From assembly GCA_963765495.1 (NCBI GenBank), contig CAVXWP010000006.1, positions 1 through 64,000 of the forward strand: 64,000 nucleotides of DNA. The letters run 5' to 3'. Made by a program: the position numbers and the translations under genes. Below, in pieces: positions 1-64,000 of the stretch. Within the stretch, counting starts at the first letter, position 1. Each line of letters begins with the position of its first letter. Source of the DNA: Blastocatellia bacterium. GTDB taxonomy: Bacteria; Acidobacteriota; Blastocatellia; UBA7656. The notes beneath the pieces were generated by a model. That model did not search any database, was not told the origin of the DNA, and saw only the letters and a list, made by a program, of their open reading frames with translations.

Positions 1-9033: not shown

Positions 9034-9116
9034 TTTGTGATGTTAGGCATCGCAGCGGAGACACAGGGAGAGGAATGGCGTGGCCGGTCTACTCGCGGCA
9101 ACCGGCCCGCTTTACC

Positions 9117-9473
9117 TCAAGCCACGCGCTGGCCTAACTGCTCACGTTCGTAGTCAATCAGAGCAATTCGATACTCTCTCCGCTTTCGCTCAATCTCTGC
9201 CGTCAGCATCGCAACTCTGTGCTCAAGTGTTCGTGCTGTCTCTCTGTCACGCTGATATTGAGTATCGGCCTTTAGGCTTGCGCGTGCTGCCTGTTCTCGT
9301 AGCTTGTCATTTGTGTATATGGGCTTTCCGTCTTCGCCTCTGGCCTCGGCCGCTTCGCAGATTGCCTCAAGCTCTCTGTCTTTGATCTGCTCTCGCACTT
9401 GCGCGAGGTCTTCTGAATCCGTGATTAGTTCCTGTTGCTTGCCTTCGATCTGTGCGGGTATCTGATGAATCAT
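9117..9473 (-). CDS. coiled-coil hypothetical protein of mobile-element type
   Basis: RBS AGGAGA before MIHQIP; member of the leftward operon. Confidence 0.6.
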   Translation of the reverse strand: MIHQIPAQIEGKQQELITDSEDLAQVREQIKDRELEAICEAAEARGEDGKPIYTNDKLREQAARASLKADTQYQRDRETARTLEHRVAMLTAEIERKRREYRIALIDYEREQLGQRVA

Positions 9474-9525
9474 GGTCTTATCTCCTGAGTGTGGGGCAAG
9501 TCGAGCTTGCCCCGGTCTGGTGTGG

Positions 9526-9804
9526 TTAGTATTCAGACGGTAATAACACAGTCGTTGCACTGCGGTCGGCTTCTGTGATTACCCAAATCTTGGTTTCATC
9601 TTTCAGGCGATAGGCTGAGAAAATCCGCAAATCCTTATCAACCGAAAATTCGTTTTCTTGCTTATCATCTTCGCAGAGGTCGCCCCAATCCCCTTGCTGA
9701 TGCCTGCGAATAAATTCAAATGCGTCTTGGCCGGTCTGTGCGAGTGCTTCCAGTGCGCCCGGTGTTGCTACCATCTGCCCTAGTGGAAAACTTGCTGCGC
9801 TCAT
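9526..9804 (-). CDS. conserved plasmid/ICE-type small protein
   Basis: FPLGQMVATPGA...RHQQGDWGDLC...IWVITEADRSATTVLLPSEY family signature. Confidence 0.8.
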   Translation of the reverse strand: MSAASFPLGQMVATPGALEALAQTGQDAFEFIRRHQQGDWGDLCEDDKQENEFSVDKDLRIFSAYRLKDETKIWVITEADRSATTVLLPSEY

Positions 9805-9814
9805 GCTCCCTCCA

Positions 9815-10099
9815 TTAGTGCGCGTAATGCGCTCGATAAAATTGCCTGCTCAGTTCATAGGCCGGATGGTCTTTTACGTTCTTGAGATTGAAAGCCCATC
9901 GCTTTGTGGTTGCGCTGATCTGGCCACCGATGCGGCCGAATGCTCGAAAATCGCCTTGCTCTGAATGGTGCAAGACGTGACAGGATTTATGAGCGGGGGC
10001 AACCACTTTGCCCCCGGCGCTCTTGTAGATCGGATGATGATAATCAACCGGCTGTCCCGGTTGAATCTCTTTGGTGCAAAAGAAACAGATAGGATTCAT
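9815..10099 (-). CDS. small HNH-like zinc-binding protein
   Basis: CFFC...DYHH...GG...HKSCHVLHH. Confidence 0.6.
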   Translation of the reverse strand: MNPICFFCTKEIQPGQPVDYHHPIYKSAGGKVVAPAHKSCHVLHHSEQGDFRAFGRIGGQISATTKRWAFNLKNVKDHPAYELSRQFYRAHYAH

Positions 10100-10428
10100 C
10101 AGATTTCAATCCCTCCTATCCGTGTGGATTTCTCGCACTTGTGAAGCGGGCATTTCGGATGCTCGCAAGCCTTCTTGACCAGCATTTGCGCGCCATCGTC
10201 TAAGGTGACAGGCTTTGCGCCATCCCATGCTTGCTTTTCTTGTTCGGCCATCCATACTGCGTCAAGGTCTTCTGACCATTCCGAATAGCCTTCAAAGTCT
10301 TCGGCCTGTGCTGCTGCCAACTCTTCGGCCTGTAGGTCAAGGCCATAGCTAGCCGGGTAATAATCCTGAGTGAGTGATTGCAAGTCGGTCGGTGTCGTGA
10401 TAGATTTCAGGGTGAAAGTTCCTTTCAT
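10099..10428 (-). CDS. acidic hypothetical protein with C-terminal Cys/His cluster
   Basis: stop codon overlaps the next start; CEHPKCPLHKC. Confidence 0.6.
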   Translation of the reverse strand: MKGTFTLKSITTPTDLQSLTQDYYPASYGLDLQAEELAAAQAEDFEGYSEWSEDLDAVWMAEQEKQAWDGAKPVTLDDGAQMLVKKACEHPKCPLHKCEKSTRIGGIEI

Positions 10429-10448
10429 CGTTTAGGCGGTGAGAGTTT

Positions 10449-10483
10449 GAAGGGGCTAGATGTTAGTAGCATCTAGCCCTTTC
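10449..10483. terminator. long hairpin (terminator or processing stem)
   Basis: GAAGGGGCTAGATG/CATCTAGCCCTTTC just after the 40-aa ORF. Confidence 0.55.
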
Positions 10484-10487
10484 GCTA

Positions 10488-10610
10488 CTAAAAGGGCATA
10501 TCCTGATCGTCGCCGTGCAACATTTCGTCATAATCTTCGGCGCTCATTTCAAACTCAACCTGCGGTATGTCGCCTGCTAGAACCTGCTCAAGCGTGCGCT
10601 GCTCTTTCAT
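10488..10610 (-). CDS. 40-aa acidic peptide with an SSB-like C-terminal tail (not in the ORF track)
   Basis: AGGAGG-N8-ATG; MKEQRTLEQVLAGDIPQVEFEMSAEDYDEMLHGDDQDMPF followed by TAG TAG. Confidence 0.7.
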   Translation of the reverse strand: MKEQRTLEQVLAGDIPQVEFEMSAEDYDEMLHGDDQDMPF

Positions 10611-10792
10611 CGTTGTAGCCTCCTGATTTGAAGTAGTGAATTGTTTAAGGTGAGTGGTTGCGATGTTGTCAGCCAGTGAGAACCATTCTCATTTTCGCCT
10701 TGCGCCCGTCCCGCCGACATTCGTCTAAGCCTTTCGGCTTTCCGTTCTTCGCGGTTCGCGCTAACTTTTCAAACAACCAACTGACATAAGAG

Positions 10793-10821
10793 ATATTACA
10801 TCTAGTCGGAATAAATGTCAA
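10793..10821 (-). promoter_or_regulatory. promoter of the leftward operon with putative operators
   Basis: TTGACA-N17-TAATAT; GTCGGAAT repeated at 10805 and 10838. Confidence 0.6.
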
Positions 10822-10975
10822 GAAGAAAATACAACTTGTCGGAATTTTTTTCTTGAATTATCCTGTGAATAGGGCTTATTATGGAATTGTGAATATGACA
10901 AGGCGGAATATTGAATATGTCGTTAATACGGCTTGCGCTAAGTTGTAGGATTTCGCTTTGCGGAAGGGAGACAAC

Positions 10976-11248
10976 ATGGTAAGTATCGGCAGCATGATTA
11001 ACTCCAAGCTCAAAGACGTGGCACAGGTTAAAGGCTATGAGAACGCGAAACAATTGACGGACGCTCTAAGCGAGCATCTAGGCAAGCGCATCTCATACAG
11101 CAGCATCTATCCGCTTTGGGATAACACGGCTGAGAACTATTCGCGGCGCACCTTGAACCGACTATGTGAATTTCTCAGCATCGGGCCGGGGTTGCTGATT
11201 GAATATGCAGCAGACCTGCCATCCGATAAAGGGAAGCAAAAAGGTTAG
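10976..11248 (+). CDS. Cro/CI-type (HTH_26-like) regulator
   Basis: ISYSSIYPLWDN...TLNRLCEFLSIGPGLLIEY; divergent from the leftward operon. Confidence 0.75.
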   Translation: MVSIGSMINSKLKDVAQVKGYENAKQLTDALSEHLGKRISYSSIYPLWDNTAENYSRRTLNRLCEFLSIGPGLLIEYAADLPSDKGKQKG

Positions 11249-11250
11249 CC

Positions 11251-11532
11251 ATGCCGGTCTATCCTCCGCTTCAAGGTATCCCGTCTTATGATGGCTGCAC
11301 ACCAGTTGAAGTCTCGATACGTTGCCCCGTATGCAAAAGGCGCTATCTTGTTTTCAACCCATTAGGCCCCGTGATCGGTGCGGCCGAAGACAGGGCGAAA
11401 GAACGAGCGCGGCAATTGCGCGCCACATTCGTAAACTTGCAATTGTGCCCCTGGCGCTACTGTGAAGATTGCCATCAGTTGCTCATATTTGCGTCTGAGT
11501 GTGAGATTCAATCGAGTGAGCTTGTGCATTAG
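11251..11532 (+). CDS. zinc-finger hypothetical protein
   Basis: CPVC and CEDC; 2 bp after the HTH gene. Confidence 0.5.
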   Translation: MPVYPPLQGIPSYDGCTPVEVSIRCPVCKRRYLVFNPLGPVIGAAEDRAKERARQLRATFVNLQLCPWRYCEDCHQLLIFASECEIQSSELVH

Positions 11533-11921
11533 GCAGATGACAATATTTCCCACCAAGAAAGGAGCTGCACGCTCCTTTTTCCGCACCTGCTATGTGGAAA
11601 AGATCGCTATCTGTTTTTTCTCAATATCACAAAGGCGGGCTGGAAGTCTTGAGCCGCCTTGTTAGACCGTACAACCCTGAGTTCCAGGTGGCTTGACAAG
11701 GTCCGGGACAATCTCTAAATTGAATCTGCTTCATTGATGGTCTGGCTTCAGTGCCCGTGCCAGACTCTCGCCTCTCGGTTTCCATTGATTTTGATGATGA
11801 GACCTTGCTTGCAGGCTCAGTCGGCATGCGCTTTCTACTCATCGTTTAGTCGCATAGAACCAGTTTCACAATCTGTCTGGCGTGCCTGCGTCAGCAACAA
11901 CATTCCACTGGAGGTACGCTA

Positions 11922-13970
11922 ATGCTCACCCGATCACCTCGACCACATAGACGACTGTTTAACTTACTCGTTTCAAGTCTGCTACTGGGGGTAGCGATAA
12001 TCGCATCCGCAGCGAGCGCGCATGGACAAACGACTGCCTTTACTTATCAAGGCCAGTTGAGCGACACAGGCAACCCTGCGACCGGCAACTATGATTTCGA
12101 GTTTCGCCTGTTTGATGTCTCAAGCGGCGGCTCGCAACAAGGGTCAACGGTTCAACGGCTCAATGTCAGTGTGACAACCGGCGTCTTCACCGTGCAGTTG
12201 GATTTCGGTCCTTGCGCCACCTGTTTCAACGGCGCGAATCGCTTTTTAGAGATCAGCTTAAGGGTGGCAGGCGGCGGGGTTTTCACCCAGCTAAACGGGC
12301 GGCAGCAGGTAACATCGAACCCTTATGCGATTAAAAGCTTGAGCGCGGAAAGCGCCAATGGTTTGTCGGTGGCGTGCGTAAATTGCGTGACGAGCGGGCA
12401 GATTCAAAGCGTAAACGGCAGCACTGTGACGGGGGCAATACCCGTTGGGAGTGTGCCGGGGGGAAGCGCCAGCTATGTGCAGAACGGGACCATTCAGCAA
12501 GCCACAAGCAACTTCAACATCAGTGGGAATGGGACAGCGGGCGGCACGATGTCAGCGAATGCGGTCAATGCGGTAACTCAATTCAATGTTGGGGGCAATC
12601 GGGTATTGATAGCAGACGGATCGAATAACCTGTTTGCCGGATTGGGAGCGGGCACGGCAAACACCACGGGCGACTCCAACGCCTTCTTCGGCAGATCGGC
12701 TGGCCTCCTTAACACCACGGGCACCTATAACGCCTTCTTCGGCACATTAGCTGGCCAGAACAACACCACGGGAGGCTCCAACGCCTTCTTTGGCACATTT
12801 GCTGGCTTCCTTAACACCACGGGCACCTCCAACGCCTTCTTTGGCCAAGATGCTGGCCAGCACAACACCACGGGCACCTCCAACGCCTTCTTCGGCACAT
12901 CGGCTGGCGTAGGCAACTCTACAGGCGGCTTCAACGCCTTCTTCGGCAGATCGGCTGGCGCGAATAACACCACGGGCGGCTTCAACGCCTTCTTCGGCAC
13001 ATCGGCTGGCCTCCTTAACACCACGGGCACCTATAACGCCTTCTTCGGCACATCAGCTGGCCAAAACAACACCACGGGAGGCTCCAACGCCTTCTTTGGC
13101 GCATTGGCTGGCTTATCTAACTCCACAGGCACACAAAATACCATCATTGGTTCGAACGCTAATGTCGGAGCGAGCAACCTCACCAACGCTACCGCTATCG
13201 GTTTCCGCGCGCTGGTCGCTCAAAGTGATTCCCTCATCCTCGGCTCCATCAACGGCGTCAACTCTGCCACAGCCGATACCCGAGTCGGCATCGGTACGAC
13301 TGCCCCCGCAAAGCATCTTCATATACTGGGTTCAAGCGACCAGGAGATCATGATCGAAAGCTCGGATTCAGGAGGAATCAAGTGGTCGTTGCAATCTTCC
13401 AATGGCGCTTCCAATGGGAGATTCGAAATCGTTGACCGCACCGCAAACTTGAGCCGCCTTACCATCCTGGCTAGCGGCAACCTCGGCATCGGCATAACCA
13501 CGCCCCAGGATAGACTTGATGTCAACGGCATCATCCGCGTCGCCACACTCGGCGCGGCCGGAAGCACAACACTTTGCCGCAATGTCTCCAATCAAATCGC
13601 TACCTGTGCATCGAGTCTCCGATACAAAACCGATGTGGAGTCATTCACCGCCGGCCTTGACGCCCTGCGCCGTCTGCGCCCGATTAGCTTTACATGGAAA
13701 GAGGGCGGGCTGCGCGATGTCGGTTTCGGCGCCGAAGAGGTCTCGGAGGTCGAACCCCTGCTGGTTACTCGCAATGACACGGGCGAGATTGAAGGCGTGA
13801 AGTACGGTCAACTGACCACGATTCTGGTCAACGCTGTCAAAGAGCAACAAGCGCAGATCGAGGCAGAACAACGCACCATCGAGCAACAACAAAAAGAGAT
13901 CGATGAATTAAAGCAGCTGGTTTGTGCGGAGCATCCACAGGCCGAAGTCTGCCGTTCATCAAAGAAGTAA
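11922..13970 (+). CDS. secreted trimeric fibre/adhesin-like protein with C-terminal peptidase S74 chaperone domain
   Basis: signal peptide, FTYQGQL domain, 14-aa NTTGxxNAFFGxxAG repeats, SSLRYK...L.PISFTWK...GFGAEEV, coiled coil. Confidence 0.85.
   Translation: MLTRSPRPHRRLFNLLVSSLLLGVAIIASAASAHGQTTAFTYQGQLSDTGNPATGNYDFEFRLFDVSSGGSQQGSTVQRLNVSVTTGVFTVQLDFGPCATCFNGANRFLEISLRVAGGGVFTQLNGRQQVTSNPYAIKSLSAESANGLSVACVNCVTSGQIQSVNGSTVTGAIPVGSVPGGSASYVQNGTIQQATSNFNISGNGTAGGTMSANAVNAVTQFNVGGNRVLIADGSNNLFAGLGAGTANTTGDSNAFFGRSAGLLNTTGTYNAFFGTLAGQNNTTGGSNAFFGTFAGFLNTTGTSNAFFGQDAGQHNTTGTSNAFFGTSAGVGNSTGGFNAFFGRSAGANNTTGGFNAFFGTSAGLLNTTGTYNAFFGTSAGQNNTTGGSNAFFGALAGLSNSTGTQNTIIGSNANVGASNLTNATAIGFRALVAQSDSLILGSINGVNSATADTRVGIGTTAPAKHLHILGSSDQEIMIESSDSGGIKWSLQSSNGASNGRFEIVDRTANLSRLTILASGNLGIGITTPQDRLDVNGIIRVATLGAAGSTTLCRNVSNQIATCASSLRYKTDVESFTAGLDALRRLRPISFTWKEGGLRDVGFGAEEVSEVEPLLVTRNDTGEIEGVKYGQLTTILVNAVKEQQAQIEAEQRTIEQQQKEIDELKQLVCAEHPQAEVCRSSKK
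12660..13130 (+). repeat. coding 42-bp tandem repeats
   Basis: about 11 units of AACACCACGGGC...AACGCCTTCTTCGGC...GCTGGC. Confidence 0.9.
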
Positions 13971-14319
13971 AAGGACGCGATTATGAAATAACAATAAGTG
14001 GGAAGCCCCTACTCATATGTTAACTCCCATTGTGCAGGTTTCGCAGAAGGGTAAAGGACAACGCCGCGAGGACCTTAGTACAACTTTATGGGAAACGAAA
14101 TATTTCCTGTTTGGTTTTCAGCAGGAATTTGCTCGTAGTGATTGTTGATTTTCGCCATTTAGGAATCCCCAACAATTCAATAGACTTCAAATCTACTATT
14201 ACTCTGAGTTATAATTCTGCTCGCAATCATAATTCTCACTAATGAGAAAAAGCGGGGCAAGCGATGAGGTGTAGCACAACTCAATCTAATCGAATAACTC
14301 AGGAAGGAGATGCAAGAAA

Positions 14320-14754
14320 ATGCAAGCTAATGCAATGCGGGAAGGGGAGTCTAAGCCCAAGCCCTTACTTACGCGCAAGCAAGAAACGGGCATAGCGGCT
14401 CTGATTTCTCAGCCTAAGATGAAAGATGCGGCCACCCTAGCCGGTGTCAATGAGGCTACCTTGTGGCGCTGGCTCCAACTGCCGGAGTTCGAGAGAGCCT
14501 ACAGGCGTGCCAGGAGAGAAACCGTAAAGCATGCCATCGTCAAGATGCAGGCCGCATCAAGCCAGGCTGTTGATGTGCTCATAGAGATAATGACCGATGA
14601 GACGGCCGCTGAATTCGCTCGATTGGCGGCGGCAAAGACTGTCCTCGACCTGTCGTATAAGGCGATGGAGCTTGAAGACCATGCCACCCGAATAGCGGAG
14701 CTTGAACGGGAAGTGCAGTTGCAAAAGAATGGCAAGTCTAACAAAAAGTATTGA
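14320..14754 (+). CDS. phBC6A51-like HTH/terminase small-subunit-like protein
   Basis: LTRKQETGIAALI...AATLAGVNEATLWRWLQLPEF...RLAAAKTVLD. Confidence 0.65.
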   Translation: MQANAMREGESKPKPLLTRKQETGIAALISQPKMKDAATLAGVNEATLWRWLQLPEFERAYRRARRETVKHAIVKMQAASSQAVDVLIEIMTDETAAEFARLAAAKTVLDLSYKAMELEDHATRIAELEREVQLQKNGKSNKKY

Positions 14755-15478
14755 GAGACTGGAAGCAGCAATATGGGCGCAAGCTGAACATATTGAAATT
14801 ACCGCTTTCAGCAGAGTAGTTGACATCTTGGCCGAGCTACGCCCTATGCAAGTCCCTGCGCTCAGCTTCGCATGTGGGGCTACAAAAAAGGCCCAAAAGC
14901 GGGAACAACAATTATCTGAGATAAACAATTTCTACCTGCCCATACATCCAGCGTTTATGCCCGATGAACACGAACTAATAAGGGCAGAGCAATGGGCGAT
15001 GCATCATAGCGACGAGTACCGCAAGCTTCAGGAACTATTCTGGTCTGAGGTTTTAGAGATAATGCGCTCGCATTTTGAGGGGAAAGACGCAATAGGTGCT
15101 GCATTTATTATCTATGGGAAGGGGATTGATAAAGAGGTAGCACAGGCCGAGTATATAGGCTATCCGCTGAATAGAGAGGAAATAGCCCTAACGCATGTTG
15201 AGTATTGGCGGGTATTCACGCGCATACAAAGGGCAGGCGAGAAAGATGGGCAGGCATGGATAGAAGATCAAAAGCGGGCGAATAGAGAGCTAGACGCAGT
15301 GATATGCGGTCGAAGGACAACAGAAGAGGATCAGGGGCTAGATGAAAAGATGTGGGCACAGTTGAATAAAGACCTGGAAGCGGGCAAGCCATCGAGCGAG
15401 TCAGAAGCGGTTGAGTATTTCCGCGATCTGCGAGAGAGGTTTCCGCGAAAGCCTCAATTCAGGCGACCCGCAGAATGA
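14729..15478 (+). CDS. hypothetical protein
   Basis: overlaps the upstream gene; starts MASLTKSIERLE. Confidence 0.6.
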   Translation: MASLTKSIERLEAAIWAQAEHIEITAFSRVVDILAELRPMQVPALSFACGATKKAQKREQQLSEINNFYLPIHPAFMPDEHELIRAEQWAMHHSDEYRKLQELFWSEVLEIMRSHFEGKDAIGAAFIIYGKGIDKEVAQAEYIGYPLNREEIALTHVEYWRVFTRIQRAGEKDGQAWIEDQKRANRELDAVICGRRTTEEDQGLDEKMWAQLNKDLEAGKPSSESEAVEYFRDLRERFPRKPQFRRPAE

Positions 15479-15580
15479 GGAACATAGAGGAACATAATGA
15501 AAGCTGAGTTGTGCGCTCAATCTTCCCAACTGTAAGGTAATTGGAGCACTTATCCTAACATCGTACCGAATGCTGAATCT

Positions 15581-16681
15581 TTAAGTATTTGAATCTTCCT
15601 TACGTTCTTCTAAGTATTTTCTAAATCGCTTTTCTAGGATTGTATATCTACCAGTTAGACTTCCCTGGTCATTCGGTTTTAAATTCAGAACATCATAGTT
15701 TAATAGTTCCTCATCAACTTCCATTTCAGCATTCCTTTCCAACCGCTCTTTTGGAGCCAATTTTGAAACGACACTATTTTGATTTCTCTGTCGCTCGAAC
15801 TTAACAAGAAATTCTCGAATCTGATTTTTGTTTCGTCCGGCTTGATGCTTAACAAACCAATAATAAACAGGCAATATACCTATTTTCTTCAATAGTGGGT
15901 CTTTATCGGTAAATATTTCGCTCATGTGATTAAGCACTTCTTCAACTCTTTGGGCAGCAGAATCAAAGGATTGGGCCTCAGAAGCAATACCTTCCTCAAC
16001 GAATCTGTTAAGATGGGTTTTCTTTATGTCTACAAACCTTCCCCTGAATTCAATTAATAACATCTTTGCCGCTTGTTCGTGATCTTGTTTTCTACTCACA
16101 TTGAAACTGATGTTATTCTTGAAAAATTTATGTTCTGCTAGTTTGCTTATTAATGGTGGAACAATGCCTCGCATGGCGGCCCGCACCTCTGCGCCTACTA
16201 AAGGTTTGCTTCGGTTCAGCCTGACGAATAGCTCATTAATACGCCCCTCTTCATCTGTGATTACACTCATAACTGTAATACTAAAATTATCAAATTTTCT
16301 TGCAATGGTAGGATAATTCTTTTGCAAATCCTGATACCCTAAACCAGCCACTTTTATCGTTGGGTCCGCAGTATACTGAAAGTCATCATTAAGCAGAAGT
16401 TTCCCTGAAAAAAAATCGAAGATAGCACTTAGCCGCTGCTTCCCATCAATTACGGCAAAAGCCTTCCTAGATGTGTTTAGGGGCGAATTGAAATATGTAA
16501 AGTCCGCAATATAAAACTTTGGAATGTCATATTCATTAAGTATCGAATCTATCAAATACCCTTCATCATTTCTTGTCCAAATCCCACCTTTTCTTTGGAA
16601 GGGAGGAGACATATCAATATTATCTCTTTCGTCATACCACCAACGTAAAGTCTTTGACTCAAAGGTTCTAACTTGAAACAT
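15581..16681 (-). CDS. DUF262 (GmrS/ParB-like) domain protein
   Basis: PPFQRKGGIW, LIDSIL...IP, VIDGKQRL, LFVRLN. Confidence 0.9.
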   Translation of the reverse strand: MFQVRTFESKTLRWWYDERDNIDMSPPFQRKGGIWTRNDEGYLIDSILNEYDIPKFYIADFTYFNSPLNTSRKAFAVIDGKQRLSAIFDFFSGKLLLNDDFQYTADPTIKVAGLGYQDLQKNYPTIARKFDNFSITVMSVITDEEGRINELFVRLNRSKPLVGAEVRAAMRGIVPPLISKLAEHKFFKNNISFNVSRKQDHEQAAKMLLIEFRGRFVDIKKTHLNRFVEEGIASEAQSFDSAAQRVEEVLNHMSEIFTDKDPLLKKIGILPVYYWFVKHQAGRNKNQIREFLVKFERQRNQNSVVSKLAPKERLERNAEMEVDEELLNYDVLNLKPNDQGSLTGRYTILEKRFRKYLEERKEDSNT

Positions 16682-16683
16682 AG

Positions 16684-17499
16684 CTAAATATTAAACCCGA
16701 AGAATCGTTTTGTCTCTTTTGCCAGCCCATCTAGGTCTGGGAAAACGACAGAATCTGTTATCCCGATAGAAATCATAGATACCAATAAAGGCTTTATGTA
16801 TTTTGCCGGAACGACAACCTTAATCAAACTATCTTGAGGAAAATCATTGGTAATATAGATATCCTCAATCGAATTTGTACTCTTGCCAGAAATGGTAAAC
16901 ACCCCTCGTTGAGCTACTATTCTGGGGCTGTTGTGTGTTCCATAGATTGCTACTGGATAACTTGGCATGATGGTGTTTACTACCGAACTATCTGTCGATG
17001 GTTTATAGGATTCAAGACGGGGATCTCCCGAAGATAGAATCTCACCAGTAAAGCCAATGTGCTCCAATGCCTTTCTATTCCAAGCAATAGGATCAAGTAT
17101 CCAAATAGCTGCATCCCTTTTATAAACCCCAGCATTTTGATAAGCCGATGTGAGCGCAAAGTAAAGACCAATATAAGGGTTTTCTGTCCAATCTAACAAC
17201 CTCGTGGGAACTCCGAAATGTTGCATGAAAAAAACATACTCCCAATCATCACGCAGTTCGCGGCTCTGATAAGGCATACAGCGCTGCTTAAACCGTCCTA
17301 TTAGTTGGGCTTCAAGTGCTAGTAACTCATTTATATCGCCCATTGTAGGATGACGAAATAAACTTGGAATTAAGCCATATGAGGAATCACCGCAGCCGCG
17401 AAACCAAAGGGATTGTGAGGCTGCTTCTAGTCTGGTCTCAATGAACTTTGTAAAAGCTCCCAACTTGGTTGTGCGTTTTATGGTAAGAGTAGGCGGCAT
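16684..17499 (-). CDS. FRG domain protein
   Basis: WFRG, LIPSLFR, MQHFGVPTRLLDWT, RIVAQRGVFT. Confidence 0.92.
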   Translation of the reverse strand: MPPTLTIKRTTKLGAFTKFIETRLEAASQSLWFRGCGDSSYGLIPSLFRHPTMGDINELLALEAQLIGRFKQRCMPYQSRELRDDWEYVFFMQHFGVPTRLLDWTENPYIGLYFALTSAYQNAGVYKRDAAIWILDPIAWNRKALEHIGFTGEILSSGDPRLESYKPSTDSSVVNTIMPSYPVAIYGTHNSPRIVAQRGVFTISGKSTNSIEDIYITNDFPQDSLIKVVVPAKYIKPLLVSMISIGITDSVVFPDLDGLAKETKRFFGFNI

Positions 17500-17861
17500 A
17501 TTGTCTTATAAATTCGGTCTCTTGTGACTGAATGCCAATGTGCTACTTCATTATTTGGCATTCAATCGAAACTGCGAGCATAACGCTTCATGTTTCCCAC
17601 ACTTGAATAGCAAAAAGCATATTTTCAGCCTTATGGAATGTCAATGGAAGAAACGGTACAAATCATACCAAAGTAGTATTCTGCATGACTGCTCATTACA
17701 GAATACATGCATTTCAATGCCTGATTATTCCTTTAACCAAATCTTGTAGCTAATTCACTCCTACACTAAAGAGGCTGCTTGATGGCACTTTCACGTAAAG
17801 CAGGAAGACAGTATAGTAAAATGAAAACACCAAGGCTGATGGGGGTCAAGAGCATTTCAAC

Positions 17862-17954
17862 TGTGCCGTTGTTTGTGCCGTAACCCCTTCCGTAAGTGCT
17901 TATAAGTGCTTGATTTTCAGTAGCACTCAGTATTAGATAAGATCACGGCACAAA
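17862..17954. promoter_or_regulatory. integrase arm sites and IHF site (right)
   Basis: TGTGCCGT at 17862, TTTGTGCCGT at 17872, inverted copy at 17945-17954; TAAGTGCTTGATT at 17903-17915 matches YAANNNNTTGATW. Confidence 0.65.
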
Positions 17955-18022
17955 CCCGGCAAGTCCAGCATTTCGAGCAGTTAAATGCGCTCAGTAGCGG
18001 TCGGTGTCAATCCGATTCACCT

Positions 18023-18083
18023 TCGGGCACGGTGACGACCTCCAATTTTTTTGCCCGCGTATCCATTCCATTTGCAAAACTTA
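18023..18083 (+). repeat. attR, 61-bp direct repeat
   Basis: copy of 2035-2095 with one T>C change. Confidence 0.95.
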
Positions 18084-18126
18084 AATAAGTGAAAACGAAG
18101 CACGGTGATTAAAAACAAATGTCCAT

Positions 18127-19122
18127 TTATGTCAATTTGCAGGGAAGGTGACGTATGCACATATGCTTCATTGCGCGTACCGCAGAATTGAAGGCTGTAA
18201 TGATCGAACCGCCGGCTTTGCCTACAACAAGATCACCAAGCAGATAAAGCCCTTCGACATTGGTCGCTCCGGCATCATCAAAGATCGGACCCTGATCATT
18301 AAAGGCTATGCCCAGCATCTTAAGGAAATTCGTCGGCGTACTGCCGCCCAGCGCATAAATGACACGGTCGAATATACGGGATTCATAGTGCTCTTCGATA
18401 AATATTACTTCCGGGCGACCATCTTTATCCTCTAGCTGCTTGATGTTGGAATTTCGCAGTATCTCAACTTCCTTACGCTCTTCCATCTCAAAGAGAGTGG
18501 CGCGGTTCTGCTCATTTAATCTTGTGAATTCCGATTGCCGGTACGAAAGAGTAACCCGATTGCCCTGTTTGTAGAGGTACTGTACATATTCTGAGGCTGT
18601 ATCGCCGCCCCCCACAACAAGCACATTCTCCTGTTCGATCACTTGCGAGGTCATATCGAAAAGTAATCGTTCTTTTAGAGAAGACGGAAAGCGATATTCC
18701 TTCGGCTTATTCGGACGGCCGAATATGCCTATGGCTACGGCCAGGACTCTGGATTCATATGACCCTTTTGATGATTCAACACGAAACTGCGCGCCAGATG
18801 GTTCGTCGCTCTTGTGTGCAGCGAAAACTTCTTCGCCGAATTGAATATTAATCTCGTAGTCTTCGATGACGCTGTCGAAAAACTCTATGGTCTCCGATTT
18901 TGTCATATCGGTTATGCAGAGCAGCCCTTCACACCGCGGCTCGAACCCTTTGTAATTGGCCGTGGTGAGTTTCTGTTCGGGGTAGAGTTGTCTGATCGCC
19001 CAATTATGAGTTGTACCCTTTTCCAGAATGAGCATCTGCGCCGGGTCAATGCCTGAGGCTCGCGCCTCTGCTGCGAGGGCGATTCCGCCCGGCCCCGCGC
19101 CGATTATGATCAGGTCATACAT
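18127..19122 (-). CDS. FAD/NAD(P)-dependent oxidoreductase (TrxB/YpdA-like, no CxxC)
   Basis: IIGAGPGG, VVGGGDTA, TNVEGLYLLGD. Confidence 0.85.
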   Translation of the reverse strand: MYDLIIIGAGPGGIALAAEARASGIDPAQMLILEKGTTHNWAIRQLYPEQKLTTANYKGFEPRCEGLLCITDMTKSETIEFFDSVIEDYEINIQFGEEVFAAHKSDEPSGAQFRVESSKGSYESRVLAVAIGIFGRPNKPKEYRFPSSLKERLLFDMTSQVIEQENVLVVGGGDTASEYVQYLYKQGNRVTLSYRQSEFTRLNEQNRATLFEMEERKEVEILRNSNIKQLEDKDGRPEVIFIEEHYESRIFDRVIYALGGSTPTNFLKMLGIAFNDQGPIFDDAGATNVEGLYLLGDLVVGKAGGSIITAFNSAVRAMKHMCIRHLPCKLT

Positions 19123-19156
19123 AGTTTGTATTCCCTTATGAAAAAGCTCTGCGTAT

Positions 19157-19197
19157 TTTGCGCCTTTTCGAGAAAAAGATGCTCGAAAAGGCGCAAA
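19157..19197. repeat. 16-bp inverted repeat
   Basis: TTTGCGCCTTTTCGAG/CTCGAAAAGGCGCAAA. Confidence 0.8.
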
Positions 19198-19218
19198 GCT
19201 TTTCCTGATGATTTCACT

Positions 19219-21294
19219 TCACATCTGTCCGCCGGGTTTCAGGTAGTGATCAAACCATCCAAGGACAGTGTCATACCACAGCTCGGAATTCTGCGGCTTC
19301 AAAACCCAGTGGCCTTCATCGGGATAGATCAGCAGTTTCGACTCTACGCCCTGTCGCTGGAGCGCCGTGAATAACTGTAAGCCTTCGCCTATGGGTACGC
19401 GATAATCGATCTCGCCATGCACGACCAGCATCGGCGTGCGGAAGTTTTTGACGAACATATTTGGCGACCACTTCGCGTACATCTCGGGGTTAGTCCAGGG
19501 CGTGCCTTTGAATTCCCATTCCGGGAACCAGAGTTCTTCGGTCGCGCCGTACATGCTTGTCAGGTTGTAGACGCCTGCGTGCGACACCAGCGCCTTGAAC
19601 TTGACGCGCGAATCATCATTGTGACCTTCGATCCAGTCGACCATATAGCCGCCATAGCTTCCGCCCGCTGCTCCCACACGGCTGCCGTCTACGTAAGGAA
19701 GCGCGGCGACCTCGGCGACGCCGTTCATGATATCGGTATAGACTTTGCCTCCCCAGTCGCCCGAAATCTCATCAACGAATTTTTGACCATAGCCGGTCGA
19801 GCCTCGCGGGTTAGGCGTAAAGACGACATAGCCGGCAGCGGCAAATAGCTCCGGGTTCCAGCGATAGCTCCATGCGTCGTTCCACGCGCCCTGCGGACCG
19901 CCGTGTATCAGCACGATAAGGGGCCATTTTTTATCGGGCGTGAAATCGGCCGGTTTTACGAGAAAGCCGTGGACCCTGGCCCCGGACGCGCCGTCCCACG
20001 TCATGTCTTCGGCTGGCTTGAGTTTGAACTGAGCGAGAAAAGCATCGTTTGTTTTTGTAATCTGAGTGACGCCGCTTCCATCCGCGCTCGCGCGATAAAT
20101 TTCAATCGGGCTTGTCATGCTCTGGCGTGTAAAGATCAGTCTCTTTCCATCCCTGCTTATCTGTGCGTCGTCGTTCGAGCCTCCGGTTATGACCTTGCGG
20201 ATTTGCCCGCCCTGTGCTGGGATTTCAAATATTGGAGAGCGCCCGCGCTCGCCTGCGACAAAATAAATCTTTTGACCATCGGGCGAGAAGGTGTAGCTGT
20301 CTACCTGAAGGTCAAAATCGGGAGTTATCGAACGGCTCTTGCCGGACTTGCGATCATAAAGCATCAATTGCCAGCGGTCGGCTTCAAAGCCGGGTTTTGA
20401 CTGGGCGCGGTAAGCGATGAAGCGACCGTCGGGCGAATACCTCGGCGAGAGATCGTTTGCGCGATTATCGCCCGTGATGCGGCGCGCTTCGCCGCCCGTC
20501 ACCGGGACTATGAATATATCGCCGTTGGTCGAGGTCGCCTCGACCTTGTCGGTATTGCGGGCAAAGGCGAGTTCTTTCGAATCGGGAGAAAAATCAAAAT
20601 CGGTCATGCCGCCCAGTCCGAAAGGCGGAGCGTCATAATCGCCCGGCGTAAGGTCGCGCGCTTCGCCGCCCGTTGCCGAGACTACGAATACGTGCGAGCG
20701 TTTGTTATCCTTCCACGAGACCCAGTGACGAAAAAGCAAATGGTCTGTGATCTTTGCCCGCACTTTGCTATCAGAGGCTTCTTTCTCTCGTTTTGCGTTA
20801 CAGTCATCCGACTGACAATCGGGATAGACATCCGATGTGAAGGCGAGCCATCGTCCGTCAGGCGACCAGACGGGGTTATCCGCCCCCGTAGAGATGCTGG
20901 TGATCTTCTTGAGCGGGCCGGTTGCGACCTCGGCAAGCTCCAGGGTCCAGATTTGAGGCACGCCGTCGCGGGCGGAAACGAAGGCGAGCCGTTTGCCGTC
21001 AGGCGACCATCGCGGCGAGCCCGATGACTGATCGGCGTCGGTCAGTTGGCGGGACTCTCCGCCCTCGGTCGAGATCAGATAAATTTGCGTCTTGCGTTTG
21101 TTAGCCGCTTTATCCGTATCGGTGATGGTGTAGGCGATCCAGTTTCCGTCGGGTGACAACTGCGGGTCGGAGACTCGCCTGATTTTTAACAGATCGTCAA
21201 CGGTGATCGGTTTTGCCGACTGTCGAGCCTCTGCTGTTATGACAGCGCACACAGCCAGCGCGACAATAGCCGCAATGGAAATAATTCGTTTCAT
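19219..21294 (-). CDS. S9 family peptidase with PD40 propeller
   Basis: IHGGP, GGSYGG, HGEIDYRV, DEGH; signal peptide; RBS GAGGAGG. Confidence 0.93.
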   Translation of the reverse strand: MKRIISIAAIVALAVCAVITAEARQSAKPITVDDLLKIRRVSDPQLSPDGNWIAYTITDTDKAANKRKTQIYLISTEGGESRQLTDADQSSGSPRWSPDGKRLAFVSARDGVPQIWTLELAEVATGPLKKITSISTGADNPVWSPDGRWLAFTSDVYPDCQSDDCNAKREKEASDSKVRAKITDHLLFRHWVSWKDNKRSHVFVVSATGGEARDLTPGDYDAPPFGLGGMTDFDFSPDSKELAFARNTDKVEATSTNGDIFIVPVTGGEARRITGDNRANDLSPRYSPDGRFIAYRAQSKPGFEADRWQLMLYDRKSGKSRSITPDFDLQVDSYTFSPDGQKIYFVAGERGRSPIFEIPAQGGQIRKVITGGSNDDAQISRDGKRLIFTRQSMTSPIEIYRASADGSGVTQITKTNDAFLAQFKLKPAEDMTWDGASGARVHGFLVKPADFTPDKKWPLIVLIHGGPQGAWNDAWSYRWNPELFAAAGYVVFTPNPRGSTGYGQKFVDEISGDWGGKVYTDIMNGVAEVAALPYVDGSRVGAAGGSYGGYMVDWIEGHNDDSRVKFKALVSHAGVYNLTSMYGATEELWFPEWEFKGTPWTNPEMYAKWSPNMFVKNFRTPMLVVHGEIDYRVPIGEGLQLFTALQRQGVESKLLIYPDEGHWVLKPQNSELWYDTVLGWFDHYLKPGGQM

Positions 21295-21609
21295 AAAATC
21301 CTCCTCGAAGTCGCGCTCGTCGTCGCTGAAGAATCTCAGATTGCGCGTAAGCAAGCGCTACTTTTCACGTAGTGATAAGGTAAGAGCCGTTAAAAATGAA
21401 GGCTATCAGGCAGTCTCGGCGAAGTCAACGCAGCCCGCTTGAAGCTGTTAAACCCTCAGAAGAGATTAAATCATGCCGCAGGAGATCAGCACATTTGAGA
21501 TTGATTTATAGGCGTGTTGAAACAGGCCGCGTCCGTCCCGGCCTATTGCTCCTTTCGCTATTTTGGAAATGCTTGTAAATTCGCCCGGGTCAGACTCAGT
21601 AAAGTCAGG

Positions 21610-22698
21610 TCATATTCTGAGTCTTGTTGTGATGTCTGAGAACTCGTATTGATGAATCGTGCCGCGAGATGTGCCCCGCCTGTGTTTTATCTGAAATGAA
21701 ACGATGGTGCTGCCGTCAATCCTGATGCCAAACTCCGAAGCGATTCTATGATTCTCTCTCGGGTGCGAGGGCAGGAAACCAACTTGCCCGGCGGTTAAGT
21801 TATCGATGTTTACGCCGTCGAGCAGCGACTCCCATTTCACCCGTCCCGTCGAGCGGTCGAAGATAATCACGCGACTGCGGTCATTGCCGCGCTTGAAATA
21901 TAAGAGCTGATGGAGAAGATACTTTAGAGCATCGAGGTCGGTGATGCGAGCCTTGCTGAAATCCGTGGGTCGGCAATCTTTGAGGCCAAGCCTGCGGATC
22001 AGAATATGAGCGACCAGTTCGGCTACATTCAGATACTCGGATTTTATTTCGGTCATCGAAGAAAAGCCAAGCTCACGGATCATTTGATCCATCTCTTGTG
22101 GTGAAACCCTGAAATATCTTTCGGCCCATTTCGCTTCGATGTCGGGCGTCTGACCTTCCGCTACGGCCACCTTGCCGGATTTATCCGTCTTAACGGATAC
22201 GGGCAGCGGTTCGCGCCCGTGAAATTCCATAACCAGATCGCCCGCTTTTGCATCGGCAAACTCTCTCGGCACGTGGCGTACCCGCGCGAGGCTGGCCGGA
22301 CGAGTTTGATTGATGAGCGCGGCGGCTCCAAGTCGTGCGGCCTGTTCGATGTTCGCGATTTCCTGTTTGAAGCGGGCTCGACTTTCGTGCGAAGCCGGGA
22401 GTTTATCTATCGCACCAAGCATCTTTGCCCTGCTCGAAGCCGGATCGAAGAGGGGCTGCGATAGCTCTGCGAGCCTTATTAGCTCGTTTGCAAGCATGAG
22501 TTCGGCGTAGGTTCCAAGCCCATCGTGGAATATGCCTTCGATGATCTCAAAATCGACTTTTGATAAGACCGGAGCCTGTGCCGCGAAGGCAATCGCGCGT
22601 GGATGGATACTCGCGGCGGAGGTCGCAAGCGCGAGAGAGGCTGTGACGAGCACGGCCACGACGCTCGCTCGAAAGCGATTAAGGAATATTCGCGCCAT
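21610..22698 (-). CDS. exported hypothetical protein with a restriction-endonuclease-like motif
   Basis: Sec-like leader; GTYAE...GDLVM...PVSVK. Confidence 0.55.
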   Translation of the reverse strand: MARIFLNRFRASVVAVLVTASLALATSAASIHPRAIAFAAQAPVLSKVDFEIIEGIFHDGLGTYAELMLANELIRLAELSQPLFDPASSRAKMLGAIDKLPASHESRARFKQEIANIEQAARLGAAALINQTRPASLARVRHVPREFADAKAGDLVMEFHGREPLPVSVKTDKSGKVAVAEGQTPDIEAKWAERYFRVSPQEMDQMIRELGFSSMTEIKSEYLNVAELVAHILIRRLGLKDCRPTDFSKARITDLDALKYLLHQLLYFKRGNDRSRVIIFDRSTGRVKWESLLDGVNIDNLTAGQVGFLPSHPRENHRIASEFGIRIDGSTIVSFQIKHRRGTSRGTIHQYEFSDITTRLRI

Positions 22699-22789
22699 GT
22701 TTTTTCGGTTCAGGGACAATGCACAAAAAGGCCGGAGGCTTCGCGCTGGGTCGCGAAATCTCCGGCCCGGATTATATCACTGAACTCGG

Positions 22790-24757
22790 TTATTTGCCCG
22801 AGTCGGTTGTTCCCTTCAAGTACTGATCGAGGAAGGTGAGAATGGCTTTGTAGGCGCGAATTTCATTGGCCTTCTTTGTAAAGCCGTGTCCCTCGCCCGG
22901 CAGGATGACGTATTCGGCTATGCCGTTATTTTTCTTGACCGCTTCGACGATCTCATCCGACTCGGGTTTGATTACACGCGGATCGTTTTCGCCCTGCAAG
23001 ACCAGAAGCGGCTTGCGAATCTTGTCGGCATGAAAGAGCGGCGAAATCTCTTTCAGCATCTCTTTATCGGTTGTGGGGTCGCCTATCTCTTTGTAAAGAG
23101 CTTTACGAAACGACTCCCAGTAGGGAGGGATTGATTCAAGGGTTCTCAACCAGTTTGAGACGCCGAACAGGTCTACGCCAACGGCGAACTCTTCCGGCTT
23201 GAAGGCGAGCGCCGCAAGCACCATGTAGCCGCCATAACTGCCGCCGATTATCCCTATTTTCGATTCGTCAACATAGCCGAGCGATTTCAGATACTTCTTT
23301 GCCTCTACACAATCCCAGAGCGGTTCGTGTCCGTGTTTCTGATCGTCTGCGGCAAAGAAGGTCTTGCCGTAACCGGAGCTTCCGCGATTGTTGACCCCGA
23401 GCACCACGTAACCGTGATTGACAAGATATTGAATTACCCCGCTATAGCCTGTGCGGGTCTGGCCTCCGGGTCCGCCGTGCACCCACACAAGCGCGGGCAC
23501 TTTATTTGCGGTGCTCGCCTGATGCGGTTTGTAAAGAATGGAGGGGATTTCAAGCCCGTCAAACGACTTGTACCGGATGACCTCGGCTTCGACAAGGTTT
23601 GCGGGGTCAATCGCCGGGTTAAGGCTGTCGGTCAGCTTGCGCTCCTTCTTTGTGGCGAAATCATATACATACAGGTCGCTCGGGGAACGGCTCCCGCTCA
23701 GATAAAAGGCCATCAACCGCTCGCTGTCGGAGATGTTCACCGCGTTGATTTCGCCATCGGGAAGCTTTGGCAAAGCGACGGGCTTGCCCGTCTTTTGATC
23801 GTAAATCCTGATCCTCGTGCGAGCGTCTTCGTTTATCCCCACGACGCGGTATTTTCCATTGCGCGAGAAATAGGTATAGGCGATGTCCCAGTTTGCCTTT
23901 TCGACCGTCTCGCTCTTGCCCGTGGCCAGATTGTATCGCGCGATATAGGAAAACTCGCTGCCGTCATCGGTGAGATAAAGGAGATAGTGCGAGGTGGGGT
24001 CAAAGGTCGCCGGGTTGTTCGAGACATCGCCTTTATGCGCGGTGATGTTCTTCATCTCTGAGGTCGCTACGTTGTAAAGGTATATGTCCGAATCTATCGT
24101 CGTATTGGGCTTTGAGAAAGCAATGTATTTTTCGTCATCCGATATTGCGCCGACCTGATAGCCCGAGGTGTCTTTGTAGATCAACTTGCGCTCGAAATTC
24201 TTGATCTCCATTTTGTAGATGTCGAAGTAACGGGCATCGCGCTCGTTGGTCAAAAAAAAGAACGCGGTGTTGTCGTGGCTCCAGCCCAGAAATTGCGCCT
24301 TGAGCTTTTCGCCGGGCGTCAGGTCGCGTTCTTTACCGTCGGCATCCAATAAGTAAAGGTGGTTGTTTTCATTGCCGCCCTGATCGCGCGTATAGAGTAT
24401 GCGCGAGTCGTTTGGAAAGTAAGAGACGGCAAAGGTCGTATCGGTAGTGGAACTGGTCAACTGTTTTGGCTCTCCGCCCGAGACCGCGACGGTATAGGCA
24501 TTAAAGATGCCCGTCTTGTTGCTGGAAAAGAGGATGGATTTTTCGTCGGGGGAAAACGAACTGCCGGTGATCTTGGTCGTGTCCAGGAATTGTTCTATCG
24601 TATATTGCTTGACCTGCCGGTCAGCCTCTTTTTTCTGGGTCGCCCGTTTTTGATTCTGAGCCGTGGCTATGGTCCCGGTCGCAAGTACAAAGGCCAGCAA
24701 GGCCAATAGGCTCAGTTTAATTTTGAATAGCTTCATAGAAAATTCGCTTGAATTCAT
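22790..24757 (-). CDS. S9 family peptidase
   Basis: VHGGPGG, GGSYGG, QGENDPRV, GEGHGF. Confidence 0.93.
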   Translation of the reverse strand: MNSSEFSMKLFKIKLSLLALLAFVLATGTIATAQNQKRATQKKEADRQVKQYTIEQFLDTTKITGSSFSPDEKSILFSSNKTGIFNAYTVAVSGGEPKQLTSSTTDTTFAVSYFPNDSRILYTRDQGGNENNHLYLLDADGKERDLTPGEKLKAQFLGWSHDNTAFFFLTNERDARYFDIYKMEIKNFERKLIYKDTSGYQVGAISDDEKYIAFSKPNTTIDSDIYLYNVATSEMKNITAHKGDVSNNPATFDPTSHYLLYLTDDGSEFSYIARYNLATGKSETVEKANWDIAYTYFSRNGKYRVVGINEDARTRIRIYDQKTGKPVALPKLPDGEINAVNISDSERLMAFYLSGSRSPSDLYVYDFATKKERKLTDSLNPAIDPANLVEAEVIRYKSFDGLEIPSILYKPHQASTANKVPALVWVHGGPGGQTRTGYSGVIQYLVNHGYVVLGVNNRGSSGYGKTFFAADDQKHGHEPLWDCVEAKKYLKSLGYVDESKIGIIGGSYGGYMVLAALAFKPEEFAVGVDLFGVSNWLRTLESIPPYWESFRKALYKEIGDPTTDKEMLKEISPLFHADKIRKPLLVLQGENDPRVIKPESDEIVEAVKKNNGIAEYVILPGEGHGFTKKANEIRAYKAILTFLDQYLKGTTDSGK

Positions 24758-25089
24758 TTGATCCTCCTGTAAGGCGCTCAAAATGTTGCGGAAGTGCAAA
24801 AGCCGCTTTGAGCTTCTATCGGAATTGTCCGAGTCTGTTTGCTGCGAATCTACTTGTACGGCGCGCAAGGCAGGCAGGTTCCCCTTTGCGATGTGAGATT
24901 TTGAGATGTCATATGAGCGGGTGGGAATGAAAGTACCTTCAAGCGTATGGGGGCGGATTTTGACGGGTTCAAATCGACAGGCGATGCCTGTTCACGGGCC
25001 TGCCGGAAGGGCCTCTCAATATGCTATAATAAAGGGGACGAGCGGATGAGAATGACGCCCACGTTTACAATAAGGATTGACACTCAAAG

Positions 25090-26313
25090 ATGATACTGAC
25101 CCGAATGGAAGTCTCAGGTTTTCGAAATCTTGAAGGCTTCTGTGAATTCGGCCCCGGCCTCAACATCTTCTACGGCGACAACGCTCAGGGAAAGACCAAC
25201 TGGCTCGAATCAATCTATGTTATCGGGACTACGAAATCGTTTCGCACAAATCAGGTGCGCGATTGCATAAACTTCGATACCTCTCAGTGCATACTGCGGG
25301 CAGAGACACGGCGCGGCAATCTCGGCAAAGAGTTGCAATTGCTGCTCACCTCGTCAACCAAAGAGCTTTACATAAACGGCAAACGCGAGGCCGTCATCAG
25401 GTATCTCGGTCACCTGGATGTCTTCGCCTTCTCGCTCGAAGAGATGGACGTGATCAGGGGCGACCCTTCACAGCGCCGCCGTTTTATCGATAAAGGCGTG
25501 GTCACGATGACCCCGGCTTTTCTGAGCACGCTCTCTCAGTACAATCAGGTCATCAAGCAGAAAAACCGATTGCTTGCCTCGGCAAGCGAAAGCCCTGCGC
25601 CCGAACGATTCCATGGTCAGATAGAGGCATGGAACGAGCAGTTGATTGATCTTGGCGCGGCTATTCACAGGGCGAGAAGCGAATATGTAGCCCGGTTGAA
25701 TCGAGTGCTCGATGAAAACGATCACGGGCGAGCGATCTTTGGCGCCGAGCGGGTAAATGTGCGATATAAATCTCAACTGGAAGGCAAGGGCGATCTGGAT
25801 AATTACGAAGCGGTTTTCCGCGAGCGGCTGGCCGTCAGAATGGCTGCCGAGATAGCCACGGGGCACGCGCTTCTCGGGCCTCACAGGGACGATTTGGAGG
25901 TGCTTGCCGACAACCGCGAAGTTGCCCGTTACGGCAGCGCCGGACAACAGCGAAGTGCCTTATTACTCCTTGATTTAGCGCAAGTTTCGGCCTATAATTC
26001 TATTTACGAAGAAAGCCCCGTTTTGCTTATAGATGATATTGATGCAGAGCTTGACAGAGGACGCATTGAAGCGCTGCTTTCGGAGCTTGAAAACCGCGCT
26101 CAAACTTTCATCAGCACGTCTCGCCGCTCGATAGCGAGCCGCTATCAGGAACGCGCTTCGGTTTACTGCGTAGAACGGGGTCGCGCCCAGGCTAATGCTG
26201 ATTCGAAGGAGGGTCGGGGGAGCGGATTGAGTGATCTGGAACGGGCCGTGCGCGAGATGACGATTGATGATGAAAACGAGCGTGAGGCTCACTTTTTGAG
26301 GATCACTTTTTGA
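25090..26313 (+). CDS. recF: DNA replication/repair protein RecF
   Basis: FRNL, GDNAQGKTN, GPHRDDL, SAGQQR, LLIDD; upstream of gyrB. Confidence 0.95.
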   Translation: MILTRMEVSGFRNLEGFCEFGPGLNIFYGDNAQGKTNWLESIYVIGTTKSFRTNQVRDCINFDTSQCILRAETRRGNLGKELQLLLTSSTKELYINGKREAVIRYLGHLDVFAFSLEEMDVIRGDPSQRRRFIDKGVVTMTPAFLSTLSQYNQVIKQKNRLLASASESPAPERFHGQIEAWNEQLIDLGAAIHRARSEYVARLNRVLDENDHGRAIFGAERVNVRYKSQLEGKGDLDNYEAVFRERLAVRMAAEIATGHALLGPHRDDLEVLADNREVARYGSAGQQRSALLLLDLAQVSAYNSIYEESPVLLIDDIDAELDRGRIEALLSELENRAQTFISTSRRSIASRYQERASVYCVERGRAQANADSKEGRGSGLSDLERAVREMTIDDENEREAHFLRITF

Positions 26314-26358
26314 GGATCACTTTTTGAGGATCACTTTTTGAGGATCACTTTTTGAGGA
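26289..26358 (+). repeat. 14-bp tandem repeat x5 (VNTR)
   Basis: five exact copies of TCACTTTTTGAGGA containing the recF stop. Confidence 0.95.
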
Positions 26359-26420
26359 CTTGAGAGTATTGCTTTTGAGGCACTGCGTATAAAGCTTCAA
26401 GGTTTGGCGGAGCAGGATAA

Positions 26421-28880
<2,460 letters not shown>

Positions 28881-28906
28881 AGATAGATTGACAGATAAAA
28901 TTTAAT

Positions 28907-28941
28907 AGAGGTCGAGGGAAACTCCTTCGGCCTCTTTTTTT
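28907..28941 (+). terminator. intrinsic terminator after gyrB
   Basis: AGAGGTCGAGG/CCTTCGGCCTCT stem plus T tract. Confidence 0.85.
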
Positions 28942-29516
28942 GCGCGAGTTCCTGTGTTTTGTCTAAGAAAATCCTGCCGATGCTGTAATGTTTTTAACAT
29001 TCACTCACAAGTATACGGAGTATGAAGAAACAGAAAAATTCGTTTCCTGATTGCCCGCGAAAATGAATAATGAGGGGTGTTTTCGATTGTGAAATCACGG
29101 CATTATGAAAAGAAAGAAAACAATCCGAAGATGGTAGAAGAATTACTTGAGTAGGGCGAGAAAGTGCCGTATAGTCTATGCGCCATTCGCACAACAAACT
29201 CAATTAACATTCACGGAACAAGGGGATTTTCAAAAGCGCGAAGGAAGCCACTGGTTGTAAGGTTGAAGCATTTAACCGACATTTCCGGGGCAGACGTAAT
29301 TCTTAAATAAGAGTAGCGGATTTTGTGCAAGTGCTTTTGGCTGGAAGCTGGAAGCAGAAAATGATGTGAACGAGTAATTTCGGATGCTGTTTTTTCTGCT
29401 CTCATTCGATTCGGTCTAATCTGCTTAAGTGTTCGGCGGATAGACGCTTTAAACTTTCTGCATCATCTTGATGACCCAAAGGTCATTAAAAGGCATACAA
29501 ATTTAGGAGGCTGATA

Positions 29517-29924
29517 ATGGCTTATCCATTTGACGGAGAATATGCTTCGTATAGGACAATAACTCCCGGAGAAGGACGGACCCGAGAAAGAATGGAGATC
29601 TGCGATAAAGGTGTTGCGAACACCGTAACTGTTTATTTTCCCGATACATCGGAGGAGGGACACATCGGATTTACCTCTTATAGATCTGCTTCCGAGATAA
29701 CTTATCTTATAACATTTAACAGACCTATCGGGAATGGCGATAACGGAACTTACTTTGGCAGGTTGTTCCATTACCCTAACCCTGATGACCCTAGGCTTGA
29801 TCGCGCAATAATATATGGACGCTATATGGAACCCGATGCTCATGCGGCCGAAATAAGATCCGCGGATGATGATTGGACGGCGATCAGACCGCCAGCGATA
29901 CCACCAGAAGAAAAAGAAGAGTAA
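29517..29924 (+). CDS. small hypothetical protein upstream of the CHAT operon
   Basis: RBS AGGAGG; acidic and Pro-rich C terminus. Confidence 0.7.
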   Translation: MAYPFDGEYASYRTITPGEGRTRERMEICDKGVANTVTVYFPDTSEEGHIGFTSYRSASEITYLITFNRPIGNGDNGTYFGRLFHYPNPDDPRLDRAIIYGRYMEPDAHAAEIRSADDDWTAIRPPAIPPEEKEE

Positions 29925-30237
29925 TAGGGGTGCGAGCTTCCCAAACGGAGCGGATTTGCGCAGCGGCCACGGGGCTCACTTCATTATCCGGCTTCTAAGT
30001 TCGCCTAACGAAAATATGCATTTATATGGGCAGTCACGTTGCTAATGAGAGTCAGCAATGTGGCCGCCCATTAGCTGCTATTCTCTTTTTATCGGCATGG
30101 ATCTGTTTGCGCGAAATAAAATCATGCTGTAAAACGGACTACAATCGCTCATTCCTTATAAGCGGGCCAAAAGAGTGATCAAGAGTGATCTCGGGCAAAT
30201 ATCTTGCCGACCGATAATTTGGATGGTGGGAGACGTT

Positions 30238-33200
30238 ATGGCTCAAAACAGATTCTTGTTATGCTTGTTGAATGCGCCCTCGCACAGGCGTTTAGCCTTA
30301 TTAGGCGCTATGACCATTCTGCTCGGGATAATTTACCTTCCGGTGTGGAATGCAAAGGCAAACGGCTATTCAGAATCCGGTAAGAAACACAGGCTGTTGC
30401 CCGGTTTTCCTGATAGGCGAGACGTCGATCTCAAGGCAAATCAGGAAGAATCTCCAACTCTTGAACTCGGCAAGGTAATAGAGCGAGCAATATCGAATGG
30501 CGAGGCTCATAGATTTCGTGCGCAGATGGAGGCGGGTCAGTACTTGCGGGTCTTTGTCGAACAGCAAGGCGTTGATCTGGAAGAGAGACTTTTTTCGCCC
30601 GACGATCACCTCATAGCCGAAATGAACGGCCCCTATGATAAACAAGGGGAGGAGTCTGTTTCGCTTGTGGCCGAAGAGTCGGGCCTGTATAAAATCGAAA
30701 TTCGAAAATCGAGAGAAGACGAAAGTGCCGGTCACTACTCGTTGAAGACCGAGGTGTCGCAATCTCCGTCGCAGGCCGATATAAGCCGAATAAACGGAGA
30801 GAGGGCCTTCATGAAAGGGCGAAAGCTGGCCGCTCAGCCCGGAGCCGACAACTGGCTGTCGGCGATCAAACATTTTGAAGATGCCCTGAAACACTGGCGC
30901 ACATCGGAAAGCCGTCAGCTGGAAGCGACAACGCTCTACATCATAGGGGTCACGTATCGGAGGAATTCTAAAAAGCAGGATGCACTTGTTTATCTTAATC
31001 AGGCTCTCTCTCTACAGCGAGCCATCGTCGATAATCGCGGAGCCGCTTACACCCTGAACGCACTGGCATTTACTCAATTCCTTCTGACCAACCCCAAAGC
31101 AGGCCGGGAATATTTGCTGGAAGCGTTGCCGATTTGGAAGGCCGAGAAAGATCAGGAAAACGAGGCCGTCACACTCAACATGATTGGCGGCGCTCATGAT
31201 AACTCGGGCGAGCCTCAGAAAGCACTGGAATACTATAATCAGGCGCTTGAGATACGCCTTAAGCTGGACGATTATGGAGGGCAGGTTTCAACATACACAA
31301 ATATCGGGGTGATTTATGATGAGTTTGGCGATTCACAAAAGGCGCTGGAAAATTACAGCCTCGCCCTTTCAGCCATCCAACGTATTAGCAATCCCGGTAG
31401 GGAGCAAGTTGCAACAAAAGCTAAGACGCTTAACAACATAGGCTATACCTACTTTGCATTGGGTGATTCGGCAAACGCGCTGGAGTTTTTTAAACAGGCT
31501 TTGCTTTTGCAAAGAGAGACGGAAGACAGTCGAGGGGAAGGAATTACACTCTTAAACATCGGCAATGTGTATTCCTCGTCGGGCGATTCGCAGAATGCGT
31601 TGAAATATTACGATAATGCCCTGCAAATCAACAAAAAAACGGATAATCAATGGTCCCTCTTTTATACCTTTACCTATACCGGCAATGCCTATGCGTTGCT
31701 TGGCGATATGCAGAGGGCGTTGGAATATTATAATCGCGCGATGAACATGCGGCAGGGGATGGATGATCGCCAGGGAGAAGCCATCGCGTTCAATAACCTG
31801 GGTAATGCGCTCATTGCGGTTGATCAACCGGATAAGGCGCTTGAAAATCTCGAACAGGCGCTATCGCTCTGGCGCGCTTTGGGGGATCGGCGTGGTGAGG
31901 CAGCGGCACTCTGGGGAATTGCACGCCTTGAGCGCAATCGAGGTAAGTTTGTAGAAGCGCTGGGCAGAATCAGTGGGGCCATAGACATTATAGAATCTCT
32001 CCGCACAAAGGTAACCGATCAGAACCTGCGCGCTTCATACTTTGCTTCGATAAGGGATTACTATGATCTGAAGGTTGATTTGCTTATGCAGTTGGCCCGG
32101 CAACACCCGTCCGAAAATTACAAAGCCCTGGCCATAGAGGTTAGCGAGCGCGCGCGCGCACGAGGCTTGCTCGATTTGTTGACGGAAGCGCACGCCGATA
32201 TACAAAGGGGGATCGCTCCTGACCTGCTCGCGCATGAGCGAGAGTTGCAGCGTCTGCTAAACGCCAAGGCATATCAAATCCAAATGTTCAGTAGCAAGGC
32301 TACGGATGAGCAAAAAGCAGCAGTCAGCAAAGAAATGAATAAGTTGTTGGCGCAGTATCACGAAGTTCAAGCCCAGATTAGAACCACCAGCCCGCGATAT
32401 GCAGCGCTGACTCAGCCCGAACCGCTTACTCTTAAAGAGATTCAACAACAGGTGCTCGACCCCGATACGATGCTTCTGGAATATTCGCTCGGCAATGAGC
32501 GGAGTTATCTTTGGGCGGTCACGCAGGATTCGATTGCAAGTTATGAACTGCCTAAACGGGTGGAGATTGAATCGGTGGCCGAAAAGGTTAAGGAATTGCA
32601 ACATCTGCCCGGCGAACCTACAAGTCAGTATCAGGCGCGAGCGGCGGGGGCAGATTCACAATTCCAAACGCAGGCGGCCCGTCTCTCTCAGATACTGCTT
32701 GGCCCGGCTGCCATGGAACTTGGAAACAAGCGGCTCGTCATCGTGGTCGAGGGCATACTGCAATACATCTCTTTTTCAGCCCTGCCTGTGCCTGCGATAC
32801 AGGAGACAGGGGGCAAAGGCCCGGAGTCGGCAACCATCCGGCCCCTGGCCCCCGGCCCCCGGCCCCCCTTGATCGCCGAGCACGAAGTCATCAGCCTTCC
32901 ATCAGCATCTGCTCTGGCTGTGCTCAGGCGAGAGACATCCGGTCGCGCACCCGCGCTCAGGGCGGTTGCCGTGCTTGCCGACCCGGTGTTTGATAAGAAC
33001 GACCGAAGAGTCAAGTTGGCAGAACAAGAGGAGCTTGCTTATAAGAGAGAAGCCTCGCTGCCACCTGAACTTGGTCGCGCATTGAGAGACTTCGATGTCA
33101 GTCGCGAGGGAGAAAGCTTGCAGCGGTTGTCTTCCTCAAGAGAAGAGGCCGAAAAGATACTGTCGGTCACACCTGCTAAAGAGGGCTTTGAAGCTGTTGA

Positions 33201-33696
33201 TTTCAAAGCCAGCCGCGCAACCGTCGAAAGCACGATCCTGAGCCAGTTCCGCATAATCCATTTCGCCACTCACGGCCTGCTCAACAGCGAGCATCCCGAG
33301 CTGTCGGGCATAGTGCTCTCACTTGTAAACGAAAAGGGAGAGCCGCAAAACGGTTTTCTCCGCCTGCACGACATATATAACCTCAACCTGCCAGCCGAAC
33401 TCGTAGTGTTGAGCGCGTGCCAGACGGGACTTGGCAAGGACATACGCGGCGAAGGGCTTGTGGGGCTCACCCGTGGATTCATGTATGCCGGGGCCGAGCG
33501 CGTCGTGGCAAGTTTGTGGAAAGTAGACGACGTGGCTACATCGCAGTTGATGAAACTGTTTTATCAGGGTATGCTGCGAGAGGGATTACGCCCGGCGGCG
33601 GCGCTCAGAAAGGCGCAGGTAGAGATGCAGAGGCGCAAAAGGTGGGAAGCGCCCTACTATTGGGCAGCCTTCGTGCTGCAGGGCGAGTGGAAGTAA
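30238..33696 (+). CDS. TPR-CHAT caspase-like protease with N-terminal membrane anchor and PPC-like domain
   Basis: multiple TPRs; IHFATHG and LVVLSACQTG catalytic dyad; PYYWAAF. Confidence 0.93.
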   Translation: MAQNRFLLCLLNAPSHRRLALLGAMTILLGIIYLPVWNAKANGYSESGKKHRLLPGFPDRRDVDLKANQEESPTLELGKVIERAISNGEAHRFRAQMEAGQYLRVFVEQQGVDLEERLFSPDDHLIAEMNGPYDKQGEESVSLVAEESGLYKIEIRKSREDESAGHYSLKTEVSQSPSQADISRINGERAFMKGRKLAAQPGADNWLSAIKHFEDALKHWRTSESRQLEATTLYIIGVTYRRNSKKQDALVYLNQALSLQRAIVDNRGAAYTLNALAFTQFLLTNPKAGREYLLEALPIWKAEKDQENEAVTLNMIGGAHDNSGEPQKALEYYNQALEIRLKLDDYGGQVSTYTNIGVIYDEFGDSQKALENYSLALSAIQRISNPGREQVATKAKTLNNIGYTYFALGDSANALEFFKQALLLQRETEDSRGEGITLLNIGNVYSSSGDSQNALKYYDNALQINKKTDNQWSLFYTFTYTGNAYALLGDMQRALEYYNRAMNMRQGMDDRQGEAIAFNNLGNALIAVDQPDKALENLEQALSLWRALGDRRGEAAALWGIARLERNRGKFVEALGRISGAIDIIESLRTKVTDQNLRASYFASIRDYYDLKVDLLMQLARQHPSENYKALAIEVSERARARGLLDLLTEAHADIQRGIAPDLLAHERELQRLLNAKAYQIQMFSSKATDEQKAAVSKEMNKLLAQYHEVQAQIRTTSPRYAALTQPEPLTLKEIQQQVLDPDTMLLEYSLGNERSYLWAVTQDSIASYELPKRVEIESVAEKVKELQHLPGEPTSQYQARAAGADSQFQTQAARLSQILLGPAAMELGNKRLVIVVEGILQYISFSALPVPAIQETGGKGPESATIRPLAPGPRPPLIAEHEVISLPSASALAVLRRETSGRAPALRAVAVLADPVFDKNDRRVKLAEQEELAYKREASLPPELGRALRDFDVSREGESLQRLSSSREEAEKILSVTPAKEGFEAVDFKASRATVESTILSQFRIIHFATHGLLNSEHPELSGIVLSLVNEKGEPQNGFLRLHDIYNLNLPAELVVLSACQTGLGKDIRGEGLVGLTRGFMYAGAERVVASLWKVDDVATSQLMKLFYQGMLREGLRPAAALRKAQVEMQRRKRWEAPYYWAAFVLQGEWK

Positions 33697-33715
33697 AAGG
33701 AATGATTCCTGGCAG

Positions 33716-34360
33716 TTGAGCTTAAAGCCGTCATCATCGGAGCTTCTATTCAAAACAAGCATTAGGAGCAGCAAGAACTTGGACTCCTTGTCTTCCCGAA
33801 AGAGACAGTGGTTCCTCACCCAAGAGGCTTTCAATAACTTGCTTGCCCGCCTTGACGTTGATCGGGAGCGGGCGGGCGAGATATATGAGCTTATTCGGCG
33901 CAAGCTTGTAAAATTCTTTGAATGGCGTGGATGCCACCTTCCCGAAGACCTGGTAGATGAAACTATCAATCGCGTAACCCGTCGCCTCGAAGAAGGCGAA
34001 AACCTGCATGATCTGCAAAACTATTTTTACGGTGTGGCCCGCCTGGTCTTTTTAGAGAAACTGAAGGAGCAAAAGAAAGTCGAGCGAGCGCTCAATCAAC
34101 AACCGCCGCCTCTTATTGCTCCCGATGACGACAATCGGGGTGATTTGCGGCTCGCCTGCTTTGAGGCATGTTTGCAGAAGCTCCCAACCGAGCACCGCGA
34201 TCTTATAATCAAGTACTATCAACAGGAAAAACGCGCAAAAATAGATAACCGCAGGGCTCTGGCCGATAAGATGGGCGTGCCACTCAACACGCTGCGTGTC
34301 AGAACTCACCGTATCAGAGAGAACCTCGAGAAATGTGTTAATAATTGCATAAGCCGATGA
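33716..34360 (+). CDS. ECF sigma-70 factor
   Basis: EDLVDET region 2; CLQKLP...LIIKYY...LADKMGVPLNTLRVRTHRIR region 4; start uncertain. Confidence 0.85.
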   Translation: MSLKPSSSELLFKTSIRSSKNLDSLSSRKRQWFLTQEAFNNLLARLDVDRERAGEIYELIRRKLVKFFEWRGCHLPEDLVDETINRVTRRLEEGENLHDLQNYFYGVARLVFLEKLKEQKKVERALNQQPPPLIAPDDDNRGDLRLACFEACLQKLPTEHRDLIIKYYQQEKRAKIDNRRALADKMGVPLNTLRVRTHRIRENLEKCVNNCISR

Positions 34361-34385
34361 CGTAGAGCGAAACGAATTCAATATA

Positions 34386-35408
34386 TTGTCACATGTAAGT
34401 AACAGGAGAGTGGTTGAAATATTGGCGGAAGATGCGCAAAAACGATATATGATGACTCGTCATCTGCTCGGTGACCTGAGCGAAGAGGAGCAGGTCATGC
34501 TCGAAGAAGACTTTTTCGCAAACGATGAACTGTTTGAAGAGTTTCTGATTGCAGAAGAAGATCTGATTGACGATTACGTGCGCGGGAATCTTTCAGAAGA
34601 CGACCGCGAGCTATTCGAGAAAAAGTTCCTGGCCTCTCAAGAGCGACGCGACAGGGTCGAGTTTGCAAGGCTGCTGGTGACGCCTCAAAAGCAGACGCCA
34701 AAAAAAACAACTCCCGCGCCCGCCCGCCCGGAGTCACGTTCCCGGAACTGGTTCTGGTCGGCCTTGTGGCCCGCTCAAAATCGGGGTCTGGGCCTGGCAC
34801 TGGCGGCGATTGTTCTGGCTTTAGCCGTTGGCGGAGTGTGGATGATATTCGAGACTGCGCGGTTGCGAAATCTAATCAGCCAGGAGCGCGCCCACCAGAC
34901 CGAGCAACAGCAAGAGTTCGAACAGCAGCGCCAGCAGCAGCGCGAGCGAAACGAGCAGTTGAGCGCCGCCCTTGAGCGTGAACGCAATGAGCGCAGTCGG
35001 CTCGAACAGGAATTAGCCCGATTGCAATCCACCAATCCGACTATCGGGGGGCCGCCTAGCGGTTCCGACATATATCCGGCTTTGCTGACAAACAGGCTGG
35101 TAAGAGGTGAAAGCAATGCTCAGAAACTGATCATACCGGCGGGGACCAAACAGGTCCGGCTGAGTGTCAACCTTGAGCCGGATGATTATAAGAGCTATCA
35201 GGCGGTGCTTCAGACCGCCGAAGGCGATGAGATCAGAAAACTGGACAATCTCAAGGCGCGACAGAGCGCCGGAAACAAAGTGCTTTCCCTCACGTTACCC
35301 GCCAACCTTCTGGCAGATGGAACATACAATCTGACTCTGCGCGGCGTCACCGCCGATGGAGAGTCAGAACCCCTAGCATCTTATCTTTTCGCGGTCTCGA
35401 AAAAATGA
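34386..35408 (+). CDS. putative membrane anti-sigma factor
   Basis: HLLGDLSEEE/DYVRGNLSEDD anti-sigma-like N terminus, one TM helix, coiled coil, beta-rich C-terminal domain. Confidence 0.7.
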   Translation: MSHVSNRRVVEILAEDAQKRYMMTRHLLGDLSEEEQVMLEEDFFANDELFEEFLIAEEDLIDDYVRGNLSEDDRELFEKKFLASQERRDRVEFARLLVTPQKQTPKKTTPAPARPESRSRNWFWSALWPAQNRGLGLALAAIVLALAVGGVWMIFETARLRNLISQERAHQTEQQQEFEQQRQQQRERNEQLSAALERERNERSRLEQELARLQSTNPTIGGPPSGSDIYPALLTNRLVRGESNAQKLIIPAGTKQVRLSVNLEPDDYKSYQAVLQTAEGDEIRKLDNLKARQSAGNKVLSLTLPANLLADGTYNLTLRGVTADGESEPLASYLFAVSKK

Positions 35409-35430
35409 TCCCTTAAAGCGGATTGCGACT

Positions 35431-35651
35431 CAGGGCCATTCAGTTTTTGAGTAGCGGACAACAGACGGAAGAAATGTTAAAAGTTGTATTCAAGCAAAGG
35501 CGAGTTGAAATAGGCCGGGACGGACGCGGATGCGGCGGATTTTCGCGGATCTGATCCAATTAGGTTTAATCCGCGTAAATCCGCCGCATCCGCGTCCGTC
35601 CCGGCCTATTCCCAGTTTCCTTATCTACACTTTGAAAACTGAATGGCCCTG
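35431..35651. mobile_element. MITE, 221 bp, 17-bp TIRs, 9-bp TSD
   Basis: CAGGGCCATTCAGTTTT/AAAACTGAATGGCCCTG; ATTGCGACT at 35422-35430 and 35652-35660. Confidence 0.88.
35509..35610. repeat. REP-like palindrome inside the MITE
   Basis: 34-bp perfect inverted repeat; related sequences at 21517-21547 and 52628-52716. Confidence 0.85.
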
Positions 35652-35735
35652 ATTGCGACTGGTGACCAAAAAAGAAACCACGAAATACGCGGACAATTTC
35701 GTGTATTTCGTGGTTATATTTCTGTGCAATTTGCT

Positions 35736-37478
35736 CTATTTTTTCTCTTTCGGACCCAGGGCAAAAGACGGATCGCGGAAGACCTCTTTTCCTTCAAGCA
35801 ATGTGAGAAGGACTCGCGCCTCGTGAATCCGGTGCGCGGCAGTCTCGAAAAGATTGCGATCAACGACTATCAAATCCGCGGCTTTGCCTGTTTCGATAGA
35901 GCCTGTCCTGTTCTCATCAAAAGCCAGATACGCGCCGTTGATTGTGTAGCTCGCAAGTATTGTGGGCAAATCCACGACCTCTTCGGGAATCCAGGCGGGG
36001 CCGGGTCCTTCCTCAAGCCCGCGACGAGTGAGGGCCACTTGAATGGCATCGAGCGGATTCATCGACGACACGGACCAATCGCTTCCCGCTGCTATGATCG
36101 CGCCGGTCTTTGCAAGGCTTTCAATAGGGTAGAGCCAGCGCGAACGCGCAGGCCCGAGCACAGGCTCGGTCAACTTTGTGATGTAAGTATCGGCGTAGGC
36201 CCACAACGGTTGAAAGTTGGCAATTACGCCCAGGCGACGGAAGCGCGGCAAATCCTCGGGGTCGATAAGCTCCAGATGCGCTATGTGATGACGGCTTTCG
36301 CGGGTGCCGTTTATCCGGCGAGCCTGCTCGAAGGCGTCGAGAGCCATTCTGATTGCGCGGTCGCCTATGGCGTGAACGTGAATCTGAAACCCTTCGCCGT
36401 CAAGCGCCACGACCAGCCGGTTGAATGTTTCCGGTTCCAGATTGGCTTTGCCCCGTTCTGTGCCCCCTCCCAGATAGGGCTCAAGCAAGGCCGCCGTGTG
36501 CGCCTCTATCACACCATCTGCAAAAATCTTGACCGCAGAGGCGCGCAGATTGTGCCCCTGATACTTTTTGCGCAATCCCAGGAGGTGAGGAATCTGCTCA
36601 AGCCCTTTTGCCGGGTCTACGTGGATTGCCGCCACAACGCGAGCAGACAACTCGCCGCGCCGATCAAGTTCGGCGTAGGCTTTCAGTATATTCTCGTCAT
36701 CGGCATTAGCCTCCTGCAACGCGGTGATGCCGAAACGATTCGCCATTTCAAGCGCTCGCCTCAGACCCTCGATGTAGTCTTCCAGTTTGTAAGCGGGCAG
36801 ATGCGAGGCCACGAGGCTCATGGCGGATTCTCGAAGCGTGCCGGAAGGCTCGCCCGTTTTCGGATCGCGCTCGATGCGTCCGTTTGGCGGGTCAGGCGTG
36901 TCTCTGGTTATCCCTGCCGCCTCAAGCGCCCGCGAATTAACCCACGCCGAGTGACCGTCTGCGGCAGAGAGAAAAACGGGGCGGTCGGGGACGATTTTAT
37001 CAAGCAGCGACTTGTGCGGATTGCCGTCAGAAAAGACGGGCAGTTCCCAGCCGCTGCCTCGAATCCACGGCTTTTGAGGGTTTTGCTCACTGTACCGGCG
37101 TATGGCTTCAAGCACCTGCTCTTCGGTCGTAAGACCTTCGCCGAGATAACACTCGCTCAAATCGATGCCGCTCGTCACCGGATGCACATGCGAATCGTGG
37201 AAGCCGGGCAGCACCATCTTGCCCTGCAAATCTATAACGCGAGTCGAGGGGCCTATCCACCTGGACGCGCCGCTGTCGGTCCCCACATAAACTATCTGCC
37301 CGCCTGTTATGGCTACGGCTTCGGCCCACGAACGCACGGACGAGAGCGTATAAACAGCGCCGCCTCGCAGAACGAGTTCGGCCTGCACGGGCCGGGTTTG
37401 CGGTCGCGGCGAAAAGTTGAGCGATAAGCAGGCAAGCGCTACAACGACCAGCCGCCGCCAGTACTGGATTGTTGGCAT
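35736..37478 (-). CDS. amidohydrolase 3 family (YtcJ-like)
   Basis: PGFHDSHVH, HVHAIGD, IAHLE, GSDW, GSIETGKAADL. Confidence 0.92.
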   Translation of the reverse strand: MPTIQYWRRLVVVALACLSLNFSPRPQTRPVQAELVLRGGAVYTLSSVRSWAEAVAITGGQIVYVGTDSGASRWIGPSTRVIDLQGKMVLPGFHDSHVHPVTSGIDLSECYLGEGLTTEEQVLEAIRRYSEQNPQKPWIRGSGWELPVFSDGNPHKSLLDKIVPDRPVFLSAADGHSAWVNSRALEAAGITRDTPDPPNGRIERDPKTGEPSGTLRESAMSLVASHLPAYKLEDYIEGLRRALEMANRFGITALQEANADDENILKAYAELDRRGELSARVVAAIHVDPAKGLEQIPHLLGLRKKYQGHNLRASAVKIFADGVIEAHTAALLEPYLGGGTERGKANLEPETFNRLVVALDGEGFQIHVHAIGDRAIRMALDAFEQARRINGTRESRHHIAHLELIDPEDLPRFRRLGVIANFQPLWAYADTYITKLTEPVLGPARSRWLYPIESLAKTGAIIAAGSDWSVSSMNPLDAIQVALTRRGLEEGPGPAWIPEEVVDLPTILASYTINGAYLAFDENRTGSIETGKAADLIVVDRNLFETAAHRIHEARVLLTLLEGKEVFRDPSFALGPKEKK

Positions 37479-37510
37479 AAGGCTCCTCTTTGAGAGGGAA
37501 TCGGATTTCA

Positions 37511-37593
37511 GACAGGGATTTACAGGATTAGATAGGATTCTACAAGATTTATTTTTAATCTTGCCTAATCCTTATAAATCCTGTTGATCCTGT
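37511..37593. repeat. ACAGGATT-type palindromic intergenic repeat
   Basis: ACAGGATT units mirrored by AATCCTGT; related to 62591-62642. Confidence 0.7.
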
Positions 37594-37607
37594 ATTCTCT
37601 TCACGCG

Positions 37608-38981
37608 TCAGCCATTACTCGCGCCGGTTCGCTTATCGTTTATGCCCAGAGCTTTCATGCGGCGGTAGAGATGAGAGCGGTCTATGCCCATAGCTTCCGC
37701 TGTGCGAGTGATGTTGCCGTCACATTCGCCGAGCTTGCGTATGATGTAGTTTCGCTCGTAGGCGTCGCGCCCGTCGCGATAGGAAGCAAAGTTGTAGCGG
37801 GAAGGAGCAGCCGCGCATTCCGATGAACCCTGCGGAGGCAGATCATCGGCCGCGATAAGTTCTTTCGTGTTCATGATGACCACCCGCTCGACGGTGTTTT
37901 TAAGCTCGCGGACATTGCCCGGCCAATTATAATCGGCCAGGCGTTCGAGCGCGTCATCGGTAAAGACCTTTGCCGCGCGCTTGTAGCTGATAGAAAATTT
38001 GCGATTGAAATGATCAACCAGCGAGGGTATGTCTTCGCTGCGCTCGCGCAGGGAAGGTACTTCGAAAGGGATGACGTTGAGGCGATAAAAGAGGTCGGCT
38101 CGAAAGGTGCCTCGCTCGATCTCTTCGTCAAGTCGTTTGTTGGTTGCGGCTATAATCCTGACATCAACCTTGATCGAAGTGTTCGACCCGACGGCTTCGA
38201 AACGCTGCTCTTCGAGTACGCGAAGCACCTTGGCCTGTACCTTGAGGCTCATATCGCCCACTTCATCAAGCAGCAGGGTTCCGCCGTCGCTCTGCTCAAA
38301 CTTGCCGCGCTTGGCCTGCGTGGCTCCGGTAAACGCGCCCTTGGTGTGGCCAAAGAGTTCGGATTCAATAAGCTCTTCGGGGATGGCGGCGCAGTTAAGC
38401 TCGACAAAAGACATGGAGGCGCGCTGCGATTCGCGGTGAATGGCGCGGGCCACAAGCTCCTTTCCTGTGCCCGATTCGCCGTAGATGAGAATGCGACCGC
38501 CGGTCGGCGCTGCGATGGCGATCTGCTGACGAAGCGCACGCATAGGCACGCTTTCGCCTATCATCACATAATCGTCTTCGACCTGTTCTCGGAGTCGTCG
38601 ATTATCGGCTTCAAGCTGTCGCTGTCGCAGGGCATTGCGAATAGCGAGAACCGTGCGCTCTATCTGAAACGGTTTTTCTATAAAATCGAGCGCGCCGAGT
38701 CGCGTAGCCCGCACCGCCGTTTCGATGTTGCCGTGACCGCTGATCATAATCACGGCCGTCTCAGGATAGCTCTTTTTGAGCCGTTCGAGAGTCTCTATGC
38801 CATCCATTCCCGGCAGCCACACATCAAGCAAGACGCAACCAAAGATGCGGCGCTCGAAAAGCGCCAGGCAGGCTTCGCCCGAATCGGCAGTCTCGACTGC
38901 CAGCCCTTCGTCTTCAAGCACTCCGGCCAGCGCCTGCCTTATTCCTTCTTCATCGTCTACGACAAGAACCGAGTTGGGCAT
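37608..38981 (-). CDS. sigma54-dependent response regulator (NtrX/NtrC-like)
   Basis: REC domain (VVDDE, LLDVWLP), GESGTGKE, GAFTGA, WPGNVREL, Fis HTH. Confidence 0.93.
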   Translation of the reverse strand: MPNSVLVVDDEEGIRQALAGVLEDEGLAVETADSGEACLALFERRIFGCVLLDVWLPGMDGIETLERLKKSYPETAVIMISGHGNIETAVRATRLGALDFIEKPFQIERTVLAIRNALRQRQLEADNRRLREQVEDDYVMIGESVPMRALRQQIAIAAPTGGRILIYGESGTGKELVARAIHRESQRASMSFVELNCAAIPEELIESELFGHTKGAFTGATQAKRGKFEQSDGGTLLLDEVGDMSLKVQAKVLRVLEEQRFEAVGSNTSIKVDVRIIAATNKRLDEEIERGTFRADLFYRLNVIPFEVPSLRERSEDIPSLVDHFNRKFSISYKRAAKVFTDDALERLADYNWPGNVRELKNTVERVVIMNTKELIAADDLPPQGSSECAAAPSRYNFASYRDGRDAYERNYIIRKLGECDGNITRTAEAMGIDRSHLYRRMKALGINDKRTGASNG

Positions 38982-39006
38982 AGGTATTTGGATTTGAGAT
39001 TTGAAT

Positions 39007-39087
39007 AAGTTTTGAATTATGAGTTTTGAGTTTTGAATTAAAATCAGATATCGGCATTCAAAACTCAAAACTCATAATTCAAAACTT
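39007..39087. repeat. 32-bp perfect inverted repeat built of heptamers
   Basis: AAGTTTTGAATTATGAGTTTTGAGTTTTGAAT and its reverse complement. Confidence 0.9.
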
Positions 39088-39091
39088 AAAA

Positions 39092-40315
39092 CTAATCACG
39101 TTTGGGCGGCAGCCCGAGAATAACCTTTTCAAACGTGTCGAGATCGAGCCGCAGCATGTCGCCTGCGTCTGAGAAAATCTCTCGCTGTCGCTTGCGCCGC
39201 TTCAGGAAAATCGTTGTGCCGAACAGTGCGCCTCCGACCAGCGCGGTCGTCATAACAAGTCCGATTAAGGAGAAGGTCGAAAGCAACATCTCGGCGGCCT
39301 TCTCTGCCTGGAAAGGGTCATTCGTGGGCAACAGTGGGTTTCGCAGCCACTTCACTCCGTAAGGATACTCGATTGAATCCACCAGCCGGGCGGCCACCTC
39401 GCGGTCCTGAAAACCGGTCGCCTCGACTATATAATTACCCTGGCGTTTTAAAACTATGCCGTTGCGCTCGTCATCGGATACCGTATCGAGATAGGCACTC
39501 GCCTGTTTCATCGCATCGGTAGCAAACTGCGGCGTGTTGTACTCGATGATGACGATTTTCATCGGCGGCGCGCTCGCGCCTTCGACCGGAGCCTGAGCAT
39601 AGTAGGCCATTGCCGCTTCGGCCTTGCCGGCAAAAGGAAACATATCGCGGCTGTGTTCGACGAACTGACCGAGAGCATCAGGGCCGAGGAAGTATCGCTC
39701 GCTTGAAGCAACCATCGATTCATCGGGGAGGCTCTCCATCACAAGAGGGCGTCTGTCATCGTGACGAGCCGCAACTATATTATTTGCAATCGCGGAGGCC
39801 AGCTTCTTATAAGTGGCCGTTGCCCCCTTTTGCCCGCCTGCCGAAATCACCCGCACGAAATAGATGTCTTTCCAGAAAACAATCGCGCCCGGCAACACGG
39901 CACCACCCGCTCCGATGTTTTCTGGCTCGGGGATAGCGGCAGCCGCGCCGGAGTTGTAGGTAAACAGACCGAAGGCCGCAAATGGAGTCTCGGTCTGAAA
40001 TATATCTACACGCGCGCCTCCGTACTGCCGCGAGGCGGCTTGCGTAACCAGATATTCTTGAAAAATACCTGTTTGTTCCCCTGTCAGCGCCGCAAGCTTT
40101 CCGGTTCCGTACTGACTGATTTCCGTTGTCGCCTTCGCGCCTGCGAGTCTATCGAGCAATAGATCCGCTGTGGAGCGTGTGTGTGCGACCGGGGCCACAT
40201 CGGATACGATTACCGGCTTGTCGTTTGAAGGTTGCTCGCCGCCGCGAGCGCCGCTTGCGGCGGCGAGCAATAATAAAAACGCAGCAAAAATTGAGACTCT
40301 CTTTCGATACTTCAT
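39092..40315 (-). CDS. exported, C-terminally anchored hypothetical protein (DUF6599-like)
   Basis: signal peptide, AAFGLFT, FWKDIYFVRV, C-terminal TM helix. Confidence 0.65.
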   Translation of the reverse strand: MKYRKRVSIFAAFLLLLAAASGARGGEQPSNDKPVIVSDVAPVAHTRSTADLLLDRLAGAKATTEISQYGTGKLAALTGEQTGIFQEYLVTQAASRQYGGARVDIFQTETPFAAFGLFTYNSGAAAAIPEPENIGAGGAVLPGAIVFWKDIYFVRVISAGGQKGATATYKKLASAIANNIVAARHDDRRPLVMESLPDESMVASSERYFLGPDALGQFVEHSRDMFPFAGKAEAAMAYYAQAPVEGASAPPMKIVIIEYNTPQFATDAMKQASAYLDTVSDDERNGIVLKRQGNYIVEATGFQDREVAARLVDSIEYPYGVKWLRNPLLPTNDPFQAEKAAEMLLSTFSLIGLVMTTALVGGALFGTTIFLKRRKRQREIFSDAGDMLRLDLDTFEKVILGLPPKRD

Positions 40316-40373
40316 CTGGTTCTTCCCTGAATCATATTTTACAACATAAAAATTAGACCCCGCCCGGCCCGAT

Positions 40374-41045
40374 TCAGTTCCGGCGGCGCAGCTGGCTCAA
40401 AATCATGTCGGCGTAGCGGTCCGGGTGATGGACCTCATCAAGGTGTATGCGGCCCGTCTCTGATGCACTGTCTATAACGATGTCGCCCAGTTTCATAAAA
40501 CGCTGAAAGACCGAAGCCGTCACGGTCACATCCTGAATATTTCGCAACGGGATGTTGCGCACAGTCTTTGCTATCAACCCGTAGCTCATTTCAAGCTTGT
40601 GACTTGTGAGCGTGTAGACCTCGCGCCGCCTGAGAATGTGTTTATAAACCGGGACGGCAAAAGCAAGCATCCCCGTAGCGAGGATCGTAAAGAATGCGAT
40701 CTGCCCCGTGATAATTTCGGGTTTCCAATTGTTCATGAGACCCATCACGGCCGCAATCGCAATAAGAATCATCACGGCCAGAGCGTACCACATTGCCACG
40801 TAAACGAGCGTGGGACGGAGCGTGAAAATCACCTCTTCGTCCACCATCTCACCGGGCGCAAAGGCGGAAGCCCCGACCTGTCTGGCCTGCGAAGAGAGCA
40901 CGTCCGCTCCTGTCAGAGGACCGAGATTGCGCTCGGCCTGACCGCTCCCGGCCCCAACCACAGCGCCGCAGAAATTGCAAAAACGGCTTCCATCGGGAAG
41001 CCCCTGACCACATTGATTGCAAAACATATTCTCATCCGTGAGCAA
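40374..41045 (-). CDS. zinc-ribbon plus bacterial PH-domain membrane protein
   Basis: FCNQCG...FCNFCG, two TM helices, IPLRNIQDV...GDIVIDSA. Confidence 0.8.
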   Translation of the reverse strand: MLTDENMFCNQCGQGLPDGSRFCNFCGAVVGAGSGQAERNLGPLTGADVLSSQARQVGASAFAPGEMVDEEVIFTLRPTLVYVAMWYALAVMILIAIAAVMGLMNNWKPEIITGQIAFFTILATGMLAFAVPVYKHILRRREVYTLTSHKLEMSYGLIAKTVRNIPLRNIQDVTVTASVFQRFMKLGDIVIDSASETGRIHLDEVHHPDRYADMILSQLRRRN

Positions 41046-41336
41046 TCATCAAAATAATCTCTACCCTGTGTGGGCCGAATCAACACTCGGGTCGCAATAA
41101 TCGGGCGGAACCTCTTACAAAACCGGAACCCGCTCAAAGATTGCGAGGCCTGCCAGAATTTTATCACAGCAACCTGCCCGGAGATAAGAAGCCTCCGCCG
41201 CAACGCAAAATCGCTATGAGAACGGGTGGGAAGAGACCGCGCCCCATCAAAGATAAATAAAGCAGGCAAACAAACTATCGACTGGTTTGCATCGTAACCT
41301 ATAATGTATTACGGCCTTTCTTTGAGAGGTAAACAA

Positions 41337-42347
41337 ATGAGTGAAGCAGCAAATGACAAGGAAAATCAGATGCAGGCAGCGCTTGCGAAGATAACCGGCA
41401 GAGTGACGCGCAAACGCCTTGCCTATTGGATGCGGATGGCCGGTATGATCACATTAGGCACGGCCGGGTCGCTCACCTTGCTGATCGGCGCGGCGAGTTA
41501 TCCGCTTTCGGAATTGCTTATTCGTCCGAGGCTCAAGCGCCTTTTGCATCTGAAAAGCCCGCACCTGAGACGTTTGATAGAGCGTTTGAGGATCGAGTTT
41601 GAAGATGTGATAATCCGGTCATTCGATGGAACGCGGCTCTGCGGATGGTGGATGCAAGCGGGGGAATCGGCTCCTACCGTAATCGTGTTGCACGGCGTAA
41701 AGAAGAATCGCACGGATGTATTGCGCACGGCGTTGATGCTCAGACAAACCGGGTTCAATGTTCTCATCCTGGACGGGCGCGCCCACGGAAACAGCGAAGG
41801 CCGCTTTGTCACCTACGGATTTAACGAAAGGCGCGATGTTGAGACGGTCATCGAGTGGCTGATTGCGGAAAAAGGGATCGATAGAGATTTGATCGGGCTT
41901 GCAGGAGAATCAATGGGCGCGGCAATCGCCTTACAGGTAGCGGCTCATCATTCGTGGATAAAGGCGGTCTGGGCCGACAGCCCGTTCGCTTCCTTGCGCC
42001 GCATAGCCTCGGAGTACGTTCGCCGCGTGACGGGTCTACCCGATTCGGTCCTGACCCCTGTGTTGTGGACTACGCTCAGAGTAGCCAATTACCGTGGCAA
42101 ATTCGATGTTGATCTGGTTGATCCCCTGAAGATGGCGGCAAAGATACAGGCGCCCGTCTTTTTAGTGCATGGCACGGCCGATCAGTTGATTGAAACCGAG
42201 CATTCAAAAAATATCTACGACGCGCTTTCGGGCAAAAAGGAGCTATGGTTTGTCGAAGGCGCGCGCCACGCCAGATGCGCCCGTTTCGCCAAGCAGGAAT
42301 ACGGCGACCGCGTGACCCGATTCTTCCTTGAAAACCTGAAGAAGTAA
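41337..42347 (+). CDS. alpha/beta hydrolase
   Basis: LHG, GESMG, HGTADQ, GARH. Confidence 0.9.
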   Translation: MSEAANDKENQMQAALAKITGRVTRKRLAYWMRMAGMITLGTAGSLTLLIGAASYPLSELLIRPRLKRLLHLKSPHLRRLIERLRIEFEDVIIRSFDGTRLCGWWMQAGESAPTVIVLHGVKKNRTDVLRTALMLRQTGFNVLILDGRAHGNSEGRFVTYGFNERRDVETVIEWLIAEKGIDRDLIGLAGESMGAAIALQVAAHHSWIKAVWADSPFASLRRIASEYVRRVTGLPDSVLTPVLWTTLRVANYRGKFDVDLVDPLKMAAKIQAPVFLVHGTADQLIETEHSKNIYDALSGKKELWFVEGARHARCARFAKQEYGDRVTRFFLENLKK

Positions 42348-42378
42348 GAGCTTCGGCATATTTAAATTTTCGCGCATA

Positions 42379-42408
42379 TTGACACTTTCGCGTAAGGTCT
42401 GGTAACTT
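42379..42408 (+). promoter_or_regulatory. tRNA promoter
   Basis: TTGACA-N18-TAACTT with extended TG. Confidence 0.55.
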
Positions 42409-42468
42409 ACCCATTCCTTCGAAAGAAGGATTTTTCCTGAGTAGCTCAATGGCAGAGCATCCGGCTGT

Positions 42469-43361
42469 AAAGGATGAATGATCTTTGCAGCTTCCACAGG
42501 TGACTGTGGTTGAAAAACTGGGTGAATTCAAGGAAGCCTACGCTGGCTACGGTCAGTAGGGTAACCCTGAGCGAAGCCTGCTAAAAGGTAGTGCGCTTTT
42601 GAGTGCGCTGTCGGCAGGAACGTGCAGAGACTGAGATTGTGTTGCAATGAAAGTTCTACCATTGGTAGGAACGGAACTCAGATCTGCTATTGTTGGAATG
42701 GTGGCTGGAGACGCCGGGATCAGGAAGCAAAAAGGCTGCCGATCTGTGAGTCTCCGGATTACTCATGCTGAGAAACAGAGAGAGTATCTTGAATACAAAA
42801 GAGATATCCTCCAAAATCTGTTTAAGGGATGGGAAATTCCTATCAGACCAATCAATAATAGCGGATATCCAGGAGTCAGACTGGAAACTCGCAATCATCC
42901 CAAACTAAGAGCCATTTATAAATGGTTTTATAGCGAGGGAAAAAAGCGGTTTTCGAGGCAAATTCTCAACTATCTAACACCCATCGGGGTTGCTATTTGG
43001 TATATGGATGATGGTTCTCTCTCTTACAAGAAAAGAGAGGGAAAGGTTCACGGAAGAGAGGTCCATCTCAATACTTACTGCTCATTGGAGGAGGCTGAAG
43101 TTATCCAAGCCTACTTCAAGGAAGTATGGGATGTCTCTTGGACGGTGATTCCAAATAAAGGGCTTTTTCGGCTTAGGATGGGATCGAACGGGGCTAAAAA
43201 GTTCTTTATGATCATCAGTCCGTACATAATTCCGATGATGAGGTACAAAATAGATTTGGGGTACGTAAAGCAACACGATCAAAGCGCCCGGCAACTTTTT
43301 TCAATGCCAGAAGAGAGTTGATGAGATAGTCCGCCCCTATGTGAAAACATAGGATCAAGCG
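42469..43361 (+). ncRNA. group I self-splicing intron, 893 nt (IC3-like)
   Basis: exon ends in U and intron ends in G; P1 GCTGT/GCAGC with a U-G pair; P GAATTCAAGGAA, Q AACCCTGAGC, R GCAGAGACT, S GAGATAGTCC. Confidence 0.92.
42647..43321 (+). CDS. intron-encoded two-motif LAGLIDADG homing endonuclease
   Basis: AIVGMVAGDAG and GVAIWYMDDGS; located between R and S (P8 loop). Confidence 0.9.
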   Translation: MKVLPLVGTELRSAIVGMVAGDAGIRKQKGCRSVSLRITHAEKQREYLEYKRDILQNLFKGWEIPIRPINNSGYPGVRLETRNHPKLRAIYKWFYSEGKKRFSRQILNYLTPIGVAIWYMDDGSLSYKKREGKVHGREVHLNTYCSLEEAEVIQAYFKEVWDVSWTVIPNKGLFRLRMGSNGAKKFFMIISPYIIPMMRYKIDLGYVKQHDQSARQLFSMPEES

Positions 43362-43415
43362 TAACCGGAGGGTTGTAGGTTCGAGTCCTACCTCAGGAGC
43401 CATTTTTTAGGAGCA

Positions 43416-43450
43416 GAGGGTCATCATTTCGATGGCCCTTTTGCTTTCTT
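43416..43450 (+). terminator. terminator after tRNA-Asn
   Basis: AGGGTCATC/GATGGCCCT stem plus T-rich tail. Confidence 0.7.
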
Positions 43451-43860
43451 AGCGCCTTTAAGAAATATCCCTGTCTAAAGCCGCGCCCGGCTTCTATATA
43501 ACCAATTGCCGGTTCTCAGATCATTCTGAAACCATCGTATTATTTCTTACTATTAACTTTACTGTGTTTGTGTCGCTCTCTCTATGGCGTCGGCTTTAGC
43601 TTGACCATAACCCGCCCGGAGTATAATCTTGTTCTGTCTGCAACGATGCAGAAGCCATCCGGTCTTGAGTGGTAGCCGGTATGTCTCCACGATTTGCCAC
43701 TTGTGGAGATTCGCAATGTCGGCACATATCAATCGCCTCGATAACAGAGCACCGTTTCTGGCCCTCGCTTATCCTGGGTGAGTATTTACCTTGCCGGCAA
43801 TGATACGCGCTTCCTGCTGCGAGCAGCAACGCCCCAGGTGAAGTCGCTCTGTATTAAAGT

Positions 43861-44100
43861 ATGATCACAAATTTAGTGGATATCGAAGACGCCAAGGAAC
43901 GTCTTGCGTCCGGCGAGCTAGCCTACGCATTTGAGATAAACGACCATACTACTATGCTTGGTCCGGCCTGTAGTTTTGGGGCCGATTACCTTCGAAGACT
44001 TCACACAGAAGGCCGCTATGCTGAAAACTTCGAAGAGGCAACGCAATTGGCTGATCAAAGAGGCGCGAGCATTACAGGAATATGGTTTGTGAAGCGATAG
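43861..44100 (+). CDS. hypothetical protein
   Basis: 79-aa ORF with plausible composition. Confidence 0.5.
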   Translation: MITNLVDIEDAKERLASGELAYAFEINDHTTMLGPACSFGADYLRRLHTEGRYAENFEEATQLADQRGASITGIWFVKR

Positions 44101-44186
44101 CCGTATTAGGCTCGTGAGATTAGACATTATCCAGACCGCGAGACGAGCGATGGTAACAGTGGAGCGAGTCTCTGAAGATATCGAGT

Positions 44187-45077
44187 ATGAAGACGAAATC
44201 AACCAAATTAATAGACGAACGTCCGTGGACACGCCCCTGGTGGCAATATTCTGAGGGGAACGGTCCCGTCTTATTCTATATCGTTATTATTCATGTGCTG
44301 GCGCTTGTGGGGGTGATCTTATTTCCCTTGCCGAGTTGGGGCATTTTGATCCCGGCGCTGGTGGTCACCTCGATTGGCGGCATAGGAACATCTGTGTGTT
44401 ATCACAGGTGTCTTGCTCACCGCTCGCTGCAATTGAATCGTGTGGTTGAGAATGTGCTTATATTCTTTACCATCTTTAACGCGTCAGGTGAGCCCATGTC
44501 GTGGGTGGCCAACCATCGCCATCATCACGCGAAAGCCGATACGGTTGAAGATATATCGAGTCCGCGTTACGGCGGGTTCTGGTGGGCGCATATCAAATGG
44601 GTCTATCAGTGGTCAGGCTCGGAAGTCAGCAGGTGGTGCCCTGATCTGGACAAGCCGCGATACAGGATATGGAGGCGGGTGCAGATTCCTATCATCACGT
44701 TTTCGATACTGGCGGGGCTTGCTCTGGGCTGGCAAGCCTTCTTCTGGATCGGAGCAATAAGGCTGGTCTATGCGCTGCACTTTCAAATGTTTGTCAACAG
44801 TCTGCTGCACATGTCGCCTGATTTGCCGGATGGCGTGGACTCCAGCCGCAACATCTGGTGGCTCGGTCCTTTGCAATTTGGAGCGTGGGGAGAGAACTGG
44901 CACAAAAATCATCATTCGGATGCAAATGCGGCACGTTTCGGCCGCCGATGGTGGCAGATTGATATCGGCTGGTATGTAATTCTGGGGCTTAAGGCGCTGA
45001 GGCTTGCAAATGACATAAGACCCACCAGGGATATTCTCAAGAAAGAGCGCCAGGCTGTTTATGCTCAAACGAATTGA
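44187..45077 (+). CDS. membrane fatty acid (delta-9-like) desaturase
   Basis: His boxes HRCLAH, HRHHH and WHKNHH. Confidence 0.92.
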   Translation: MKTKSTKLIDERPWTRPWWQYSEGNGPVLFYIVIIHVLALVGVILFPLPSWGILIPALVVTSIGGIGTSVCYHRCLAHRSLQLNRVVENVLIFFTIFNASGEPMSWVANHRHHHAKADTVEDISSPRYGGFWWAHIKWVYQWSGSEVSRWCPDLDKPRYRIWRRVQIPIITFSILAGLALGWQAFFWIGAIRLVYALHFQMFVNSLLHMSPDLPDGVDSSRNIWWLGPLQFGAWGENWHKNHHSDANAARFGRRWWQIDIGWYVILGLKALRLANDIRPTRDILKKERQAVYAQTN

Positions 45078-45108
45078 TAAAAGTTTATGCATAGGGGCGG
45101 GTTGAACT

Positions 45109-45396
45109 GTGTATAGAGTATTGAAGCGCGAAACGGAAATGAGTACCGAAGAGCAAAAACTGATTCACACTATTTTACAGGAGATAGACGGTCAATTAAG
45201 TCGGGGGATTCTGCCCGTGCATAATGATCACCTGAAACATCTCTCTGAAGAAGGCGATATACTCAAATACCTGCTCTATATGAAGAAAGAGGGATTGATC
45301 AGCGGCGATCTGGTTACAAAAGGTGTTGATAGCACACCTTATAGAATGACAAATATCAGGCTTACATACATTGGTATCAAGAGACTCAGATCCTAG
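45109..45396 (+). CDS. small winged-helix-like hypothetical protein
   Basis: LLYMKKEGLI...IRLTYIGIKRL. Confidence 0.5.
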   Translation: MYRVLKRETEMSTEEQKLIHTILQEIDGQLSRGILPVHNDHLKHLSEEGDILKYLLYMKKEGLISGDLVTKGVDSTPYRMTNIRLTYIGIKRLRS

Positions 45397-45435
45397 TATT
45401 GAGACCTATGTTGGGGAGGCGAGAGAAGGAGATAG

Positions 45436-45723
45436 ATGAGCATTTGGCTGGAAGATAAGATCAGAGACGCAATCCTTTCCGTGCGATGGAGGCGGGCTGG
45501 CGAAGGGCTCCACCCTGGCTATTTCGCGGCTGCGACACTCGAATCATTGCAATTGAAGGGGTCGGCCGCTTCCTTCCTGGCCCGTTATATCTCAGAGAGT
45601 CTTATCGCTGATTGGGATAGTAAAGAGCACGATTCAGTAAAAGGTGAACTGGATGAGTTCAGCCTGGAAGAGATAGCCGATTATCTTGAAGACGAAGGCT
45701 ACACAGTATCTTCACCAGACTGA
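45436..45723 (+). CDS. hypothetical protein
   Basis: RBS AAGGAG. Confidence 0.5.
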   Translation: MSIWLEDKIRDAILSVRWRRAGEGLHPGYFAAATLESLQLKGSAASFLARYISESLIADWDSKEHDSVKGELDEFSLEEIADYLEDEGYTVSSPD

Positions 45724-45785
45724 TTTTAGTATGAACCCGGTAACTTTGTAACTTTCGATTCGGTGGCAAGACCGGAAGCAGTCAG

Positions 45786-46115
45786 GTGCAGAACGGTCGT
45801 CGGAGACACGTCGAGGAGCGAAATATGAATCAGGGTGGCGCGCTGGAATTCGTTATCGCGGGAGTAGCGGGCTTACTCATAATCTCGCTTATGTTCTGGA
45901 TAGGCCATGCATTGTTGGGATGGCTGGAACATGAAACTCTGCCGGAGTCTGAATCTCTGCGGGGTAAGCCCGAGCAGTCGGTGCTGGAAAATCCGGCTGG
46001 CCTGCCGATAGAAGCCGGGCAGAGGCGATTGGCAACGCAATCTGAACATAATGATATAAATGCAAAGATAGAACGCACTCATCCAACCCCGGTCCCCACG
46101 GCTGGTCAATTGTGA
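45786..46115 (+). CDS. hypothetical membrane protein
   Basis: single TM helix; likely start MNQGG after GAGGAG. Confidence 0.45.
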   Translation: MQNGRRRHVEERNMNQGGALEFVIAGVAGLLIISLMFWIGHALLGWLEHETLPESESLRGKPEQSVLENPAGLPIEAGQRRLATQSEHNDINAKIERTHPTPVPTAGQL

Positions 46116-46183
46116 TTGTGGTTTGAGCGCTCAGCTTAAGAGCGTCCAACTCGTGTGCTCGTAAATGGAGGTATGCAATACTG

Positions 46184-46741
46184 ATGGCAAGTAACAGCCC
46201 TGTACTCCTCGAGGATGGCGACGGCCAGATCGTAGCCGAGCTATCCGATTCCCTGATGAGCGCACCCGAAGCGCAGGCGACCAAACATCAGGCATCCAAA
46301 AATCAAATGCCGGTTATACCTGATGAGGTCAAATATGAGCCTCAGGCTCATAGAGAAACGGGCGATCAGGTTAATCGTTTTCTGCTTTGCAGGCTTGTCA
46401 GCGAGTCTGCGAGACAAATAAAGATGAACGCGGAAAAAGTAGGTGAATCGTTGCCGATGACGATGATTATCAGGGGCGTCCTGCAATGTTATCGCGCGGC
46501 GGCCAGAGATGAGACCGGTCCACTTGCGGGGCCGGACCCGGATATTGTCGGTCTCAGGAACCTTAACAAAGCGGTGCTTAAAGATCAGATCGCGCGCCAC
46601 TCAAGAGATAGGGTAACAATCAAGCAGGGGCAACTCGAACGCGCAAAGCGGCTCGGCGATGGCACGAGAATCAAGGATCAAAAAGAAGAACTTGAACTCG
46701 CAATAGAGTTGCGCAACCGCCTGGCTGAGAAATTTCGTTGA
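46184..46741 (+). CDS. hypothetical protein
   Basis: GGAGG upstream; helical composition. Confidence 0.55.
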   Translation: MASNSPVLLEDGDGQIVAELSDSLMSAPEAQATKHQASKNQMPVIPDEVKYEPQAHRETGDQVNRFLLCRLVSESARQIKMNAEKVGESLPMTMIIRGVLQCYRAAARDETGPLAGPDPDIVGLRNLNKAVLKDQIARHSRDRVTIKQGQLERAKRLGDGTRIKDQKEELELAIELRNRLAEKFR

Positions 46742-46804
46742 GTCGCGCCGTGCGATGGCTGATCGCCCGATTCCGAGTTGTTTGCCGTTTGATCTGGAGA
46801 AGAT

Positions 46805-47326
46805 ATGAAAATGAAAGTTGACGATATACTTACTTATATAGATTCTCGAATCTCCCCGCGCTATGGCACAGGCGTTGTCACCTCCATCAGCGCGGATGAG
46901 TACACTATTTTATGGTCGGGGCGCGGGTTGACCAAATATCGGCGCTCGGTGATTGATGGGAAACTGGAACAGATATTTCAGCGAGCCGATAAGCAGGGAG
47001 GTCTACCTAAAGAGCGACACCTGCATCTGGGCGCGTCAAAGGTCGGAGTCCCCTTCAATGTAAACTTTGATCGCGAAAAGGTGAAACAGTCGTGCGAAAC
47101 CCTGATATTATCGGAGGTGCGCAAGGCCAAGGAGGTGGCCGATGGTTTGACATCAGAGTTGTTCGCAAAGAAGCTTGCTCTGCGGGGACCGGCAAAGACC
47201 GTTTTATGGCAACTGGCCGAGTTGTGCAGCTCTCGAAAGTCTGCCGCCTGTGATGAAGCCCGAAATATAAGCAAAGAACTCTTCTTCGGCTATGTTCTTC
47301 AGAAATCCGATTTCGATGAGTCGTGA
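46805..47326 (+). CDS. hypothetical protein
   Basis: RBS GGAGA; 173 aa. Confidence 0.55.
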   Translation: MKMKVDDILTYIDSRISPRYGTGVVTSISADEYTILWSGRGLTKYRRSVIDGKLEQIFQRADKQGGLPKERHLHLGASKVGVPFNVNFDREKVKQSCETLILSEVRKAKEVADGLTSELFAKKLALRGPAKTVLWQLAELCSSRKSAACDEARNISKELFFGYVLQKSDFDES

Positions 47327-47454
47327 TCTCGCGTGTGTAGGGTCATTGTTATGGTGCGACAGCAATTCGCGGACAAGTATCTCTTCAGTTATATCCTTGA
47401 TGTGTGAATAGAGAGCCACAATTGCTTTAGCCTCTCCTCAAGTGGGCAACCTAT

Positions 47455-49404
47455 TCAATGCGAAAGACCGACGCGCAGCAGCAAGCTTGTGAAGCGAGGG
47501 TCCGAGCGCAGAGGGTCGTAAGGTTGTTCAACTAGCAGGTTCATCAGTTGCGGTGAATGTTCCGCATAGGCTTCTTCGAGTAAGGCAAAAGCCCGGTCCC
47601 TTTGCCCGACTGCGGCACAGAGCATCGCCTTCAACGCGGGCGGAACATACTCTCGCTCTGCTAACTGATTCAATTCCTCAAGCATCTTTTGCGCCTCAGC
47701 TTTTCGACCGGCGCTGGCGTAGATCAAGCCAATGCCGCAGACGTAAGCGGGCGTTCGCCCGGCCAGGCCGATGGCGGTTTCGTATTCTTTGAGCGCCTCG
47801 TCATACCTTCCCATCCGCCAATATGTATCCGCCAGATAGCTATGCGCCACGGGATAGCTGGCGTCCAGTTCGAGCGTCTTTTTGCAGGCGGCGACGGCTT
47901 CCTCATAGCGGTGGGCGTAGTCGTAAGCCAGCGCGACATCGGCCAGGATCGGCAGCGACAGCGGGTCGAGCGCTTGCGCGAGTTTGATCTGTTCAATCGC
48001 TTCGTCCGGCTCCTGTTGAATGTTCAAGTACAGCGAATAGCCATGATAAGCCTGCGCATAGCTCGGATTAATTCCGATGGCCTCCTCATGCTCTCTTCTG
48101 GCACCCGCCCAGTCCCAATCCAGACTGTATGCATCGGCCAGCGCCTCGTGCGCTTCGGCGATACGGGCATCTAGCTCAAGCGCTTTCAATGCCGCCGCCT
48201 TGGTTTTAGCGATGGCTTCGCGAGGCTCAAGCGGGATATACCACATTCCCAGGCTGTAACATTGCGCCAGTTTGGCGTGGGCCAGCGTGTAGTCCGGGTC
48301 TATTGTGATCGCCTGCTGGAAATTGGCGATGGCTTTCTTGAGGTCTTCGCCCGTTCGCTTGTTCAGATGGTAAAGTCCTTGCAGGTAAGTCTGGTAAGCC
48401 TCGATGTTTGTGGTGTAGGGCTTTTTCGGTTCCTCAACACTGCACAGCCTGAGTTTGAGGCTGGCGGCGACGTTGCAACTGATCTCGTCCTGTACGGCGA
48501 AGATGTCTTTCAACGCCCGGTCATAGGTATTGCTCGCCCAAATGATGCGGCCATCGCTGACGCTGGCCAGCCGGACTTCAATGCGCACGCGGTCCCCGCT
48601 TTTTTGAACGCTGCCTTCCAACACTGCCTCGACGCCGAGCCGATGGCCGATCTCGCGCGGATCAATCTCTTGATCCTTGAACATGAAGGAAGAAGCGCGC
48701 GAGGTCACCTTCAACTCGCGGATCCTCGACAGTTCCGTGATGAAACTCTCTGTCATGCCGTCACTGAAATAGTCCTGTGAGGCGTCGCCAGTTAAATTCT
48801 TCAGCGGCAGCACGGCAATCGAGCGGACCGGCGTTGCTGCCGCGACGGCATGATTACGGTTGATAACCAGTACCACCGACGAAGCTACAAGCAGTGTCGC
48901 GATAAATCCGAGCGCCGCCACTCGATACCGCGCACGCAGACGCCGCATCTCCGCCGTCTGTGCTTGCGTAGACGGTTCCTCCTTTACCGATATCGCCGCC
49001 TCGTGTTCCTCTTCCGCGATGAGGATGACCCCGCGCGTTCTTTCGATTTCAAAGATAGGCGAATCACGCCCAACGGCCTGCTCTTCGACCGGCCCGATGT
49101 AACGATAGCCTTCCGCCCAGCGGGTCTCGATGAAGCGCGGCGCATCCAATTTGTCGCCGAGCGCTTTGCGAACCGCGCTAATGCATCGCGACAATGCTTC
49201 ATCGTAAACCTCTCGACCCTGCCAGAACTGTTCGAGCAGTTCCGTACGGCTCACCAGCCGCTCCCGATGTTCGATCAGATAAAGCAGGACTTGAAACGGC
49301 TTTCCGGTGATGCGGACCGGTTCGCCACCGCGCGTGAGCTGGCGGCGGTCTGGCTCCATCTGGTATTCGCCAAGGAGGTAGCTTTTTCTGACTTGCACGG
49401 CCAT
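47455..49404 (-). CDS. CadC-like winged-HTH + TM + TolB-like + TPR regulator
   Basis: FQVLLYLIE...IETRWAEGYRY, SIAVLPLKNL...YFSDGMTE, TPRs. Confidence 0.88.
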   Translation of the reverse strand: MAVQVRKSYLLGEYQMEPDRRQLTRGGEPVRITGKPFQVLLYLIEHRERLVSRTELLEQFWQGREVYDEALSRCISAVRKALGDKLDAPRFIETRWAEGYRYIGPVEEQAVGRDSPIFEIERTRGVILIAEEEHEAAISVKEEPSTQAQTAEMRRLRARYRVAALGFIATLLVASSVVLVINRNHAVAAATPVRSIAVLPLKNLTGDASQDYFSDGMTESFITELSRIRELKVTSRASSFMFKDQEIDPREIGHRLGVEAVLEGSVQKSGDRVRIEVRLASVSDGRIIWASNTYDRALKDIFAVQDEISCNVAASLKLRLCSVEEPKKPYTTNIEAYQTYLQGLYHLNKRTGEDLKKAIANFQQAITIDPDYTLAHAKLAQCYSLGMWYIPLEPREAIAKTKAAALKALELDARIAEAHEALADAYSLDWDWAGARREHEEAIGINPSYAQAYHGYSLYLNIQQEPDEAIEQIKLAQALDPLSLPILADVALAYDYAHRYEEAVAACKKTLELDASYPVAHSYLADTYWRMGRYDEALKEYETAIGLAGRTPAYVCGIGLIYASAGRKAEAQKMLEELNQLAEREYVPPALKAMLCAAVGQRDRAFALLEEAYAEHSPQLMNLLVEQPYDPLRSDPRFTSLLLRVGLSH

Positions 49405-49540
49405 AAAACTGCTCCGGGGAGATTTTTTCAGGTTCTTTTCAAGTTCTTTTCAGGACTTCCCGCCGCGTTATCGAGTAGAGTCCAATCGGTCAACAAATGA
49501 ATCGACGTTTCAGGACGCCACCGCCAGTATAGCACTGAGT

Positions 49541-49849
49541 ATGGTTATGCCGACAAACAGAAAGATCACTGTTGTCGCCTTTGAGCGTGAGCGTGTCGTC
49601 ATGCGCGCTTTGCCGATGCGCTGCCCGGTCTGTCAGAACGACACCGAATTATTAACGGTCCGCCAGGCTGGCCGACTCGCTCAGGTCGGGGCGGCGAGCA
49701 TCTACCGCTGGATTGCCTCGGGCAAAGCACATGGCATGAGGACCGCCGGAGGCGGGCATCGCGTCTGTCGCCATTCGCTCTTTCATCCGCTTCGTGCGGA
49801 ATTGCCGCACGAGGAGCAGGCTCTGGCTTATCAAGGAGACCTACCATGA
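49541..49849 (+). CDS. CxxC + HTH_17 small DNA-binding protein
   Basis: CPVC, LLTVRQAG...SIYRWIASGKAH. Confidence 0.65.
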   Translation: MVMPTNRKITVVAFERERVVMRALPMRCPVCQNDTELLTVRQAGRLAQVGAASIYRWIASGKAHGMRTAGGGHRVCRHSLFHPLRAELPHEEQALAYQGDLP

Positions 49850-52467
49850 AAAACCGCCCTTATTCGACCTCCCTCAAAGGTTCGATCACCAGCCTGCTGC
49901 TGGTCGTTTCATCTGTGATGATTCCGGTACTCAGCCCGATGCGCGCCGCTTCCCAGTCTTCTGCGGTTTGCGATCCGCAAGCGGTAGCCACGCACCACGC
50001 CGCGACCCCCAACGGCGTGCCGTTCAAGTCGCTGCCGCTGCGCTTCGAACTCAACGCCGGACAGACCGACCCGCAGGTGCGCTTCATCGCCTGCGACCAG
50101 AGCAGCCAGATGTACCTGACCGCGCGCGAAATGGTGCTGCGCGTCTTCGAGCCTCGCAGCGCAAATGCGCGGCCCGGCGATATCGAGAAAGCTGCGACCG
50201 ACAGCGCCGTCGTGCGACTACGGGCGGTTGGTGCCAACCCCAACCCGCGCATCGCCGGGCTTGATCGGCTTCCCGGCAAGACGAATTATTTCCTCGGCAG
50301 TGACCCGAAGAAGTGGCGCACCAATGTCCCTTCGTTTGCGAAAGTAAAATATGAAAATATCTATCCCGGCATAGATATGATCTACTACGGCAACGAAGGA
50401 AATCTCGAATACGACTTCAATGTAGCTCCAGGAGCCGATCCCAGCCGGGTCGCTTTATCGGTCGAGGGGGCGGACGGGGTTCGCATCAACGAAGCGGGCG
50501 ATCTGGTGTTGCGCACGGCGGTCGGCGAAGTCACTCAGCACGCGCCTCGGATTTATCAGGAAGTGAACGGCAATCGTCGAGAAATCGCTGGCGGCTACAA
50601 ACTGATTGAGAGCAGTCCCGCAATCCAAAATCCAAAATCCAAAATCCAAAATCATTTAGTGGCATTCGACGTGGCCGGCTATGATGCGACGAAGCCTCTG
50701 GTGATTGATCCTGAACTGGTCTATGCGACCTACTTCGGCGGCAGCGCCGGGACGGATGTCACCGGACCTGCGGTGGACGCAGTCGGGTCGGTCTACGTGA
50801 CGGGCGACACCTTCGCGCACGATTTTCCGACCAAAGAGGCGCTGCAAGGGACCAACCGCCACAGTCAGGGCCTTTCGGCCTTCGTCAGCAAGTTCAGCCC
50901 CGACGGACAGTCGCTGGTCTATTCGACCTATCTGGGGGGGGCCAGTGGCTTCGGTGCGAATGATTTTGGGATGGGCATCGCCGTAGATTCGACGGGAGCG
51001 GCCTGCATCACCGGCCTAACAAGCTCAACAGACTTTCCAACCCGGAATGCGATTCAATCGCAATACGGGGGCAGTCAAGACATCTTCGTGACCAAGCTCA
51101 GCGGCGACGGCGCGAGCCTGATCTACTCGACCTATCTCGGCGGCAGTGGCTCGGATGTGCCGAGGGGCATCAAACTGAACGCCTCGAATGATGCTTATAT
51201 TTATGGCCAGACCGGCTCCGGCAATTTCCCAACGGCTAATCCGTCTCAGCCTGGCTACGGCGGCGGTAGTTCGGATGGCTTCTTGTCGGTGATTAATTCG
51301 GATGGTTCTCAATTGCTCTATTCGACCTACATAGGAGGCAATGGACAGGATGACCTTCAATCACTCATCATTGATCCGCAAGACGGCGGCATCAACCTTA
51401 GTGGCCACACGCAATCGAGTAACCTCGCCAGCAATGATCTCCATATTATGACTGGGGCAGACACCGACACATTAATGATAAGAATAGACCCTGGTTTTGG
51501 TGTTGGACATTATGCCTTCGAAATCCCATTTCTTGTTCTACAGAACCCCAATCAGACATTTAATGATTCCCTTCTATTGCTTTTTTACTGGCACTTGCTT
51601 GGTAATGACCGCGAGCCCTTGCAATCTCGTGAGTTTCCCCAAAAGGGGCTGGCGGGCGTAGAGGCACAAGCCACTGAAATTGAAGCATTTTATTCGGGAG
51701 GCTGCGTGATCGCAACGAACTGTTCCGGCAATGTGGCTTTCTTCAACGCCGATGCGAATGACTTCAGCTTAAAAAGCCATACAGACATTCCAATCACCAT
51801 CACTCCGGCCATAGCTGCGGTGAGAGATGCTCAGGATGCCGTCTACGTCACTGGCACCGCGCCGACCAGTGCGGCTTTCCCGCTTGTCAACCCGCTACAA
51901 AGCGGCGGAGGCGGCAACGATGCCTATGTCACCGTCTTTGCACCAGATACTCGCCAGATCGTCTTTTCGACCTACATCGGCGGCAGCGCAAGCGATTTTT
52001 CCGGCGGCATCGCCCTCGACCCGCAAGGCAACATCTACATCGCCGGCAGCACCCTGTCGCCCAACTTTCCAACCCTGAACGGATTTCAAAGCTCGCCGCT
52101 CGCGCCCGCCGGGCAGGGCAATGGGTTCATCGTCAAAATCTCTGCGGTCGGGCCGTTTGAAACCGGGCCGGATTTCTCACTCGCACTCGATTCGCCGACC
52201 GTGACCGTACAGGCGGGCAAGAAAGCGAAGATCAAAGTCAACATCAACCGCACCGATGGATTCACAGGCAAAGTAACTGTTGCGTCCAGCGATCCGGGTC
52301 AGGGGCTCGTAGTGAAGCCGCCGACTCCGATCACAACGACTGGCGACAGTGTGAAATTCAAGTACAAGACCGCCAATGCTGTGCCGGGCCAATATTCGAT
52401 CACCTTCACCGCCACGGATAAGTCAGGCAAAACGCGCACGGCGACGCTAACGCTCATCGTGCAATAG
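49846..52467 (+). CDS. secreted SBBP beta-propeller repeat protein
   Basis: FELNAGQTD, NIYPGID, LVYSTYLGG repeats, C-terminal Ig-like domain. Confidence 0.88.
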   Translation: MKNRPYSTSLKGSITSLLLVVSSVMIPVLSPMRAASQSSAVCDPQAVATHHAATPNGVPFKSLPLRFELNAGQTDPQVRFIACDQSSQMYLTAREMVLRVFEPRSANARPGDIEKAATDSAVVRLRAVGANPNPRIAGLDRLPGKTNYFLGSDPKKWRTNVPSFAKVKYENIYPGIDMIYYGNEGNLEYDFNVAPGADPSRVALSVEGADGVRINEAGDLVLRTAVGEVTQHAPRIYQEVNGNRREIAGGYKLIESSPAIQNPKSKIQNHLVAFDVAGYDATKPLVIDPELVYATYFGGSAGTDVTGPAVDAVGSVYVTGDTFAHDFPTKEALQGTNRHSQGLSAFVSKFSPDGQSLVYSTYLGGASGFGANDFGMGIAVDSTGAACITGLTSSTDFPTRNAIQSQYGGSQDIFVTKLSGDGASLIYSTYLGGSGSDVPRGIKLNASNDAYIYGQTGSGNFPTANPSQPGYGGGSSDGFLSVINSDGSQLLYSTYIGGNGQDDLQSLIIDPQDGGINLSGHTQSSNLASNDLHIMTGADTDTLMIRIDPGFGVGHYAFEIPFLVLQNPNQTFNDSLLLLFYWHLLGNDREPLQSREFPQKGLAGVEAQATEIEAFYSGGCVIATNCSGNVAFFNADANDFSLKSHTDIPITITPAIAAVRDAQDAVYVTGTAPTSAAFPLVNPLQSGGGGNDAYVTVFAPDTRQIVFSTYIGGSASDFSGGIALDPQGNIYIAGSTLSPNFPTLNGFQSSPLAPAGQGNGFIVKISAVGPFETGPDFSLALDSPTVTVQAGKKAKIKVNINRTDGFTGKVTVASSDPGQGLVVKPPTPITTTGDSVKFKYKTANAVPGQYSITFTATDKSGKTRTATLTLIVQ

Positions 52468-52721
52468 CATACGCTTTGCCCTGTTTCGGTCGACGGAAAA
52501 TTTCGCAGAATGCCCAGAGAGCGAAATCGAGAAAGAACAGGCCATCCAATCTGTCTGTGAGCGCTATCCGACGCTGAGTTCGTATCTAAATCATTCCGCA
52601 AGAGATAGGTACAAATGAATTTGAATGAAAGGCAAATTGAAATAGGCCGCGGATTTACGCGGATCGGGCGGATATGCGCGGATTAGATCAAATTGGGGCT
52701 GATCCGCGTAAATCCGACCAC

Positions 52722-53288
52722 CTTAGAGGCGAAGTTCGTCTCCAGGCAGGAGTCAACGCCAGCCGTCGGCAGTCATCCTTGATAGCCAGAGCGTCAAGTC
52801 TGCAACTGTAGGCGGCCCTGAGCGCGGTTATGACGCAGGAAAGAATGTTTCCGGGCGAAAACGACATCTTTTGGTAGGCGTGAGGGGACTGATTTTGGTG
52901 GCAGTGGTGCATTCGGCTGGGACGCAGGACTGGCAGGGAGCTGAAGCAGTAGTTGAAGCTTTGCGTAATCGCTTTAGCCGATTGAGGTTGATTTTGGCCG
53001 ATAGCATCTATAGTCGAAATGGGCTGCCGGGGTTTGTAAGGAAGTTGCGGAGATGGAGAAAGCTTCGGCTAGAAATAGTGAAGCGACCAAACGAGCAGAA
53101 AGGGTTCCAGGTGTTGCCGCGACGATGGGTGATAGAGCGAACATTTGGATGGTTGATAAGGCAAAGGCGGCTAGTGAGAGATTATGAATATTTGCCAGAA
53201 ACCAGCGAGACGATGATTTATCTGGCAATGACAAGGTTAATGCTCAAGCGACTGGAAGGTCATTCCTGACACTTTTCAGACGCGCTCT
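52722..53288 (+). pseudogene. 5'-truncated IS5-family (IS1031-like) transposase with right end
   Basis: PSAVILDSQSVK...RGYDAGK...GRKRHLLV in frame with ORF 52871-53269 (RRWVIERTFGW, RRLVRDYE); TIR-like TTTTCAGACGCGCTC after the stop. Confidence 0.85.
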
Positions 53289-53572
53289 TAGGATTCGGTC
53301 AGGATAATGGAATCCATTTCGATTGCAGGGGCCTTTAGCAACCGTTCTTCGCGAACGGCCATGAGCTTGACCTTCTTTAGCTCGATTCCTTTGATTCCAA
53401 AGAAGTTGGCCATTTGCATTATCTGGTCGAGGCTCACGAAATCCTCCAGATCGGAACAGAATTTTCGTATGCCGGGGTCAAACTCGTGACACCCCATCCG
53501 CCTGGGTAGATTCAGACCAAGCTCGCAATGGCCGTCTTCCTGGTAGCGCAAACAGAAGTCACAAATTTTCAT
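53288..53572 (-). CDS. Cys-rich hypothetical protein
   Basis: CDFC...C...C; overlaps the upstream gene. Confidence 0.5.
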   Translation of the reverse strand: MKICDFCLRYQEDGHCELGLNLPRRMGCHEFDPGIRKFCSDLEDFVSLDQIMQMANFFGIKGIELKKVKLMAVREERLLKAPAIEMDSIILTES

Positions 53573-53801
53573 CTTGCCCCTCTTTCAGTGACTCCGGCCG
53601 GGGGTCATAATCGTAATCTTCTCGTGGTTGAGGGCCGGGGCGGATCCAGGCGATATCCGGGTCTTCGCCTTCGATTCCGGGAGCCGCGTTAGCCTTTCGC
53701 ATCTTGGATTCTATTCTTTGAGTCTCTTTATCCTTCCGTTTCTGTTGCCGCGCTTTCTCTTTCTCACGTTTCTGAAAAGTTGGCCTTGATTTTTTTGCCA
53801 T
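53559..53801 (-). CDS. small basic hypothetical protein
   Basis: RPTFQKREKEKARQQKR...EDPDIAWIRPGPQP. Confidence 0.65.
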   Translation of the reverse strand: MAKKSRPTFQKREKEKARQQKRKDKETQRIESKMRKANAAPGIEGEDPDIAWIRPGPQPREDYDYDPRPESLKEGQDENL

Positions 53802-54007
53802 TTATGTCTTCCTTTGGTTTATATCGCTCGAGCCTCGATCCTCTGCATTTTTGGCCCGACCCTAATACTATACATGACTGCGCAGCTAAAAACGATCAGC
53901 ATTGTTCGATCAGAGCCTACAAGACCCCGGCGCCCGCACCCGTTTGCGAAAGGCGGCGGCCTGTTTTACCTGTACCAATCTCTGCCGGTTCGAATTAGAA
54001 TAGATGA

Positions 54008-55345
54008 ATGAAACGGGAAACGTCTTCCGGCGCGGTTGGTTATATCGGGCTTCTGCGAAGCAACTCCAACTTCCGCCGACTGTGGATAGGCCAGTTTGTT
54101 TCCCAGACCGGCGACTGGTTCAACTCCGTAGCCTTATTCACTCTACTGCTGAACCTGACCGGCTCGGGCGCGGCGGTCGGCTACATCCTCATTCTTAAAT
54201 TGCTCCCCACGTTCTTTGTCAGCCCGCTTGCCGGGGTGGTTGCCGACCGCTTCAACCGTAAGACGATAATGATCGCTTCCGATCTGCTGCGCGCCCTCCT
54301 GGTGCTTGGTTTTTTGCTCGTGCGCAGACCCGATCAGGTGTGGATCGTCTATACCCTCACGGCGCTTGAAATCGTGCTGACCTCTTTTTTCGAACCGGCG
54401 AAATCGGCCGCCATTCCAGAACTTGTCACGCGCGATGAATTGATCTCGGCCAACGGGCTTTCGGGCGCAGCCTGGTCTGTGACGCTCGCCTTAGGCGCTG
54501 CGCTGGGCGGATTGGTGACCGGCGTCTTTGGCCGTGACGTGGCCTTTATCATAGATGCGCTTACCTTTCTGATCTCGGCCGCCTTTATTTCGCTGACACG
54601 GTTTTCCCGCGCACCCGAAGATCGCAACGCTCTTGCTGCCACGGATAAGAATGCGCGTCTCTCTTTTGCCGAGGCCACGGGCATAACGGATTTCATCGAA
54701 GGCACCCGCTTCCTGAAAGCCAATCCACGAGTCGCGGCACTGCTGCTTGTGAAGCCCGGATGGGGGATTGGCGGAGGCGTGCTTTTGCTGCTTACGATCT
54801 TTGGCAAGCAGATATTTCCCATTGGAGGAGACGGCAGCATATCGATAGGTCTGCTCTATGCGGCTCGCGGGTTTGGCGCGCTCATCGGTCCTATAATCGC
54901 TCAGGCAATCACGGGGCGTTCTCCGCGCGTTATGCGCCGGGCGATCACCATAGCCTTCTTTGTCTCCATGATCTTTTATCTGATGTTCGCGCACGCCGCT
55001 GTACTCGCGCTGGCGGCGTTGTTTGTAGTAGGCGCTCACATGGGGGGCAGCATTCAGTGGGTCTATTCGACTACGCTCATACAACTTGAGGTTCCAAACC
55101 GTTTCCTCGGTCGCGTCTTCGCAATAGAGATGGCGCTCGTCACGCTTTTGATGTCGCTATCAACATTCCTGACCGGCTGGGGACTGGATTTCGCCGGGTT
55201 CAGCCCGCGCACTATGGCTACCTTGCTCGGGTTTGCCTTCATGATTCCCGGTCTCGCGTGGTTTGGTATTCAGCACTGGATGGATGGGCCTGATCGGAAG
55301 TCGGCGAAATCCTCGCAAGTCATCGAAGCCGAATCGGCGGATTGA
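54008..55345 (+). CDS. MFS transporter
   Basis: GVVADRFNRK motif A and many TM helices. Confidence 0.93.
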   Translation: MKRETSSGAVGYIGLLRSNSNFRRLWIGQFVSQTGDWFNSVALFTLLLNLTGSGAAVGYILILKLLPTFFVSPLAGVVADRFNRKTIMIASDLLRALLVLGFLLVRRPDQVWIVYTLTALEIVLTSFFEPAKSAAIPELVTRDELISANGLSGAAWSVTLALGAALGGLVTGVFGRDVAFIIDALTFLISAAFISLTRFSRAPEDRNALAATDKNARLSFAEATGITDFIEGTRFLKANPRVAALLLVKPGWGIGGGVLLLLTIFGKQIFPIGGDGSISIGLLYAARGFGALIGPIIAQAITGRSPRVMRRAITIAFFVSMIFYLMFAHAAVLALAALFVVGAHMGGSIQWVYSTTLIQLEVPNRFLGRVFAIEMALVTLLMSLSTFLTGWGLDFAGFSPRTMATLLGFAFMIPGLAWFGIQHWMDGPDRKSAKSSQVIEAESAD

Positions 55346-55408
55346 GAAGAAGGTGACTTGAGAAGAAGGCGGGTTGAGAAGAAGACCGTCACTCGGGAGG
55401 GGATTTTT

Positions 55409-56035
55409 ATGGGATTCTATTCAAAACACATCTTTCCACGGATTCTTGATTGGAGTCTTGGAAATCAGGTAGTCCAGAACCTTCGCCGTCAGACGCTCAG
55501 TGAGGCCCGTGGCCACGCGCTTGAGATCGGTTTCGGCACGGGGTTGAATCTGGCTCATTACCCCTCCGAGGTTACGCGGCTTACGATCATTGACCCCGAG
55601 ACTATGCTTGCCGGGAGGGTCGCAAAAAGAATAGCCGAAGCTCGCGTGCCGGTTGAGAAGATACACATGGATGCAAGCAGGCGGTTGCCGTTTGAAGATA
55701 AACATTTCGATACGGTGGTCTCTACTTTTACGCTTTGCTCGATTGGAAATCTCTTGTCTGCGCTTTCGGAAATCCGGCGAGTGCTCAAACCCGAAGGCCG
55801 TTTCATTTTTCTGGAACACGGGCGCAGCAACGATGAGCGAACGGCAAAACGCCAGGACTTCTTCAACCCTGTTCACAAAATACTGGCCTGCGGGTGTAAC
55901 ATCAATCGCCCGATTGACCGGCTCATTGAGCGAGCGGGGCTTGAGATCGAAACGCTTGATCGCTTTCTGATGCCCGATTCGCCGCGCATCATGGGAGAGA
56001 TCTATAGAGGCGCAGCCGCGCCCGGCGAGCCTTAA
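55409..56035 (+). CDS. class I SAM-dependent methyltransferase
   Basis: LEIGFGTG, FDTVVSTFTLCS, RVLKPEG. Confidence 0.9.
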   Translation: MGFYSKHIFPRILDWSLGNQVVQNLRRQTLSEARGHALEIGFGTGLNLAHYPSEVTRLTIIDPETMLAGRVAKRIAEARVPVEKIHMDASRRLPFEDKHFDTVVSTFTLCSIGNLLSALSEIRRVLKPEGRFIFLEHGRSNDERTAKRQDFFNPVHKILACGCNINRPIDRLIERAGLEIETLDRFLMPDSPRIMGEIYRGAAAPGEP

Positions 56036-56120
56036 CAAAGCGATGTCGCGCGGCGCTTTTTACCGCTCGGTGGAATGTGCTAAGTTAAAACCACCAAAAA
56101 GAAATCGAGAGGAGCACTGT

Positions 56121-56345
56121 ATGGCAGAAGAGGTTTACAAGGGCATAACCATCGTCGGCACATCGAATCAGAGTTTCAGCCACGCTATCGAAGTGGCCGT
56201 AGAACGCGCCAAACAGACAATACGAGATTTGAAGTGGTTCGAGATACGTGACCAGAGAGGCGCGCTCAGAAATAACCAGATCGAATATCAGGTGACACTG
56301 GAAGTCTTCTTCAAACTGACCGGCGATCAATCAGCCGGAAGTTGA
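56121..56345 (+). CDS. dodecin flavin-binding protein
   Basis: VYK.ITIVGTS...AIE.AV.RA...WFEI...EYQVTL; RBS GAGGAG. Confidence 0.9.
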   Translation: MAEEVYKGITIVGTSNQSFSHAIEVAVERAKQTIRDLKWFEIRDQRGALRNNQIEYQVTLEVFFKLTGDQSAGS

Positions 56346-56686
56346 AATGGAAAGGCCGGAAATCCGACGGCCCGGCTCCTGTGTGTATCGGGCCGTCTAT
56401 AACTGATCTCTGATAATGAGCCACGACCCGCAATCGCAGCGATATATTCCAAGTTCAGATATGATCCTTCGCTGTCGGCAGGCGGGACAATAAAACGAAT
56501 AGACATATCGCCCGTGGGTGTCATTCCAGAAGTGGTCTTCAATCAGGACATCCACTCCAATCTTCCGCTTCTGCATACGGTGGAGTATAACACAGCCCGA
56601 CAGCAGAGACAGACCGCGCAGGTTTTTCAGGACGGACCCAAAGCCTGTGGAGCAAGGGTCGGCAATAATTATAAGAGGGGAAATCA

Positions 56687-58018
56687 ATGAGACTCAGACC
56701 AGATAAAGCGAGCAGCTCTTTCATCTCGGCCACACGCCTCGCATTTATGTTTGTATTCACATTACATCTGTCGGCGTTTGTTGCCTGCGGGCAGGCGTCG
56801 GAAGGCGCAGGCACCAGACAGGCCGATGCGAAGCCGACCGATTCGAAGCCGACCGATGCGAATGCGCGTAAACATCACGAGATTACGCCCGGTTCTCTTC
56901 CACCGCCCGGCTCCACTCCGTCGGCAGTCAACGGCCCCAGAGTTGTACCCCGACCCGAAGGCGCAGAGCTTACGCTTCCCGAAGGGTTTCAGGTGAGCCC
57001 TTATGCGGAGGGCGGATTTGATGAAGCGCGATGGCTGGCGCTTGCGCCCAACGGCGATGTGTTTGTTTCGGATCACAAGGCCGGAAGTATCCTGATACTG
57101 CGCGACACCAATAACGATGGCCGCGCAGACCAGCGATTCGTATTCGCTTCGGGGTTGATGCAGCCTTTCGGCATGGCCTTCTGGCACGATTATCTCTACG
57201 TCGGAAACACAAACGCGGTCGTGCGGTTCAAGTACAAACCGGGACAGACAAAGGCCGAAGGAGAGGCTGAAAAGATTGCCGATTTGCCGGGCAGAGGGTA
57301 CCGCGAGCACTGGACGCGCAATGTCATCTTCAGCCCAGACGGCTCGAAGCTGTACGCAACCGTGGGGTCAGAGACAAATGTAGATGTAGAGAAAGACCCT
57401 ATGCGCGCGGCTATCTCTCAGTTCAACCCCGACGGCAGCGGGCATAAAATCTTTGCCGCCGGGACACGCAATCCCATAGGGCTTGCTTTTTATCCGGGCA
57501 CGCAGACGCTCTGGGCCGCCGTGCAGGAGCGCGACGGATTAGGCGATGATCTCGTACCCGATTATGTGACTTCGATCAAAGAGGGAGCCTTTTACGGCTG
57601 GCCTTATTCCTATATCGGTCAGAACGAAGACCCGCGACGCAAGGGCGAAAATCCCGAACTTGTGAAAAAGGCTATAGTGCCCGACGTATTGATTCAGGCG
57701 CATTCGGCTGTGCTGGGTCTGGTCTTTTACGAAGGCGACATGTTCCCGGCAGAGTACAAGGGCGATGCCTTTGTCGCTCTTCACGGGTCGTGGAATAGAT
57801 CGAAGCGAACCGGCTATAAAATCGTTCGTATTCAGTTTGAGAACGGCAAGCCCGCAGGCGGATACGATGATTTTCTGACCGGCTGGATGATAGGCGAAGA
57901 GAGCCGCGATGTGTGGGGCCGCCCCGTGGGGCTTCTGGTTTTGAAAGACGGCTCGATGCTCATAGTCGATGACGGAGCCGACAAGATATGGCGCGTCACC
58001 TATTCAAAGCCAAAATAA
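56687..58018 (+). CDS. sorbosone/PQQ-dependent sugar dehydrogenase family
   Basis: GTRNPIG, ERDGLGDDLVPDY, FYGWPY, HGSWNR, GRPVG. Confidence 0.9.
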   Translation: MRLRPDKASSSFISATRLAFMFVFTLHLSAFVACGQASEGAGTRQADAKPTDSKPTDANARKHHEITPGSLPPPGSTPSAVNGPRVVPRPEGAELTLPEGFQVSPYAEGGFDEARWLALAPNGDVFVSDHKAGSILILRDTNNDGRADQRFVFASGLMQPFGMAFWHDYLYVGNTNAVVRFKYKPGQTKAEGEAEKIADLPGRGYREHWTRNVIFSPDGSKLYATVGSETNVDVEKDPMRAAISQFNPDGSGHKIFAAGTRNPIGLAFYPGTQTLWAAVQERDGLGDDLVPDYVTSIKEGAFYGWPYSYIGQNEDPRRKGENPELVKKAIVPDVLIQAHSAVLGLVFYEGDMFPAEYKGDAFVALHGSWNRSKRTGYKIVRIQFENGKPAGGYDDFLTGWMIGEESRDVWGRPVGLLVLKDGSMLIVDDGADKIWRVTYSKPK

Positions 58019-58047
58019 TCACATCTGTACGGGAGGAAAGAAATTTT

Positions 58048-58114
58048 GCCACCGCAGTCACAGAGCCACAGAGATTTATTATATTTTTCTCTGTGACTCT
58101 GTGACTGCGGTGGC
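58048..58114. repeat. CACAGAG-type intergenic palindrome
   Basis: 27-bp inverted repeat with one mismatch. Confidence 0.85.
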
Positions 58115-58170
58115 TGTTTCCGAACTTTGAAAAATAATCGGCGTGAAGTGCGAGAGGTGACTTCGGACAG

Positions 58171-60504
58171 ATGAAAAATGAAGACCGAAAAAGATTTTTC
58201 CGTCTGGCAACTTGTGCCGCGCTCGCGTTCACATTTGCGCTTTGCCTTGAAGCAAGCGCCTCGGCTTTGACAGCCCGGCAAAGCCTGCGCGTGGAAGGCA
58301 CGATCACAGATCAGGCGGGTGCTCCGGTTGCCGGAGCAGAAGTTGCCCTCAGCAGTCGAAATTTTTCTGCCAGCCGGATCACAGACGGCAACGGGCATTT
58401 TATCTTTGATTCCGTTTCGACAGAAAGCGGCACGTTGCGAGTTAATGCAGCCGGTTTTGCTCCGCTCGAAAGAGGGTGGAGCGCCGATAACAGAGAGAGT
58501 ATTCAACTCGACATAGAGCTTGCGCCCGCGCCGCTGTCGGAACAGGTGACCGTCACCGCCGAGCGCACGCTCACTCGCGTGAGCGACACGGCGGCAAGCG
58601 TGGCCGTGCTTTCGGCAGAAGACCTTTCGACCAGTGCCGCGCTCACGCTTGATGACACGCTTCGACAGGTGCCGGGTTTCAGCCTGTTTCGCCGGTCGGG
58701 GAGCCGCAGCGCCAACCCTACGACGCAGGGCGTTTCGCTTCGCGGTGTGGGCGCAAGCGGCGCGAGCCGCGCCGTCGTACTTAGCGACGGCATCCCGATC
58801 AACGACCCTTTCGGCGGATGGGTCTACTGGGACAGGGTTCCGCGTCAATCAATAGGTCGTGTCGAAGTAGTTCGCGGCGGCGCGTCGAGTCTTTATGGAA
58901 CCGATAGCCTCGGCGGCGTCATCAACTTCATACCCCGCGAAGTAACTGGTTCCACCCTCTCGCTTGAAGCCTCTTACGGCAACCAGCAGACGCCGAGCCT
59001 GTCCGTGTTCACGGGCGGCAGATTCGATCAGTGGAGCGTCAAACTCGCAGCTGAAACCTTTCACACAGACGGCTATGTGATAGTTGATCCGGACCAGCGC
59101 GGGCGCGTTGATACGCCCGCCACGTCAGAATACTCGGCGCTTGATTTGACTCTCGCCCGACTGCTGTCGGATAAAGGCCGCGTATTTGTCAGCGGTTCTG
59201 TTTTTGGAGAATCGCGCGAAAACGGAACCCCGCTCCAGCTTAATCGAACGCACATCCGTCAGCTTGCCGCCGGAATTGACTGGCAATCCGCAAGCATCGG
59301 AGCCTTTGGGTTGCGCACTTACGCGAGCACTCAGGTGTTCGATCAGGATTTTACGGCCATAGCCTCGGACCGCAACAGCGAAAGCCTCACTCGCAGCCAG
59401 CGCTCTCCTGCTCAACAGGAGGGATTCGGATTTCAGTGGTCGCGGCTGGCGGGATCGAGACAGACGCTGGTAGCCGGACTCGACGGGCGCGAGGTGCGGG
59501 GCTCAAGCGACGAGATAGGTTTTTTTGGCGGGCGGGCTACTTCGGCTCTGGGTGCGGGCGGGCGCGAACGCGTATTCGGATTCTTTGGCCAGGACATCAT
59601 TCGCATCCACCCGCGATGGCTTGTCACCGTGGGCGCGCGTCTTGACCGATGGCGCAATTACGACGCGCTTTCGACCACGCGATCCCTCACACAACCCGGC
59701 GCGGTTTCAGTCACCGATTTTTCAGACAGAACCGAAACCGCTTTTAGCCCTCGATTGTCTGTGCTTCACAAGCTGACGGAAAACATTTCGCTTGTGGCAT
59801 CGGCTTACAGGGCATTTCGAGCGCCTACGCTCAACGAGCTTTATCGCGGCTTTCGCGTCGGAAACATCGTGACACAGGCAAATGAAAACCTGCGCGCCGA
59901 ACGTTTGACCGGCGGCGAAGGCGGCGCGAGCTTTACGGCATTTAATCGGAGGCTCAACACTCGCGGCACATTTTTCTGGAGCGAGGTCACGCGCCCTATT
60001 GCCAACGTGACTCTGAGTTTTACACCCGATCTGATCACTCGCCGCAGACAAAATCTTGGCCGCACCCGCTCGCGCGGCGTCGAGATAGAGACCGAAGCGC
60101 GACTGACCGATTCTTTGACCCTTTCAGGCGGTTATCTGTTTGTCGATGCCACGGTGCTTGAGTTTCCCGCAAACACTATTCTTGAGGGTTTACTGATACC
60201 GCAGATACCGCGTCATCAATTTACATTTCAGATGCGATACACCAACCCCTCGCGTGTCAACGTGGGGGTGCAGGGACGCGCCGTCGGCAATCAATTCGAT
60301 GACGACCTCAATCAATTCAAACTGGATCGTTTCTTCACGCTCGATGCCATCATATCTCGCGCGGTCGCGCCCGGCGTAGAACTGTTCGCAGCCGCCGAAA
60401 ATTTGTTTGACGAGCGTTACACCGTAGGGCGCACGCCGGTCAGAACCATAGGCCCGCCCTTGCTTGCTCGCTTTGGCATCAGATTGAGATTTGGAGCGCG
60501 TTAG
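58171..60504 (+). CDS. TonB-dependent receptor with carboxypeptidase-regulatory N-domain
   Basis: VTVTA TonB box, RVEVVRGGASSLYG, FRAPTLNELY, ENLFDERY. Confidence 0.92.
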   Translation: MKNEDRKRFFRLATCAALAFTFALCLEASASALTARQSLRVEGTITDQAGAPVAGAEVALSSRNFSASRITDGNGHFIFDSVSTESGTLRVNAAGFAPLERGWSADNRESIQLDIELAPAPLSEQVTVTAERTLTRVSDTAASVAVLSAEDLSTSAALTLDDTLRQVPGFSLFRRSGSRSANPTTQGVSLRGVGASGASRAVVLSDGIPINDPFGGWVYWDRVPRQSIGRVEVVRGGASSLYGTDSLGGVINFIPREVTGSTLSLEASYGNQQTPSLSVFTGGRFDQWSVKLAAETFHTDGYVIVDPDQRGRVDTPATSEYSALDLTLARLLSDKGRVFVSGSVFGESRENGTPLQLNRTHIRQLAAGIDWQSASIGAFGLRTYASTQVFDQDFTAIASDRNSESLTRSQRSPAQQEGFGFQWSRLAGSRQTLVAGLDGREVRGSSDEIGFFGGRATSALGAGGRERVFGFFGQDIIRIHPRWLVTVGARLDRWRNYDALSTTRSLTQPGAVSVTDFSDRTETAFSPRLSVLHKLTENISLVASAYRAFRAPTLNELYRGFRVGNIVTQANENLRAERLTGGEGGASFTAFNRRLNTRGTFFWSEVTRPIANVTLSFTPDLITRRRQNLGRTRSRGVEIETEARLTDSLTLSGGYLFVDATVLEFPANTILEGLLIPQIPRHQFTFQMRYTNPSRVNVGVQGRAVGNQFDDDLNQFKLDRFFTLDAIISRAVAPGVELFAAAENLFDERYTVGRTPVRTIGPPLLARFGIRLRFGAR

Positions 60505-64000: not shown

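Follow-up and report, generated by a model that had tools for sequence, protein, structure and literature searches.

A predicted group I intron with a LAGLIDADG endonuclease gene in P7.1 splits the tRNA-Asn(GUU) gene of a Blastocatellia bacterium

The window, as we call the whole 64,000-nt stretch of DNA that was analyzed, carries a tRNA-Asn(GUU) gene in two pieces, separated by a predicted group I intron that holds an intact endonuclease gene. All features are on the forward (+) strand:

42435..42468, +, tRNA-Asn 5' exon: tRNA positions 1–35, ending C32 U33 G34 U35 (...CUGU)
42469..43361, +, group I intron: 893 nt, omega-G = 43361
42464..42491, +, P1: 42464–42472 with 42483–42491, 9 bp; at the 5' splice site, U35 (42468) forms a wobble pair with G42487
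42478..42486, +, HNH-leader stretch: 9 nt common to the leader of kin HNH ORFs
42494..42633, +, 5' half of the core: P2 (GUGA loop), P4, P5 (UACG loop) and P6/6a/6b
42518–42524 and 42627–42633, +, P3 5' strand and P7 5' strand, respectively, with A42628 bulged
42635..43280, +, P7.1: 11-bp stem, 42635–42645 with 43270–43280; endonuclease gene in the loop
42647..43321, +, endonuclease ORF: 224 aa, intact, double-motif LAGLIDADG_2 (I-SceI-like)
43285..43361, +, 3' half of the core: P3' 43285–43291, P8 43292–43320, P7' 43327–43332
43333–34 with 43359–60, +, P9.0, followed by P9 at 43336–43353 (GAAA loop) and omega-G 43361
43362..43402, +, tRNA-Asn 3' exon: U36 to CCA, starting UAAC and ending GCCA; discriminator G at 43399
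43415..43441, +, terminator-like hairpin 3' of the tRNA: 11 bp and a T tail; weak consensus match only

Joined together, the two exons make a 75-nt tRNA with a full cloverleaf, including the CCA end, which ARAGORN scored at 123.7 as Asn(GUU). With introns allowed, ARAGORN called a tRNA-Asn with an 893-nt intron at the locus. The default ARAGORN run and Rfam at its gathering score made no tRNA or intron call at 42435–43402, so the expectation in the preliminary description that standard annotation would miss this tRNA held for these two settings and failed for ARAGORN with introns allowed. For comparison, there were 17 non-intron kin loci, 2 of which remained unparsed; the other 15 were empty (intronless) tRNA-Asn alleles that all had a CUGUUAA loop, and 8 of these 15 were letter-identical to the window's spliced product.

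The splice register was scanned by scoring 192 exon joins (12 × 16). Two of the 192 gave a top-scoring tRNA with a U before the intron and a G at its end: 42468/43361, yielding Asn(GUU), and 42466/43359, yielding Thr(CGU). Splicing at the latter, after U33 (the classical 33/34 site, fMet.2Ug type), would make the gene a tRNA-Thr; this, or a dead intron with Asn supplied by an unassembled gene, for which the 17 contigs of the genome leave room, we consider very improbable. Despite the U and G at its boundaries and an equal ARAGORN score, the Thr site was rejected. In P1, U35 (42468) wobbles with G42487, whereas U33 pairs with an A and has no such wobble, and P9.0 forms two Watson–Crick pairs with omega-G 43361 but none with 43359. 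The P9.0 pairs covary over 46 alleles (GC/GC in 31, AC/GU in 14 and GC/GU in 1), and in the Thr register the anticodon would flip between CGU and UGU from allele to allele (31 versus 15 of the 46). It was because of the P1 wobble, the P9.0 pairing, its covariation and the Asn loop in the intronless kin alleles that we excluded the Thr(CGU) register; in addition, a good tRNA-Thr(CGU) is present elsewhere in the genome, and a tRNA-Asn nowhere.

Judged by its sequence, the locus is a tRNA-Asn(GUU) gene split at 35/36 by a predicted group I intron. The preliminary description had proposed as much, and both of its core claims stood: the exons rebuild tRNA-Asn(GUU), as seen from the cloverleaf, the ARAGORN score and the identical intronless alleles, and an intron of this type lies at 35/36, as seen from the P1 U·G pair, omega-G, the P9.0 covariation and the core helices. 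Neither the rival Thr(CGU) register nor the endonuclease gene in the intron had figured in it. The group I ribozyme of the pre-tRNA would remove itself in a two-step, guanosine-dependent reaction, with cuts after U35 and after G43361. This part of the mechanism, comprising the splicing (presumably self-splicing) and the identity of the tRNA, is almost certainly right.

The product of splicing would be the only tRNA-Asn(GUU) of the cell. In the genome (G000; 7.3 Mb, 97.9% complete), default ARAGORN found 49 tRNA genes, none of them Asn. Four sub-threshold "Asn" calls (scores 91–96) were not tRNA-like, and a BLAST search of the genome gave no second copy of the exons, intron or ORF. The check for another tRNA-Asn proposed in the preliminary description therefore supported the view that the genome has no other credible gene of this kind and that the split gene is the only one. 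Since no second tRNA-Asn was found, Asn decoding most likely depends on splicing. One sequencing run (share 0.06, contigs, probably from DNA) contained pieces of relatives and no exon joint, and bears on splicing in neither direction.

Two other tRNA genes of this genome are split as well. In the sole tRNA-Arg(UCU) (G000:C1:1074195-1074867, minus strand; L284:296-968), an insert of 597 nt follows U34; it ends in G and contains a 174-codon HNH_3 frame (E 2e-11), with no match to the Rfam group I model. The sole tRNA-Leu(UAA) (G000:C12:68327-68642; L285:328-643) is split by a 229-nt intron with no ORF and no P7.1, in which group I-like core motifs could be recognized by eye; default ARAGORN and Rfam miss it. 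Three single-copy tRNAs of this genome (Asn, Arg-UCU and Leu-UAA) escape default annotation. tRNA-Ala(CGC) was absent at the default ARAGORN threshold, and a second, low-scoring tRNA-Pro(CGG) lies at 5579–5652 of the window. A sigma-70 scan returned no promoter above threshold; at 42379–42407, upstream of the split tRNA-Asn gene, there is a TTGACA with a weak second hexamer 17–18 nt further on, below the threshold of the scan, and kin have a better promoter match at the corresponding site. The terminator scan gave 3 sites like the one 3' of the tRNA, against 1.7 expected.

All helices from P1 to P9 were found in the intron of the window, including the P3–P9 core with its P3/P7 pseudoknot and G-binding site, with one A·C mismatch in P4 and a G·U pair closing P7. 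The Rfam Intron_gpI model (RF00028) matched 42459–43353 with an E value of 5e-7; the search with group I models suggested in the preliminary description thus yielded a match, but at 35 bits it fell short of the 50 that Rfam sets as gathering score. A kin locus, L096, reached 62 bits with the same model. When the structure was laid over 25 short kin alleles, 98.3% of the cells were paired, with two-sided changes in 21 of the 58 pairs, and the U·G wobble in P1 was invariant (25/25). None of 500 shuffles equaled this covariation, and slid controls gave 32–40%, a comparison in which the structure is favored by having been drawn from one of the 25 tested alleles. We take the presence of P7.1 to be a feature of subgroup IA; the letters of P, Q, R and S look IC3-like in our estimation.

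The endonuclease gene occupies the loop of P7.1, which takes the place of a 33–39-nt P7.1 in alleles lacking this cassette. The ORF starts one base past the 5' strand of P7.1 and, over its final 52 nt, shares sequence with P7.1', P3' and P8, the kind of overlap between ORF and core that PMC3073962 terms core creep. A placement of the ORF in P8 was rejected: it lies between P7 and P3'. With its start region within the P7.1 stem, the ORF would probably be translated at a low level while the ribozyme is folded, and the ribosome-binding-like motif of the window's ORF is weaker than that of its kin.

The predicted protein matched the Pfam LAGLIDADG_2 family (E 5e-34), with both motifs present. Its best sequence matches in the PDB were to I-SceI (E 6e-11 to 2e-10), and residues D22, D122, K100 and K201 align with D44, D145, K122 and K223 of I-SceI, which we take to be catalytic. 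The predicted structure (pLDDT 92) was closest in fold to I-WcaI and I-SceI, with TM scores of 0.71–0.73. Proteins with 88% and 80% identity occur in the same intron in Blastocatellia and Pyrinomonadaceae records. The dN/dS ratio was 0.08–0.15 in all 10 pairs of 5 ORFs, indicating purifying selection. Such selection would also be compatible with a protein that is mainly a maturase, aiding the folding or splicing of an essential intron, with DNA cutting secondary or lost, and the A·C mismatch in the window's P4 would fit this as well. This explanation is unlikely, considering that the gene is absent from 41 of the 50 alleles described below, which must still splice, that all 96 relatives in the alignment retain the two aspartates of the active site, and that dS values point to recent horizontal spread. 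Most likely, the I-SceI-like, monomeric LAGLIDADG protein encoded in P7.1 is the homing endonuclease of the intron.

Of 401 genomes in the class, 46 contained the intron core; 14 of these belong to the family of the window (including G000) and 23, 8 and 1 to three others. One of these 46 alleles is cut by a contig end; the 45 complete ones and L034 made up the 46 alleles analyzed. A phylum sample, again of 401 genomes, gave matches to the intron DNA in 3 of them, each a member of the class, and, for the protein, matches at 33% identity in 2 further genomes. Of the 46 alleles, 23 had neither an ORF nor a remnant, 13 had an open HNH frame in L1, 4 had an HNH remnant only, 5 had the LAGLIDADG gene in P7.1 (one of them, in G033, also with an HNH remnant) and 1 (G210) had a single-motif LAGLIDADG gene in P4. 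There are thus three endonuclease families at three positions, with an open endonuclease frame in 19 of the 46 alleles and two intact enzymes in none. HNH remnants were present in 5 of the 46 alleles, and partial LAGLIDADG remnants in none of 41 cassette-less alleles. Three of the 13 HNH frames look frameshifted or shortened; the median dN/dS of the HNH genes was 0.10 (12 of 13 frames, 17 of 66 pairs). The gene in G210 (L096:1152-1846, minus strand) encodes 136 aa and interrupts the 5' strand of P4, where it is carried in a stem of its own.

It appears that three endonucleases boarded the intron lineage at different loops. The letters at 42478–42486 of the window precede the HNH start in G010, G271, G378 and G311, and G033 has the same 9-nt leader piece together with the last HNH codons. 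We infer that 42478–42486 is the scar of an HNH gene that was lost in the common ancestor of the window and G033; in the window's lineage, the HNH gene in L1 would have been deleted and the LAGLIDADG cassette would have taken over. The P7.1 LAGLIDADG cassette and the turnover of three enzymes in one class set this locus apart, while the split tRNA-Asn itself belongs to a known class. Within a single bacterial class there is an unusually complete natural series that runs from an empty gene and a bare intron to introns with an HNH gene or its remnants and on to two different LAGLIDADG genes, each in another loop, and this series makes it testable how endonuclease genes enter introns and move between them, and what they cut.

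In the reading that we prefer, the enzyme would make its cut close to the anticodon of tRNA-Asn genes that lack the intron, and the intron would be copied into them during repair. In favor of this, empty target alleles are frequent among kin. The LAGLIDADG cassette looks younger than its hosts: between the window and G033, the ORF had a dS of 0.39, compared with 1.08 in rpoB and 1.31 in gyrB (two host genes only). G006, a congener of G033, has an empty allele, with a host dS to G033 of 0.52–0.60. As the window and G033 have the L1 scar in common, it seems that the intron moved as a unit at a time when it had no functional HNH enzyme, which favors homing into the tRNA gene. The alpha/beta hydrolase gene upstream in the window is also a direct neighbor of the tRNA gene in kin, namely at 10 of 29 loci (6 with empty alleles, a synteny that likewise supports this reading), and the DNA downstream of the tRNA shows no synteny among kin. 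G006, G018 and G021 each gave two matches to an intronless tRNA-Asn 3' exon. The gyrB frames of L114 (G006) and L115/L117 (G192) are 1264 and 1419 aa long, compared to ~820 in kin, which suggests inteins.

Alternatively, the LAGLIDADG enzyme might target the intron itself, with its cut in introns that lack the cassette, where the R motif ends and P7.1 starts; it would then be a parasite of introns spread by HNH enzymes or otherwise, and splicing would be unchanged. We regard this as possible but doubtful. Several properties of the cassette point in this direction. The P7.1 span is all-or-none, being either 33–39 or 651–652 nt in 46 of 46 alleles. In an enlarged set of 50, to which four metagenome alleles had been added, the dinucleotide that follows the R motif sets all 9 cassette alleles apart from all 41 others. 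The cassette sits on several intron backbones, near local cassette-less cores: the nearest core was cassette-less for 7 of the 9 LAGLIDADG alleles, for 5 of them at 92–96%, and the ORF of L127 groups with those of G246/L128 (99/99), whereas its core does not. Homing of the whole intron should keep the LAGLIDADG-bearing cores together, yet a clade of these cores was rejected by the AU test both for 5 of 46 alleles (p 3e-67) and for 9 of 50 (p 5e-81), in a core alignment of only ~220 columns. This result, the cassette-less nearest cores and the lack of LAGLIDADG remnants in the 41 cassette-less alleles, when HNH genes do leave remnants, count against the preferred explanation. Family monophyly of the intron cores was rejected for f1 (p 0.008) and not for f4 (0.28) or f5 (0.07), with L034 left out; the rejections for f1, f4 and f5 obtained with L034, which has no known family, were dropped, only that of f1 standing without it.

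Other results in the same alleles are harder to reconcile with an enzyme that targets introns. An intact HNH gene was found in 0 of the 9 LAGLIDADG alleles, against 13 of the 41 others, where ~2.9 would be expected if the two were independent (the alleles themselves are not). That the two never occur together intact favors tRNA homing, as it is expected if both enzymes serve one target. Apart from L127, the identities of ORF and core are broadly parallel among the 9 cassette alleles, which goes against separate movement of the cassette and also fits long co-descent. P3 pairing alone would favor the exchange of P7.1 only. The motifs on either side of the cassette (R upstream; P3', P8 and S downstream) are the best conserved of the core, so that recombination could swap it between backbones. 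A comparison of the flanks of the cassette with the tRNA exon junction for target mimicry gave no likeness above that of shuffles (best case 69/1000).

To this we could add a wider family of 192 loci, retrieved with one peptide pattern as the best 80 per collection and including duplicates. In 125 of the 192 (99 distinct loci), the R motif lies just upstream and S downstream of the enzyme gene, and in 78 of the 99, a stem of at least 7 bp opens right after R and closes after the ORF, a count that comes without a computed chance level; both figures refer to the best 80 per collection. These arrangements argue for intron targeting, as does the variety of host genes, called from 63 of 86 downstream ORFs compared with PHROGs. 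Among the matches listed, they include several capsid families or major head proteins, terminase, ribonucleotide reductase, DNA polymerase, a primase-helicase, ThyX, a helicase and tRNA-Leu, -Met and -Asn, and the nearest non-tRNA relative among them, L130 (61%), lies in P7.1 of a capsid-gene intron. The phage collection gave 24 matching records, all below 60% identity. Automated classifiers of the P3/P8 position were noisy: the first put 26 of 160 after the ORF, with 35 unclear and 99 not callable; the second put 82 of 125 after and 18 before, with 25 ties; and the third put 60 of 99 after and 13 before, with 26 unclear and L128 miscalled.

Near-identical enzymes occur in different host genes (91% for L153 in tRNA-Leu and L220 in tRNA-Asn, 94% for L250/L260 and 85% for L216/L227, in a comparison of flanks that covered pairs above ~66% identity). 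Enzymes of 85–94% identity at unrelated exon sites support intron targeting and count against the preferred reading, as do, for the latter, the A·C mismatch in P4 and the weaker ribosome-binding-like motif. In the first of these pairs, the LAGLIDADG genes (L153:1286-2211 in tRNA-Leu(UAA) and L220:1321-2243 in tRNA-Asn(GUU) on a viral contig) are flanked by the same stem, and P3, P8 and the exons differ. Further tRNA genes split by 850–1240-nt introns with relatives of the enzyme were seen in L135, L138, L158, L208, L152 and L146 (Met-CAU, Leu-UAA and two uncertain).

The predicted DNA-binding strands vary widely over 87 distant relatives, the top residue mostly reaching 20–50%. Variation of this kind is expected for different exon targets, and the lack of conservation goes against a common target in the intron. 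Conversely, substitutions were hardly more concentrated in these strands for pairs at different sites (ratio 1.19) than for pairs at the same site (1.03), which would fit an intron target; these pairs are not independent, and L160/L227 may be one gene family. Seven phage-type introns (L141, L156, L161, L175, L227, L238 and L242) have a second endonuclease frame, of the HNH, GIY-YIG, NUMOD-bearing or LAGLIDADG_1 type, just upstream of the P7.1 LAGLIDADG gene, an arrangement in line with intron targeting. They represent only 7 of the 54 upstream ORFs compared (89 loci had enough upstream DNA, 55 of these an ORF), and this low share was counted for tRNA homing. A direct repeat around the cassette, picked out by eye in 6 loci, was rejected family-wide (2 of 78 versus 4.0 expected), which likewise speaks against insertion into introns.

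If the intron were the target, the P7.1 enzyme might be the first example of a LAGLIDADG subfamily, widespread in bacteria and phages, whose members home into group I introns beside the R motif of the guanosine-binding helix, an idea that we put forward only tentatively. An intron-seeking cassette of this kind would spread among tRNA, capsid, terminase, polymerase and helicase introns regardless of exon, and an essential tRNA of Blastocatellia would host a nested cycle, in which HNH spreads the intron and LAGLIDADG spreads within it. We nevertheless favor homing into the tRNA gene because three attempts to detect an intron target common to the family gave negative or weak results, in addition to the movement of the intron without HNH and the separate occurrence of the two enzymes noted above. 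To the mechanism as a whole, consisting of splicing, homing into empty tRNA-Asn alleles and shuffling of the cassette, we assign a probability of about 55%. An enzyme that cuts the tRNA gene would be a tRNA-Asn-specific LAGLIDADG meganuclease, of which kind we found none in print. Our literature search gave no LAGLIDADG gene in a tRNA-Asn intron or in P7.1, and subscription papers and supplements could hold one; the accessible text of PMC3984707, PMC11835236, PMC3073962, PMC4964425, PMC11878797 and bioRxiv 2020.03.05.979740 mentions no such gene.

I-SceI and I-WcaI, the closest relatives in structure, share with the window's enzyme the LAGLIDADG_2 domain with both motifs, the aligned acidic and lysine residues and the fold. 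They belong to mitochondrial introns, whereas the enzyme described here belongs to a bacterial tRNA intron, and since they are only 22–24% identical to it, their specificity is not transferable. Introns at 35/36 of tRNA-Asn and tRNA-Asp in Patescibacteria are reportedly missed by standard annotation and self-splicing in vitro; they are said to be rare outside this group and mostly without endonucleases. The window's intron has the same site and tRNA-Asn in common with them but resides in a 7.3-Mb Blastocatellia genome, in a class where 46 of 401 genomes have the intron and an endonuclease frame is open in 19 of 46 alleles. The title of Nakagawa et al. 2025 (bioRxiv 10.1101/2025.07.03.662931; cited in PMC12641178) announces a new site of insertion in tRNAs of Patescibacteria. 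Williams 2020 had already expanded the bacterial intron-split tRNAs to 21 classes, 17 of them new, so the preliminary description overrated the novelty of the site. In that scheme, the U at −1, the G at omega, the P1 wobble and loop site 4 all apply to the window, and by its rule the label would be Asn.4Ug. The longest introns there (922 and 1817 bp) possibly hold protein genes; its text names no endonuclease family or loop, in contrast to the LAGLIDADG gene in P7.1 of the window.

According to Table 1 of PMC3073962, the Synechocystis tRNA-fMet intron (Bonocora & Shub 2001) has a PD-(D/E)xK endonuclease in P1, and none of the 5 examples in that table is a P7.1 insertion. Like the window's intron, the Synechocystis one interrupts the anticodon region of a tRNA and can carry an endonuclease gene that extends into the core, and the kin form with HNH in L1 has the same layout; the window differs in the tRNA, the site, the enzyme family (LAGLIDADG_2) and the loop (P7.1). 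The mono- and biorfic introns nad1-i4 and cox1-i7 of Podospora, in which, according to PMC4964425, an optional ORF moves into an ORF-less intron allele, resemble the window's cassette in that the ORF is mobile separately from the ribozyme core. The Podospora cases concern single fungal introns; in the present one, a single enzyme subfamily would occupy an identical core position in the introns of many bacterial and phage genes.

Follow-up and report, generated by a model that had tools for sequence, protein, structure and literature searches.

A tRNA-Asn gene split by a group I intron

The window, i.e. the whole stretch of 64,000 nucleotides analysed in this study, harbors a tRNA-Asn(GUU) gene at 42435-43402 (+ strand), which is interrupted between anticodon positions 35 and 36 (aragorn intron mode). 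In agreement with a preliminary description of the sequence, the insert is a bacterial tRNA group I intron containing an intact LAGLIDADG gene with both motifs present. The locus comprises the following features:

42435..42468, + strand: tRNA-Asn(GUU) 5' exon, with acceptor, D arm, 5' half of the anticodon arm, G34 and U35 (aragorn -i)
42469..43361, + strand: group I intron, 893 nt; the first nucleotide is the A after exon U-1, the last is omega-G 43361 (Rfam RF00028, homologous introns at the same site)
42647..43321, + strand: predicted LAGLIDADG_2 (I-SceI family) homing endonuclease gene, 224 amino acids, ATG start, TGA stop (Pfam, PDB, AF2, Foldseek)
43362..43402, + strand: tRNA-Asn 3' exon, with U36, A37, A38, 3' half of the anticodon stem, variable loop, T arm, acceptor, discriminator G and encoded CCA (aragorn -i)
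43415..43441, + strand: hairpin resembling a terminator, with a T-run after it, downstream of the 3' exon (consensus scan only)

The splice site was correctly placed at TCCGGCTGT^TAACCGGA in the preliminary description. The same 34 nt of the 5' exon adjoin the 3' exon directly in intron-less relatives, and intron-less alleles with this exact junction are present in 24 of the 29 relatives' loci fetched. No other tRNA-Asn was found among the 49 tRNAs detected by standard aragorn in the 97.9% complete assembly, and the 3'-exon pattern occurs a single time in the genome; splicing therefore seems to be obligatory. At this level of completeness, a further tRNA-Asn gene devoid of the intron might lie in an assembly gap. 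Two further tRNA-Asn calls of aragorn -i (C1:1269176 and C7:385941) were dismissed by eye, being without tRNA-like ends.

Standard tRNA finders score this genome as devoid of tRNA-Asn, tRNA-Leu(UAA) and tRNA-Arg(UCU), which is a warning for genome annotation. An intron is also found in tRNA-Leu(UAA). The cyanobacterial origin considered on account of this intron was discarded, as the genome encodes neither PsaA nor PsaB and its syntenic family-mate G174 is a MAG from the Blastocatellia; the host is an acidobacterium of this class. For the insert in tRNA-Arg(UCU), a pattern search of 40 relatives returned three weak matches only.

Fold of the intron and its ribozyme core

The Rfam model RF00028 (Intron_gpI) matches 42459-43353 with 35.2 bits (E 6.4e-7), which is under the gathering score of 50; in the whole-genome search, the intron obtained 24.9 bits. 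None of the Rfam group I seeds is bacterial and cutoffs of 18–20 bits have been used (Williams 2020, bioRxiv 10.1101/2020.01.27.920355), so that the low score is attributed to a limit of the model and not taken as evidence against the fold. The helices were assigned as follows:

42463..42492, + strand: P1 (42463-42473 / 42482-42492), MFE fold and RNAalifold helix 1, paired in 14/14 sequences
42494..42509, + strand: P2 hairpin CCACAG/CUGUGG with a GUGA (GNRA) loop (RNAalifold, MFE fold)
42518..42524, + strand: P3 5' strand CUGGGUG, pairing with 43285-43291 across ~760 nt (MFE fold)
42528..42618, + strand: P4-P5-P6 domain (RNAalifold, pair counts, MFE fold)
42528-42533/42565-42570, + strand: P4, with one A.C mismatch in the window
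42537-42541/42556-42560, + strand: P5
42577-42582/42613-42618, + strand: P6, with a P6a hairpin
42627..42632, + strand: P7 5' strand, 'R' element (G, bulged A, GACU), pairing with 43328-43332 to give the P3-P7 pseudoknot
42635..42645, + strand: 5' strand of the 11-bp ORF-closing stem, one base short of the ATG; P7.1-type peripheral element, a label referring to position only (MFE fold)
43270..43280, + strand: 3' strand of the ORF-closing stem, inside the last 17 ORF codons (MFE fold)
43285..43291, + strand: P3 3' strand CGCCCGG, within the ORF tail (RNAalifold, MFE fold)
43292..43320, + strand: P8 hairpin, 11 bp, CAACUUUUUUC / GAAGAGAGUUG (RNAalifold, MFE fold)
43328..43332, + strand: P7 3' strand AGUCC, inside the conserved GAUGAGAUAGUCC ('S' element; homologue comparison)
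43336..43353, + strand: P9 hairpin CCUAUGU/ACAUAGG with a GAAA loop; compensatory changes in 6/7 pairs (helix 13)

The internal guide GCAGCU of P1 is located at 42487-42492, and the terminal U of the 5' exon (42468) forms a U.G pair with G42487 at the 5' splice site (MFE fold). This pair is U.G in all 14 homologues, while the 30 homologous introns listed all end in G and all follow an exon U. The helices P1 to P9 were recovered by RNAalifold on 14 ORF-less homologues, in whose alignment 98.5% of the cells are paired, compared to 28–41% in slid controls. Compensatory changes were found in 22 of 66 pairs versus 12.0 ± 1.8 in shuffled alignments, none of 500 shuffles reaching the observed number. 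They include changes in P4, P5a and P6 as well as in P3 (CG to UA in three sequences, GC to AU in two). P7 is paired in 14/14 sequences with no variation, so that covariation speaks neither for nor against this helix. When 911 nt of the window sequence itself are folded (MFE), P1, P2, the long-range P3 and P4-P6 are obtained, as are the ORF-closing stem, P8 and P9 (z = −7.5). By P1, omega-G and a P3-P8 core with covariation, the insert is a group I intron.

The intron-encoded protein

The two-motif ORF of 224 codons noticed in the preliminary description is confirmed by database comparison. Residues 12-186 match Pfam LAGLIDADG_2 (PF03161) with E 5.3e-34 (118 bits, cutoff 25), and the I-SceI chains in the PDB are matched in sequence with E 6e-11, much better than chance would allow. 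The motifs GMVAGDAGI and AIWYMDDGS lie at approximately residues 14-25 and 113-124. D22 and D122 align with residues 44 and 145 of I-SceI (PDB sequence alignment); D121, D122, G21 and G123 are conserved in 36/36 homologues and D22 in 34/36. The AF2 model (pLDDT 91.9, pTM 0.86) has an order of secondary structures which fits the pseudo-dimeric alpha-beta-beta-alpha-beta-beta-alpha fold, and the top Foldseek matches are I-WcaI and I-SceI (TM 0.74–0.76, E 1e-15, 21–24% identity). Judged by sequence and model, the gene product is predicted to be an I-SceI-family homing endonuclease with an intact catalytic Asp pair. Enzymes of the LAGLIDADG_2/I-SceI family make a site-specific double-strand cut in a target of ~18 bp, leaving 4-nt 3' overhangs. 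The ratio dN/dS was 0.07–0.16 in 6/6 pairs from four orthologues, which indicates that the ORF is under purifying selection. The bI3 maturase and the bifunctional I-AniI were also among the fold matches.

The ORF had been assigned to the P8 region, but comparison with ORF-less homologues and the MFE fold place it in a stem-loop between the P7 5' strand and the P3 3' strand, and only its tail, the last 17 codons, traverses the closing stem, P3' and P8. The stop codon (43319-43321) overlaps the last two bases of P8 and lies, as described before, just ahead of the 'S' element, at the junction of P8 and 'S' (J8/7-P7'). Together with its own closing stem, the ORF stands in place of a ~40-nt hairpin found in all 14 ORF-less introns. 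In 8/8 script-matched LAGLIDADG introns (10 loci given), the closing stem persists with altered base pairs. Upstream of the ORF's ATG, no Shine-Dalgarno-like sequence was seen, and as the ATG abuts a stable stem, translation of the ORF may be inefficient.

Distribution and divergence in the Blastocatellia

The intron core was detected in 48 of 401 sampled genomes of the class Blastocatellia. The insertion site is the same tRNA-Asn position in 28/28 complete loci fetched from other genomes, a 29th locus cut by a contig end being left out of this count. The intron occurs in three forms: 18 out of 31 homologous introns are ORF-less, and others contain either an HNH ORF, located in the P1 loop, or the LAGLIDADG ORF. 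Orthologous homing endonuclease genes (≥73% identity) are present in 4/401 genomes, which belong to three GTDB families; in metagenomes, 7/7 loci with at least 76% identity to the endonuclease gene are likewise situated in tRNA-Asn. On one metagenome contig (L116), HNH and LAGLIDADG ORFs are present together, both of them intact. The states are mixed even within genera. In genus g7, the intron with LAGLIDADG ORF is found in G174, a family-mate of the window genome and syntenic with the window, and an intron-less gene in G006; in genus g57, LAGLIDADG, HNH and ORF-less introns are all present. The intron is thus of sporadic occurrence and constant in its insertion site, and closely related genomes have empty alleles. 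More distant relatives of the protein (29–35% identity) are encoded in 23S rRNA genes of the same class (L003, L138).

Between the window and the syntenic locus L036, the endonuclease gene has a dS of 0.43, compared to a pS of 0.76 (saturated) and a dS of 1.45 for the host genes, of which two flanking ones were compared; the lower value of the endonuclease gene could also reflect RNA-structure constraints on the ORF. In the intron-core tree, the clade of the window with L065 and L085 (SH-aLRT 99, one tree) spans the families f1 and f5. The LAGLIDADG label needs at least three changes on this tree, with L037 grouping with the ORF-less L073 and L095 with the ORF-less L091 (SH-aLRT 96), both in family f4. 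The LAGLIDADG ORF is found in at least three core lineages, whose closest neighbors are in each case ORF-less introns from the same host family; simple homing of the whole intron to empty sites is not sufficient to account for this distribution.

Contigs from two DNA runs, in which 42468 is joined exactly to 43362, were not used as evidence for splicing; their exon letters differ, and they probably represent intron-less genes of other organisms. A search for sequencing runs containing the locus found none of RNA. Contigs of three runs contain related introns of the LAGLIDADG and HNH type.

Proposed mode of action and alternative explanations

Taken together, it is quite probable that the sole tRNA-Asn(GUU) gene detected in this genome is occupied by a mobile group I intron with its homing endonuclease. 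The split gene would be transcribed into a precursor of ~970 nt, in which the intron RNA would fold into P1-P9 and excise itself between the anticodon nucleotides U35 and U36, restoring the tRNA. The exon end GGCUGU would pair with the guide GCAGCU in P1, with the U.G pair at the splice site, while omega-G 43361 would set the 3' splice site. From the loop extruded on the 11-bp stem between P7 and P3', a monomeric LAGLIDADG endonuclease of the I-SceI type would be made. This enzyme would cut tRNA-Asn genes devoid of the intron, either at the junction ...CCGGCUGU|UAACCGG... or close to it, and repair of the double-strand break would copy the intron together with its gene into the cut allele (homing). 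The preliminary description considered the intron as actively homing. For current homing, the support is indirect, namely the low dN/dS, the retained Asp residues, the patchiness within genera, the intron-less targets in relatives and the low dS of the endonuclease gene. A relevance of the near-palindromy noted there for the target is not supported; I-SceI-type enzymes act as monomers on asymmetric sites.

A different origin of the pattern, which we regard as unlikely, is that the ORF is mobile on its own: its site would lie in the ORF-less intron, in the region of the P7.1 hairpin, so that it invades resident tRNA-Asn introns. The intron as such may then owe its distribution mostly to vertical inheritance, or to transfer by the HNH enzyme. 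The three or more LAGLIDADG changes on the core tree and the two pairings with ORF-less introns in family f4 are in favor of such an invasion, as is the replacement of the ~40-nt hairpin by the ORF with its closing stem. The double-ORF contig is likewise the expected outcome of an entry of the LAGLIDADG gene into an intron with a resident homing enzyme. However, repeated loss of an ancestral ORF yields the same tree pattern, and recombination of incoming with resident introns is an alternative route. In an extended form, which is possible but doubtful, the Blastocatellia tRNA-Asn intron would be an arena in which two unrelated kinds of homing endonuclease gene, HNH (P1 loop) and I-SceI-type LAGLIDADG (P7.1 loop), come and go independently and are sometimes present together, the LAGLIDADG enzyme targeting ORF-less introns and not empty tRNA genes. 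If true, this would provide a natural and tractable case of the invasion of an existing intron by an endonuclease gene, and new specificities would become available from a family of I-SceI-like enzymes to which relatives encoded in tRNA-Leu(UAA) introns also belong.

It is improbable that the main reason for retaining the protein is a function as maturase (RNA-folding cofactor), the intron having become fixed in an essential tRNA gene of which there is a single copy, homing being lost or irrelevant and the distribution resulting from vertical descent with many ORF losses. Since the only tRNA-Asn gene found holds the intron, host selection for efficient splicing would be strong; the low dN/dS would also follow from a role as maturase, and the P4 mismatch in the window might need the help of a protein. 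LAGLIDADG maturases do exist, as seen from bI3 maturase and the bifunctional I-AniI among the fold matches, and a bacterial example from Thermotoga has been described (Hausner et al. 2014, PMC3984707). On the other hand, 18/31 homologous introns are ORF-less, each in a functional-looking tRNA-Asn gene, from which it follows that the ribozyme does not generally need this protein. Pure maturases usually lose the catalytic Asp residues, which are retained here with the flanking Gly in 34–36 of 36 homologues. The dS of the endonuclease gene, lower than that of the flanking genes, and the mixture of states within genera are also at odds with this explanation. Finally, the tRNA gene might have been inactivated by a selfish insertion which has lost the ability to splice. 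Such a pseudogene would fit the sub-gathering Rfam score but is hardly credible in view of the lack of any other tRNA-Asn found in the 97.9%-complete genome, exons identical to those of intron-less relatives, ribozyme helices that are all intact in the MFE fold and the same arrangement conserved in 28 loci from other genomes.

Significance and comparison with known systems

A mobile intron of the tRNA-Asn gene as proposed here would extend LAGLIDADG homing endonucleases to bacterial tRNA introns, for which the consulted portion of the compilation by Haugen et al. (2007, PMC1995217) contains the PD-(D/E)XK protein I-Ssp6803I only, and tRNA group I introns to the Acidobacteria. A literature search, which covered the running text of Williams 2020, found no paper on tRNA group I introns in Acidobacteria. 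A single lineage offers a comparative series of empty site, ORF-less, HNH, LAGLIDADG and double-ORF intron, suited for studies on the gain-and-loss cycle of homing endonucleases and on the entry of genes into introns. Furthermore, several dozen natural sequences of the I-SceI type with 62–91% identity, presumably sharing one common target, are useful for work on meganuclease specificity. The element is of a well-known selfish kind, the I-SceI type, in an unusual home, the tRNA-Asn gene of a soil acidobacterium.

The closest known systems are I-SceI and I-WcaI of the yeast mitochondrial LSU rRNA 'omega' intron. They belong to the same Pfam family LAGLIDADG_2 and have in common with the window protein the monomeric two-motif fold (TM 0.74–0.76), the catalytic Asp pair being aligned in the case of I-SceI, and the location of the ORF in a group I intron loop. 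In contrast, the window protein is only 21–24% identical to them and is encoded on a bacterial chromosome, within a gene for tRNA instead of LSU rRNA, so that the target sequence is necessarily different. In addition, the tail of the window ORF overlaps the ribozyme helices P3' and P8.

I-Ssp6803I from the tRNA-fMet gene of Synechocystis is likewise a homing endonuclease encoded by an anticodon-loop group I intron of a bacterial tRNA. Its target is reportedly the DNA encoding the anticodon stem-loop in the gene without intron, a finding ascribed to Bonocora and Shub in 2001. It is a PD-(D/E)XK enzyme of ~150 amino acids, whereas the window enzyme is a LAGLIDADG protein of 224 amino acids, and the two introns differ in tRNA, loop position and phylum. 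In the consulted portion of Haugen et al. (2007, PMC1995217), which also describes the Synechocystis intron, I-Ssp6803I is the sole homing endonuclease in a bacterial tRNA intron, and LAGLIDADG genes are located in LSU rRNA introns; the background given in the preliminary description agrees with this. The bacterial 23S rRNA introns with LAGLIDADG genes listed in that portion (Thermotoga, Simkania, Coxiella and cyanobacteria) are chromosomal and lie in a structural RNA gene as well, while the window intron differs by its tRNA host and by a protein of the I-SceI subfamily.

Cyanobacterial tRNA 'group I introns' of 22–49 nt (PMC5733544) were set aside as too short for ribozymes. Besides the classical bacterial tRNA introns, 17 further settings are given by Williams 2020 (bioRxiv 10.1101/2020.01.27.920355); on intron ORFs, that study is confined to the remark that introns longer than ~400 bp may contain genes. 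The classical bacterial tRNA group I introns (tRNA-Leu UAA, tRNA-fMet, tRNA-Arg CCU and tRNA-Ile CAU) are small anticodon-loop ribozymes with U-1 and omega-G, as is the window intron. GNRA loops on P2 and P9, a feature of IC3 introns, are also common to them and the window intron. The latter is distinguished by its host tRNA-Asn, by its insertion between loop positions 4 and 5 and by the extra hairpin between P7 and P3'.

The interrupted tRNA-Asn gene

A tRNA-Asn(GUU) gene at 42435-43402 of the window is interrupted by an 893-nt intron after position 35 (aragorn, intron mode). With default aragorn and with Rfam at the gathering threshold, only a tRNA-Pro and no split tRNA-Asn was reported for the whole window; the match to the Rfam group I model (42459-43353; 35.2 bits, E 6.4e-7) lies below the gathering score. 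The 5' exon ends with ...CCGGCUGU and is followed by the intron start AAAGG, while the intron end ...AAGCG precedes the 3' exon start UAACCGGA. The residue preceding the intron is U, the last intron residue is G, and the ends read in this way give a mature anticodon loop CU-GUU-AA.

In the genome containing the window (7.30 Mb, 17 contigs, 97.9% complete), standard aragorn found 49 tRNAs, none of them tRNA-Asn, tRNA-Leu(UAA) or tRNA-Arg(UCU), and the tRNA-Asn 3' exon occurs a single time in a pattern search. Judged from the assembled sequence, the interrupted gene is the sole source of tRNA-Asn, unless a copy is hidden in an assembly gap. As apparently the only source, it would have to be spliced.

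The window genes upstream are syntenic (73-75% amino-acid identity) with locus L036, a 3.2-Mb contig of a Blastocatellia bacterium MAG that is identical in sequence to genome G174, a member of the window's GTDB family. The genome lacks PsaA/PsaB, and the host is accordingly assigned to the class Blastocatellia of the Acidobacteriota. A terminator-like hairpin (42415-42430) closes the upstream hydrolase gene just 5 nt before the tRNA. A perfect TTGACA (42380-42385) with a weak -10 element 18 nt downstream was recognized by eye; no promoter was called in a consensus scan.

The endonuclease gene and its protein

The intron features are:

42647-43321, forward strand: LAGLIDADG_2 ORF, 224 aa (ORF reading and Pfam)
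42635-42645 / 43270-43280: stem closing the ORF loop (window fold)

The two-motif LAGLIDADG ORF claimed in the preliminary description was recovered with both motif aspartates. Residues 12-186 match Pfam LAGLIDADG_2 (PF03161; E 5.3e-34), and residues 12-202 match PDB chains of I-SceI, the yeast mitochondrial LSU rRNA intron endonuclease (E 6e-11). In the PDB alignment, the motif-final acidic residues D22 (GMVAGDAGI) and D122 (WYMDDGS) correspond to I-SceI positions 44 and 145, the catalytic pair. An AlphaFold2 model computed from an alignment of 36 homologues (pLDDT 91.9, pTM 0.86) is structurally closest to I-WcaI (6x1j) and I-SceI (1r7m), with E ~1e-15 and TM 0.74-0.76. G21, D121, D122 and G123 are invariant among the 36 homologues, and D22 is present in 34. 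All six pairwise comparisons of four orthologues gave dN/dS values of 0.07-0.16. The C-terminal tails of the orthologues vary in frame and length, as would be the case if selection here acted on the RNA and not on the protein.

Ribozyme fold and position of the ORF

RNAalifold applied to 14 ORF-less introns (241-269 nt) predicted P1 with a U.G pair at the splice site, P2, a long-range P3, P4, P5, P5a, P6, a P7-P3' hairpin, P8 and P9, with a GNRA loop on P2 and a GAAA loop on P9. After manual placement of P7 as a pseudoknot, 98.5% of 918 cells in the 14 introns were paired. Changes on both sides were observed in 22 of 66 pairs versus 12.0 +/- 1.8 in shuffles, none of 500 shuffles reaching the observed number of compensatory pairs; pairing fell to 28-41% when partners were slid as a control. 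P7 is invariant across the alignment, so that covariation is silent on this helix. The unconstrained fold of the window's 911-nt RNA (z-score -7.5) recovered P1 (11 bp), P2, P4-P6, P8 (11 bp) and P9, together with a 7-bp P3 spanning approximately 760 nt. Only P4 departs from regular pairing, with one A.C mismatch.

In ORF-less relatives, the P7 5' strand (GAGACUA) is separated from the P3 3' strand (GCGCCCGG) by a hairpin of approximately 40 nt. The window has an 11-bp stem in its place, and the ORF occupies the loop extruded from this stem, with one base between stem and ATG. The stem was retained with altered pairs in all eight LAGLIDADG introns matched by a script supplied with ten loci. 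The final 17 codons of the ORF cross the stem 3' strand, P3' and P8, and the last two bases of P8 fall within the stop codon, immediately 5' of the conserved GAUGAGAUAGUCC. The stop had correctly been described as lying just before the S element (J8/7-P7'), whereas the placement of the ORF in P8 did not hold: comparison with ORF-less introns and the fold assign it to a P7.1-type peripheral element.

Distribution and intron forms

A search of 40 relatives with the tRNA-Asn 3' exon yielded 29 loci from other genomes. The gene was intron-less in 24 of these, its two exons joining precisely where the junction was predicted, while the other five contained a homologous intron in that position. When 400 class genomes were searched with a 153-nt piece of the intron core, the intron was found in 48 of 401, the window's own counted. 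Among 29 loci retrieved outside the window's genome, 28 are tRNA-Asn(gtt) genes split at the identical site; the remaining one is truncated at the edge of its contig.

The homologous introns (n = 31) occur in three forms. Eighteen have no ORF, two of them retaining a 3' remnant of an HNH gene; eight have a P1-loop HNH ORF (93-132 aa), of which the one checked matched Pfam HNH above the cutoff (E 6.5e-5); and five encode the LAGLIDADG ORF (the window, L065 from G174, L085 from G189, L095 from G246 and L037 from a Pyrinomonadaceae MAG). LAGLIDADG orthologues (at least 73% identity) are present in four of 401 class genomes, from three GTDB families. Approximately 34 public protein clusters share 62-91% identity with the protein; most are metagenomic and two are named Pyrinomonadaceae. 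Where identity reached 76% or more, all seven metagenome loci lie in tRNA-Asn genes.

The P1-loop HNH ORF (CxxC...HH...CANCH) was seen at loci L012, L021, L064, L069, L070, L071, L074, L077, L078 and L086, and continues in frame across the guide sequence and P2. It is reduced to its last ~15 codons in L072 (=L033) and L088 (=L027). The 1189-nt tRNA-Asn intron on metagenome contig MWWI01000819.1 (L116, 983-2245) contains an intact ORF from each of two homing-endonuclease families, a 115-aa HNH in the P1 loop and a 221-aa LAGLIDADG in the P7.1 loop.

Possible activity and mobility

Genus g7 is mixed: G174 carries the LAGLIDADG intron, and the gene of G006 is empty. In genus g57 there are introns with LAGLIDADG (G189), with HNH (G166) and without an ORF (G263). 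For the endonuclease gene, dS between the window and syntenic L036 was 0.43; of the two flanking host genes compared, one gave pS 0.76 (saturated) and the other dS 1.45. A tree of the intron core (244 columns) unites the window with L065 (family f1) and L085 (family f5) at SH-aLRT 99. The neighbours of L037 and L095 are ORF-less introns of family f4. The LAGLIDADG label requires at least three changes on this tree, which points either to repeated loss of the ORF or to its transfer among intron lineages. Such transfer would not be explained by empty-site homing, since the junction is missing once a site is occupied. An active and mobile endonuclease is supported indirectly, by dN/dS, the conserved aspartates, the mixed genera, the low dS and the clade spanning families f1 and f5 in the core tree; the mechanism would follow the textbook scheme of mobile group I introns.

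Other tRNA and rRNA insertions

LAGLIDADG_2 relatives were observed inside tRNA-Leu(UAA) introns at L121 (134-1068), L122 (553-1548), and L124 and L125 (both 1288-2283). They share 36-39% identity with the window protein, and their introns (850-911 nt) interrupt the anticodon at the classical position, after U34 and before A35; LAGLIDADG genes in tRNA introns of bacterial type thus occur outside tRNA-Asn as well. Relatives at 29-35% identity lie in 23S rRNA or in other group I introns. In genus g12, G137 (C90:18055-20453) and G193 (C161:6939-9645) each show three tandem LAGLIDADG_2 matches over ~2.5 kb, with in-frame stops in three of three and one of three, respectively; these probably represent 23S rRNA genes with several introns, whose endonuclease genes are decaying.

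Elsewhere in the window's genome, a tRNA-Leu(UAA) gene (C12:68327-68642; L110, 228-543) of this acidobacterium is interrupted, at the site classically occupied in cyanobacteria and plastids, by a 229-nt intron that Rfam Intron_gpI missed even at E<=10. A tRNA-Arg(UCU) gene (C1:1074195-1074867, minus strand; L109, 296-968), the only such gene found there, is split by 597 nt encoding a 171-aa HNH_3 ORF (Pfam E 1.5e-11). The ~81 nt outside this ORF are too few for a separate ribozyme, and no Rfam group I match was obtained at E<=10. The 3' end of the insert resembles J8/7-P7'-P9(GAAA), and the insert may be a ribozyme extensively overlapping its own ORF.

Comparison with known systems

The available portion of Haugen et al. 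2007 (PMC1995217) assigns the LAGLIDADG genes of bacterial chromosomes to LSU rRNA introns and lists a single tRNA-intron endonuclease, I-Ssp6803I of PD-(D/E)XK type, which agrees with the background given in the preliminary description. The term 'Asn' does not occur in the available part of Hausner et al. 2014 (PMC3984707). Williams 2020 (bioRxiv 10.1101/2020.01.27.920355) raised the tRNA settings of group I introns from 4 to 21, intron ORFs not being analysed. Within the limited coverage of the literature searched, no tRNA-Asn group I intron, no LAGLIDADG gene in a bacterial tRNA intron and no tRNA group I introns in Acidobacteria were found. The observation in the preliminary description is real and its interpretation largely sound. 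The setting, an I-SceI-type enzyme in tRNA-Asn of Acidobacteria with an alternative HNH partner and a double-ORF form, appears to be new relative to the literature covered, the text of Williams 2020 included.
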